Part shown: one piece after another, positions 1 through 64,000 of the stretch
Position numbering within the stretch: the first letter of the stretch is position 1
Layout: each line of letters opens with the position of its first letter
Source: Camelus ferus
Taxonomy: Eukaryota
DNA length: 64,000 nt
Direction of reading: 5' to 3'
Assembly: GCF_009834535.1 (NCBI RefSeq)
Contig: NC_045705.1
Coordinates: 56,172,001-56,236,000, forward strand
Notes under the pieces: model-generated
Told to the model about the DNA's origin: nothing
The model's input: the letters and a program-made list of their open reading frames with translations, nothing else
Database searches by the model: none
Program-made: the position numbers and the translations under genes

Positions 1-43
1 GATTTTATCTTGAAAGCTCCACCCAGGCAAAGAGCAGTTCCCT

Positions 44-108
44 CATAAAGACAGAGAAGACTGAGACAAAACAGACAGAATTCCATCCTGGTGCTCAGTC
101 TGGTGAGT
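44..108 (+). promoter_or_regulatory. Candidate TATA-like box (CATAAA 44-49), short non-coding first exon and splice donor (CTG|GTGAGT at 102/103) of OR52E2
   Basis: Consensus donor. TGGTGCTCAGTCTGGTGAGTC matches the minus-strand TGGTGCACAGTCTGGTGAGTC upstream of the OR52E paralogue (about 15627-15647) at 20/21 nt. Confidence 0.6.
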
Positions 109-469
109 CTTCCCTGTCTCCCAGCTCACAGTGCATCCATAGGACTCAGTGATGGACAAAGGGGAAGAAGAGGAATGCAAGAGAAAGAAAAGTGACATCG
201 GATAAGTTTCGGGGAAAGAAGACTGACTAATGGTGCAGCTTAGGGAAAGAATAGCATCATATTTAGGGAGGATCATATAATTCTAGTAAAAGCATTTAGA
301 TTTCAGCCTGAATCCATTCAATGTGCATTTCAGAAAGATTTTTCTGCCTGATATCTAAAAAATGATGGATGTCCTAGTATCTTTGGAAAATGCTTCAAAG
401 TGTTTTATAAGAATTATCTATTCTAAAATCAAGGGTTTAATTTTAAGGGTTTATTTACACTTATCATTT

Positions 470-540
470 CTATTTTCTACATGAAGAAACTGAAGTACAG
501 AGATGTCAAAGTTCTTGTGCAAGCTCACACAGCCACTTTA
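470..540. mobile_element. MIR fragment
   Basis: gaagaaactgaagtacagagatgtcaaagttcttgtgcaagctcacacagc resembles the MIR core. Confidence 0.5.
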
Positions 541-614
541 TGCAATAGACTGTGATGCGGGAGATACAAAAACAAATGATATATATTCTATCTACCATTA
601 AGGAATTCATATTT

Positions 615-960
615 TGTAAATATTTTATTGAATTTTCACAGCCATAAACAAAGTGCACATGATAAGAGTGTGGCTCAATTAATTTTCTACAAACTGATTA
701 TACCTGTGTAACCAGTATATAAATGAATAAACAGACGTTATCAGCATCCTGAAAGTCCCACCCATACTGACTGCCAGTACTCCAAAAAGTCACAACTATC
801 CTGACTTCTTAGACTATAGATTAGATTTTACTAATTTTAACTTTTATTTAAATGGTCGGTTTCTTTCTCTCATCATTATTTTGTAATATACTTCCATTTT
901 ATGGCGTGCAGTTGTAGACTGTTCATATGTTTGGTCTTTTACTATATACTATATTTAAGA
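615..960 (-). mobile_element. Old L1 (L1ME-like) 3' end fragment
   Basis: aaagtgcaca...acctgtgtaaccag...cagcatcctgaaag...actatcctgacttct is typical of the antisense L1ME 3' UTR. Confidence 0.5.
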
Positions 961-1872
961 ATACAGAAGAAAAAGGCATCGAGTCTTTATGAGGTCATTT
1001 ACCAGCGCCCCAAGTATATATCTGAATTATGTCTTGAAGGATGCTGTTTATAAAATTTGCTTGATGGAACTTTCCATTATTGTTTACATGCTTTTATCCA
1101 TTTTCAGTTTGGACATAACACTGTTATTTTTACCAATTCAAATACAAGAAAGTCAGGGAGAAAATATCAGGGTGTTCCTATGGTAAGATCAAATGGATAG
1201 ACTAACTCTGGGCAGGAGTGAAATTTCAAGATGTTAAACACAAGATTGTAGGTATCATTGATTTGAAAGATAAGAACCAACATTGCTAACAACCCTTCTG
1301 TAACATATCCATCTCACTGTAACTTTGCCTCATCTAAACTTTTGTAATTCCTGAAGACCTTGTCAACAGATATAAGACTACCCTTTGTACCCCTTTTCAC
1401 CTTCATTTATCTATAGAGGTTATATGTTGCCCTTAGGGTTTTACACAATTTAATCAGCAAAGAAAAACTACTTAATGTCCTCCCTCAGGAGCATAAAGAT
1501 TTATATAGCTGAGAAATCAGATCTTGTGCCTTTTTCCACATTCCCAGTTTCCACTCTGATGTTTTGTGTACTTTGTCTATATTTGTCTCCCACTTGGTTT
1601 ATTCATAAAACTTCCTGGCTACTTACCTGATATTTACCCTCTGCATGATCATAGGCTATAACTGTATGACCAGCAAGACATAGTTTTCACTTATTTTATT
1701 TGCAATCGAAGAATATAATACCATTCCTTCCCTCTCCGAAAAGCCAGAGGAGCAGCTTATTTTTACCCTTTAGCAATCAAATCTATAACTAGTACGTAAA
1801 CTTCCGCTGAGAAATTGTTGCATATGTGTATACTGGAAAAAGGAAAACTTTGTTGATTTTAAGATGATTTCC

Positions 1873-2015
1873 ACCCATGGGATTTACAGAAAATCTTGCC
1901 TCCATGAGTAAATTCTACGTTCCATCCTTCTGTTATCCATTGCCATACCTTTTGAAAATATTCATGATTCCGTTGTGACATCACCTTATGAAAGTAGACT
2001 CTGTTCCCGTGGGAG
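1873..2015. promoter_or_regulatory. Two O/E (EBF) binding-site matches: ACCCATGGGA (1873-1882) and TCCCGTGGGA (2005-2014)
   Basis: The second is an exact TCCCNNGGGA match and the first has one mismatch. Both lie in non-repeat sequence 1.2-1.4 kb upstream of the OR52E2 ATG. Confidence 0.5.
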
Positions 2016-2480
2016 CTGCCTCACAGTATCTCCTGCTCCTAGCTTTGCTTGGAACTAGGAATGGTAAACCATTCATACTCAACTGCTTCTTCCGTAACCT
2101 GTTCATTACACTCTTTCTTTCCCTCTTTATATCAATGTCTAGATAATACTCTGACTTTCTTGCTGAAAATGAAATCATAATTAATATTGCTGCCATGGAA
2201 TCTTCAAATGATCAGAAAAGAGACTTTACACTAGAAAATACTTACACACATGGATGAATAGATACTTTGGAAATCCCCTATCAAATGTTATAAGCAAACA
2301 ACATGAAGACATAAAGAAGGGTTTAGGGAACTTTGAAAATGATTGAGTTATCATGCATCTGATTTAACAATAATTTTTTTGTCTCTCTGGTTTTTGATTG
2401 GCATTTTGACATGTATCTTAAACTCCTAAAGTCATAATTGACTCAGCTATAAATGAGGAATACTAACATACTCTTTTCAG

Positions 2481-2572
2481 ATGGATGCTGTGAGTTTTAA
2501 AAAAGACTGTGTATTTTTGTAATGTGTGTGGATTATGTGCTTGTGTGGTACCTATATATATATAAAACATAG
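2481..2572 (+). other. Predicted 92-nt non-coding 5' UTR exon of OR52E2, derived from a MIR
   Basis: TACTAAC (2461-2467), pyrimidine tract, CAG| acceptor at 2480/2481 and TAG|GTAAGA donor at 2572/2573. The surrounding sequence is MIR-like. Confidence 0.45.
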
Positions 2573-3235
2573 GTAAGACATATCCTTTATTTCCATTTTT
2601 CTTCCATTTCCATTCACTACTTTTCTCACTAGTTTAATTTCCCAGACCTTCCATTAAAAGTATTTTAAATTTCTGATAAAGCTCTTAAATACTTTGATCC
2701 TTGGATAACATATATGTAAAACATGTAAAATTAATGTTCTTCTTGAACTTTTTTTTAATATTAGAGATGATTTTTGCTCAGAGACTGGCCAAAAGTCTTT
2801 CAAATAAATGGTAGTTGGTAATTGATGTTGCTGTTTTCAGTACTCTTCTTATCTTATATAATAATGACTAAATACTAATACAATGATTGATTTTAATCCT
2901 TTAAAGTAATTTTTAATATTTTGATGGTTTAATATTTTGATAAATTTTGATAAATCCATGTGCTTATTGATTTGTTATTGTCCATCCTGTGTGTCAATCC
3001 CTGTTTTGTCGTTCAGTCAAGTGGAACTGATTGCCATAATTGTATTTAGAGGCTAGCAGAACCTTAAATTGGTCAGAAGGGTTGGGGGAGGTGTCTATTG
3101 GTGATGATTGCAATAATGAGAGAAGGTAGCTAATTAAGTGTTCTTATACTATCTTTCAAAGCCACAGAAAACTATCCAGTGACCTACAGATTGGGTGAGC
3201 ATACATTCCTGAAGACCTATGCATTACCAAATAGG

Positions 3236-4162
3236 ATGTTCCTTCCCAATGACACCCAGTTTCACCTCTTCTCCTTCTTGTTGCTGGGAATCCCTGGAAT
3301 GGAAACACTCCACATCTGGATTGGCTTTCCCTTTTGTGCTGTGTATGTGATTGCACTCCTAGGGAACTTCACCATCCTGTTTGTGATCCAGGCTGAGCAC
3401 AGCCTACACCAGCCTATGTTCTACTTCCTGGCCATGTTGGCTACCATTGATTTGGGTCTCTCCACAGCCACCATTCCTAAGATGCTTGGGATCTTCTGGT
3501 TCAACCTCAGAGAGATCATCTTTGAAGCCTGCCTCACCCAGATGTTTTTCATTCACAACTTCACACTTATGGAATCTGCAGTCCTTTTGGCAATGGCTTA
3601 TGACCGCTATGTGGCCATCTGCAACCCACTCAGATATAGCACCATCCTCACCAACAAAGTTGTCTCTGTGATTGGCCTTGGTGTGTTAGTGAGGGCATTT
3701 ATTTTTGTGATTCCATTTGTATTTCTCATTTTGCGGTTGCCCTTCTGTGGGAATCATGTCATTCCTCATACCTACTGTGAACACATGGGTCTTGCTCGCC
3801 TATCTTGTGCCAGTATCAAGATCAATATTATTTATGGATTATGTGCAATTTGTAATCTAGTATTTGACATCATAGCGGTTGCCCTTTCTTATGTTCAGAT
3901 ACTCCGTGCTGTTTTTCGTCTTCCTTCCCATGAAGCCCGACTCAAATCCCTCAACACCTGTGGTTCTCATGTTTTTGTAATTCTTGCCTTTTATACACCA
4001 GCCCTCTTTTCCTTTATGACACATCGCTTTGGACAAAATGTTCCCCGCTATATTCACATACTTTTGGCCAATCTTTATGTCGTAGTACCACCAATGCTCA
4101 ATCCGGTTATATATGGAGTCAGAACTAAGCAGATCTATGATCGTGTGAAGACAATACTGTGA
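3236..4162 (+). CDS. OR52E2: Olfactory receptor 52E2 (class I OR, 308 aa)
   Basis: Intact 7TM ORF with NDT glycosylation site, [35 protein letters not shown] and PPMLNPVIY. Closely matches recalled human OR52E2 ([10 protein letters not shown]..., [20 protein letters not shown]). First ATG is 3236; the ORF track begins at a GTG. Acceptor CAG at 3165-3167. Confidence 0.93.
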
Positions 4163-4419
4163 TTGAAACAAGGAAAGGAAAAAGAATGACATGTAATACA
4201 TATGAGGTTCAATATGCAATTTTATGAAACTTAAGTCAGAGAAATGCCTTCTTATAAAAGTTATGTTAGATGTATCTCTTTATTGGCTACCTCCTGTAAG
4301 TATTTCAATGCCTTCTACCAGCTTTTCAGACCACTTCTTCCTCTTATCTACTGCTGTATTCTCTTTGTTCCTTATAATTTCATTTGGCTGGTTATTGCCA
4401 TTTTACTTTATTCTTTCCA

Positions 4420-5340
4420 ATATCTGATTGATATTTTATACCAAAAGTTTTGAATTCATCCATTTTTACTAGATCCATTGGTGTTTCATGGAGCTTCTTT
4501 CTTCTCCCAGTAGAATTATAGTTATTTTCTGAGTGTCTGTTTTCATAACTGCATGCTACTGGGAATAAAATGGTGACTATGCCACTTTCTTTGGCTTTGT
4601 GGAATTTATCAAATTTAAAATTAGTCAAAAAAATCAATTTATAAGCATTCATCCTTTTTCTTTCAGCCTTTTAATATCCTGATAATTGTTTCTCTCTGTT
4701 TACAAGTTATATTTAAAGCAACCTGACAATTTTATTATCTTAATTATACTACTGATTTCATGCACATTTATCATAACTACTGTTATTTATTCTATTAAAT
4801 GTATTACATTATATTTACTATCTTTTACTTCAGCCTGGCCTATAGATCTTTCATGACCAAGATTTTCTTTTTTTGAATTATTTTTGTTACTATTGTAAGT
4901 CGCCTTTGCTTTGCTTTTACGCATAATTTTACAATTAAAATCACTTTAGCCATTGCCCCACAAATGCCCATACAACCTGTCAAATTTTAGTATAAGTTAG
5001 CAGTCTTACCACTTTCTAGTTAATAAGGATCTTTGAAAAATTTTAGTCTCCATATCTGCTTGCTGACATATACTATTGCTGGTTTAATTTACTTCTTATA
5101 AATTTTAAAGCATATTGTTTGGGACAGTCAATATTCACTTAAATGTTCCCAAATATTTACTGTTTCTATTGCTATTTGTTCCTTCTTGCATCTTCAAAAT
5201 TATATCTGTAATGATTTTATTCATGTGTGAAGAATAAACTGAAGTCTTACCTCCTTGATGTAGTTTTGCTGGTGATGAGTTTTCTGCTATTCTTTGCCTG
5301 AAATAATTTTATTTCATTTTAAGGTTATTAGAGGACATAG
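4420..5340 (-). mobile_element. Degenerate old L1 fragments
   Basis: T-rich antisense L1-like segments, e.g. cactttagccattgccccacaaat and ttgatgtagttttgctggtgatga. Confidence 0.4.
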
Positions 5341-5359
5341 TATTCTAAATTTACTGGGG

Positions 5360-6112
5360 TTTTCCAGCTTTATGGAGGTATGATTGACAAATTAAAATTA
5401 TCTATATTTAGCTTGTACAATGTGGTTTTTAAAGTGTACATGTGGTGTTTAATATACGTATACATTATGAAATGATTACCACAATTAAGTTAATTAGCAC
5501 ATCCATCACTTCACATGGTTACCTTTTGATTTTTGGGATAACACTTAAGATCTACTCTCTTTAGCAAATTTCAAGTACACAAACAGTATTATTAACTATA
5601 ACCACCATGCTGTACTTTAAATCCCTTGAACTTACTCACCTTCTAATTGAAAATTTATACCTTTTACCAATATCTCCCTGTGTTCCCACTCCCCAGCCAC
5701 TATTCTACTCTCTGGTTCTGTAAGTTTGACTTGTTTTTAGATTGCACATAAAAGTGAAATCTACAGTATTTGTCTTTGTGTCTGATTTATTTCATTTAGC
5801 AAAATGTCCTCTAAGCAAGATTTCCTTCTTTTTATCAAGGAATAGTATTTTATAGTTTATGGTTTATATATTCTTTACTACATATTCTTTATTGTTTCAT
5901 CTGTTGATGAACATTGAGGTTGTTTCCATATCTGGGCTGTTGTGGATAATGATGCCCTGAACATGGTAGTGTATGGTAGTGTACATATTTCTTCAAGCTA
6001 CTGATTTCATTTCTTTTGGATATATACCTGGAAGTGGGCTTCCTGGATCACATGGTAATTATATTTTTAACTTTTTTGAAGAAATTCCATGCTGTTTTCC
6101 ATGATGCCTGTG
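5360..6112 (-). mobile_element. L1 3' end (L1MA9/L1MB-like)
   Basis: cttaagatctactctttagcaaatttcaagtac...actataaccaccatgctgtac and catttagcaaaatgtcctc match the antisense L1MA9/MB 3' UTR. Confidence 0.8.
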
Positions 6113-6289
6113 TCAAAGCTATTATATAGTAAAGAGGTTAAAATTAAGCACAAAGGAGTCCAAATGCCTGATTTCCACACCAATTTCTACCAATCCCTAG
6201 CCATGTGTCTTTGAGGAAGCTACTTAACCTACATAAGGTTATTCATTGCAGGTATGAAGCAGGTTTATGTAGCCATTATCCTGATATTT

Positions 6290-6573
6290 TATGTCTACAT
6301 TGTTTTCAGTTTTTTAAAGCAATATAGGCTTCTCATCCCTCAGAGGGACAATTCTGAGGTGTGTTCCATTTGGTTCTTCAGAGACCCTAGTACAGTATTG
6401 TTGCCCACAATGGTAACCAACACACTGATTTTATTGAAGTGTTTTTTTTTTTTCCTTTCCTATGTTAGTGTCCCCAGTCCATTACTGTGCTTCCTGAGAT
6501 GAACCTTCAAATAAACTGTAAGCCCTTAAGTCCTTGTTGAAGGCTACACTTTCAGGGGAACCCCAACCAATAT
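6290..6573 (+). mobile_element. ERVL LTR (LTR16-like) 3' part
   Basis: Ends ...aaataaactgtaagcccttaagtccttg...caggggaaccccaaccaa, like the LTR16 terminus. Confidence 0.6.
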
Positions 6574-6819
6574 AGAGGCATTAATAGGATTGTTAGTGTA
6601 TTAATATAGGAGTAAAATTGCTCAACAAAATATGGATCTATTTTCTCTCTGGTTTATGTGTCTATGGGTATATGTGCACTTTTCTTGTTTTCTGAATGAA
6701 AAGCTAATTGTTCTAGAATTATTTAATTATTAGTCCATCATTTTCCCCACTGACATACAACATAGAAGTGCTAAGTACATACATTATATTTTGTATGAAG
6801 TAAATAGTTAAAATGAGGT

Positions 6820-6890
6820 GAATCCCTTCAGGTTCAATAGTTTTTTTGTTTTGTTTTGTTTTTTGTTTTTGTTTTTGTTTTGTATTTTTA
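6820..6890. repeat. T-rich (GTTTT)n low-complexity tract
   Basis: tttttttgttttgttttgttttttgtttttgtttttgttttg at about 6840-6882. Confidence 0.7.
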
Positions 6891-8169
6891 CTTCTGAAAA
6901 TGTATTTTTCTTCTCTCTGTCGTACTTGATAATTTAGTGGGAATCAATTCTGAAATTGACAATTATTTTTCTTCAGAATAGTAAGAATAGTATTTTATTA
7001 TCGACTGGTATTTTTGTTGCATTGAAGAACTTTGCATCTAGACAAATTGTCTTTCCTTTTTTTGGTTTTTAAATTTTATTGCTTATATGTCCTTTTATTT
7101 TCTCTTTATCTTTGATTATTTAAACTTTTAATGCAGTTGTAGAATGTAATTTTATATTATAGTCTGGTAACTATTTTTGAATAAACTTTTGATGTGAATA
7201 TTATATATTTATGCATTTATAAATATTTATAATGAGAAAGTATTCATATATCTTTTAAAACATCATCTTCACCCTATTTTTCAGTTCTTTTAAACATCCT
7301 ATAAATAATAATTTAGAAACTCTTACTCTATGCTCTATCAATGTAAAAACACAACTATCAATTTTATTTTTTTACTCAGTACTATTTGGAAATTCTATAT
7401 AGTTATCTTTTTAGGATATCTACTTTGTTTATTTTATTTGTATTCAGCAATACTTATTACATGATTCTCCATTTTTTAGTTGGTTGTTTCTTTTTACTCA
7501 GTTATTATAAGTATTTATTAAATTTTAAACCTTTCTTTTTAAAGATGATAAATGTAAAAATTTGAATAGGTCTTCATTTTGTTTAGTTATTTCAACTTCT
7601 CTGCACTGATTTATTTTCTTACTGTAACTATTTTGATTGACCCTCTTTATGTGTTGTATTATATAAGTCTGAAGATCCACCTCAAGTGGAGTATTTCTCT
7701 ATCTCCTTTTCCTATTCTTTTTTTATCAGTCTCTTTTTTCCTCTTTCTTTCTCTCTTACTCACTTTACCCTCTGTCCTATAAATTTCACCTACAAATTAA
7801 TTCCTGTCTAGAAATTTTATGACAGTCTCTACTAAAACTCCTGTGATCTCCAGTGCAAAAATTAGTTTTCTAGTTGGAATTTCAGGATCTCTAAGAGGCA
7901 GTGATCAGCAGGTGCTTGGATCATTTGAGTTCAGAAGTTGAGAGTGTGGTCTGTGAACTATAGTCATGCACCTCCATGAAAGTACTGACATAAAAAATTT
8001 AATCCCCAGAAGTGTTTTTCAGCTTTCATTCTGTTGTAGTAAATCCTATCCTAAACTTAATTTTGTATAGTTAGGCTTGTTTTAGTCTTCTGAGTCTGGT
8101 AGAATAATTTAGTCCTCATCAACTCACAAAAGTGGGTACTTCATCTTATTCAGCATCTGATTTTTTCCT

Positions 8170-9300
8170 GGAGTACTTTGTATATACTTTGTTTACTTTT
8201 CGAGGAATAATTTACATGTAGTAAAATGCATAGATCTTTTGTGTGCAGTTTGAGGAATTTTGACTAATGAATGTACTCAGGTTGCCAACATGTAAATCTG
8301 ATTATTTATATTTCCAATATTTCAGAAATACAGTTCATACTACTTGCCTTGTCTCTCAAGATAGCAAACATAATTCTGATTTCTATCACCATGGGATTGT
8401 TTTGCCTGTTCTTGAGCTTTAGCTACACTGTTATAGATACAGTATGTATCCTTTTCCCTTTAGCTTATTTCACTCAGAAAAGTGGAATTTTTAAAATATG
8501 TATTACATTGCAGAATGTACAGTGTTTTTTCCTTTTATATTACTGAGTAATATTTCATTGTATGAATACACTCCAATATGTTTATCCATTGTCCACTTGA
8601 AGTACATTTGGATTGTTGCCCCTTTGGTAGTATTGTGAATAAAGTTACCATGAACATTTCAATACTGGATTTTTTTTGGACAAATGCTTCCATGTCTCTT
8701 GGCTAAACGATTAAAAGTAGAATTTTTAGGTCATAGGATGGATGTAGCAAAATGTATATTTAACATTAAAATATTTCCCCCCTACCATCAACTTTTATTT
8801 TAGTTGTTCCTTATTTGTATTGTCAGTTTACATTGTCATCACTTCATATCATCATTAAATGTGCCAATCTAGTGGGGCATAAAAAGGCATTTTATTAACT
8901 TGAATTCTCCTTATGACTAAAATTTTTAGGCATATTGTCTTGTGTTTATTAGACACTATGTATTTTTCTTTATGAGTACATGTTCAAGCTCTTTGCCCAC
9001 TCTTTTATATAATTTTTTTCATCTCTTAGTTAATTGAGTTATAGGATATCTTTACATAGTCTGAGTTCATGACCTATGTCAGAACTATGTATTCTAAATT
9101 TTTTCTTCCCATCTGTGGTTTGTTGTTTCATTTTCAAATGGTTTCTTTATAGAATACAATATTTTAATTTTGATAAAATCCAAGATAGTCTCCTTTAATG
9201 TATCTTGTTGAAGAAATCTTTTTCTACCCCAAGGTCTCAAGTAAATTACTTTATCATTTTCTTCTAGAGATCTTATAATTTGAATTTTGATAATTAGATT
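8170..9300 (-). mobile_element. Old L1 (L1ME-like) 3' UTR/ORF2 end
   Basis: tttatccattgtccacttgaagtacatttggattgtt...attgtgaataaagttaccatgaacatt...ttttaattttgataaaatcc. Confidence 0.7.
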
Positions 9301-9969
9301 AAGAGCTTAAATTTATCTCAAGAAATCTTCAGAACTTGGATTTATCTCAAGAAATGCTCAGATTCTGTATAAAACTTGAAGGCAGAGCAAATGCAGGTGA
9401 CAGTTTTGATGTGGATTTTCAGAGAAAGACGGGGGTCAAGGATAGGTCCATGTTTTATTTTTCTTAGGACTTTAGAAGTGGGACAATGACCAAAAATTAA
9501 TATATGAAATACAGAAGTGTTATGTGTTTTTAGAAATCTTGGCAACAACAGGCTTTCATTTATAAATAAGGTTAAAAAGTGACCAGAAAAATGTGAAGTA
9601 GAAGAAATAATTGAACAGTAGACATTCAATTTGACTTTCTTTTAAACTTCTTCCTTTACATTTTCATGGCTTAATATTTTATGATACACATTATGTATGT
9701 TCAACATTAAACATTTTACACAATTAACAAATCTTCCAAAAATAAGTCTCTCACAGTTTAGGGATAAATAATTTAACATCCAGGAAATTTTTTTGTGAAA
9801 ATTATATTTTCTTGATATTTTGCATACTGTACACAATTTTATAACTAATTTTTCACTTAATACCAATCATGAAAAGAGTTCAATACCAGTAAAATACCTT
9901 AAAGTAATTCATTAAAGATTATACATATCATTACATTGTACAGTAGTTGTAAAAGTCAAACTGTGAAAT

Positions 9970-10180
9970 CACAGTGGCTGTTTTGGAATCCAGGCTCCAT
10001 GTGGTACTAGCTGCCTGATCTAAGGAAACATAATTTGTATCTGAATGTCTCATTTTTCTCAATTGTGGCAGGATAAAAATAAAACCGGAGCCATAGGATT
10101 ACTGCTAAAATGAAATCAAAAAGTATTTGAAACCTGTGCCTGATACACAATGAGAGCTTTAGAAATATTAGCTATTATAT
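9970..10180. mobile_element. MIR
   Basis: gaatccaggctccatgtggtactagctg...ctcatttttctcaattgtgg...cctgatacacaatgagagctttagaaatattagctattat. Confidence 0.6.
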
Positions 10181-11404
10181 GCTTTTGAGTAATTTTTTTC
10201 TTTATTATTAATTACACATTTAAAATCATACTGATTTCAAATACACTCTGTTTTGATACTCATACCCAAGTTTGTGGACATTTCTCTGTTACTCTTGACT
10301 GATAGTCTTCAAAGTGTATCATCCAATTTTGAGCATATTAGAGCATTTACTCAATTATAGTTTTAACTAAAAATACAGTAGGACTATATTTTCCAATTAA
10401 ATTTGAGAATAATACTAAAGCAATAATGTTAAATCTGTTCCAAAAATAGCATTGGTCTCTGAGACAATGAACATAATAATAACTTTCTTAACAGTTTAAG
10501 TCCATGCTATGTGTCAGACAGTGTTAGCCCTTTGCTCATATTAATGCTTTTCCTTACAAAAAATATAATTCCCCTCCCACTTACGCAGGAGACCCCCCCT
10601 CCCAGCATTGCAGAGTTAGTTATTATAAGTTAAATACCCAGTGTTTTGTCATAGAATATAGGTGGTACATAAGCTGTCGTAAACCTACCCTACAAGCTTC
10701 ATCCCCACTTCAATCTCAGTATTAACCATACTGCTCTACCTTACACGTGAATCTGCAAAAATAAGGTTTTGTCAAATCTCTGTGATTATCCCCATGTTGT
10801 TTTCTCTTCATGAGATGCCTTTGTGTACTAACAGAAAAGTAGTTTTAGGATTCCATGCTATTCATTCACTTATATATGATATCTGAGCATTTATTCACTC
10901 CCTGAATAGAAATTACCCCTTCTTATTCAGAGATTTGATTGTATTTCATAGACTTATATGTTTATCTCTCAACATGCTTCATTGCAGAGATGCTGTGTTC
11001 TCTCAACACACCAGTTTTTATAAGGCAAATTACATTTATAGCCAAAGTATACAAATAACATTAAGAAATTAAGAAATTGTTCTTAAAAGAGAGAGAGAGA
11101 GAGATTTGATATGACCAAAGTACATCCATCACTGTTTTCTAAATGAATAGTGCTTCTATAAAACATATAGGGAATATTTTTAATGAGATGGATATGTATT
11201 TAGTTTTAAACATACTGAATTTCTAGTATTTTGTAAGAATACATTTTTCTTCCACTTAGTCCCCTGGCCTCTTTCTTTCACTTTACTTCCTGTTTCTAAC
11301 TACTCTACTAAGCCAATCAATCAACCCTTCAATTAAACCAATAAGAAAAAAGCTGTTTGTACTCTAAAAGTAAGTGAAATGGAGTACTCAACTAGGTTAT
11401 GAAA

Positions 11405-11620
11405 AGAGGGGCAGAGCAGGAAGAGAAAGCTACATAAGAAATATTGAAGCAGGCTGATGGAGAGAAATTTGGAGGACAGAAAGAGAAAAAGAAATAGAGA
11501 AAATGAGCAACAGAAGAAGGAAGAGAGAAAATGGAAGGGGAGGAAAAGAAGAAAGAGGAGAAGAGGAGAGAGAGAGCTTGAGGGAGAAAGAGGAAGAGAA
11601 AGAGAAGGATGAGAGAACAC
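11405..11620. repeat. GA-rich (polypurine) low-complexity tract
   Basis: About 200 nt almost entirely A/G on the + strand. Confidence 0.85.
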
Positions 11621-11940
11621 CTGGTACCCACAGTGGAAATGAAAACATGTCTTCTGTAAATTGACCCCTTAGATATCTGGGAATCATGAACACATCTTAT
11701 GCTTATCTTCAAAATAATCATATAGAATGTTTGCTAATCCAGCTTGATATCTAGAATCCAAAGCTTCCTATTCTCATTCCCTGAATGAGTTAATACACAC
11801 AAAAAGACATCCTTCCCATTAAGTGATCCTGGCTGTACCTCGTTTACAAGGCCTAATTTCAGGGCATCTCCTCATTTATCAGATGTATACATGTTAACAT
11901 GTAATCTTTAGGACCAAAACAGGAGGTGTTTATCTTCTGT

Positions 11941-12876
11941 TTATTTTGGGATGAATATTCTAAGCACCCTTTCACGGATCTGCTTGGTCCTGACTCCATA
12001 GATAACAGGGTTGAGCATTGGTGGAATAACCACATAGAGATTGGCCAGGAGGATATGAATGTAGCGGGGAACATTCTGGCCAAAACGGTGTGTCATAAAA
12101 GAGAAGAGGGCTGGGATGTAAAAGGCCAAAATTACACAAACATGGGAACCACAGGTGCATAGAGACTTGAGCCTGGCCTCACGGGAGGGGAGACGGAAAA
12201 CAGCACAGAGAATTTGGACATAGGAGAGAGCAATGGCCATGATGTCAAATCCCAGGATAGCAATGGTCCCCAGACCATATATGATGTTGACCCTGATACT
12301 TGCACAGGCCAGACGAGCAAGCCCCATGTGCTCACAGTATGTGTGAGGAATGATGTGGTGTCCACAGAAGGGCAGTCGCAAGATGAGGAATACAAAGGGA
12401 AACACACAGAATAAAGATCTCCCAACCACCCCAAAGCCAATAAGAGATACTGTCTTGTTAGTAAGGATTGTGCTATAACGAAGGGGGTTACAAATAGCTA
12501 CATAGCGGTCATAAGCCATGGCCAGAAGGACTACTGACTCCATGCCAGTAAAGATGTGAATGAAAAACATTTGAGTGAGGCAGGCATCAAAAATGATCTC
12601 CCTGAGGCTGAACCAGAAGATGCCCAGCATCTTAGGGATGGTGGCTGTGGACAGTCCCAAGTCAATGGTAGCCAGCATCGCCAGGAAGTAGAACATGGGC
12701 TGGTGGAGGCTGTGCTCAGTCTGGATGACAAACAAGATGGTGAAGTTTCCTATGAGTGCAATCAGATACACAGCACAAAAAGGAAAGCCAATCCAGATGT
12801 GAATGTTTTCCAGTCCTGGGATGCCCAGCAGCAGGAAGGAGGAGGGGTGGAACTGGGTGTCATTGGAAAGAGGCAT
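11941..12876 (-). CDS. Olfactory receptor, OR52E subfamily (311 aa; in-frame alternative ATG at 12894)
   Basis: Intact [13 protein letters not shown]... with all OR motifs. Clearly paralogous to OR52E2, but the exact orthologue cannot be assigned. Splice acceptor tttttccag| at about 12970. Confidence 0.92.
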
Positions 12877-13547
12877 CTTGGCTTGTGATTTCATTTGAAT
12901 GTGTTCACTGCAGATGTGTGCTGACCCATATTGGGAGGGACCAGTCTGTGACCATTAAGTTTTACAGTACTGGAAAAAAACAAAAACCAAATATCCTACC
13001 TGTTTATCCCCATAGCAGAAACCTCATCAATAGCCTTTTTGCCAGAATCATTGAAATCCTCTGTCATAATAAAATTATTCCAATTGAAATTTAGTCACCG
13101 AAAACTGATTAATTTTATTACTCTAAATCTTTGTTTCACAGAAACAAAGAGGGAGGGAATAAGAGACTAGAAAGTAGGATATCATGTAATGTTAAGAATG
13201 ACTTTAGTGGGACCTCTTCATGGTAACACATCACTAACTGTGTCCCATGACTTTAAAGTGTATGCTTTCTGCCAAGAGTGTGGACTGCTAAGAAAGGAGG
13301 CTAGAGGAATGAAAGTGTGATCACTGTTGGGTAGAAAAGATTATGAGTGGCAACCAAACATTGTTTCTTATCAAATTACTATTTAATCTCAAGTATCTAC
13401 CTTCTTTACAATTTAATAGATGTTTATACAGAAGATATTGATGTTCTGAACAGTGAGATATATTTCTATTTCTCTGTCTCCATATATAGAAATAGGAACA
13501 AGTGATACACTTACAACCATCCCGTACTCATACAACCATTTTTTTTT

Positions 13548-13708
13548 NNNNNNNNNNNNNNNNNNNNNNNNNNNNNNNNNNNNNNNNNNNNNNNNNNNNN
13601 NNNNNNNNNNNNNNNNNNNNNNNNNNNNNNNNNNNNNNNNNNNNNNNNNNNNNNNNNNNNNNNNNNNNNNNNNNNNNNNNNNNNNNNNNNNNNNNNNNNN
13701 NNNNNNNN
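13548..13708. other. Assembly gap (161 N)
   Basis: Run of N. Confidence 0.99.
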
Positions 13709-13738
13709 ACTGCTTATATAACTATACAACTCTGTCTC

Positions 13739-13822
13739 CATATATCTATATCTATATCTATATCTATATCTATATCTATATCTATATCTATATCTATATC
13801 TATACCTATACCTATATCTATA
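13739..13822. repeat. (TATATC)n / (TATACC)n microsatellite
   Basis: Directly visible hexamer repeat. Confidence 0.95.
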
Positions 13823-14039
13823 TAGTTGACACTTGAACACTGCAGGGCTTAGGGGCACCAACCCCTACCCAGTCAAAAATCCACATATAACTTTACAGTC
13901 AGCCATTCATGTCTTTGGTTCTGCATCTGTGAATTCAAACAACCGTGGTTAGTGTAGACTACAGCAGATATTTATTAAAAAGAATCACCATATAAGTGGA
14001 CCTTCACAGTTCAAACCCATGTTGTTCAAGGGTCAACTA
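13823..14039. mobile_element. Tigger2-family MITE (TcMar DNA transposon), complete
   Basis: Terminal inverted repeats TAGTTGACACTTGAACA... and ...TGTTGTTCAAGGGTCAACTA flanked by TA. The recalled Tigger2 TIR is CAGTTGACCCTTGAACAAC. Confidence 0.85.
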
Positions 14040-14040
14040 T

Positions 14041-14082
14041 ACACACTCATACACACACACACACACACACATAAACACACAC
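14041..14082. repeat. (CA)n microsatellite
   Basis: Directly visible. Confidence 0.9.
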
Positions 14083-15339
14083 TGTTGTGACAGTTTGCTT
14101 AATTTTGCAAATGGTAAAATGAATACAAGTAGTTGTTACACAAATGATTGTTAAAGAATCGTTTTCTGGCCTATAAGGAGAATCTAATTAATCTATGTTC
14201 TGGGGAATAATAAATGACTGCAAAAATAGATCTCCCATCTCTCACAGGTATATTCTAGAGTAGTTGACAATGATTTTTTTTAAAAGGTAAAAGAAAAGTA
14301 ATTCAAAAAGTTGCAGAGGTTGATTTAGGTAGACAGAAAAAGAGGAAGTAAATATCCTATAAATTTGGAGAGACAGGAAGAAACAGTGACAGGGTGAAAT
14401 CTCCTTTATGTACCTATTATCTTTAGAATAGCTTTTATAAAATTTATTTTAAGTTATATTTACCTACTATTTTGTCTAATTTCTGGACAGTGAGCTCTTT
14501 AATGTTAAAGAAACTCTCTCTCCCTTATGTCTCCATACCCAATATCTAGTACTGAGCCTGGTATATTGGTTAAGGGAATTTTTAAATACATATTTTAAGG
14601 AATTTTTTGAATAGTGAACCTAAGTATAATACAGAGATTAACCTTGATCTTTGTATTTTGTTTTTTAAATAAGTAATAAACAAAATGTAAGTACTCTGTA
14701 AGATTTCTTTGATAAAAAGAAAATGAAATGTGGCTTAAATAGTATACAGTGTTTCCTAAAGTCTTAAGTCTTGAGTGGTAGAGATAATCATGAAGTGGAC
14801 CCAAGGTTTACTGCCTATCTTTGGAATTTTAGCTCATAGTGTCAGAATTCTTTATGGTTGCAGGAAATGATTAGTCCTTCTAATACACAATACCTGCCCT
14901 TCCAAGGAACTACACACTGAAAATTCTGAACTCTAAGAGATAAGTGTCGTAAGCCAACACTATACAAGGAAATACATTAGCAAAGCCTTGTGAACTCTGG
15001 AGATATAATAGTTTTTTTCCCCACTAATGTCTATACATATTGTAAAGTATTTACACAACACAATACAGTTTTTGAGTACGGGGTTGGTCCTTCATCTACA
15101 AGTCACACAGCAGTGCTCAGAAATGCACTAGAATATTTCTACTGTTTCTTTTTGTATATCTTTCAGTGTTTATCACATTAGCCTTAGAATATGAGAAGAC
15201 ACATTTAGGATTCCTTTTTTTCTTTCTTTCTTTCTTTATTTTCTACTTTACTCTGATATGAAACAATAAACAAATCTTCCTAGGTTGAGACACCTGGCCT
15301 TAAAATGATTGGAAAGATAAAAATGCACACAGGGGTTAT

Positions 15340-15469
15340 CAGGAGGGTGGTAGAACTCTGTGGTAGAGTATGTGCTTGGCATGCACAAGGTCCTGAGTTC
15401 AATCCCCAGTACCTCCATTAAAAATAAATAAATAAAAACCTAATTACCTCCCCCCAAAAAAGAAAAAAA
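15340..15469 (+). mobile_element. tRNA-derived SINE, camelid Vic-1 type
   Basis: gtggtagagtatgtgcttggcatgcacaaggtcctgagttcaatccccagtacctcc (A/B boxes) plus tail aaataaataaataaaaacctaattacctcccccc. Flanked by GGGGTTAT at 15332-15339 and 15472-15479. Confidence 0.85.
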
Positions 15470-15627
15470 TGGGGGTTATTAATGATATTTTTCTCTTCTA
15501 TGTAAATATAAAACCTCATTTCATGAACCCAATCTCAGCCCCTCTGCTCTTTTTTTGTGACACTTCTATCTTTTCCCCCTTCTTCCCCTCTGTCATTTTC
15601 CCTGTGGGCTTTGGAAAGGTGTGGTCG

Positions 15628-15860
15628 ACTCACCAGACTGTGCACCATAAGTGATTCTGAGCCCCTAGGTTTTCATGTATACCCAAATAGAGAATGTAGT
15701 TGTTATCCTTTATATGATGCTCCTGAAAGGAGAGCCTCCCAGTGAAACTCTCTAGAGCCAACATGCTGAAGATAGGAGGGCCCAGAATTCCCTGTTTTAA
15801 CCAAGTCCCATGCTAAGTAGAAAAATCCACCAGGGATTTCTGCCCTTTTCTAGGGATTGT
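15628..15860 (-). promoter_or_regulatory. Candidate promoter and first exon of the OR52E paralogue
   Basis: TATAAA on the minus strand (15714-15709), donor CTG|GTGAGT at 15634/15633, several O/E-like sites (CTCTCTAGAG, TCCCTGGT, TCCCTAGA) at 15745-15860, and homology to positions 44-200. Confidence 0.6.
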
Positions 15861-16049
15861 TATGATTTTATGTTTAAATAATTATTGCATATACTAAGTT
15901 AGATTATTCTACTAAATTAATTTCTCTTTGTTTAGCTTGTGTAATATGGTTACTAGAAAATTTTAAGTACATGGGTGACTTACATTTTATTTCTAATAGA
16001 GAGAATCATTCTAGAACAGTAAGGAGTGGTGGGCATTGTTCAGGGGATA

Positions 16050-16650
16050 GGTAAGCAATACACACTAAGTCAGCTACATCAGGGGAACATATTACATTTC
16101 CTTTGGACAAGGGGAGACTGTCAACCTCAGACAAAGAGAACTGCTTCTAGTGGTAAAGGAGGCTGGGCAGAACTCAGGGTTTGCTTCATTGGGGCCTACT
16201 CGTAGAAGACCATTCCAACTTTTAGAACACTCCTCAATAAATCGACTCCTAGGAGATAAATATTTCTTTAGGATAGTCAAAAATGCTTTCTATTTCCTTA
16301 CCTGGACCTTGGGCTGGGTGTTTAAAACCCTGAACTCATTATTACCTTTATCCAGGTTCTTCAGCTTATTTGTCACAGAAAGCCAAATCCATACTCTCTT
16401 TATTCTTATGGAAATCTTCTTTGGCAGAAATACTTGGACATTCAAAGCCTTGCCTTTTTTAAGCACTTGGTTAAGGCTGTCTAGAGGTGATGATAAATGT
16501 AACAGTTTTGTCAATGTCCTCCATACACCACAAGTGTCCTCTTTATCAACAGCAGTGGAGGCCTTAATGACCTTAGCTAATCAAATAAGGAACTAATCCC
16601 AAATTCCCATTTTTAAGAATATTTTGCCCAGGAACCACTTTTGGTATATA
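16050..16650 (-). mobile_element. ERVL (ERV3-16A3/ERVL-E-like) internal leader and degenerate gag N-terminus
   Basis: Minus-strand translation ...WLSVTNKLKNLDKGNNEFRVLNTQPK...*KAFLTILKKYLSPRSR resembles ERVL gag (WLLL..L..L.KENDKLRALNSQLK...ASL..LKE.LISCS). Begins agtggttcctggg right after the LTR. Confidence 0.6.
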
Positions 16651-16654
16651 TACT

Positions 16655-17190
16655 TATGTCAGCCTGGATTCAGAACTGCTGTGTGTATAAGGAGTAAAGA
16701 CAGGAATTGATACAAGTTGGAAGAAGCTAGAAAAGATTTGAAAATAAATTTACTAAACAGATTATTTATGCATGAATGAGTTGCTTTTGCAGAAACTAGG
16801 TACATTCAGTTTCTGGGATGGAACTGTAAGGAACTGGGTGTAGAAATTTGTGGAAGGTGATTTGTTATCCACAGCTACTGGACCTTTGTATCTGCAGTAA
16901 AGTATCTAGTGCTGGACTTGTGATCACTGTTGGTCAGGAGGGCTTGTTGCCATGGAGAGCTGGACGTGGAGCTGGGGGAAGTGAGGAGAAATTAGAATCC
17001 TCTAGTATCACTGTGTTTATCCATCATTGCCTATAAGTTGAACATTAGAAAATAATGGCTGACTTTTCACATTTGCTCTCACACCTTATGCATTTCTTAT
17101 GTAACCAACTCTAAGCTGGAAGCTTGAAGGGAAGAGAATTCTGGGAAACAGAGTGCTGGTTTAGCTAAGTAGTCACAGTACAAAATCACC
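16655..17190 (-). mobile_element. ERVL LTR (LTR33/40/41-like), 5' LTR of the adjacent internal fragment
   Basis: Minus strand starts tggtgattttgtactgtgactacttagctaa...tttcccagaattctcttccc and ends ctgaatccaggctgacata. Confidence 0.6.
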
Positions 17191-17259
17191 AAAGGACACT
17201 TGATCATCTGTGCTTATCTCAGTGTCGTGCATAGTTAATTATCAGTTGATATTTTAAGA

Positions 17260-17760
17260 AATGAATACAGTGTTTAAATGAACCCAAGAATAAATTAACT
17301 CAGAATTCCATGAAGATATTTTTAACAATTGCAGAATGACAACAGTTTTTTTTAAAACAAATTATTGTAAAGAACAAAAGAAGAGCAAATAAATTATTGA
17401 AGGATAATCAGCTATAAAAGTTATTCAAATACATCATAAATCTGTAGTGATGAAAACATTGTGATACTAGTCCAAGAATAAACAGACAAGCTGATTATAT
17501 TAATAAAAAGCAGATTCTTGTACAAATTGAAATTCAATTTGAAGAAAAAATAAGTACAATTAAGTTCTGAAGTGTTGAGTTATTAGATCAATTATGTTAT
17601 AAAAATAAGTTAGGAATGGAAACAGAGAAGTAGTTAATTTCCCACCCTACATTTGACACCAAAATGAATTACAATTAGATTAGAATGAAATATAAAAATG
17701 AATGCATAAACATAAATACACATACACAAATCCCATGGAATAGATGTTGGAATGTTAGTA
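17260..17760 (+). mobile_element. Degenerate L1 ORF2 fragment
   Basis: A-rich; tacatcataaatctgtagtgatgaaaacattgtgatactagtccaagaataaacagaca matches L1 ORF2. Confidence 0.55.
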
Positions 17761-17859
17761 TATAATAAAGTAATGCAAAGCCATAAGTCTGAAAGTTATT
17801 GGAGGCTGTGCTATAGGTAATATAATCTGTAATGATTTCATTATAAATTTAATCTACCA

Positions 17860-18020
17860 GATAAACAACAAAGTCCTACTGTATAGCGCAGAGAACTATA
17901 TTCAATACCTTGTAATGCCATATAATAAAAAAGAATATATATGTAAAAATGAATCACTATGTTGTATACCAGAAATTAACATATTGTAAATTGACTATAC
18001 TTCAATAAAAAATTAGACAA
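17860..18020 (+). mobile_element. Heavily 5'-truncated, lineage-specific L1 3' tail
   Basis: gataaacaacaaagtcctactgtatagc...aaattgactatacttcaataaaaa with a perfect 15-bp TSD AAATTTAATCTACCA (17845-17859, 18021-18035). Confidence 0.85.
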
Positions 18021-19123
18021 AAATTTAATCTACCATATAAAAATAAAGTAAATATAAAGAGTTCATAGGAAAGTGTTGATATGCAAAATACATTCAAATA
18101 ACTCTGTGATGAGACTTTTAGGAAGCTAGGCAAAAAATTTGGTGAAGTGGGAAGGAAATTACAATAAATAAGAAACAAATACAAGAAGCAAGAATATGAT
18201 CCATTCAATCAGTAACCTACTACCTAACAATTCTAAGTATACAACCTTTAGAAAATGTTCAAATATGCACAAAAAGTATGTCACAACATTGATTCTAAAT
18301 TAAAAGTAACTAAAATATTATACATATCACCAAAAGTTGAAGAGATAAGTAAAATGCAAATGAAAGTTTCTACTACATTTCAAAAGGAAATAACTATATC
18401 CCACATGTATCAACACAGATAATCTCTAAATTTAATATTAAGTGCAACAATTGTCTGTGAAATAATACACAGTACATTACCATATGAATTAAAAATTAAA
18501 ATTCCACATCCACCTCCCCCCACTGAAATTATTGAATTTAAAATGATAAATTTAGACTCTAAGAAAGATTTTTTAAAAAGCATGTGGTAGTCACTCTGTC
18601 TCTGAGGATGAGAAAAAAAAAAAAAACTGAAACTAGATTGGAGTAGTAGTCATAGGTTATTTCAACTTAAATCCCTCATATATTTGATTAAAAATACCAT
18701 TTAAGATAAATAAATCATAGTAACAATAGTTTTTAATTCCACATTATGGAAACAGAGTGCTTTGTTGTATGTTTCCTTGTCTTACTTTTAAGCTAAGGGA
18801 AAAATAGAGACCTTAAAATCTAGGGGGGAAAAGCAATGTTAACAAGAATAATGATAGGAAAGGTCATTGCTTGGACTATTCACGCTCACTCAAAATGAAG
18901 TAATGCAAACAGTTCTCACTGTCACAATAGAAATCAGTCCTTGAACTTAAAATATTTTGAAGACTATTCCAACCACAGAATCAATAGGGAGCCAAGATCA
19001 AATAAATCCCCTGGAATGGAATTGGCAGCACTAAATTTTGACAGAGAAAGGTCTTTGCTCAAAGAACAAACCAACATTTCTTGCTGGATCAAAATGCTTC
19101 TTAAACAAAGGAGGCAAGGGTCC

Positions 19124-20059
19124 TTATTTTTTAATAAGCACACAGAGTACTCGCTCTCGTATCTGTTTGGTCCTCACACCATAGATGATGGGGTTGAGTG
19201 AAGGTGGGATAACCAAATAGAGGTTGGCAACAAGAATGTGAATGTAGCGGGGTATGCTGTGTCCAAATCGGTGAGTGAGGAAAGAGAAGACTGAGGGGAT
19301 ATAGAAAACACAAATGACCCCAACATGGGAGCCACACGTGCTTAGGGCTTTTAGCCGTGCATCTTGGGATGGGAGGCGAAGGACAGCATGGAGAATATAA
19401 ATATAGGAGATGCCAACAAGGACTAGGTTTAGGACAAAGAAGAAAACAACAAAGAGCCCATAAGTACCATTGATGCGGATGTTTCCACAGGATAGTTTTG
19501 CGATACCCATGTGCTCACAGTAGGAATGAGCTATCACATGAGCCTGACAAAAGGGTAGGCGGTAGATGAGATAGATCATGGGAAGTGTCAGCAGGACTGG
19601 ACGAATTACAATGCACATGCTGATGCCCACCAGCACCCGGGATGTCAGGATGGTCATGTAGTGGAGTGGAGCACAGATTGCTACATAGCGGTCAAAGGCC
19701 ATGGCCACCAGGACCTCAGCCTCCATGCCAGTGAAGGCATGGATCAGGAACATCTGGGCCACACAAGCCCCAAAGTTAATCTCATGAGCATCAAACCAGA
19801 AGATACCCAGCATGCGGGGGACAGAGGTTGTTGAAAGGGCCAAATCAATGGTTGAAAGGATGGCCAGAAAGTAGAACATAGGCTCCCGGAGGGTCTGCTC
19901 CATCTTGATGACTAGCAGAATTGTGACATTGCCTAGTAAAGCCACAAGGTAAACAAAGCAGAAAGGCAGGGAGATCCAGGCATGGACCTCTTCCAGGCCT
20001 GGGATTCCAATGAGGAAAAATGTGGTTGGGTGAAAAAAACTCCTATTGTGATAAAACAT
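19124..20059 (-). CDS. OR52J3: Olfactory receptor 52J3, copy A (311 aa)
   Basis: [24 protein letters not shown]...[12 protein letters not shown]...THRFG matches recalled human OR52J3. Splice acceptor cctcctag| at 20095/20094 makes the ORF-track ATG at 20173 intronic. Confidence 0.92.
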
Positions 20060-20726
20060 CCTTCCAAATAACAGAGTAGGAGATGTTGTCACTCCTAGGA
20101 GGAGGAAAAAAAAAGTTGAGTAAGAAATAGTTATGAAAATTATTACCTTAGTGCTTCTATATATGGTGAACATGAAAAAGTTTGCTATTTCGAAGGTTAT
20201 ATTAATTTTCTTTTTAATTTCTAAATTGAACCATTCTCATTTGGGGCATGTCTCAAAGGGCTTAATCCTTAGACAGATTTAATCCTAATTTTTTTAACAT
20301 GTAAGGTTTATCAGCATACCCATGGCAGAGTTATAAGATATAGGACATAATATTATGTATGGAATAATTTAGTATTCCCCGTATCTTTTGTGAAGTCCTT
20401 CTCTAAAGAGGGTCACATGAAAAATCAATGATACACATATGGAAATGCAGGCATAACCCAAAAGGAGACAGATAGATGAGAAAGTAAAGTCATAGGCACA
20501 AATGTACGACACTCTCATACTTAGAAAACCCTGAAATTATCTAATGATCCATTCATCATTTGTTGAAAACCCAGAAACTTTCTAATGATCCATTCATCAT
20601 TTATTGACACAGAGAAAATACCAAAACCATACGTAATATCCTGTTTAAAAGACTGCAACAAAGTATCAGAGATACATATTATCACAAAGAAAAGCACAGA
20701 CACTCTGGAGCACACACTGGCTAGTC

Positions 20727-21170
20727 ACATACCTCCGTACTTGAAAAGAGCCGAGAAAGAAATATAATAATAAACTTTTGTAGATTTTCATTGATGTCTC
20801 TATTTTCCCAAGACCATTCCATTTCATAGAGGCTCATTTTTTAGTGCTATGGTTGTGGTGGTTCCTAGTGGTATTTGAAAACTTCTTCATTCACTTTCCA
20901 CTCTACATCAGGTCCTCAGAGAAAACCTGCTCATTTTACCACTGCTGCAGAACTAGCTAGTACTTGGTTCACTCCTTCTGCCTGATTAAGACACTGGAAA
21001 TGTGAGTACAGGACAACCCAGAAGGCTTCAGGTTGTTATGGACCTGAGGAAGGCATTTTTGAGCATCACAAAACTGTCTGGAATAACAAAATCTAATGGA
21101 AGAGAGAATTACTTTCTGTAATTGTCTAAAGGAAATAGAGAAGTGTGCTTTCGCAATGCCTTCAAAATGA
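20727..21170 (-). promoter_or_regulatory. Candidate promoter/first exon of OR52J3 copy A
   Basis: Donor GAG|GTATGT at 20733/20732. Block about 20890-21170 aligns by eye to about 30745-31025 upstream of copy B. Confidence 0.5.
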
Positions 21171-21376
21171 TGGAGAAGCAGTCAGGAGAAGCCCCATAAA
21201 CTCAAATAATGAAATAAAGAGCCTTTCTCTGGGTCTCTAACTTAAGGCAGAGTAATCCAAGATGAGGATAAAGAAGGACAGACTTCTGTTCTTACCCTTT
21301 ATGTAACTCTATATTTCCATGGGAAATACATATGGGTGAAAAAATAAATGTTATATATGTTCTGAAGTTTGAGAGC

Positions 21377-21430
21377 GAGTGTGTGTGTGTGCATGTGTGC
21401 GTGTGTTTGTGTGTGTGAGAGAGAGAGAGA
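21377..21430. repeat. (GT)n(GA)n compound microsatellite
   Basis: Directly visible. Confidence 0.9.
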
Positions 21431-22559
21431 TGGAGGGAGAAAAAGAGAGAGTTGTATTTTGTAATGCTCCCATATTTGTATTTTTTAAAAACTGAAACTT
21501 CCAGGTAATGGTCATTGCCCACTGGCAGGGTACTGGCCAAAACCAAGCCTTCTAGACTTCATGATGCCTACCTTTGGTTCATCTCTGAAAATTAACCCTC
21601 AATAACATGCCACTTCTAACCTCAGATTTCCATCATGCTTCATAAGTCCATGTCATCCAATCCCTATCACCTATAGCAGAAGCAGAAATTCTACTTTATC
21701 AACCAACTATATAACCATTTTGTAAATAGATTTTCAATGCCTTGGATCTTCTAGATATTTTTAGATACTCAATCTCTATTTAAAAGTTGCAAGATTTTCC
21801 CCACTGTTAGATCCAGAAATTGGACTACTACATCATGTATATTGTATCAAGGTGGCAGTTCTCAGCCACCAGTGATTATCTCTCTCATTTGACTGCAACA
21901 CATACCTAAATCAAAGGAAAATTCACCCGTGATACTTCATTCTTCCACAGGAATAGAGACACAAGGTGATGATCAAGCAGTAAAAAAATCTATGCCTGTT
22001 TTTTTTTAATATAATCCAAAGAGAGAAGTTTTATATTAAAGTTCTAGCTGCTTATAGCATTGGAAAAAACAAGTTAACTCAGTTTTCTATTGTAAATGGT
22101 GCCTTGAGATCGAATCCTCTGAGATTGCTGACAAAACCCTTAGACTATGGTTTAGAAAAACAGAAGCTCAAGAGAAAGTAACACAAATAGGAAATTATGT
22201 AGAGAAAATTATAAATGTGGTACCAAGGCACAGATATGATCATTTGTATATAGCAGAGAGAGAAACAGTCATGCCCCTCTAGGTAAGATTTTGCAGTCAA
22301 ATTCTAAGGATTGCTGTTTTCCAGATAAAATAGTACTTAATCCATATTCTAAGTTCAAACATAATTAACCTAGCATGAGAGACTCCATTTTCAGACTTAG
22401 TTCTCTCTGTCCCCCTTCACTGACTGGGTGTTTTAGGTTCATTGAATGCTTAGCTCTATGGATTCCAACCTGTGAGTCTTTTGTCCCACTGTCCTCAGTC
22501 AATGATTGTTCCTCTCTCTCTTCCCCTTTGACAATTATTCATATCTATATCACAGAGGC

Positions 22560-22790
22560 CATAGAGAGAAGTAGTAAAAATAACCAACCCTGAAACTGAC
22601 CTGATTCAGTTCAAATACTGGATTCCCATGTAGTGGCAACATCACCACGAGTGATCTATTAATATCTCTATGTCTCAGAACCCTCAACTGGAAAATTAGG
22701 GATGATAATAGTACCAATAGCAATGGATATTTTGAAGAATAAATTAAGTAGTGAATATCAGGCATTTGGTACAATACCTGGCACATTTGA
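22560..22790. mobile_element. MIR
   Basis: tctcagaaccctcaactggaaaattagggatgataatagtacc...caggcatttggtacaatacctggcacat. Confidence 0.6.
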
Positions 22791-23929
22791 AGTGGTTAAT
22801 TAAAATAGAATTTAGCTCACAAAACCACCTTCATAAACCTTGGACCTATAATAAACCATACTGAGAAATCTCTCATGACATTAAGTCCATAACATTTGGT
22901 TTGAGAGTTCTCATTTATCTTAAAGATTTTTTCTTTAGTTTTTTAGTCAAATTATATATATATAAATATATATATATTTCTTATTCTCACTAGAATAAAT
23001 TTATTTTGAGTGGAAGAATCCTATCTCTACTGCACACTTAAGCAAATATCTTAGATAATACTTAAGAAAAAAAGCATATTATCAGCCTTAAGATTTAAAA
23101 CACAGACTATAAAGCATGAAGTTAAATCCTTTTGACTCTTGTCTTTCCATTCAAACCTGAGAGTACAATCTCTGGAAATTTAAAATTTCCATATATGTGT
23201 ATAGATATGTATATACATGTATATGCATGAGTGTATATATTCAAATATGTATATTTAAATACATTTTTGAAATATATATTTGAATATGAGATTTTCTTGG
23301 AGCTCAGTTATATACATATATGTGTATATACATGTATATGTATGTATGTATAGTATTGAATATATGTATCTCCAAATATATTTTTCAAGTCAAATTTTGA
23401 ATATGGCATTTTCTTGGAGATCATGGGCATGTAACTGATAAGTTCAATTGAAGTTAATTTTAGGACATGAGCTGAGAAACATTAGACAAAGTCATACCCT
23501 TTTTTTATTGGTTGGGAATGAAGAAGCATCTATTTCTGAGTAGTTGCTGGTAGATGTCTCAGAATCATGCGAGAGCCAGCCTTAGAATCAAGATGAGTCA
23601 CAGAATGTCAACCCTGAAATACTGAAAGGAACTTGTTCCTTGGTATCAAAAAAATAAGACCAACTTCTTAACTTGTCTGTGACAAGGAACTCAAACCATT
23701 TTTATTTTGTTTTAAGGTGAGACGAAATTCCCTTTAATGTTTAAGTAAGTAAGATCAGGTTTTTGTTTTGTTTTATTTTCTTACTTATAATTCATGATGT
23801 CTTAAAGATCACACTTAACCACATTTTTCCCTGTGAAACCTTCCTATCAGGGGCCCTTATCCCCTTGCTCTAGTTAGGGCTGCTTTTATTTAATGTGTTA
23901 TTAAGTAAGAGGTATACACAAGATATCTT

Positions 23930-24130
23930 CAAAATGCTTTTTACTTTGTTAATCTCTTTAATCCTCAAAACAGCTCTGTGACATAGATCTTAGGCTTATT
24001 TCCATTATACAGATGGAAAACTTGAGCTATAGAAAAAGTTAGCAACTTTCCTAAGGATGTACATCTAGAAAGTCACAAAGACCGAACTTGAACCCAAATG
24101 TCTGATTCCAAACTCTGTGCTATTATTCAA
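23930..24130. mobile_element. MIR
   Basis: ttaatcctcaaaacagctctgtgacatag...ccattatacagatggaaaacttgagc...gaacttgaacccaaatgtctgattccaaactctgtgct. Confidence 0.75.
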
Positions 24131-24865
24131 TATATTATACCATCTCCTTTTTCTGTTTAGTTTAATCTTGAGCCTATTTTGTTTCAATAAGCCTATAGAA
24201 GTTTCCAGAAGCATACCGTAAGGTCTTCACTTATCATGTGCTTGTAACTACAAACACACCTGAAAATATATGTATATGAGGTTGGCACTGCTTCTTCTGA
24301 GTGCCTGCTAAGGCACCTCAACCCTACCCTTCATTTCAGTGAGTGGGTCTCTCTAACCATAGTAATGGTTCTGGTTTCTTATTTTCAGAGATAGTTGGGA
24401 GGCTGAGGAGTTGATATCCACACTATCAACTAGCCTGCATGGTTCTGCTTGAACTTGCATTCTGACTCATGATGTGCGATCGTGTCTCTTTTTCATGTTC
24501 CCATTTACTGGGTGCAGAAGACAATCGCAGGCTTATTCTGATACTGCCTGCAGTCAACCTACATTGTTCCATACTATCACAATGTAGTACAAACTACGTT
24601 GTTCTGTTTTGGTCCTATTTAGAAGAGGAACCCCAGAACTTATTGCAAAGGGTTATGGGAAAATGGGTGGGAATTACTTTTATGAAGAGAATAAAAATTT
24701 CCCCATGTGAAGAAATGGATGGAATGTCCTCATTAAGCCACATGTTACTTTCTCAGCCAGCCTTCTGATTCTCACTCTGGATTTACTCCTGAGATATCAA
24801 ACACTGAATTGGAAACAACTCTGCCCCTAGGTCAGTAAAGGAGTCCTATGCATGTTGCCAAGCAG

Positions 24866-25820
24866 CTAGAAGACACTAAAATCACCTTCTCCTAAGGGCA
24901 CATCAAAATTACAACTATTTACAGAGCAACTATTTATGAGAATGACTAGCAGAAAGTACTTTCCAGAACTGAGGATAAAGAGCTCAATGAGATAGGTAGG
25001 AGGGGTGGAGATGAGGTATATAGTCAGGCAGGATTCACATCCCAGGTAGGGAACCCACAAATGTGAAGAATATCATAACCACAGTAGGTCCTCCCCAAAG
25101 AGTGAGGAGTCTAAACCCCACGTTGGACTCCCAGGCCAGGAGTTCAGCACTGGGGAGAGGAGCTCCCAGAAAGTCTGACTTTGAAAACCAGAGAGGCTTA
25201 ACTTTGGGAGAGCTGGAGGGCTATAGGAAACTGAGAATCTGCTCTTAAATGCACATATGAAATCTCACATTCTCCATGTCTCAGCATAGAGGCAGTAATT
25301 TGAAAGGAGCCTGGGTCAGGCCCACTTGCTGACCTTGAACAGCCTCCTAGAGAGGAAAGAGGCAACTGGGACTCCCCGGAGACAGGAAAGCTGGCAGCAG
25401 CTATGTTTAGGAACTCATTCAGTGGCGATGACCATGCCACTAGCAAGCAACATTTTGGAATTCTCCCTCTAGCCTGTTAGTGTCAGGCATTTTCCCTGCC
25501 CACCAGCAGGCCTTCAACAGCCACATGCCCCTGGCCAGCTGTATGTGGATCCTGCCCCGAATATCAGCAGGACTGATAAGTTAGCCAGTCGAGGAAGGCC
25601 TGTCCCAACCTCAGCAGGCCTGCAGCCACCACATGAAACAGGGCAGCACATCCAAATGGGTCAGAAGCCAGCCTTGTTTACCAGTGTGCCACAATACTTA
25701 GCACCCTTACAACAGAAATACACACAGCCCACATAAGGGGCACCCCTAGAGCATATAGTTCTAGTGATCAGAGGGGAGCATGCTCTTGAGCCCCACAGGT
25801 CATCTTCTACATAAGGTCAT
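24866..25820 (+). mobile_element. L1 5' UTR fragment (laurasiatherian L1M2-like), truncated before ORF1
   Basis: GC-richer segment with catcaaaattacaactatttacagagcaact, gtctgactttgaaaaccag and cacccctagagcatatagttct...cttctacataagg, recalled as L1 5' UTR. Confidence 0.6.
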
Positions 25821-25829
25821 TGTGTTAGT

Positions 25830-27590
25830 GAATGGAATTCTCTACATAGCAAAGATGTAAATTCTCCCCGAACTAAACTATATTTTAATTCAATTTTTAC
25901 CAAAAAATCAGCAAGTTTTTTTTGTAGACATAGACAAGATCATTGTACATTTTATATGGAAAGACACAGGTCTTTTAACAGCTAAAATATGTTGACAAAA
26001 TTAAAAAGTGAAAGGGATCAGTTTACCTGACATTAAGCTAACTACCTGCAGTAATCAAGACAATTAGCAATTATTGGAACGACAGATTCATAGATCAATG
26101 AAACAGAACAGATAACTCATAAATAGATCCACATAAATATGCTGAAATAATTTTTGACAAAGATGCAAAAGCAATTCAGTGGAAGAAGAATAAGCTTTTC
26201 AACAGATGTTGCAGGAGCACATGTAGGCAGAAAAATTAACCTTTAACTAAACCTTAAATATTATACAGAGATTAAGTCAATATGGATCATAACATAAATG
26301 TTAAATGTAAAACTATAAAATTTAGAAAATAGCAGAAGGGGAAATCTTAGAGATCTAGGCCTCGGCCAAGAGTTCTTACATTTAGCACTAGAAATATGAC
26401 TCATAAGAAGAAAAGTTGATAAATTAGATTTCATCTTTTTTTTAGAAATGGCTTTTTCCTGTGAGGAGAATGAAAAGACATCCCAAAGAGACCCCAAAAA
26501 ATTATAAATATTTCCGCTTATTTCACAAAGGATATGTAAGTAACTCAAAATCCAACAATAAGAGAAGAAACATCCCAATTAGAATATGTGCAAAATACTT
26601 GAAGAGACATTTTATTCAAGAAGATATACCAATGGCAAATAAGAAAAATAGAAGTTGTTCAACATCATTACCCTCCAGTGAAATGCAAATTAAAACACCT
26701 ATGGGATATCACTGTACATTCAGCAGAATGGCTAAAATAAAAAGTGGCAACTCCAAATGCTGGTGACCACATGAAGAATCCAGATTACAAATAGTTTGTT
26801 GGTGAGAACTAAAATCACAGCTGCTTTGGAAAAAAAGTTTGGCAGTTACTTATAAAACTATATATACAGTTACCATATGACCCAACAATCAAACACTTGG
26901 ACATTTATCCAAGAGGAATTAAAGCATATGTTCACACAAAAGCCAGTGCATGAATGTTCATAGCAGTTTGTAATAACCAAAAACTGGAGTCAGCACAGAT
27001 GTCTATCAGTAGGTGAATGGTTAAACAAATTGTGGTACATAGCACCACAGCCTATCATCAAGGAAAAATAATAGACTCTTGGTACATACAATAACCTGGA
27101 TAAACTCCCAAAGAATTATGCTGAATGATAGAAAATAACCCTTAAAAATTATACACTGGATGATTCCATTCGTATAACATTTTTGAATATAAAAAATTAT
27201 AAGTGAAGGAAAGATTAGTGGTTGCAGGGGCTAAGGTATAAGGGTTTTGATTGATTGATTACAACAATGCAGCAAGAGGGATTTTTTTCTTGGAACTGTT
27301 CATTTCTTGACAGTGGTGAATACACAATCTATACATGTGATAAAATTCCATAGACTATACATTCACGTGCATGCACACACACACACACACACACACAGTA
27401 CAAGGTTAAACTGGGGAAATCTGAGTAAGATAGATGGATTGTATCAATGTCAGTATTCTGATTATGATATTATACTACAGTTTGCCAAAATATTACCATT
27501 GAGGGAAATTGACCAAGGTATAAAAGAGATCTTCTCTTTATTACTTACAACTGCATATGAATCTATATTTACCTCAAAAAATTCATTAAC
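25830..27590 (+). mobile_element. L1MC-like ORF2 3' part and 3' UTR (degenerate)
   Basis: ORF-track peptides (LKRHFIQEDIPMANK...EMQIKT) resemble the L1 ORF2 C-terminus. The 3' UTR ggggaaatctgagtaagat...ttacaactgcatatgaatcta is L1MC-like. Confidence 0.85.
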
Positions 27591-27814
27591 AATAAATGAA
27601 ACACCATTTCCTGTTACCTATTTTCTATTTTGACTTTTCAAAATTCTCTTCAACACATTTTATAGTTTTATGTTTCCATGTGGGATAGTTTTTCTTATCC
27701 CAATGACCTCTTATTAATATTGCCTTTATTACAGCTCTGCTAACATAGTATGACCTTAGCTTTTGTGTATTTGACATTGTTTTTATTTTGAATTCAGTTT
27801 TTTCATTTTAATTT

Positions 27815-28790
27815 TTAAAATTTTCTGATAGCATTTTTAGGTATAATTGGCATACTGTAATCTTTACAAATTTTAATTCTACTATTTGAGAGGCTTTGAC
27901 ATATGTATACAAACAACCATGCAGCCATCACCACAATTAAGATTATCTGTCACATACAAACATTTTCTGATGTCCTTCTGTAATTCGTCCCACCTTTCCA
28001 CCCCTACTTTATTTATTTCCAGATCAGTCATCTATTTTCTGTCATCATACATTAGTCTAACTTTTCTACATTTTATCTGAATAATATCACAAAGTTTATA
28101 TTATTTTAAAAATATCTTTATCAAGATATAATTCATATACAATGAAATTCACCCTTTTAGTGTACAATTCAGTGGTTATTAGCGTATTCACAGAGCTGTA
28201 AAACTATTACACTATATAATTTCAAAATAGTTTCATTACCCAAAAAAGAAACCCTAACTTTGGCAGTCATTCCTTAGTGTCCCATCCCTACAACTATTAA
28301 TCTACATTCTGTCTCTGCGGATTTGCCTATTCTGGATATTTAATACAAATAGAATCATACAAATATGGCCTTTGATGTCTGATTTCTTTCACAGCATGTT
28401 TTCAAGGTCCATTCGTTTTGTAACATGTATTAGTTCATATCTCTGTTTATGCCCAAATAATATTTCGTCATATGGCTATAATGCACTTTGTTTATCCATT
28501 GATCAGTTAATGGGCATTTGGGTTGTTTCTAATTTGGGGCTATTATGAATAATGCTACTATGAACATTTATGTCCAAGTCTATTTTGTGGGCATGTTTTA
28601 AATTCTCTTGGCTATATATACCTCAGAGTGGAAATGCAAGATCATGCAGTCAGTCTATGCTTAAAATTTTGACGAACAGCCAGTGTTCTCCAAAGTGGCT
28701 AAATCATTTTACAATCCCACCACAAATTTTCAAAGATTTCAATTCTTCACATCCTCACCAATACTTGTTATTCTTTCCCCAGAAAAAAAA
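27815..28790 (-). mobile_element. Nested old L1 3' ends (L1ME-like interrupted by L1MB/MD-like)
   Basis: Two antisense 3' termini start at about 27820 and about 28110 (ctttatcaagatataattcatatac...ttcacccttttagtgtacaattcagtgg). Confidence 0.75.
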
Positions 28791-29057
28791 GAATCTTATG
28801 CTATCAAGATCCTGTGTGAAGACATGCAAATAGAGGTGACACAGCTCCCTTTCAGGACAGCCCATTAGCCTTTGAATGAGAGATTCAATGAAGTTCCCAC
28901 AAGTCTTAGAATCCATTAGTCAGCACTTAGAAACAAATCAACTTGTATTGCAATCTGGCAGCCATACATTAGAACCAGGAGATACTTGTTAAGGCAAGAA
29001 CACAAAAATCTTCCTAGAGGTATTGAAATCCTTAGTAAAAGAATGCAGCCAGGTGTC

Positions 29058-29993
29058 TTATTTCTTAATAAAGGCGCAGAGTACTCGCTCTCGTATCTGT
29101 TTGGTCCTCACACCATAGATGATGGGGTTGAGTGAAGGTGGGATAACCAAATAGAGGTTGGCAACAAGAATGTGAATGTAGCGGGGTATGCTGTGTCCAA
29201 ATCGGTGAGTGAGGAAAGAGAAGACTGAGGGGATATAGAAAACACAAATGACCCCAACATGGGAGCCACACGTGCTTAGGGCTTTTAGCCGTGCATCTTG
29301 GGATGGGAGGCGAAGGACAGCATGGAGAATATAAATATAGGAGATGCCAACAAGGACTAGGTTTAGGACAAAGAAGAAAACAACAAAGAGCCCATAAGTA
29401 CCATTGATGCGGATGTTTCCACAGGATAGTTTTGCGATACCCATGTGCTCACAGTAGGAATGAGCTATCACATGAGCCTGACAAAAGGGTAGGCGGTAGA
29501 TGAGATAGATCATGGGAAGTGTCAGCAGGACTGGACGAATTACAATGCACATGCTGATGCCCACCAGCACCCGGGATGTCAGGATGGTCATGTAGTGGAG
29601 TGGAGCACAGATTGCTACATAGCGGTCAAAGGCCATGGCCACCAGGACCTCAGCCTCCATGCCAGTGAAGGCATGGATCAGGAACATCTGGGCCACACAA
29701 GCCCCAAAGTTAATCTCATGAGCATCAAACCAGAAGATACCCAGCATGCGGGGGACAGAGGTTGTTGAAAGGGCCAAATCAATGGTTGAAAGGATGGCCA
29801 GAAAGTAGAACATAGGCTCCCGGAGGGTCTGCTCCATCTTGATGACTAACAGAATTGTGATATTGCCCAGTAAAGCCACAAGGTAAACAAAGCAGAAAGG
29901 CAGGGAGATCCAGGCATGGATCTCTTCCAGGCCTGGGATTCCAATGAGGAAAAATGTGGTTGGGTGAAAAACGCTTCTGTTGTGGTATATCAT
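29058..29993 (-). CDS. OR52J3: Olfactory receptor 52J3-like, copy B (311 aa)
   Basis: [11 protein letters not shown]...; core identical to copy A. First ATG is 29993 (the ORF track starts at TTG). Acceptor ccccatacag| at 30029/30028. Confidence 0.9.
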
Positions 29994-30670
29994 TCTGTTA
30001 CTAATCAAAGGAAGTGAAGCTGATCCTCCTGTATGGGGAAAAGTGAAAGAGAGAGAGAGATCAGAGGGAAAAGAATCTGGTATGTCAATTGCTGCTCACT
30101 GTTTTAGCATAGAGTCGATGTCATATTTACTATATAAATAGGCTTGTTACTAAAGGACATATATTGAATCATCCCCATAGCCATTTGATAGGCCAGGTCA
30201 AAGTGATGTTCAGAGTTTCTATTCTGCCTGCTGATTGAGCTCAAATTCTAAACATGAGACTTGCAGCAAACTCAATGCAGATTTCTAATAATTAAAGCTT
30301 GTCATTCACTATGAAAGTTATTGGAGGTGATTCTACTTTAGGAAATCCACTCTGGTGAATGACACTGGAAATATCAAGACTATATGTAGGACCAAGTTAA
30401 TACACTATAGAGACAGTCAAAAGTGTTTTAAGCAATCCATAAGGAAATAAATTATAGATCCAGGTGTATAGTTACTCACAATCAAAACCTGAATTCTTCT
30501 GGTTCCTCATTATTTACTGGCATAGAGAGACATACACAAAAACTCTCACCCAAGCCGAGTAGCCTCCCACAAACACCAAGTCAGGTTATAACAGACATAT
30601 TTTCATGTTCTCAGACAAGTGTTGGCCCCTTGAGATGCCTGGCCAGGAGCAGGGACACCCATTGTTCATG

Positions 30671-31025
30671 ACTTACAGGCTACACAGAGTATCCGTTGGA
30701 AAAGGGAAAAGGAATGTTGTGTAATGCCATTTATACTCTTTTGTTCACTATTCACATCATATGAGGTACTCTCAGAGCACCTGTGAGTTTTTCCTGTGTT
30801 AATTTCTCCACTGTTGTGAAGCCAGCACTTGCTTGGTTACTCCTCCTACCAGTTCAATATGCTGCAACTGGGTAGGTAACCCTGACAGCCTCAGGTGGTT
30901 TTGGTACTACAGGAGATATTTTTTGTAGCTCTCTGGTATAGCAGTGTCTCAATAGACAAGAATCTACTTTTGCAAGGATCTAAAGGGAGTGGAGAAAGAT
31001 CCTTGAGAAATGCTTTCCAATGCTA
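30671..31025 (-). promoter_or_regulatory. Candidate promoter/first exon of OR52J copy B
   Basis: Donor CCT|GTAAGT at 30677/30676; block homologous to 20890-21170. Confidence 0.5.
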
Positions 31026-32289
31026 CAGAATGAATCAAGCTACTCAAAATGAAGTAAAGAAAGTTACCATGGGGTATGTGTTACAGCAGTTGTAATTCAA
31101 AATAAAGCATAAAGATCCTTCCTTTTGTCTTTGCCATTGCTTCACTTTCTTATATTTTAAAAAATTCTTTGTTTTTCAATGTAGGAAACCTATATTGAAA
31201 GGTGAAAAAATAATCTCTCCATCTTTAGTGAGTTCAGTTCAATAGAGAGAGAGCAAGTGTTGCAATGTGCACTGACTCTTATTTATGTTCTATAAAAACA
31301 GGCAGCCTGGACAAATAAAACACCACTGTCTAGTAGAAAGATGATGGCCATGGCCAAGGCTTGGTGTCCCTGTTGCTTATTTTGGAGCAATACTAGGAGT
31401 CCACCTTCAACAGTGGATCCCACTAACTACATGCCTTCCTATTGCCAGAGTTTATTTTACCCAGTGCAATTGACACAAGGATATTAAATGTCTGGGATCT
31501 TTCTGAACATTTTAGAAGATAACTTATCATCATTTAAAAACATAATTTTTTTTTACCTGGTGCAGGATGGCCACATGGTCCATCCTTATCCTGCTCTGCC
31601 AATGTGTCTCTCCATTTACTGCCACAGCCATTCACCAGAAATCAGCGGCTGATTCACCTCTTTCTTCCGTATTTCTTGGCATATGCCCAGCATTTCAACA
31701 TATATTCCTCTTTCTGAGAAGTACATGGAGGGCACGTTTATATTAGATGTCTAGCACGTAGGAGAGATTTCTAAGAATACACCGCATTTTAATCCCAACT
31801 TTACACAGAGCTCTGGGATTGAGTCCTTAGGGACTGCTCACAAACTTCTAGATTCTACTCCATAAACAGAAGAGGCCAAGGGATATAGAAGCAAACTGAA
31901 GTGTAGGTAAATAAAAGTTAAAAAGTAGGTATATGACACACAGGGCTGGCATCTATACTTGATACATATGAAACCAGATATATTGTATCTCCACGTGAAT
32001 ATGAATAAGTGACCCAGTTCTGTGGGTTACTGATCTACATAGACAATAAACTCACTAATTTAATTTCAAATATTTTAACAAGTATGAAAGAAAGGCTTAT
32101 TTTTTGGCTTTGAATTTCACTATGTCTCTTTACAGACAGTTTTTTCCAAACTTTTATAACTGCTTTGAGTTTCCATAGGTATTATGACCAGTTCTGATTT
32201 AAGAATATTAAGTAATCTGTATTTTCAGTCCTTTTTCTAGATGTCCAAGTGGAGCTGATAGTGAAAGTTCTCTCTGCTCTGTTGGGTGA

Positions 32290-32568
32290 GATGTAAGAAG
32301 TGTCCCCGCTGCCTATTTATCCAATTGGTGACCATTTGTCACACCCCCTGTGCTTGCTTCATTCAGAATACTGATAGAAGCAAAGAAGAGAGAGAGGTGA
32401 AGAGAGTGACGTTTTCTAGAACTTAAGTGTGATGAAGCCCCTCAGGCTCCTGCAACTTTTACTTCATGTCTGTGAGTCATTATAATATCCCACTTAAGGA
32501 TGCTGTGTTTGCTTAAGATAATATGATTTGATTTGCTGCCACTTGCAGTGTAGTGTCTTACTAATACA
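32290..32568 (+). mobile_element. MaLR LTR (MLT1-like) 3' part
   Basis: Ends tttgcttaagat...gccacttgcag...tcttactaataca, like the MLT1 terminus. Confidence 0.55.
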
Positions 32569-33768
32569 GACTTTCTAATTGCCAGAGTTGAGTTTGAACT
32601 AAATATAGTAGTGCTTATTAGAAGGGGTTATTCATTCAGATAACTTTTAGTAAGGACCTAACTAGATCCTATCAATATACATGTGACTACTCCATTTACT
32701 TTATGATTTATGACTGCTGTTTGTGCTTGATTTTATTTTATGTCCCAAGAATGTAGAACAAGTGAACTCTATATGTATGAGAGCTTCCAGACATACTCAC
32801 AGATTCTTTGGCTTTCTTATCATAAAATATATTCATGTCTTCAAAATTTGCTGGAATTACTATGCCTTAACAAACATACAATGAACAACTTATATGTTCC
32901 AGGCACTTTGCTGGACATTGACAAAGATAGAAATTAAAAGACCCTATTTCAGTTATGACTCTATTTCATTGATGTAGAATACAGACAGTTAAGAAATAAT
33001 ACTGTTGTTTAGACCTATAATTGTCAAAAAAAAAGATATTATATAGCCTTGGTTAAGGAGCAGCTCACCCAATATGCATACTAAAGGAGGTAATTTATTA
33101 AATATGTTGCAGAAAATCAAAAATATAAATGAATGAAATATTTGCTTGTTCCTGGTTTTCACATTTAATACATACTTCACAGGAGCATTTTTATGGTTTC
33201 TTTGATTTTGCTGATGACACGTACATCCCCCTACAGCTCTCCCCACCCCAGCGCCACACACATAGCCTAGGTGTTTAGGAGATGCTGATTCTATGTGTGT
33301 ATGTGTGTACATGTGTGTGAGTGAGTGAGTGACTGTGTGATTAATTTTTTAGTTCACTTTAGTCACTGTTGACCATGTCTGAGTTATTTAGAGCCATATT
33401 TGCTTTAACCTAAATGAGCATACTAATTTTCTTTTTTTTTAAGAATAATACTTTGAAGTTTATTTAACCATAAGTAAGATAGTGTTTCCTGTGGCTGTTG
33501 TTGATATAGTCATATAGCTGGTTTTGCAGAGATAGGAAAAGGGGAAAAGAAGATGGCAAACAGAGTTATCAGCATATTATTATAATGCCAAGCCATCTAG
33601 TATGTTGTTGCTGCTAAATTAAATCAATAATTTGAAATTTGATGAGCTTGCTGTATATGCAGTACATATTTGTCTCATTCTTTATTACTTCACTGTCGCT
33701 CTCAAATCCCTACATTTGTTTCACAATTGCCAAGTGACCTGAGCATTCATTGCAGCTGAAATTTCCCA

Positions 33769-34710
33769 TCAACCTGGTTTCCCACATAATTTTGTAAGGA
33801 TCAGACTTCTAATCTGCTGACTCTTCACCGAGTACACAACGGGATTCATTAGAGGGGGAACCAGAAGGAAAGTATCAGCTATGACGACCCTAATAAGTGG
33901 GGAAACACTTTTGGCAAAGTGGTGAATAATAGCCAAGGTGACAATAGGCACATAGAAGATGAGCACAGCACAGATGTGGGAGATGCAAGTGTTGAGGACT
34001 TTGAGACAGCCCTTGTGTGAGGCAATGCTCAGAACAATTTTCAGGATCAGGACATAAGACACAGAAATACACACCAAGTCTAACATAGCCATTAGAGCCA
34101 CAAGTAATCCATAGATGATATTGACCCTGTTATCAGAGCAGGCCAGCTTCATGACATCCTGATGGAGGCAGTAGGAGTGGCATAGAAGGCTTTTCTTACA
34201 GAATTTTAGCCTCTTTAGAATAAAGGGGAAAGGAAAGACCAATAGGATACTTTTCACAGCAAATGCAAGGTCAACTTTCATGACTCTGGCACTGGTCAGA
34301 ATGGAGGTGTATCGCAGAGGGTTGTAGATAGCTATAAAGCGATCGATGGACATGATGAGAAGAACTGATGACTCCATAGTTGAGAATCCATGAATGAAAA
34401 ACTCCTGAGCAAAGCAAGCACCAGGGAAAATTCTAGTGACGTTGAACAAGAAGATTCTCAGCATGGTTGGAAGGGAGGAGATGGACAGTCCCAGATCAGA
34501 AAAGGCCAGCATGGAGAGGAAATAGTACATAGGCTCATGCAGAGAGGTCTCTGTTTCTATGAAAAAGAGGATGGTGCAGTTCCCCAAGATGGCAATGAGG
34601 TACATGAGGCACATTGGGATAGAGACCCAAATGTGAGCATGCTCCATGCCTGGGATCCCAGTCAGGAAGAAGGTAGAGATTTCCACTTCAGAGGTGTTAA
34701 AGATGGACAT
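33769..34710 (-). CDS. Olfactory receptor, OR51A subfamily (313 aa)
   Basis: Intact ORF. MSIFNTSEVEISTFFL, ACFAQEFFIHGFS, LIMSIDRF and CLHQDVMKLACSDN are OR51A-diagnostic (similar to recalled OR51A2/A4/A7). Acceptor ttgcag| at 34757/34756. Confidence 0.9.
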   Translation of the reverse strand: MSIFNTSEVEISTFFLTGIPGMEHAHIWVSIPMCLMYLIAILGNCTILFFIETETSLHEPMYYFLSMLAFSDLGLSISSLPTMLRIFLFNVTRIFPGACFAQEFFIHGFSTMESSVLLIMSIDRFIAIYNPLRYTSILTSARVMKVDLAFAVKSILLVFPFPFILKRLKFCKKSLLCHSYCLHQDVMKLACSDNRVNIIYGLLVALMAMLDLVCISVSYVLILKIVLSIASHKGCLKVLNTCISHICAVLIFYVPIVTLAIIHHFAKSVSPLIRVVIADTFLLVPPLMNPVVYSVKSQQIRSLILTKLCGKPG

Positions 34711-35149
34711 TGCTGGAATATGAGGGGCTCAGGATATAAGTCTCAGAATAGACTTCCTGCAATGGCAGAAATTGATTTGCTTAAGTGTGTATTTGTTTAG
34801 CCATTTGATCAGTGAAAATCTCATAGTTATAGTGTTCTACAATAATTCTTAGACTAAAACAAAACATTTAAAAAATATGAACAGAAGCAATATCATAACG
34901 TATATTAGTAGAATATCAAGAGAACTGTGAAAATATATTTATTCCACATATATTCCTCAATAGTTGGATATAAATATTTGAAAGGCTTTTCTTAGACTCA
35001 GTACACAGGAAGGAAATAAAATTTTCCAGCCTCTATTTCCTACATAATATTTTGTTAGGATAGTGATGCTATATGAATTTGGAAATTGTATACATTGATA
35101 TAGGTTAGGTTCAAATCAAGAATTTCACACTACAAACGCAGTTGCAGTT

Positions 35150-36285
35150 TTAATATTTAAACTTTGAGAAATTGCATTCTTTTTCAAAAATGATGATAGG
35201 AAAACTGGATTGGCATGGAAAAGAATTAATTTCAAACCCTACCTCATACCATATAAAAATAAGACATATCAAAATATTTATTTATATACAATAGCTAAAC
35301 AGTAAAACTATTTAAAAGAAACTTAGGAGTAAATCTTTGTGAATTTAGGTTAGGCAATGGATTTATATGGCACCAAAAATACACACCAAAAAAAAGAAAA
35401 AATACATAAATTAGGTTTAATCATAATTTTTAAAAGTTGTGATTCAAAAGATACCATCAAGAAAGTCAACAGACAGCCCACAGAATGAGAGAAGATATTT
35501 TCAAGTCATACATCTGGATATGCATTCAAAATTTAGAAAGAATCCTTACAAATCAGTGATGAAGATGGAAGAGATCCTCCTCATCGTTGATCATCGAGGA
35601 AATGTAAGCCAAAACCCCAGTGAGAGATCATTCCACTTCTTTAGGTTAGCTAAAATTGAAACAATAGCAAGTATTGACAAGGATCTAGAGAAAGCTGAAC
35701 ATCTGCACATTGCTGGTGGAATTATAAAATGCTGTGCAAACTCTGGAAGGCAGTTTGATAGTTCCTCAAAATGTCGAACACAGTTACCATATGACCCAGA
35801 AATTACATACTTAGATATATTGCTAAGATAATTTTTTTAATTAAGAAACAAGTCAAAACCTGTACACAGCCCAATTTTCCATCAGCTGATGTGTGAATAA
35901 ACAAACAGTTCTGCCTCCATGCAGTGGACTATTATTTGGCTATAAAAATGAATGAGTACTGATAAATGCAATAGCACAGTTGAACCTTTATAACATTATC
36001 TCAGTGAAAGAAGACAGTCACAAAATACCACACATTGCATTATTTCATCTATATAAAATGTTTAGAAGCGGCATCCATAGAGGCAGAGAGTATATCAGTG
36101 ATTTTCAGGGCCTGGGGAAAGGGATGAATCAGTAGTAGCTGCTAATGGATAAAGGATTTCTTTGGGGGTTGTTGAAAATGATGAAGATAGTTGTACAACT
36201 CTGTGAATACACTAAAACCCAAAGAACCATATAATTTAAAATCATGAATTTTATGCTATGTGAATTAAATCTCGGTAAAGTTGTT
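35150..36285 (+). mobile_element. L1MB/MC-like ORF2 end and 3' UTR (degenerate)
   Basis: aaagataccatcaagaaagtc...acagcccacagaatgagagaagatatttt...cagttaccatatgacccagaaatt...agtgaaagaagacagtcacaaaatacc. Confidence 0.8.
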
Positions 36286-38482
36286 ACTTATTCCTCCTAA
36301 ATACTTACTTTTATTACTCCTTTATATATAAAATTTACAATATGAAAGTGGCATTATGAAAAGTCACTTGGGTACCTTGATTCCCTGTTACTAAGGTACA
36401 GAGTAGACTAGTCTGAATGCTATCTAGGAAAATTTGAGGTTAACTGAGACAGCTGGCCTTCTGCTTTAAGGTAAAAGGTCCATGATTTTAGGTACCAAAT
36501 ATGAAATAGGAATACCAATCTTGGGTCATTTTTAAAAGGGTTCTGCCAACACAGTGAGAACATGGGTTGAGGAATTAAGATCAGTCAACTAAAGGAGAGG
36601 CAAAGCTCAAAGGAAAGTAGCACTGAGAGGGTCTAGCTGGTGAGGGGTGGGAGGATGGTCTGTGAAGATTGCAGAGATGTCCTGATGAGAAAAAGGGAGC
36701 CTCAAATATCTCCCAGAATTGGAAAGCCTGAAGCCATCTTATGGCAAAACTAGTCAAGTAAAATGTTCTCTGTCTACAATTTTTTCTCCTCTGTTCCTAT
36801 ACTCCAACCTCTGAAAGATCATCAGCTGGGTGAAGAGGGAAGTGGTATGGGAGAAAGGGCTAGGAAGACAAACATCTCTTCCCTGTTGGGAAGGTGCTAT
36901 TTGCAACTGACTTCAGCTTGGAAAAAGTAAGAAATCTTACTTTTGACTGAAGATAGAAGCAGTTCACTAAAGGTTTTAATTATGAATTGTATTTTTTAAA
37001 TTGAATTGACATCAACACTTTCTTTTACCTAGGGATTACCTAGAATGTTATAGTATCTGCCCCAGTTTATATCAAACATCCAGGAATGGACTACCTACAT
37101 TTTAAAAGTTTAAAAGTGATAGGAGAAGATACCAAAAAAAAAAAAAAAAAAATTGTGCCTTTGTTTTTTTATTAACCCCCATGATTTCTGCTTTTTGTCT
37201 TGTCATGTTATGGAAGCATTTTTGAACTAGAACAAAATAGACACATAATATTTAGCTGTCAAAATTTATGATTTTATGAGTTATCTAAAGAAAAGGAATT
37301 GAAAAGTTAGAGTAAAACTACAGTTAATGTTTTACATTTGTTTGATGATATTTACTGTCTAGGGTGCTGAACATGGTACTTTCCACAATCATACTTAATG
37401 GGGCCACAAACTGGGAATTTAAAATTTGCCCTGATTGTAGAATACGCCCTGTGATATGATAAGGGCATAAGGATTTTAGATCAAGGGAAATATTGCTTTC
37501 CCGGAAAGGAATTTTTGAGTCCCATTAGGAAAATAAATAATACGGATTTTTTTCTTTGTCATGGGCAAAAAATATGGGACTAAATACTTGTAAGAGTGAT
37601 CACAGCATAATTCAGGCCAGAAAGGGATGTTCATTGCCACTCTCCTCCCTCTTCATATCTAACTTCCCTCTTAATGCCCCAGTCCTCTTCCTTCAATTTC
37701 CAGAATATTATGCTGTTTCAAGTCTCTTGCTTTTACATGTGGTAAAAATGTTTTTCCTTTCCTTGTCTGCCTTTATTCTAAATCCTTTCCTGGAACATTT
37801 CTTCACCTTCCACCCAAAATAGAATATGCCTTTCTTTATGTCCTTTGGCATGTTTATCATATGAATTATGATCCACTTATTTGACATCTGTTCCTTCTAC
37901 TCCACTGTTGTCTTTGTATTTTGTACTTACCTGGATGTCCCTTGATGTTTTTGCACATTTGGTTCTCAAGAAGTATTTGTTGGATAAATATAAGCTGTCT
38001 TTCTTAACTGGAGACTGATGGAATGCAGGCCTCGAATAAAATGAATAAGGGTAACTGCTACACATGGATGACTGCCTCATCTGGCATCAATCCTTTACCC
38101 CAAACCTTGACTTGCTATCTGATCTGTATGAGTAAAGTAGTCCCAGAGGGTCAATGTTAGTTACCAGTGAGGATTAAAAGGCAACATTTAAGTAAGAGAT
38201 ACACATTTTAATGTAATTGATGACTGGCTGTCATTTTGTGCTGGCATTAAAGCAATATCATTGATGATAACTTGTTCACATTATTTAAACAGATCGTTAA
38301 TGTCCCAAAGTGTCAAAAGACACATTGCAAATAAATGTAAGTTTAACATATATGGTTTGCTTTCCTACAAATTTCTAATGACTAGGGAATTGGTATTACC
38401 TCATAAAGTGGTATATTCGTCAACTGTTTATTACGCCATCTTGTTCTCTTTTTTACTCTCTCTTGTTCTCTCATGTGTTTGT

Positions 38483-38680
38483 TTTCCTATTGAAGTATAG
38501 TCAGTTTACAATGTTGTGTCAGTTTCTGGTGTACAGCATAATGTTTCAGTCATACATATACATACATATATTCCTTTTCATGTTCTTTTTCAATATAGGT
38601 TACTACAAGATATTGAATATAGCTCCCTGTGCTGTACAGTATAAATCTGTTTATCTATTTTATATATAGTAGTATCTGTA
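38483..38680 (-). mobile_element. Short lineage-specific L1 3' tail
   Basis: Same family as 17860-18020, in antisense (attgaagtatagtcagtttacaatgttgtgtc...). Confidence 0.85.
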
Positions 38681-40937
38681 AATCTCGTTGTTCTGTCATA
38701 TGTTACAAAAGTCTTGCAGATTCCTTTTCTACACCATCAGTATCAACTTTTCTACCACTGAATCTTTTTCTAAATATGCTTATCCTCTCACTCTCACAGA
38801 AAAATAAAGTATTAAAGTAAACAGACAGGGGATAATAGGCTAAATAGTGAAGAATATGGAGAAAATTCTAAATGTAATTAGCACAAAAGAAGATAAAAAC
38901 ATTATAAGCAACTGATTCAATAGCTATTACATTTATGTTTAGAAGGAACTCACCACTACTATCAGAGGAAGCCGTATGTCTCCACAGTGTCTTTGTGCCA
39001 GGTGCCAGGCTTGTCTTCCTGTAATGTTAGTTTTGTCTTCTGTCTTCTCTTAAGAAAATCAGAATAACCCCCTCTTCCCAAAGTCAAACACACTGACTGA
39101 CGTGCAAAGCCCTGCCCACTTCCTTGTCAGGTACACACACTTCCAGCCTCCTGGTCAGCCCTGCTCCCCACTTAAGTCCAATGTTGCTACCAGGTGGGTT
39201 GATTAGCCCCTAAACACACCTGTCATAATGTTCTCTGCTTCCATGTTATTGCTTCAGAAGATAATCTGAAATGAAAGAGTGCCTTGATGCATATAAAGCA
39301 ATAATTACTTTTTAGTTTTACATGGGGCACCCTAGGAAAGAATTTGAAATTTTTGATATTACAAAACTTGAGCAACATCTGTTGTTGCTTCTGTTTGGAA
39401 ATCCAGTTGTGTTTTGGTGGGGGGGGGGTTGTTTGTTTGTTTGTTTTGCTCTCATTAGTTTGCTTCCTTGTTTTAACCTTGACTAGTGAACATAAATGAG
39501 TTTACAAAATTTAGGTCAAGGGCTAACTATGTAATTAGAGTAATAATAACTCAGTGAGTAGTGTCCTTTTGGTGATAATTTTACTGCTGCTTTTCCTCCT
39601 CCCTGTATATGGTATCCCATATAATCATATATAATTTTTATATACATTGACATTAGCTGAATTAATGAAAATTGTATCCTCAGCTTAGAGTCCTCTATCT
39701 GAAAATTAAATGATTAAATGGAATTTGTACAAAATTCACCTTTACATGATTTATTAAAATTCATGAACTAGTAATAGGTAGCTTTTTGTTAGAACAGTGA
39801 AGTTGCTTTCTTGTTAATTAAGAGAGGAAAATATAAAGATTTAAAACTAACTGAAAGCATGCTGTCTTAGGACAGACTATAGAGAGGAAAACTCCAAATG
39901 GTCATTATTGTTTTCTGATTGATAACCACTGCAAATTTAGTGGTCTTGCATTTTAAACAACTTATACTAACAATATATGTAAGACAATGACAATAATGTA
40001 AGACAATAACTTTACACTCTGCAATTATGTCACCCCAGAGCGAGGTCCAGCAACCTGACTCTGAATTTCTTTCTGTGATCAGATGATGATTCTGGCCTAG
40101 AACCTATTTGATTTACATGGGTTATCAGGACATGAAATTCCATCAATGTTTCTGCAGAAATTGTTGGACTTTTTATAAGATTGGTCTGATAATACCCATC
40201 CTAATCACTGGAAGACCGCAGTCAGCTAGATAATATGAGAAATGTTGCTTGAGCTGGTACAAAGAAAGATAGCAGCTGTGAACAACAAGAAACTTACCAG
40301 CAAATGAGTAGAGAGGTCATCGGTCCACACATCAGAGTAAACAAAAAACAGGAGGTACGAAGTTACCGGAGATTCACTGATGTATAGACACACCAATGTA
40401 CCCCAACCTACAGCGTCTATTCATGCCTCTCTGATACTTTCCCAGTGGTCCAGAAGCCTCTGTGGAATCCAGCTCAGCAAGCTGTACTCAGAGGGAAAAA
40501 AAACTCCCTGAAAGATGAACTCTCAAAGTTGAGTGGAGCAAAGGAGAGTCATTCAGCATCCTATAAAGGGTAAATTCGATCTGTGGACAAATCTTAAGCC
40601 TCCTCTGTCTCTCTGGCGGAATTATGCTCCTCTTTTCCATGATTGTGAGTACCATGTGAAAAATCTTAGAGCAGTTTCACAGTGTATAACTGTGCCTTTA
40701 GGTATCTATTTCTATATCAAATTCAGAGCTTCTTCACATGCTCGAGTCTCCAGAGTCTCTCCATTCTAAAGCTGATGAAGCTGTAGCTGTGCCACAAGGC
40801 CACCAAGCTAAAGAGGCTGCCCAGAAAGCAGTTAACGGAGCCACTGGTGGTCCAGCTGTTTAAAACTGACCAGGGACCACGAAAAAGAAACTCATGCTTC
40901 ACAGAAGAAAAATACCTAAACATCAAAAGACTTAAAT

Positions 40938-41338
40938 NNNNNNNNNNNNNNNNNNNNNNNNNNNNNNNNNNNNNNNNNNNNNNNNNNNNNNNNNNNNNNN
41001 NNNNNNNNNNNNNNNNNNNNNNNNNNNNNNNNNNNNNNNNNNNNNNNNNNNNNNNNNNNNNNNNNAAAACAACAAAAAAGCTACAAAAAAAATANNNNNN
41101 NNNNNNNNNNNNNNNNNNNNNNNNNNNNNNNNNNNNNNNNNNNNNNNNNNNNNNNNNNNNNNNNNNNNNNNNNNNNNNNNNNNNNNNNNNNNNNNNNNNN
41201 NNNNNNNNNNNNNNNNNNNNNNNNNNNNNNNNNNNNNNNNNNNNNNNNNNNNNNNNNNNNNNNNNNNNNNNNNNNNNNNNNNNNNNNNNNNNNNNNNNNN
41301 NNNNNNNNNNNNNNNNNNNNNNNNNNNNNNNNNNNNNT
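40938..41338. other. Assembly gaps (N 40938-41065 and 41095-41338) with a 29-nt A-rich island
   Basis: Runs of N. Confidence 0.99.
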
Positions 41339-42477
41339 TTCTATAGGAACTCTTAATGAATCTACTGTTAGACTATTTAGAATCTACTAAAAGACTATTA
41401 GACCTAATGAGACAAACAAAGTGGCAGGATACAAGTTTGATATAGGAAAATCAATTATATTTATATACACTTGCAATGAACAATATAAAAAAGAATTTAA
41501 TAAAATAATTCAATTTATAACAGTATCAAAAATAGTTAAATATTCAGAAAAAATTTAACAAGAAAGTGAAAAACTTATACTAGGAAAATATCAAAACATT
41601 AATGAATGAAATTAGAGAAGATCATCAAAAATATTTTTTAAAAAAGATCTTTAAGACAATTTCCATTTATTAGTGGGAAAAATCCCATGTGAAGAAATAA
41701 GATTTAACCATGTTAAGATGGCAGTACTTCTCAGCTGATCTACAAATTCAATAAAATCCTTAACAAAATCATAGTTGACTTCCTTGTGCAAAATGACAAG
41801 CTTATTCTAAACTTCTTATGAAATTGCAAGACACAGAATGGTGAAAAACAATCCTATTAAAGAAGAATAAAAAAAGACAACTCACATTTCCAGATTTCAA
41901 AACTTACTGCAAAGCAACTGTGATCAAGACAATTTAGTTCTAAACATAAAGATAGACAAAACATATCAATGGAATAGAATTGAGACTCTAGGAACAAATG
42001 TATATATGTATGGTCAACCAATTTTCAACAAGGATGCCAAGACCATTCAATGTGAAAACACCATTTCAATAAATGCTAGGAATACTAGATAGCTGTATGC
42101 AAAGGAAAAAGAAGATTACACCATTTCAAAAATGAACTAAAAATAGATCAAAGATATAAATGCAAGAGATAAAACTACAAAACTTTCTTAGAACAAAATG
42201 TAAAGGTAAATTTTTATGATCTCAGATTTGGCAGAGGTTTTTAATATATGACACCAAAAGCATGAACTACAAAAGAAAAAAAAATGGACTTCATCAAAAT
42301 TAAAATATTTTGTGCTCCAAAGGAAAGGATACCACCAAGAAAGTGATATGACAACCCAGGAAATGGGGGAAAATACCTGCAAATCATATATGATAAGAGC
42401 CTTATATCTAGAATATATAAAATAATAAAAAGACAAAAAAATTTTCAATGGTCAAGGGACTTGAATAGACACTTCTC

Positions 42478-43114
42478 TTTTTTTATTGACGTATAACCAG
42501 TTTACAATGTTGTGTCAATTTCTGGTGTACAGCATAATATTTCAGTCATACATTTACATACATATATTCGTTTTCATATTCTTTTTCATTATAGGTTAAT
42601 ACAAGATATTGAATGTAGTTCCTTGTGCTATACAGAAGAAACTTGTTGTATATCTATTATATATATATATATACATATATATAGTAGTTAGTATCTGCAA
42701 ATCTTGAACCCCCAATTCATCCCTTCCCACCCTCTTCCCCCTCTGATAACCATAAGTTTGTTTTCTATGTCTGTGAGTCTGTTTCTGTTTTGTAAATAAG
42801 TTCATTAATATCTTTCTTTTTTTAGATTCCACATATGTGATATCATATAGTATTTTTTTCCTCTTTCTGGCTTACTTCATTTAGAATGACGATTACCAGG
42901 TCCATCCATGTTGCTGCAAATGGCATTATTTTATTCTTTTAATGGCTGAGTAGTATTCCATTGTATAAATATACCACAACTTCTTTATCCAATTATCTGT
43001 GAATGGTTTCCATGTCTTGGCTATTGGAAATAGTGCTGCTATGAACATTGGGAACATTGGGGTGCATGTATCTTTTCGAATTAGAATTCCCTCCAGATAT
43101 ATGCCCAGGAGTGA
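42478..43114 (-). mobile_element. Younger lineage-specific L1 3' end inserted antisense into the older L1 (5' part lost in the N gap)
   Basis: Poly-T then attgacgtataaccagtttacaatg...ccatccatgttgctgcaaatggcattatt...atgcccaggagtg. Confidence 0.9.
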
Positions 43115-43388
43115 NNNNNNNNNNNNNNNNNNNNNNNNNNNNNNNNNNNNNNNNNNNNNNNNNNNNNNNNNNNNNNNNNNNNNNNNNNNNNNNNNNNNNN
43201 NNNNNNNNNNNNNNNNNNNNNNNNNNNNNNNNNNNNNNNNNNNNNNNNTTTGTGGACNNNNNNNNNNNNNNNNNNNNNNNNNNNNNNNNNNNNNNNNNNN
43301 NNNNNNNNNNNNNNNNNNNNNNNNNNNNNNNNNNNNNNNNNNNNNNNNNNNNNNNNNNNNNNNNNNNNNNNNNNNNNNNNNNNNNNNN
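43115..43388. other. Assembly gaps with a 9-nt island (tttgtggac)
   Basis: Runs of N at 43115-43248 and 43258-43388. Confidence 0.99.
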
Positions 43389-43828
43389 TAAGGAAATGAT
43401 ACAAATAGCCAAAAAACACATGAAATGATGCTTGACATTATTGGTCATCAGTGAAATGAAAATTGAAGCCACAGTGAAATATTATTTTATACCCACTAGA
43501 ACAGTTAGAATAAAAGAGTCAAATAAGAACAAGTGTTAATGAGGATATGGAGAAATTAGAACCCTTATACACTGCCAGTGAAAATGTAAAATTTAAAACT
43601 ACTTTAGAAAAGTCTGGCAATTCTACAAACAATTAAAAATTCGAGTTACTATATAATCCAGTAATTCCACTCTGAAGTAAATAGCCAAGAGAAATGAAAT
43701 TACATGTCCACACAAAAAATATATACAAGAATATATATCTCAACATTATTGATAGTAGCCAGAAGGTGGAAATAAACCAAATGTTCATCAACTATCTGAA
43801 TGATAAACAAAATGTGTGATACACATTT

Positions 43829-44374
43829 TGATGAGTTTGAGGATTTGGGGAGTGATCAAGGAAAAGGTTTGACCACAAGATGGCAGTAGCACACACTGAG
43901 ATTTCTTGGGCAGCACTTTGACAGCTTGTATGGTAGGGCAAGTCCCACACAGCAGGAGACTTTCCAGAGGTAGTGGCCAGTGCCATCACTCCAAGGGGAA
44001 AAGGGCAAGGAAAATCCTGGAGCAGAGGGTAATTAGACAGGGGCATATGTTTCTTGATATTATCTTTCAGTGGCATGGAAGGTAGTCTCTGGGTCAGAGA
44101 GCCCTGGAGGGCAGCAGTGATTTGGAATCTTTTATAATCCCAGGGTTTGTCTTATCTATAGCTAGCAGAAGTTGGGTACAGTTTTGTGAAGTATACCAAT
44201 CAAGCAGTTTCTTTATGGTTGTCATTGTGTCTGTTTGGAATGTATTTGAAGCAATTGAATGTGAAGCATTTCAATTTGGTGCCAATGGGCTTGAACTCAA
44301 GGTCCTATTTGTTGAAGAAGTAAACAATATACAGATCAATGTACAGGGGCTATCTTTAATTCATTTACATAACA
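43829..44374 (-). mobile_element. Solo ERVL-type LTR (MER73/74/76/77-like)
   Basis: TG...CA termini; the minus strand begins tgttatgtaaatgaattaaagatagcc; it interrupts contiguous L1 sequence. Confidence 0.6.
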
Positions 44375-44774
44375 CCATAAAGTGAAATGTTATTCAGCCA
44401 TGAAAAGAACCAAAGTACAGATACAGGCTACATCAGTATGCTAAGTGAAAGAAAACAGCCACAAAATACCACATTATTTATTATTGCATTCATAAGGAAG
44501 TCCAGAGTAGGGAAATCTATTGAGCCAGAAAGTAGATTTATGATTCATCAGGACTAGACGGAGGATATGGGATAGAGGTGATAGCTAGTGTGTGAAATTT
44601 TTTTGAGAAGATAAAACAGTTGCCTATTTTGATGATTACACATATCTGTTAATATATTTAAAAACAGTGAATCGTATACTTTAAATGGGTGAGTTGCATA
44701 GTGTGCAAATTATATCTGAGAAAGCTGTTAAAATTTTAAAATGTAAGTAAAACAGTACTTAGCAAACTAGGCCC

Positions 44775-45110
44775 CTAAAAGTATGTACTTTTTAAATAAA
44801 GGAATGGAGAAAGATATACCATGCTAATGCTAATTAAAAGAAAGCTGGAAAAGTTATATTAATTTCAGAAAAGACATACTTTAAAATGAGAAAAATTATC
44901 AAGGATAAAGAAGGGCATTACGTTTTGATAAAGTGATTTCCAAGAAAACAGAACAAATCTTAATATTTATGCACCTAACAACAAAGCATCTAAATACCTA
45001 GGGTAAAACTGAAAGAATAACAAGGAGAAATAGAAATCCATCATAATATTTAGAGCCTTTAACATCTCTCTTTCAGTAACAGATTAAAAGCAAGCAGAAA
45101 ATGGATAGAA
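44775..45110 (+). mobile_element. L1 ORF2 endonuclease-region fragment
   Basis: ggaatggagaaagatataccatgctaat...aaggataaagaagggcattac...aatatttatgcacctaacaacaaagc. Confidence 0.75.
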
Positions 45111-45824
45111 ATCTGGGTCTCAGAAGTGTCCCTACTACTCAGAGAAGAAAGACCTCTGTAGGTTCCTAGACACAGAAACATTATTGTTTCTGGATTATCT
45201 GAGAGCTACCCAAATCAATTCAATTATTTTGGCCCAAGTTGCCTTCCTTTCATACTTCTGAAGTGTGCTGAGATTCATTCAGTTATCATTTTCTTTTGAT
45301 AGAAGTCTTTCCTGCTGGAAATATTTTTTTTTTCTCTCTTAAACAGAAAAATTTTAAATGCTTTAAAAATATTTTCATTTTAAGGTCCATTTTTGTGGGG
45401 AAATATTGTTGATCTAGACTACAGAGTCTATATTAGCACTTGAGTCATCTTGAAATCCACTTTTTTTTCATAAATTGAGGACCTTCTGAAGTGTAACCAA
45501 TAACTTCACTAGATGGTTGATGTGGTGACTCTTTTAGTTTCACAAACATTGATTGCTAATTATTAAAAGGAAAGTTATAGCTCTGCTAAATAGCCTAACC
45601 TGGGTTTAGTGACAATATTCTCTAATATGTCAACATGAATATAGAACAAAACCATGCCTTTATTCTCTATACTGAAAAGATACAGATTGCTATTACTGAG
45701 GTTTCTATCTAGTATCTTAAAATATTATTGATAATATTTCAATTCAAATATCTACGTTAGTATGAAATACTCTCACTAATATAAAAGTAGGGGAAGAAAA
45801 GTTGTGTTTTAGGGTCTCTTTCAC

Positions 45825-46766
45825 CTAAACTTTCTGTTGCTTGAATTTCTTGAGGATTCTGTCACGAATCTGCTTGGTCTTGACACTGTAGACAATGGGG
45901 TTCATGAAGGGTGGCACCAGCAAGTAAACATTAGCCATTAGCACATGGACAATTGGGGAAGCATGCTTCCCATAGCGATGGATCATCGATAACCCAATCA
46001 TTGGTGTATAGAAGGTGAGTACAGCACAAATGTGGGAGATGCAGGTATTGAGGGCTTTCATCCTCTCTGTCATGGAGGCTATACTCAACACTGTGCCAAG
46101 GATGAGGATATAGGAGAGGAGGAGGAGCACTGAATCAAGTCCCATGGAGCAGATGACCACCATGAGGCCATAGATGCTGCTCACTCGACGGCTGGATACA
46201 GTTGTCTTTATAAGATCTTGGTGCAGGCAGAAGGGGTAGGAGAGAACATTGACAGGATGATATTGGAGCTTCTTTAGGAGAAAGGAAGCTGGAAAGACCA
46301 GAGCCAAAGCCCTTCCAGCAATTACCAAAGCAATCCCAATGATTACATCATTGGTTAGAATGGTTGCATAGCGCAGGGGCTCTCGAATTGCTACCAAGCG
46401 GTCAAAGGCCATGGCCAACAGCACAGCTGACTCAATAATTGAGAAAACATGAATGAAGTACATCTGGACCAGGCAAGCATTGAAGGAGATCTCCCGGGCA
46501 TGGAACCAGAAGACACCTAACATGGTAGGCAAGGTTGTAGTGGATAGGCCCAGGTCAGTAAGTGCCAGCATTGATAGAAAGTAATACATTGGTTGGTGGA
46601 GGGAAGGCTCAGTTCTGATGATAAATAGAATGGTAATGTTCCCTGCAGTGGAGGTGGCGTAAACCAAGAAGATGGGGAGCGAAATCAAGCCATATCTGCT
46701 TTCAAGGCCTGAGAGGCCTGTCAGGAGGAAGCGAGGGTATAGGGCAGAGCTATTGAAGACAGACAT
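45825..46766 (-). CDS. Divergent OR51-family olfactory receptor (313 aa); possibly orthologous to human OR51P1P by position
   Basis: Intact ORF with NSS, LHQPMYYFL, MAFDRLVAI, CLHQD, KALNTCISH, HRYG and PPFMNPIVY. Acceptor ccccatatag| at 46791/46790. Subfamily assignment is uncertain. Confidence 0.88.
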   Translation of the reverse strand: MSVFNSSALYPRFLLTGLSGLESRYGLISLPIFLVYATSTAGNITILFIIRTEPSLHQPMYYFLSMLALTDLGLSTTTLPTMLGVFWFHAREISFNACLVQMYFIHVFSIIESAVLLAMAFDRLVAIREPLRYATILTNDVIIGIALVIAGRALALVFPASFLLKKLQYHPVNVLSYPFCLHQDLIKTTVSSRRVSSIYGLMVVICSMGLDSVLLLLSYILILGTVLSIASMTERMKALNTCISHICAVLTFYTPMIGLSMIHRYGKHASPIVHVLMANVYLLVPPFMNPIVYSVKTKQIRDRILKKFKQQKV

Positions 46767-46954
46767 TGTGCTGATGGAAGTACCTTCAGTCTATATGGGG
46801 AGACAAGAACATGGGACAATTAGGGTAAATGTCAGTATTGCAAAAAGAAGCAATGCTCTGATGCATGCTGCTCCATTTACTGTTTTCAATCATGCCTCTG
46901 CTCATTATATATAATTACCACCTGTATTATTTTACCAATTATTTTACTCTTTAT

Positions 46955-47450
46955 TGCACATTTATTGAGAACATGTTTTCTTAAAGGAAATCTGGTAGTG
47001 TTAAATATAAAGAAATATACAAGAAATGCCTTCAAATATTTACAACCTAGTGGATAGAGAGTGCTAAAATTAAAATAAATCATTAGTTTAAGGCAAGGTC
47101 CTTTAAAACACAGTAAGAGAAAACCTGACCCTAGGAGGTCAGGGAAGATTTACTGAAGGTAATTCTTGAATTAAGTCTCAAATGACAAATATGAGTTAGA
47201 TAGAAACAAAAGGCTATGTAAGACATTCTGTGCTGATTGACACCCCTGTAAATGCAGAAAGATATTAGTATTACAAGTGTAAGTGAATATATTTCAGCAA
47301 AGGTATAAGGTAGGGTGGCTCTTCAGATGGTTGTTGGAGCTAAGACTGAATAGAAATGGATCAGAATTTCTGAGGGAACTAATGTATAAATATAAAATGC
47401 TTGGACTTAAATCTTAGAAGACACAAGATAGTCATTCTAACAAAAAGTAA
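46955..47450. mobile_element. Degenerate L2
   Basis: tgcacatttattgagaacatg...aggtcagggaagatttactgaaggtaattcttgaattaagtctcaaatgacaaat. Confidence 0.5.
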
Positions 47451-48900
47451 AGTATTTGATCAGATTTATATTCTATCACTGTCAAACTACAATCAATGTT
47501 AAGAATGGTCTAAATGTAGACAAAAGAGAAGGCAGGGAAATCCTTTAAGAGGCTGTTAGAGTAATAACTTAAAAACAAAAGGATGAAAGCAAATGTAATA
47601 GTGGGTATGATAAAGGATAAATAGACACAAAAGTTATATGGGGAGAAAAAAAAAAACCCAAAATAATAGTTATCACATGCTGAGAATGAGAAAAGGAAAG
47701 AAACCCAGGACAAGTTATTTGGTAGATTTTGATGTCATTTATTGAAACAAACAAAAATTCAGGAGGACCTGCGTGAAAAGTTGGGGAAACTAGAGGGTAA
47801 AATTAGGATACATTTGAGGTATGTGTGTTGAGAAGCCAGTGGTATACTGGGCTTCATAGAAGGTTGTCAAAAGGGAAGTTACCCCTACTAAGAGAATTTG
47901 AAAAGATGCCTCGTAGAGCAAGGAGAGAGAGAGAGAGAAAAAAAAAAATGTTCCTAGGGGAAAAAAATCGAAACTACCACAAAAGGAACTCATGGCATGT
48001 TATAAGAAGAGTGTAAGAGCCTCAGTGCTTGGGGCTCAGGTGCTCAAGAGATGGAACGCACTGTAGGCCACACAAGAGGCAGAGTTTACCCGGGGCTGGA
48101 GAAGATGAGGCATTGTAGTGGGAACCATGGAGACTCCCATTACTTAGCAACATGCTGGCCATCCAATTCCTGTTACTCTGGGCATCAAACAGCGATAAAA
48201 TTTTTCACTTAGCGTATTTGCCAAAATTCCCAGAGTTTTCCCCAAATTCATATGGCCCCCAATCTATTTTGTTCCATTAATATATAATTATACTTTATAG
48301 TTTCCTCTGACAGACTTTTTTAAAAAAACTAATTTCTTAACCCTCCATGGGGGTCATGGTAACTTTTCCAGTCTGACACCACTTCTTCTTTCTTTTGAGG
48401 AGCGGATTCAGTAGGAAGAATTCTTTATATATTCTTGTCCTGTGATTTATGTACTATACTAATCATCACATAATAGGCAGTACTGGTCTTCATACACCTC
48501 CCTTACCTTCATCGCTTTTTTGGTCACAAACTTCTCCTGTCCCCTTAATCAACATGGAACAATAACTGCCATCACTTTAGCTCTTGCACACAATTATTTT
48601 CTTCTTTCTTGATACCCTTCCTCAAATCTTTGAATACCTTCAGAAACTCCACCCTGCCCAGGTATGCCAGGTCTTCCCCTTTAGATCACTTTCTCCTACT
48701 TCTTCATAGAAAAGTCTCTGACTTAGGATATTCATAATCCTTTTTCCATATAGGAGTCTATTGGCTATAGCCATAAGCACTCTGCTTTCGGTGGCTGCTC
48801 CTCTAGGGTCACAGAAATTCTGATGATAAATGTCATTCACATCTCCATCACTTTGGAGAGATGAATAAATCTCTTTGAGCAAACTAGGAATTGTATTTCT

Positions 48901-48903
<3 letters not shown>

Positions 48904-48945
<42 letters not shown>
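48904..48945. repeat. (TA)n microsatellite
   Basis: Directly visible. Confidence 0.95.
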
Positions 48946-48951
<6 letters not shown>

Positions 48952-50089
48952 ATAATATTTAAGAGACTTAAGAAAATATATCTAATTTTGTCACAGTGTC
49001 TGAGATCTAGGAGATACTTTGGGCTTCAGTGAAGCAAAATGTTAATGGAGATGCTGAAGTAGCCATAATCTTAAGCACATCAGCCCTGTACCACAGTGAT
49101 CCAAAAGCGGGTATGACCTGGAGTGCCCAAGTTATCACTTGTTAAAGATGTTACTCCTCAGGGCTTCTCTTCAGAATTATTTTGCCTAATTCCCTTTTTG
49201 GCCTGTAATATTGCTAAGTGTGTATAATTTACTTGAGAATGAGATAGAGGAGGTATTCAAATCATCATCATCATCTTCATCATTATTTTTAACATTACAG
49301 TTTTTAGTTAATATCAGATAGCAATGATTTCAGAGCCCAGAGGTTTTAATACATGGATTCCCATTATATGTACTATCTATGCCTGGACTTGAGTTTACAG
49401 TGGCATCCATCCCAGAGCTCTCCTGAGTAGCTTTGAAGAGGATAGTATGGCCCCTTCAGGGAAATGGCAACCCGCACCTCTAACCTATCCCAAAACAGTG
49501 ATTTCACAAGAGCAATGGTTAGTCCTACCTGTTGACTTTCCTTTCTATTTCCTGAATTCTTCAAATATATTGAGTATTAATCTGTTACTCATACTTTACA
49601 CCTCAGAAGCCTTCCGTCAGGATAGATAGCCATTTATCTTGCTGTAGGTTGGCTGGGTCTCCAGTCTGCAAAGCATAGCGTTTCTCGTAGGTAGAGAAGC
49701 TCACTGAAATTGGGCATAAGAGAAGAATCAAAACCACAGTGGATCCTAATGCTGATAGTTCTTCAAGGAAGCATGGGTGTGACCAAGTGGGACATCCGTT
49801 TCTCCTTCAGCAACTCCAGGGCCAAGATAGGATATTTTTGGGTTCAGCATCTTTGATTCTATCCAGCTAGGTGCTTTATCAGCACTACACTTCTGTGCTT
49901 TAACTACTGTAATCTGCATGTCTCCTTTTGACTACTCCATTCCTTCAGGACCAATCTTTTTCTTAATGTGACCTCTAGGGAAGATAAATAATGTCATGGT
50001 CATTGGAAGACTGTCTTCTGCTCAGGGAAATGAGGTGATCACGCCAAATTTCCAATCCCAGGGTAATATAAAGGCAAACAGCATGAACT

Positions 50090-50330
50090 CTAGAACCATG
50101 ATAGGAAGGAGCAAGGACTGTAGATCTAGAGGCCCTTATCTTTGGATCTCATTCTGGCATTCCTTGACTTTGTAACCTGGAAAATATTACTTAGCCATTT
50201 TTGCCTCTGTTTCCTTATGTATACAATGATTGCATAATAATTTTATCTGTCTCCTATTTTTTAATGTTAAATGAGTTAGTATATATATATATAGCATTTA
50301 GAATATATTAAATACTGAATAACAAATAAT
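50090..50330. mobile_element. MIR
   Basis: ggatctcattctggcattccttgactttgtaacctggaaaatattacttagcc...cctctgtttccttatgtatacaatg. Confidence 0.65.
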
Positions 50331-51218
50331 CAGAAGTTGATTATCTGTTCCTTTGATACAGATTTGTTATTAAAGTATTTATTCATAGTATTCTGCCAGT
50401 CTATCAATTCTCTGACCCTGTATTTTGTGCCCTGACCTTAAACTGTTTTCAAAAACCCTGGCAAGTATTTTCAAAGAGTACATCAAATTTCGTAGCCATT
50501 AAGTAATTAAATAGTAAGACTAATTTCTCTGGGTCTGGTCTCATGACTATCAGGCAGCCTTTTAACCATGATTTAGATTTCCATGTATACTTATTTTCAG
50601 AAAGGAAACTCTCTTCCCTTGGGAAGTATGCATCTAGTTTAGAAAAGCTGCATTCCACATATTAATTTAACATGTTGACATTCTAACATATCAAATGGGT
50701 TTGGTTTGGGAGAACTAGCTCTCTTATCTTATTAGTCATAAAATATTAATAAGACTGAAATAGTCTAGGGAGAATATAAATAAGAAAACCAACTGATAAT
50801 CTGTCTGATATTTTTAAACTCTTTTTACCTCCATCTAATTCAGTAAGTTTTGGTTAAATGATTAGTTGCTTTGTTCATTATTTTCTTGAAGATTACTAAT
50901 TCCTTATTCCTAGTATTCCAGGATAACATAATTTTCCCAAATCTTGTTTAATATCTTATTTTTCACATATCATTACCATATATTTCCATAGCTACATTCA
51001 TCTTTCTCTTAAATAAATTTTATAAGCATTGTTCACTGAGCTGATGAGGGAATGAATAGGGCAATGTTCTATCTCAGAATAAGTTTTCTTTACCAAAGAA
51101 AACTATTTAAATGTATTTAAGGAGAGCAGTTGATATTTATTTTATATTTAAGTGTCATCCATACTTAAATTATCTTTAATTAATTCACATTATAAAGGAA
51201 TTAGATAGTGTCAATGTA

Positions 51219-51224
<6 letters not shown>

Positions 51225-51250
<26 letters not shown>
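51225..51250. repeat. (GT)n microsatellite
   Basis: Directly visible. Confidence 0.9.
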
Positions 51251-51251
<1 letters not shown>

Positions 51252-52948
51252 ATGATAGGAAATCTGGGAAGCTTTCATTTTCTTAACATGATATGTTCAC
51301 AGGAACACAAGTTCATCATTGATCTTGGTTCAAAGAGTTCATGTGGAGGGTGTGTGAAAGTTGACAATGGAGAGTGATATGGCTTAAAATGTGTGACTTA
51401 ATGAAAACTGATTATTACATGGAAAAGTATTTGAATTTCATATCCTAATACTGAGCATTTCTTAACTCTTCTTATTGGCTGTTGGAGTTCGTTTTGTTTC
51501 CTGAGTCAATTTGTTTATTGAACATAATACAGGCAGCAGGAAATAGAAACCATGGCTCTTTTCCTCAAGGCACTTTATTTGGGAAAGAGCAAACTTTCTC
51601 TGAAATAAACTGGTGCTATACATCCAAAATTGGGTATCAAAAAAAAAAAAAGATTAAAAAAAAAGGCAAACAAATAAATAGAACAGAGAGAAATTTGCAT
51701 GTGAGACATATTCAAAAGTTCTAACACATAGTGGAGAAGAATAAGAGAAGAGAACCATTTCATTAACTCTTTAACATTAAGATCATGCATTCCATTTTTT
51801 TATATATACAGTATTGAAAATAGTAATTGCTACAATAGGTATTTGATACTTCTCAGTATATTTTTTTACTAGATTCATGAATAAGCAATAGTATTTATAC
51901 TTACAACTATTTATGAGCACTCATGACAGCTGGGGAATACCAGCCCTATAGTGATGTGTTAGAATAGCAGTCATGACCCCATGCTTAAAAAATTTGTAAT
52001 ACAGCTGAAAAGAAAGGTGAATATATATAAAATAATAAAATGTCACCAACAAAAGCATATGTGTAAATCATCTTAATGAAGAAGAAAAAAGTAATGGATT
52101 ATCAACAATAAAAGAATTGAGAAAGAAGATATTAAAGATCCACACAGACATGTAGCACAAGAGGAGAAAATGTTATTAAGAGATGAGGATGGTTATCATG
52201 CACAACTCCCAATCTACTCATAGATGAAGACATGAAATCCTGAGCTATAGTACTGAGGAGGAAATGTACACATTTGCCCAGATGTTTAGATATACACTAT
52301 CAGGCTTTCTTGGGCAACTCCTGTGTGTCTGTCTCAGTATTTGCTGGTGAGTTGAAGAAGCAGATAGATCTACAGTGGCATTGGGAGAAAGAACACATCA
52401 CCCAGTGATGAGGTGAAGACTTATTCCATACCCAACAGGACAGAAGCAGTTCAAAGTCCTTCTAGGAACTCAAGTTCCAAACTTGCCCTAAGAATCCATA
52501 AATATTTTCATAAAAAGTTATGACATTTTGGCATGAGAAACAAAATATGGGCAAATGTATTAGAAAAAGAGAAGCTGATTTCTGAGTTTAGGTCATAAAC
52601 ATGAGAAACTATGTAAACATAGTTACATAAGGAAAATATTGCTATTATCATTAATAACAATGTAATAATATTAACAAAATGTACAGTTTTCAAAAACAAT
52701 CTCTTTTACATACATTGTCTATTGTATGCTTCATAATTATCTTGGGGCTAGAAAAGGCCATACTTACAATTTGGCTATGAAAAAATCTGAATCTCATAAG
52801 GATTGATGGTTAACTGAGATCACATATCTAGGAAGTGAAGAAATTAGACATTTAACCAGATGATCAAGCTTCAGATAGTTTACTTCTCATCTACTCAAAC
52901 AGCTGCCCCAAGATCTTTTCAGTGGAAAACCTGGAGGATAGAGGTTAC

Positions 52949-53896
52949 TTAAAGCTTCCTCCTTAGTCCAAACTTGCGGAGAATTCCTAGACGAATCTGC
53001 TTTGTCCTGACACTGTAGACAACAGGGTTCAGCAATGGGGGGAGAAGCAAGTATATGTCAGCCATGAGGATGTGGACAATGGGAGACAAATACTTCCCAA
53101 AGCGATGGACCATTGATACCCCAATAACTGGCACAAAGAAGATGAGTACCACGCAGATATGGGATACACATGTGTTGAGTGCCTTTAGCTGTTCTTCACG
53201 AGATGCAATGCCCAGCACAGCCTTCAGAATTAGGACATAAGAAAGAAGTATAAAGACTGAATCCACACCCAGTGTGGCAATAACTACGCACAGTCCATAA
53301 ACACTGTTGATGCTGGCATCCGAGCAGGATAGTTTCAGAACATCCTGGTGCAAACAGAAGGCGTGGGAGAGGGCATTGATGTGGCAGTAGTGATACTGTC
53401 TCAGTAGCAAAGGTGTGGGCAGTACAACTCCCATGCTTCTTAGCAAGCAGGTCAAACCAATCTTGCCTATTACACTGTTGGTGAGGATGGTGGTGTAGTG
53501 CAGTGGACGGCAGATAGCAATGAAACGGTCAAAGGCCATGGCCAGCAGCACTGAGGACTCCAGGAATGTGAATGTATGGATGAAGAAGAGCTGAACATAG
53601 CAAACACTTGCCCGAATCTCCCGAGCATCCAAACATAACACAGCAAGCATGGTGGGAAGTGTGGACAAGGACAAACCTAGGTCAGTTAGTGCCAAGATGG
53701 AAAGAAAGTAATACATGGGCTGCTGGAGGGAAGACTCTGTCCAAATGACAGAGAGGATGCTAACATTACCAATAAATGCTAACAAGTATGCAAGACAGAA
53801 TGGGATTGAGAGCCAGGAATGAACATACTCTAGTCCAGGAAAACCCCTCAGAATAAATATAGGCTCCATAGTATCATTGTTACTCCAGACCACCAT
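52949..53896 (-). CDS. OR51L1: Olfactory receptor 51L1 (315 aa)
   Basis: EPIFILRGFPGLEYVHSWLSI...IHTFTFLES...GVVLPTPLLLR.YHYCH matches recalled human OR51L1. ATG at 53896 has a strong Kozak context (accATGG). Confidence 0.94.
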   Translation of the reverse strand: MVVWSNNDTMEPIFILRGFPGLEYVHSWLSIPFCLAYLLAFIGNVSILSVIWTESSLQQPMYYFLSILALTDLGLSLSTLPTMLAVLCLDAREIRASVCYVQLFFIHTFTFLESSVLLAMAFDRFIAICRPLHYTTILTNSVIGKIGLTCLLRSMGVVLPTPLLLRQYHYCHINALSHAFCLHQDVLKLSCSDASINSVYGLCVVIATLGVDSVFILLSYVLILKAVLGIASREEQLKALNTCVSHICVVLIFFVPVIGVSMVHRFGKYLSPIVHILMADIYLLLPPLLNPVVYSVRTKQIRLGILRKFGLRRKL

Positions 53897-54464
53897 GGTG
53901 ACCCTTGGCAAAGAGTGAGGAATATTTTCTGTTAGCCTTTTTTGTCCCTCAGAGTCATCCCTTGTGAGCATAAGTAGAGCAGTCAGGATACATCTTTCCT
54001 CTAATCCCGCTGAGGAAGGAAGGAGTTACAGTTCTTAGGTAAGAAACATTTCCCGGTAGTAATGAGCACCAAATTCTAGAGCAAAAGTGTGTACTACAGA
54101 AATCTGGTCATTTCTGACAAGAACTTTGATGGCTTTGCATTGAGGACACTAAAAAATTTAAGCAGCAAAAGATTAGAGAAAGAAATCTTTACTATGTATT
54201 ATAAAATTACAAACAGAGAAAAGTCAGAGTAAATGTCTCTGGATTTGCATAAGCTTCCAGCCAGTAATGTTCTTGAGTTAACCTTGATTGTTTCTAGGCT
54301 ATCTTTTAATTCCTGACAACAGAATTTGTCCTAAGGACTCAACATAATTTCGCTTCCTACTTATTTAATACTTATACATACTTATATAATAATTTATAAT
54401 GTTAAAAATATTTAATATTTTAATAAAATTCAGTACCCATTATATGAAAAGAGGGCATGAAAAA

Positions 54465-54467
<3 letters not shown>

Positions 54468-54498
<31 letters not shown>
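54468..54498. repeat. (TA)n microsatellite
   Basis: Directly visible. Confidence 0.95.
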
Positions 54499-54500
<2 letters not shown>

Positions 54501-55539
54501 TAAGGTCACAATGTAACTATTAAAGCTCTTCCTATCTGCCTGCACACAAAATAATATTAAAATAAAAAATGTATATATTTAGTTTAGACATCTATTATAT
54601 ATTATGTGTCTTAAATTAGTAATAATGTGTAATATATCCACTTCATTTCTATTTGTCATTTCTTGCTTATTTTTTCTCTCAAAATGAGGCTGATACATAA
54701 TCACATTTTTAAAAATATTCAATAAAATATTAAACGTCTTTCTAATTTTTATGCCCCTTTGCACCTACCTCCTTGAACCCAAAACAATCTCATAAATGCA
54801 GCTCTAAGTACTCACCATCAGTGGCTCTCAGAAACAACCAAGTTCTTTTTCCCTTTTGAAAATGCAATTCTAACGTCTGGCTTTACTCTCCTTGAGCAAT
54901 CTTCATTGCGATTGCCTCTGCTGAATGCTGTCCTTGCTGTACCCCGTGTTGATGGCATTGGGCACAGCAGCTAAGCCCTATGGGATTCTCTGTCCCTTCA
55001 GTTCTCTGTTTCCTTATGTTAGCTGTGTCCAGCCCCATTGACTGTCCTGGAGAAAATTCTTCACTAATGTGCTCCTTTAGTGTCTAGACTTCATTGACTT
55101 CAGATACCTTCACTGCAATGTCTCAGCATCTCTCTCATTCTTCCTATAGACACTTAGTCTCTAACCACTAAAAAACTGAAAGTTCTCAAGCTAAACAATC
55201 TGTAATTCCAATGAGGACTTTGGCTTAGCATCTGTACCTGAGAAACAGAAGGAAATACCCAGCCATTCTCAGAAGGATTTGCTGCTTTCTCCCTTTTTCC
55301 TCCAGTCTGGCCATCCCCATCCTCTAAGAGTCTGATGTCTCTCTGGTACTCTTCTCCAGCCCCAAGCAGGCTACACTGAGCTTTAACTGGGACCCCTGGC
55401 TTGGATGAAGCAGTCAGCTACTCACTGTCTTCTGCATCTACCAGGCAGAATACTTGCTCAACACATTTATTTTTCTTTACCTCCAAGCAACACTTCTTTC
55501 CTAGTCTTCAGAATTTACTAAAGCCCTAGTTGACTTTCT

Positions 55540-55924
55540 TTGTTTTTATTGATGTATAGTTGGTTTACAATGTTGTGTTAGTTTTGGGTGTACAGCAAAG
55601 TGATTCAATTATATATATAGATTAATTAGAAAATTATTAGATTATTTTCCATTATAGGTTATTTCAAGATATTGAATATAGTTCCCTGTGCTATACAGTA
55701 GGTCCTTGTTTTTTATCTATTTTATATATGGTGGTGTGTATATGTTAATCCCAAACTCCTAATTTATCCCTCCCCTACCCCTTTCCCCTTTGGTAATAAT
55801 AGTTTGTTTTCTATGTCTGTGAGTCTATTTCTGGTTTGTAAATAAGTTCATTTGTGTCATTTTTTTAAGATTCCACCTATAAGAGATATTTTATGATATT
55901 TGTCTTTCTCTATCTGACTTACTT
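55540..55924 (-). mobile_element. Lineage-specific L1 3' end, running into an N gap (55925-56057)
   Basis: attgatgtatagttggtttacaatgttgtgttag...ccctgtgctatacagtaggtcc...ttagattccac. Confidence 0.9.
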
Positions 55925-57252
55925 NNNNNNNNNNNNNNNNNNNNNNNNNNNNNNNNNNNNNNNNNNNNNNNNNNNNNNNNNNNNNNNNNNNNNNNNNNNN
56001 NNNNNNNNNNNNNNNNNNNNNNNNNNNNNNNNNNNNNNNNNNNNNNNNNNNNNNNNNCCCATAAATTTTGTTCTATTTCCTATTCAAGTCTCAGCTTATC
56101 AAAAGGCTCTAGACATTATCATTGAAGTATACAGAACACATATACACACACAAAGATTAGATTGTGGCCGTATTAGAAAAGTAACTTAATTTTCCCCATG
56201 CCAAGAAATTAGTCCATGCATTCTACTTTAATTCTTCTAACCTTAATATAAAACACATTTTCTTTAATTCTCAGAGAAGTTGCAGAAATAAAATGGATCA
56301 CTGTTTTTTAAAAATGCCTTTCTCCCTGCTCTGAGTCCTCTAAGAGCAGATTTCAATGTTCAGAAAACTTCAGTGGCAGGCCGGTGCATAGACTTAAATT
56401 TAGGACAGGCAGGAATATCTCTCTTTCTTATTCCTTCTCTCTCACTGACTCAGCTGTCATGTCTTTCACTTTTTCTCAGTCCCTTCATCATTGTCCTTCC
56501 TTTCTTCATCCTCTGCTGATGCTATATCTATGTCATTAACAATGATCTTTGGGGTACTTTGCTTATTTTAATACAATTTAACCACAGTGATGTGAAAAAT
56601 AAATAGTAGGAAGAGACTAGGCTAATGACAAGACTGTCTCAAAGGGCAGAGGCCTGAAAAGACTCATGTAATACAGTTATCTATCCTAAGAAATGGAGAG
56701 AGAACCACTGAGGATAAGAAAATCATTTTATTATAGCCCCTCCAGCATCTTACCTGCAGTCCTCAGATACTATCTTTCACTAACCAGCCTATCTTAAAAT
56801 TGTTGGAAAAGATTGAATTAGGATGTTAAGATACGTCATAAACTTCAAAATTTTTCACCTCTAAAGAGAATGACACCCATATTTCCCTTCTTCATAAATT
56901 TGTTGTTCTTTAATGATTTTGCTCTCTTTAGCCCTTGTGTCATAACATAATCTATGCCAAAATCTATACACTACTTATTAATAATTTAAAAATTAACACC
57001 TGAAATTTACTCATAAGTCTATTTCATCGATATGAATGCTGAATCATGCAACCAATAACCGGTTTCCCAAAGATCCAGTTTCATATTGCCTTTTTCTGCC
57101 TACACTGTCCACCATCACAGGTAAAGTCACATTCTGTTTCTGTTTCTGTAGCATTCTCTCTCTCTCTTTTTGTTACCCCTGCTATTATTCCTATCTTTCT
57201 TCTCATTTCTTTGTACTTCTGTGCATTTAGTTCTTGCTCTCTTTGCTTTATC

Positions 57253-57485
57253 CCTCACCTGAGAAGAGTTCCCATCACCATCTGAAGGTCAAACTTGAAC
57301 TGATTACAGATGCTACAATTTTGATTCTCCATATACCTTAGGTTTTCAAAACCTTTGACTCCATGGATAGTGAGGCTTAAATGCTTCCATCATCTCTATA
57401 CATACTCCTGGTTTCTCCTGGGATAGTAAATAAGGGATTGGCATCAGAGTCTTCTGGGTCCCTAGAGATGAAATTAATATAAACA
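57253..57485 (-). promoter_or_regulatory. Candidate promoter/first exon of OR51L1
   Basis: O/E-like TCCCTAGAGA (about 57459-57468) and TCTCCTGGGA (about 57414-57423), adjacent AATTAAT/TATAAA, and donors AAG|GTATAT (57337/57336) and CAG|GTGAGG (57259/57258). Confidence 0.4.
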
Positions 57486-57899
57486 GCCCTTAACCACAGC
57501 TGTGCCAAGGGCATAAAATCCCGGAAGTTGAAGAAATGTGTGCCTACTTCTATCCACCACTCCCAGTCCTTTTTTTCAAATGTAATAGTTTTCTCTTCTT
57601 GAAAGTGCATCTGAGAGTTCATGACCACAGTCTAATATTCCATAGGAATAGTGAAATCTCAGCTTCATTGAGGACATCCATATAGAACTATGGCAATTAA
57701 GTGCATTGATAAGTCCTCCTGTTAGAAAGTGTTTACCATTTCTTGCTGAACAGGGTCATTCATTAGCTGTTTGTTTAATAATCGTGTGTTAAGCACCAAC
57801 AGGATTCAAGTCTCCATACTCAGCTCTATAAAGGCAAAAACCATTATCTGGTTCGTCATGACTTCCACTTTGCTCAGTATGGAGATGACTTTCTAATCC

Positions 57900-58160
57900 A
57901 TTCTTTTTCTTAGCTCATATCCACCTCTTTGCATTTATTTATAAATTTTAGAAACAGCTTATCAATTTGCACCAAGATATACATTGGGACTTTTATTGAC
58001 GATGTATTGAATCTACAGATCAATTTTGGAAGAATTGAAATATCTAATTACCAGATCTTCCAATCCAAGATAATGGACTTCAATTAATTAATGTTATTAT
58101 TTTTTCTCAATATTGTTTTATACTTTACTGTTATAAAAAAAATTAATACAGAAAATGCAA
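57900..58160 (-). mobile_element. Old L1 ORF2 fragment
   Basis: aattttagaaacagcttatcaatttgc...ttgaatctacagatcaattttggaagaattg. Confidence 0.65.
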
Positions 58161-58168
58161 TTGAATAA

Positions 58169-58979
58169 AGTTGGGAGACCAGAAGGAGGAGCTCTCACCC
58201 CTTGCAATAATAGCAAAGCCCAAGAAGAAGAAGAAAGACTCCTCTCCTTTCCTGACAATGACTCAGTCAGTGAAAAGACATGAACTCTGTTTACCATGGC
58301 TTCCCAATTTCCTTTTTCTCTCTATAAAAGCACTTTTCTTTCCTTACCTTATGGGGACTTGCACATGGCTCACCATGGTTGCAAGACCCCAAATTGCAAT
58401 TCCCTGCTGATCCCGAATAAACCCATCTTTGCTGGAAGACTAGCTGGCTGACTATTTATTTCAGGTTGTCAACTGAAAAAATATACACAACCTAAAAGTT
58501 AAGAGTTATGTTTTATTTGGCGGACTTTCAGAGGACTCAAGCCTGGGAGGCAGCCTCTCAGATAGCTCTGAGATATTGCTCCAAAGAAGCAGGGGAGGAG
58601 CCAGGCTATATAGGAGTTTTGCCACAAAGGCCAGGTAATCAGAGCATCAAAAGGTTACTGTTAATTAAAGAAAACCAGACATCTCAAATTAAGGAATTTA
58701 GTGCTTTTCTATGTATGGGAATGTGCAAAAGTCTTGGCTTCTTGAAATCATTCCTTTGATGTACACCTTAGCTATCTAGGGCCAGTATCCTCTTCTTTCC
58801 CATCCTGAGTTCCCTCAGTAGGTGGCTGCAGAGGCTGCCTTCTGGGCTGCCTGCTTACCTCCATCCTGAGTCCCCTCCCGTCACTGTCGGGGGCAGTGGT
58901 AGTGGCTGATGACTTGATAGCCACAGCATCCTTTGTTTACTGAAATGGCTGGCAATATTTTTCATTCACAAAGTCAACA
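58169..58979 (+). mobile_element. ERV1-class solo LTR (host), interrupted 5 nt before its 3' end
   Basis: TATA (ctataaaagc), AATAAA, and terminus ...tttcaggt | caaca split by an inserted LTR. Confidence 0.65.
58467..58970 (-). mobile_element. ERV1-class solo LTR, family B copy 1
   Basis: TG...CA ends; 4-bp TSD AGGT/AAGT; similar to 60020-60494 and 61389-61813. Confidence 0.8.
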
Positions 58980-59475
58980 GTTAAGAGAGAATATTTATCT
59001 TACATTAGATTTGTTCTTAAGTATTTGATATTAATTTATGCTTATGTGACTAGCATTTACAAATTATCTAAATCTTTGGTCCTGATATATAAAAATGAAA
59101 TCAATTTATATTTGGTCTTTTTTTTCTGAAAAACTTTTAAGCTTATATTTATTTCTATTAAGTAATCTATATAATCTTTATTCCTTACTTTGTACTAATC
59201 ACACTTTTATTAGTAATGTCAACTTCTCTCTCCCTTATTTCCAATCATTATATCTTTTATTATATTTATTGACATTTTGTGCCAGTCTCAGCCTATTGAT
59301 AACCAATGTTGTGGCTGGACCAGCCCTTGTGATTCTTACTTCAGTTAGAAAATATCTTCAGGAGACTTTGGGGGGAAAAAAAACAGGTTTATTACTAGAA
59401 GTTCTGTGTTGGGGAGGAAGAAATTATGAAATTTTAACTTTTAGACTGTGACTGTGCACTTATTTCAGTTGACAA

Positions 59476-60019
59476 GAGGAGCAAAATTTGCCACCCCAAA
59501 ATGTGTCTCTTTGGCAAGAGGATTAATTTAGGCTGATTATTTTTAAGAAACAGAAGATTCAGGAAACCTTTCTTTTTAACTCCTCCTTAGCTACCTATAG
59601 AATTTAGATAAAGGGCCAGTTCCTGGCTCTCACCAGAGATACATGCAAAGAATATGGGCTAGGTGTGGTGTGGGAAACTCTAGGCAGGTCCTCAAGATCA
59701 AAATCAACTCTGTGTCTCATTGTCTCTGCACAGCACTGTAAACATTTGTTTACCAAATATTTGCTTTTCCACCCCCTTGTGAATTGCCTCCCTCCCCTTT
59801 GAAGTCCCAGAAAACTACTCCCAACCTCCTCTTTTGTCTTTAGCTTAAGATAGTAAGGAGGGGGTTTTGGCCATTTTCTTGAGTTAATCAGTTTTCCTGG
59901 GTCTCTAGCGTGTATACATGTTATTAAACTTTCGTCTGACTTTCTCCTATTAATCTGTCTCATATCAATTTAATTCTTAGACCAGCCAGAAAAACCTAGA
60001 GAAGGGTAGAGGAACATTT
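59476..60019 (+). mobile_element. MER34-like ERV1 LTR
   Basis: caaaatttgccaccccaaaatgtgtctctttggca...attaaactt...aatctgtct...cctagagaagggtagagg match recalled MER34-family hallmarks. Confidence 0.7.
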
Positions 60020-60494
60020 TGTCGACTGAAATAAATGTGCAGCCTAAAAGTTGAGAGTTTTGTTTTATTTGGCGAGAGGACTTGAGCTGGGATGACAGCC
60101 TCTCAGATGACTCTGAGGGACTGCTCCGAAGAGGTAGGGGAGGAGCTAGGATATATAGGAGCTTTACAACAAAGACCAGGTAGTTGAAACAATAAAGATT
60201 ACTTATTATTTAAAGAAAACCAGGCATCAAGTTAAAGAATTTGGTGCTTTTCTGTGTCTGGGAGGAAGCAAACATTTGGGCTCATTGAATTCATTCCTTT
60301 GACAAGCACCTAGCTATCTAGCACCAGTATCCTGTCCTTTCATATTCTGAGTCCCCTCAGGGTGCACCTTTGTGAGTGGCTGCAGATGCTGGGCTGCAGG
60401 CTAGTCTTCACTCGGGGTGGCGGCAGCTGCTGCTGACTTGATGGCTTCAGCATTCTTTGTTTACTGATATGGTTTGCAGTATTTTTTGTTCACA
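60020..60494 (-). mobile_element. ERV1-class solo LTR, family B copy 2
   Basis: tgtcgactgaaa...ttttttgttcaca, collinear with copy 1. Confidence 0.8.
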
Positions 60495-60499
60495 CCCTC

Positions 60500-60935
60500 C
60501 ACCTGGTAATTACAGGCCAGGCTGTGAGCCAAAGAGTAGGTTAAGAATAGAGAGAAAGACAGAGAGAGACTGTGAGCTCACTCAGGCCTGAGGTTCTGGT
60601 TTTATTGGGATCAAGGGTGGGATTTAGCATTTGGGGGGCTCACTCTATTGGTCAATTTAAAACAAGAGCAGAAATTTAAAGTATGAGAAGAGAAAAAACA
60701 AGTGGCCCAAAGGGTCAGTTATCTAGGGAGTTTGGTATGTGTGTGGTGAGTGGGTAGAGTGGTGGCCTGGCTCTTCAATTAGTCCAGTACTCAGCTTTGT
60801 GTTTATTTGAGATAGCTATTTTTGAAGCAGATTCCTCTTTGAAATAGATGCCTCTAGGCAATCAAAGCTTAAGTTAGGTATTTGCATTACAAAAAAAAAC
60901 AAACAAAAAACCTACCTGTCAGGGCTTACACTACA
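60500..60935 (-). mobile_element. Further LTR-like element
   Basis: Antisense AATAAA (ttttattg) and CCAAT (ctattggt); ends ...acactaca. Confidence 0.45.
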
Positions 60936-60989
60936 GTTGATTTGTGGCCCTTTTTAAGGCTTCTAGTGCAGTTTGGGGTGGAAATGATG

Positions 60990-62330
60990 AGAGTTATGTT
61001 ATTTTCTCTTTGTAAATAGGTAATACTCTCAACATTTCATCTTTAAAGTATGTTTGCTAGGATTTTTTGTAATTACCTTTATCAGAGAACATTACTTTCT
61101 ATTCGTTAAGTGTTTTATCAAGAATAGATGCTGGATTTCATAAAATTATTTTCTGTGTCCATGAGGTTTATGACTTATGATCCATATGATTTTCCTTTAA
61201 TATCCTATTAATATGATTAATTATATTGATTGATTTTTAAATATCAACTTTACATTTCCAGAATAGATCCAGGTGGAATCTGTCACTTTATTTTCCTTTA
61301 TTTATTGCCAGATTTGATCTAATATTTCATCCAGGATTTTTACATCGATGTTAACGAGAATGACCTAAAATTTTCCTTACTTATAATGTATAAATGAAAA
61401 ATGTTACCTGCCATATCAATGAACAAAAGATGTTGCAGCCATCAAACTAGTACAGCCACCCTGATGGTGAGCCCTGAGGGAACTCAGAATGGGAAGGAAC
61501 AGGGTACTGGCCCTAGATAGCGAAGGTGCACATCACAGGAATGATTTCAGTGAACTCAGACTTTTGCATTTTTCCATACATAGAATATTATTAAATTCCT
61601 TACCTTGAGATATCTGGTTTTCTTTAATTAACAGTAATCTTTTGATGTTCCAACTACCTGGTCTTTGTTGCAAAAACCCCTAAATATCCTGGTTCCTTCC
61701 CTTATCCTCAGAGCTATCTGAGAGACTTCCTTTCAGGCTTCAAGTCCTCAGAAAGTCTGCTGAGTAAAACACAATTCTCAACTCAGGTTGTGCATTTGTT
61801 TTTTCAGTTGACAAATGTCTTTCTCACACTTTGCTATAAGATTATGAGGAGCTTAAAAAATAACTTAGGAAAAAAATTTTTTCCAACCAGAAGATTTTCA
61901 TATGGTTTGCAGGTTTATTTATTAAATGACTATCTATATAGTATATTATCAAGGAATAGTTTTGAATTATAGTTTTGATAGATAATAGTTAAAGGACAAT
62001 TCAGATTTTCTTATTTGTCAGTCTTTAAATGACTTGTGGCAAGACCTAATTATAAATTTTATTTCCAAACATTTATAGGACTACTTGGATTTTCTATTTC
62101 TCCCCTTTGCCTAGTTTTGTAAGTTGTGTTTATCTAAGAATGTGTATTTTGGATAAACATATTTGTATTTATTGGTTATATATTACTCACTATGTATCTT
62201 TATGATCTTTCAATGTCTTCAGAAGTGTCAAGATATTGCCTTTTTTCATTACTGATGTTGGTTTTATATGCAATCTATCTTTTACACTTGCTAGTCATGC
62301 AGTAGATAAATAATGTCATTGACCTTTCAA
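60990..62330 (-). mobile_element. Old L1 ORF2 fragment interrupted by LTR family B copy 3
   Basis: ttttatcaagaatagatgctggattt...ttttccttacttat[aatg]tctttctc continuity across the LTR. Confidence 0.6.
61389..61813 (+). mobile_element. ERV1-class solo LTR, family B copy 3
   Basis: Reverse complement of copies 1 and 2; perfect 4-bp TSD AATG (61385-61388, 61814-61817). Confidence 0.85.
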
Positions 62331-62336
62331 AAGTCA

Positions 62337-62640
62337 TTTTCTGGGTACACCAGAAGTAGAGACTAAGGCAGAATTTGGGATGGAAAGTATTTATTAGGAA
62401 TCAACACCTGTGAGGGGAAGAGAGAAAGCAGAATTTGGCAAAGAGAAAAGTGAACTGCAACACAGACCTGACAAAATCTTGGCCAACACCAGGGACTCTC
62501 TGCAATATGACTCCAAAGAATTGCCCACATCAGGTGGAAGTGGCGAACAAACACATTCCAGATTCACTCATTCATCCAATGTGGGAGCCCTAAGAAGTGT
62601 GTGACCTCAGGGAAAAGGCTTTCTGAAACTAAGGCAAATC
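62337..62640 (-). mobile_element. LTR16-like ERVL LTR
   Basis: gggtacaccagaagtagagactaaggcagaatttggga...gtatttattaggaatcaacacctgtgag is the antisense of the LTR16 3' end. Confidence 0.65.
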
Positions 62641-63399
62641 ATAGGACTCTGTTCATGTCATATCCCTTAACTCAAAAGGTTCACGCCAATTTTACTCACT
62701 TCTCTCTCACCTACTTTCTTCCAGTTGCTCTTTGAAATGCAACATTATTTTATGCAACTAATTTGAGATTTTCAAAAATCATTCCCAAATACTCTTTATA
62801 TTTTCAGAAATATATACGCATACATCCTAATATATTAGCTATTTTCTCTTTTATAATGAAAACACTGATATTAAAACACTTTTTAGGAAATCTTCTTTTT
62901 AAATGACTTCTTTTTTTCTGCCCTTTTTTAGCCCTATTAGTGCAATCTTTCCTAACCCATTTCTGAAATGATGTCTGTAATGTACTAGCCTGACTTTCCT
63001 AGGCAGATGTCTTTACTTCAGCTTACCACTCAGAACTCAGTTTCCTCATTTCAGGTTTTTCATTACCAAGGGGATGTTGTGTAAGGCAGAACAGCCCCTT
63101 CTTTAGAAAGTTCCCCTAATGTGTCTTGATTCTAAAAAAGGAAAATAAATGCTTATGTCTGGCTGAGTGGACTCATCTTAATTAATACATTGTATAGCTC
63201 CTCCTGGCTTCTACTGTATCTGATGACATGCTGCTGCCTACCCATTCCAAACTCTCCATCTGGGGTTTCTTCCTTTAAATGCAGTCAGTGGGATGTGGAC
63301 TTAGTACATATTTTTATCTAATATCTCAACAACAATATTAATAATAACAAAAAATTGTGTTACCAAGCTTTGATTAATGATATTTACATTCATTATAAC

Positions 63400-63530
63400 A
63401 TTTAGCCCTAGAAATTATTGCAATTATTTAGCAAAAGTGAAATTGAGTCAAAAAGAGGTTAAATAACTTGCCCAAAGTCTCAGAGCTAATAAGGGATAAG
63501 CCACCATCCTAAGCTGGTCTCTGTAGCTAT
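63400..63530. mobile_element. MIR fragment
   Basis: gaaattgagtcaaaaagaggttaaataacttgcccaaagtctcagagctaataag. Confidence 0.7.
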
Positions 63531-64000
63531 ATCTTCAACAGCATAAACAACGTTCCGCAAACTCTACCCATGCACTAACATACTAAAAATCTATTCCTGA
63601 TCTAATTTTTTTTTTCCTTTTCAGCTAATTCAAGAGTTCCATGGCACCTCTGCTAGAATTTTCTACTTTACTATACCATTCTCTCACCCTGCTTTCAGTG
63701 ACTGAATACCAAATGTTGAGACATACCAAATTGTAAGCACACAATTTCACTTTTAAAAATAGGTTTATTGTGATCTGGAAGTGTTCTGAATTTTGACTCA
63801 GCTGCCCTAAGTTCCATTCCTTTGGGGCTCATTCGATTGGTCTCAGAGGTGGATTTAGTGCTTTGAGTTCTTAGATCCTCCAGTGAAGCCACTGAAAGGC
63901 CAGATTGAATGATTTCTTCTGTGCCAGCATTAGGGCTTTTTAGATGAACATCTTTCTCCTTATGGGGACAGAAGAAAACAGTAAACTCCAAGTGGAATTT

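Follow-up and report, generated by a model that had tools for sequence, protein, structure and literature searches.

Gene conversion as the probable origin of a 772-bp identical tract shared by two old OR52J3-type olfactory receptor paralogues in the wild Bactrian camel

Introduction

Two olfactory receptor genes in the wild Bactrian camel, Camelus ferus, raise the question of how neighbouring coding sequences can be identical over 772 bp when the DNA around them does not align at all. Both genes lie in a 64,000-nt stretch of the forward strand of contig NC_045705.1 (positions 56,172,001 to 56,236,000; NCBI RefSeq GCF_009834535.1), hereafter the window, to which all coordinates refer unless another sequence is named; the underlying assembly is the wild Bactrian camel genome BCGSAC_Cfer_1.0 (GCA_009834535.1; PMC8069558), with which the window agrees at 100% over 20.8 kb. 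The initial annotation of the window had proposed an ancient duplication followed by very recent conversion between the two loci, and had named a collapse of the assembly as the main alternative. Here we compare the pair with the corresponding loci of alpaca (L001), dromedary (L002), hippo (L005), horse (L006), banteng (Bos javanicus, L007) and stoat (L008), as well as with two other camel assemblies. We conclude, with a probability of roughly 0.88, that non-crossover interlocus (non-allelic) gene conversion between old tandem OR52J3 paralogues explains the tract.

Results

Gene A (19124-20059, minus strand), of the OR52J3 type, and its OR52J3-like paralogue gene B (29058-29993, minus strand) are both intact, each with an open reading frame of 311 aa (proteins P0124 and P0125, respectively), and are arranged head to tail, 9,934 bp apart. 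Their start codons lie at 20059-20057 and 29993-29991, which corrects an earlier placement. In protein searches the best matches, from many mammals, are OR52J3 and OR52J3-like sequences, the Pfam domains found are 7tm_4 and 7tm_1, and among solved structures 8HTI, a consensus OR52 receptor, comes nearest (E=3.5e-133, residues 4-311); judged by sequence similarity, A and B are class I olfactory receptors of family 52, OR52J3 type. In the usual layout of an olfactory receptor gene, an upstream exon that is non-coding is joined by splicing to one coding exon. A splice-acceptor AG preceded by a pyrimidine tract is predicted, by reading the sequence, at 20095-20096 for the coding exon of A and at 30029-30030 for that of B (both on the minus strand), in either case exactly 35 nt before the ATG and again with an offset of 9,934 bp; A and B may thus share the same upstream-exon layout, with 35 nt of 5' UTR in the coding exon. 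The window also holds another OR52-type pair, which is inverted (3235-4156 on the plus strand and 11956-12877 on the minus strand), 7.8 kb apart, 81% identical over 922 nt and without a long identical run.

Compared base by base, 19143-19914 of A and 29077-29848 of B (both on the minus strand) agree over 772 bp with zero mismatches at an offset of 9934, exactly as had first been claimed. This run corresponds to CDS 146-917, or 82% of the coding sequence, and sets the largest possible extent of a conversion in A, with the B stretch as its template copy; the N runs of the window are situated elsewhere, outside both tracts. The terminal mismatches, put at about 5 and about 11 in the initial annotation, number precisely five within the last 19 coding nt (19130, 19138-19140 and 19142) and 11 within the first 145 (19915, 19927, 19934, 19987, 20038, 20039, 20042, 20045, 20051, 20054 and 20056). 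The bases that bound the tract, 19142 and 19915, are A-specific and fixed in all camelid A genes. Under a uniform null, a gap of 772 bp among 16 randomly placed coding differences has a probability of ~1e-11. The identical run spans 56 of the 74 sites that are polymorphic among camelids, or 179 of 221 when outgroups are included, and a permutation of the Sawyer/GENECONV type, the program by which the initial annotation would have checked the tract, matched the observed run in none of 20,000 shuffles of the camelid-polymorphic sites (P < 5e-5). The two proteins differ at six residues (F2I, F8V, V25I, V45I, V307A and L308F), which the alignment with 8HTI assigns to the N- and C-terminal tails and to TM1 or its immediate vicinity; the protein differences are indeed confined to the termini, as had been stated. 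In class I olfactory receptor structures, residues at such positions in the N-terminal tail, TM1 and the C-terminal tail are not known to line the odorant pocket.

Beyond the coding sequence the likeness soon ends, in keeping with the poorly matching UTR flanks reported earlier. Ungapped identity between A and B is 52-70% over the 50 bp adjoining the CDS and falls to 20-38%, the random level, further out. Gapped blastn of the two loci returned a single block, 19092-20062 against 29026-29996 (both on the minus strand; 971 bp, 97.0%, no gaps), which comprises the CDS and ~32 nt of 3' flank, and no second block of homology between both loci. The same limitation of A/B homology to the coding exon is found in hippo, stoat, alpaca and dromedary, and no A-to-B flank alignment was obtained in any of these four species or in C. 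ferus. The A-specific and B-specific flanks each match a separate orthologue in alpaca, dromedary, hippo and stoat: in hippo, and likewise in stoat, the B flanks belong to gene 1 and the A flanks to gene 2. The horse gene examined has B flanks. Across alpaca, dromedary and C. ferus, all differences between A and B in the flanks and terminal coding bases are fixed. Because separate orthologues of the A and B flanks exist in hippo and stoat, flank orthology dates the A/B duplication to before the split of carnivores and artiodactyls, and the duplication is as ancient as had been supposed. Codon 2 (TTT in A, codons starting with A in B) has remained paralogue-specific throughout that period.

The same flanks bear on the simplest rival account, a recent duplication of a single gene with no conversion. 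Such a duplication would explain the identical cores and would have left flanks that are equally identical, but the flanks are unalignable beyond ~35 nt from the CDS, and each type has its own orthologues in the four species named above. These comparisons refute a simple recent duplication, to which we give virtually no credence.

Two other observations concern the loci used for comparison. The OR52J3 gene of Bos javanicus (L007 10001-10936) is bordered by A-type sequence upstream and by B-type sequence downstream, and the A-upstream region occurs three times within 20 kb (L007:770-19594), one copy having a truncated CDS; this mixed arrangement looks as though A and B had crossed over unequally in the cattle lineage. 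In dromedary, where the genes lie at L002:14716-15651 and 24648-25583, the deposited protein P0134 (L002:10001-15651) is a 635 aa fusion of gene B with a neighbouring olfactory receptor, the orthologue of window 33769-34710, and gene A is annotated from an internal Met (251 aa); both open reading frames are intact, and the fusion and the short gene A are annotation artefacts.

The histories of tract and flanks are discordant. In the comparison of core and flank trees that the initial annotation had favoured, the flanks follow orthology whereas the tract groups paralogues by lineage: in the maximum-likelihood tree of the core, A pairs with B in stoat (100/100) and in hippo (100/100), all four ferus/Bactrian copies adjoin dromedary B, and constraining all A copies to one clade costs 195 lnL and is rejected (p-AU 4e-83). 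Over the 772-bp core, A and B differ at 0 positions in the window, 1 in a second camel assembly (GCA_048773025.1), 16 in dromedary, 23 in hippo, 35 in alpaca and 59 in stoat; the camel and hippo orthologues differ at ~76-80 positions over the same stretch. The fall from 35 in alpaca and 16 in dromedary to none in C. ferus bears out the proposal of a recent interlocus conversion, and this latest event is one of many A/B conversions across mammals.

The core is also the transmembrane bundle, and strong purifying selection on it, combined with relaxed termini and without any exchange of sequence, might be thought to yield the same picture. Synonymous differences are beyond the reach of such selection, however, and they make up nine of the 17 differing core codons between A and B in dromedary and 18 of the 32 in alpaca; moreover, the cores cluster by species though the duplication predates the species. 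The synonymous-site pattern and the core tree refute purifying selection alone, and its probability is negligible.

The homogenisation of A and B is a mosaic that has gone in both directions. In alpaca (genes at L001:72-1007 and 10001-10936), B retains a B-type patch at CDS 291-381 that is common to horse, hippo and Bos, and A retains an A-type patch in TM5, at CDS 593-630, that is common to stoat A and accounts for five aa differences from B. Both patches were overwritten in the Camelus stem, and in alpaca such paralogue-specific patches have survived from a time before carnivores and artiodactyls split. The possibility that a third paralogue had donated these two alpaca-specific clusters of changes was considered and rejected; the patches match the B and A orthologues and are retained ancestral sequence. 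In hippo (L005:10001-10939 and 17301-18236) it is the termini of the two genes that are near identical, with 3/145 and 0/19 differences, against the 23 in the core; this pattern is opposite to that of the camels, and the conversion borders therefore differ between lineages. Both A and B of dromedary have C at CDS 200 (T67, not I67), as does no other species, through either a small separate conversion or parallel mutation.

The direction of the latest event can be gauged from dromedary. At the 16 core sites that differ between dromedary A and B, C. ferus has the B state at 14, and the remaining two are changes private to dromedary B, which makes B the donor and A the acceptor. Ferus A differs from dromedary A at 18 core sites, where 4.6 would be expected from the local divergence of 0.6% (P=2e-6), and ferus B differs from dromedary B at 6/772, which is about the local neutral rate. 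The smallest converted extent in A is 19169-19896 (minus strand; CDS 164-891, 728 bp), delimited by the outermost sites that are B-type in the A gene of the window but A-type in dromedary A and in the A gene of the older (2012) C. ferus assembly; the length of the tract lies between 728 and 772 bp, and its borders are fixed to within 44 bp in total. Among the 14 sites changed in A, counted by hand, seven are weak-to-strong, five strong-to-weak and two neutral, and no bias of the GC-biased kind is seen. Three ferus-specific derived bases, at CDS 195, 555 and 671, are common to A and B and hence predate the conversion, whose age the zero differences put at less than ~65% of the time elapsed since ferus and dromedary separated (P=0.05). 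The conversion dates to the lineage of the wild and domestic Bactrian camels, after the dromedary had split off. The spacing of A and B (9,934 bp in C. ferus, 9,932 in dromedary, 9,929 in alpaca and 9,933 in stoat) is unchanged in camelids and stoat, from which it follows that no crossover took place. Outside the main tract, A has one isolated B-type base at 19956 (minus strand; CDS 104), giving F35 in place of the S35 of other A genes; the base is C in the A genes of dromedary, alpaca and the 2012 ferus assembly, and T in all camelid B genes and the A gene of the window, and it stems either from a conversion patch of its own or from parallel mutation.

All of this presumes that the window is correctly assembled. 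An exact repeat of 772 bp is the kind of site at which assembly or polishing goes wrong, and reads from B could have been used to build or polish an A whose true core differs; the older short-read C. ferus assembly GCA_000311805.2 (CamFer1; PMC7468183) does disagree with the window at eight sites of gene A. Several lines of evidence argue against such an artefact. The second assembly, GCA_048773025.1, which is long-read and chromosome-level, has seven differences from the window over 20.8 kb and yields the same A and B, except for a single C>T at a CpG of A (CDS 558) inside the tract, and this private change implies that A and B were assembled separately there. At the tract borders A-type bases give way cleanly to B-type ones, with no mixture. 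Even GCA_000311805.2 has B-type sequence at CDS 427-803 of A, with the ferus-specific 555T and 671A included, and a B-type centre within A-type flanks is found in all three, that of the window included. Of the 30 words possible at the junction 19871-19930, 12 are diagnostic of the converted A; in a k-mer search with two sampled words, at least 20 runs, all from one organism, contain both, and two other organisms contain one word, a result that is no more than suggestive. A search for further camel assemblies by way of the downstream neighbour gene returned only the two already compared and a 1.7-kb Logan contig. The alternative of an assembly collapse, raised at the outset, is weakened by these results, and we judge it quite improbable.

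The disagreement with the older assembly has a pattern of its own. Its gene A (L009:19853-20756, equivalent to window 19156-20059) has A-type bases at CDS 104, 126, 164, 168, 177, 180, 195 and 891 and B-type bases confined to CDS 427-803, and its gene B is identical to that of the window. Eight differences from the A gene of the window in 904 bp compare with 0.8 expected from the flanks (P=1.6e-6), and seven of the eight are switches between A-type and B-type at the tract edges. In at least one animal or assembly, then, the tract is shorter, at most 695 bp, and the cause is either a polymorphism of tract length or a chimeric assembly over the repeat. A polymorphism would mean two A haplotypes among Bactrian-type camels, one with a tract within CDS 196-890 and the other with a tract of CDS 146-917, brought about by nested or independent conversions that possibly still segregate; this would refine the conversion reading and is not an alternative to it. 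The A-type bases of GCA_000311805.2 are those of dromedary A and must for that reason derive from real reads. On the other hand, a short-read de Bruijn assembly may mis-thread a repeat that is exact over >200 bp and leave a chimeric middle, the pattern comes from one such assembly, and the two sampled junction words are present in all listed runs of the one organism. We regard two haplotypes as possible, while leaning somewhat against them.

Gene conversion, the reading that we prefer, would have proceeded in the following steps. The flanks of the two paralogues have diverged beyond alignment, but their single coding exons were homogenised repeatedly. In the Bactrian lineage, after the dromedary split, a germline break in A would have been repaired from the B template. 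Unlike direction and timing, which are read from the comparisons above, the repair pathway is one that we infer, namely synthesis-dependent strand annealing or a similar non-crossover route, by which 728-772 bp of B would have been copied into A. Usable homology runs out close to the borders of the CDS, where the paralogue-specific mismatches cluster, and the tract would therefore have gone no further. Gene A now encodes the transmembrane core of B, from TM2 to TM7 with all loops, and retains its own N-terminal tail, TM1, C-terminal tail, 5' UTR with the predicted splice acceptor, and regulatory flanks.

Discussion

For the receptors, the conversion introduced P55Q, I161M, H195R, D219Y, F227L and N268S into A relative to dromedary A, and the base at CDS 104 adds S35F. 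The D219 of dromedary A replaces a tyrosine found in every other sequence compared. More generally, the unconverted A of Camelus has the unusual Q55P, Y219D and S268N (in dromedary and, in part, in the 2012 C. ferus assembly), and P55, being present in the 2012 ferus A as well as in dromedary A, is ancestral to the A gene of Camelus. It is tempting to speculate that conversion rescued a decaying A copy. The fuller version of this idea, in which the conversion still segregates with at least two tract lengths and rescued a decaying paralogue by erasing Q55P, Y219D and S268N, strikes us as unlikely; were a rescue true, the repeated homogenisation in stoat, hippo and camelids could reflect selection for two promoters serving one receptor, as opposed to mere proximity as its cause. 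That two promoters now drive essentially one receptor, which would hence be represented in more neurons, is a reasonable expectation from the gene structures, though the dosage effect, like the repair pathway, is inferred. Receptor specificity may be lost without pseudogenisation: Bactrian-type camels have two genes with one core, and alpaca A keeps its own TM5.

The pair also holds a warning for gene family studies: a phylogeny based on the coding sequences of OR52J3 would falsely show separate young duplications in camels, in hippo and in stoat, and the true history of the pair is given only by the flanks. It is an unusually well resolved case, with a donor, an acceptor, borders and a time window. 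If the two tract lengths are real alleles, they would represent an interlocus conversion segregating in a critically endangered species and would make a convenient marker. In the literature searched, we found no paper that links OR52J3 or camel olfactory receptors with gene conversion, and we regard the camel A/B pair as a clean but ordinary example of a well-known process, which adds no new principle.

Globin gene pairs offer the familiar precedent of old tandem duplicates that look young in gene trees, with homogenised coding sequences and outer regions that keep their age. Concerted evolution in the camel pair is of the same kind; the case differs in the gene family, and the mosaic in camelids is bidirectional. 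Closer in substance is the conversion among clustered olfactory receptor genes described for a primate chromosome 17 cluster (Sharon et al., 1999, Genomics 61:24-36; cited in PMC1794568), and PMC1794568 explicitly names gene conversion among olfactory receptors as a confounder of orthology. There too the partners are tandem paralogues that exchange sequence in a single coding exon between distinct flanks. In contrast to that cluster, the genes considered here are a class I OR52J3 pair in a camel, with zero differences over four-fifths of the CDS, and a sister species allows donor, acceptor and time window to be named. Interlocus gene conversion has likewise been well studied in mammalian segmental duplications (for instance PMC3790853, PMC4467073). 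There it is similarly one-way and non-crossover, covers a few hundred bp, and leaves a run of shared variants together with discordant trees for tract and flanks. Segmental duplications are long and young, whereas the camel duplicates arose no later than the carnivore-artiodactyl split, and their substrate for conversion is only a coding exon of ~1 kb, kept by selection and by earlier conversions.
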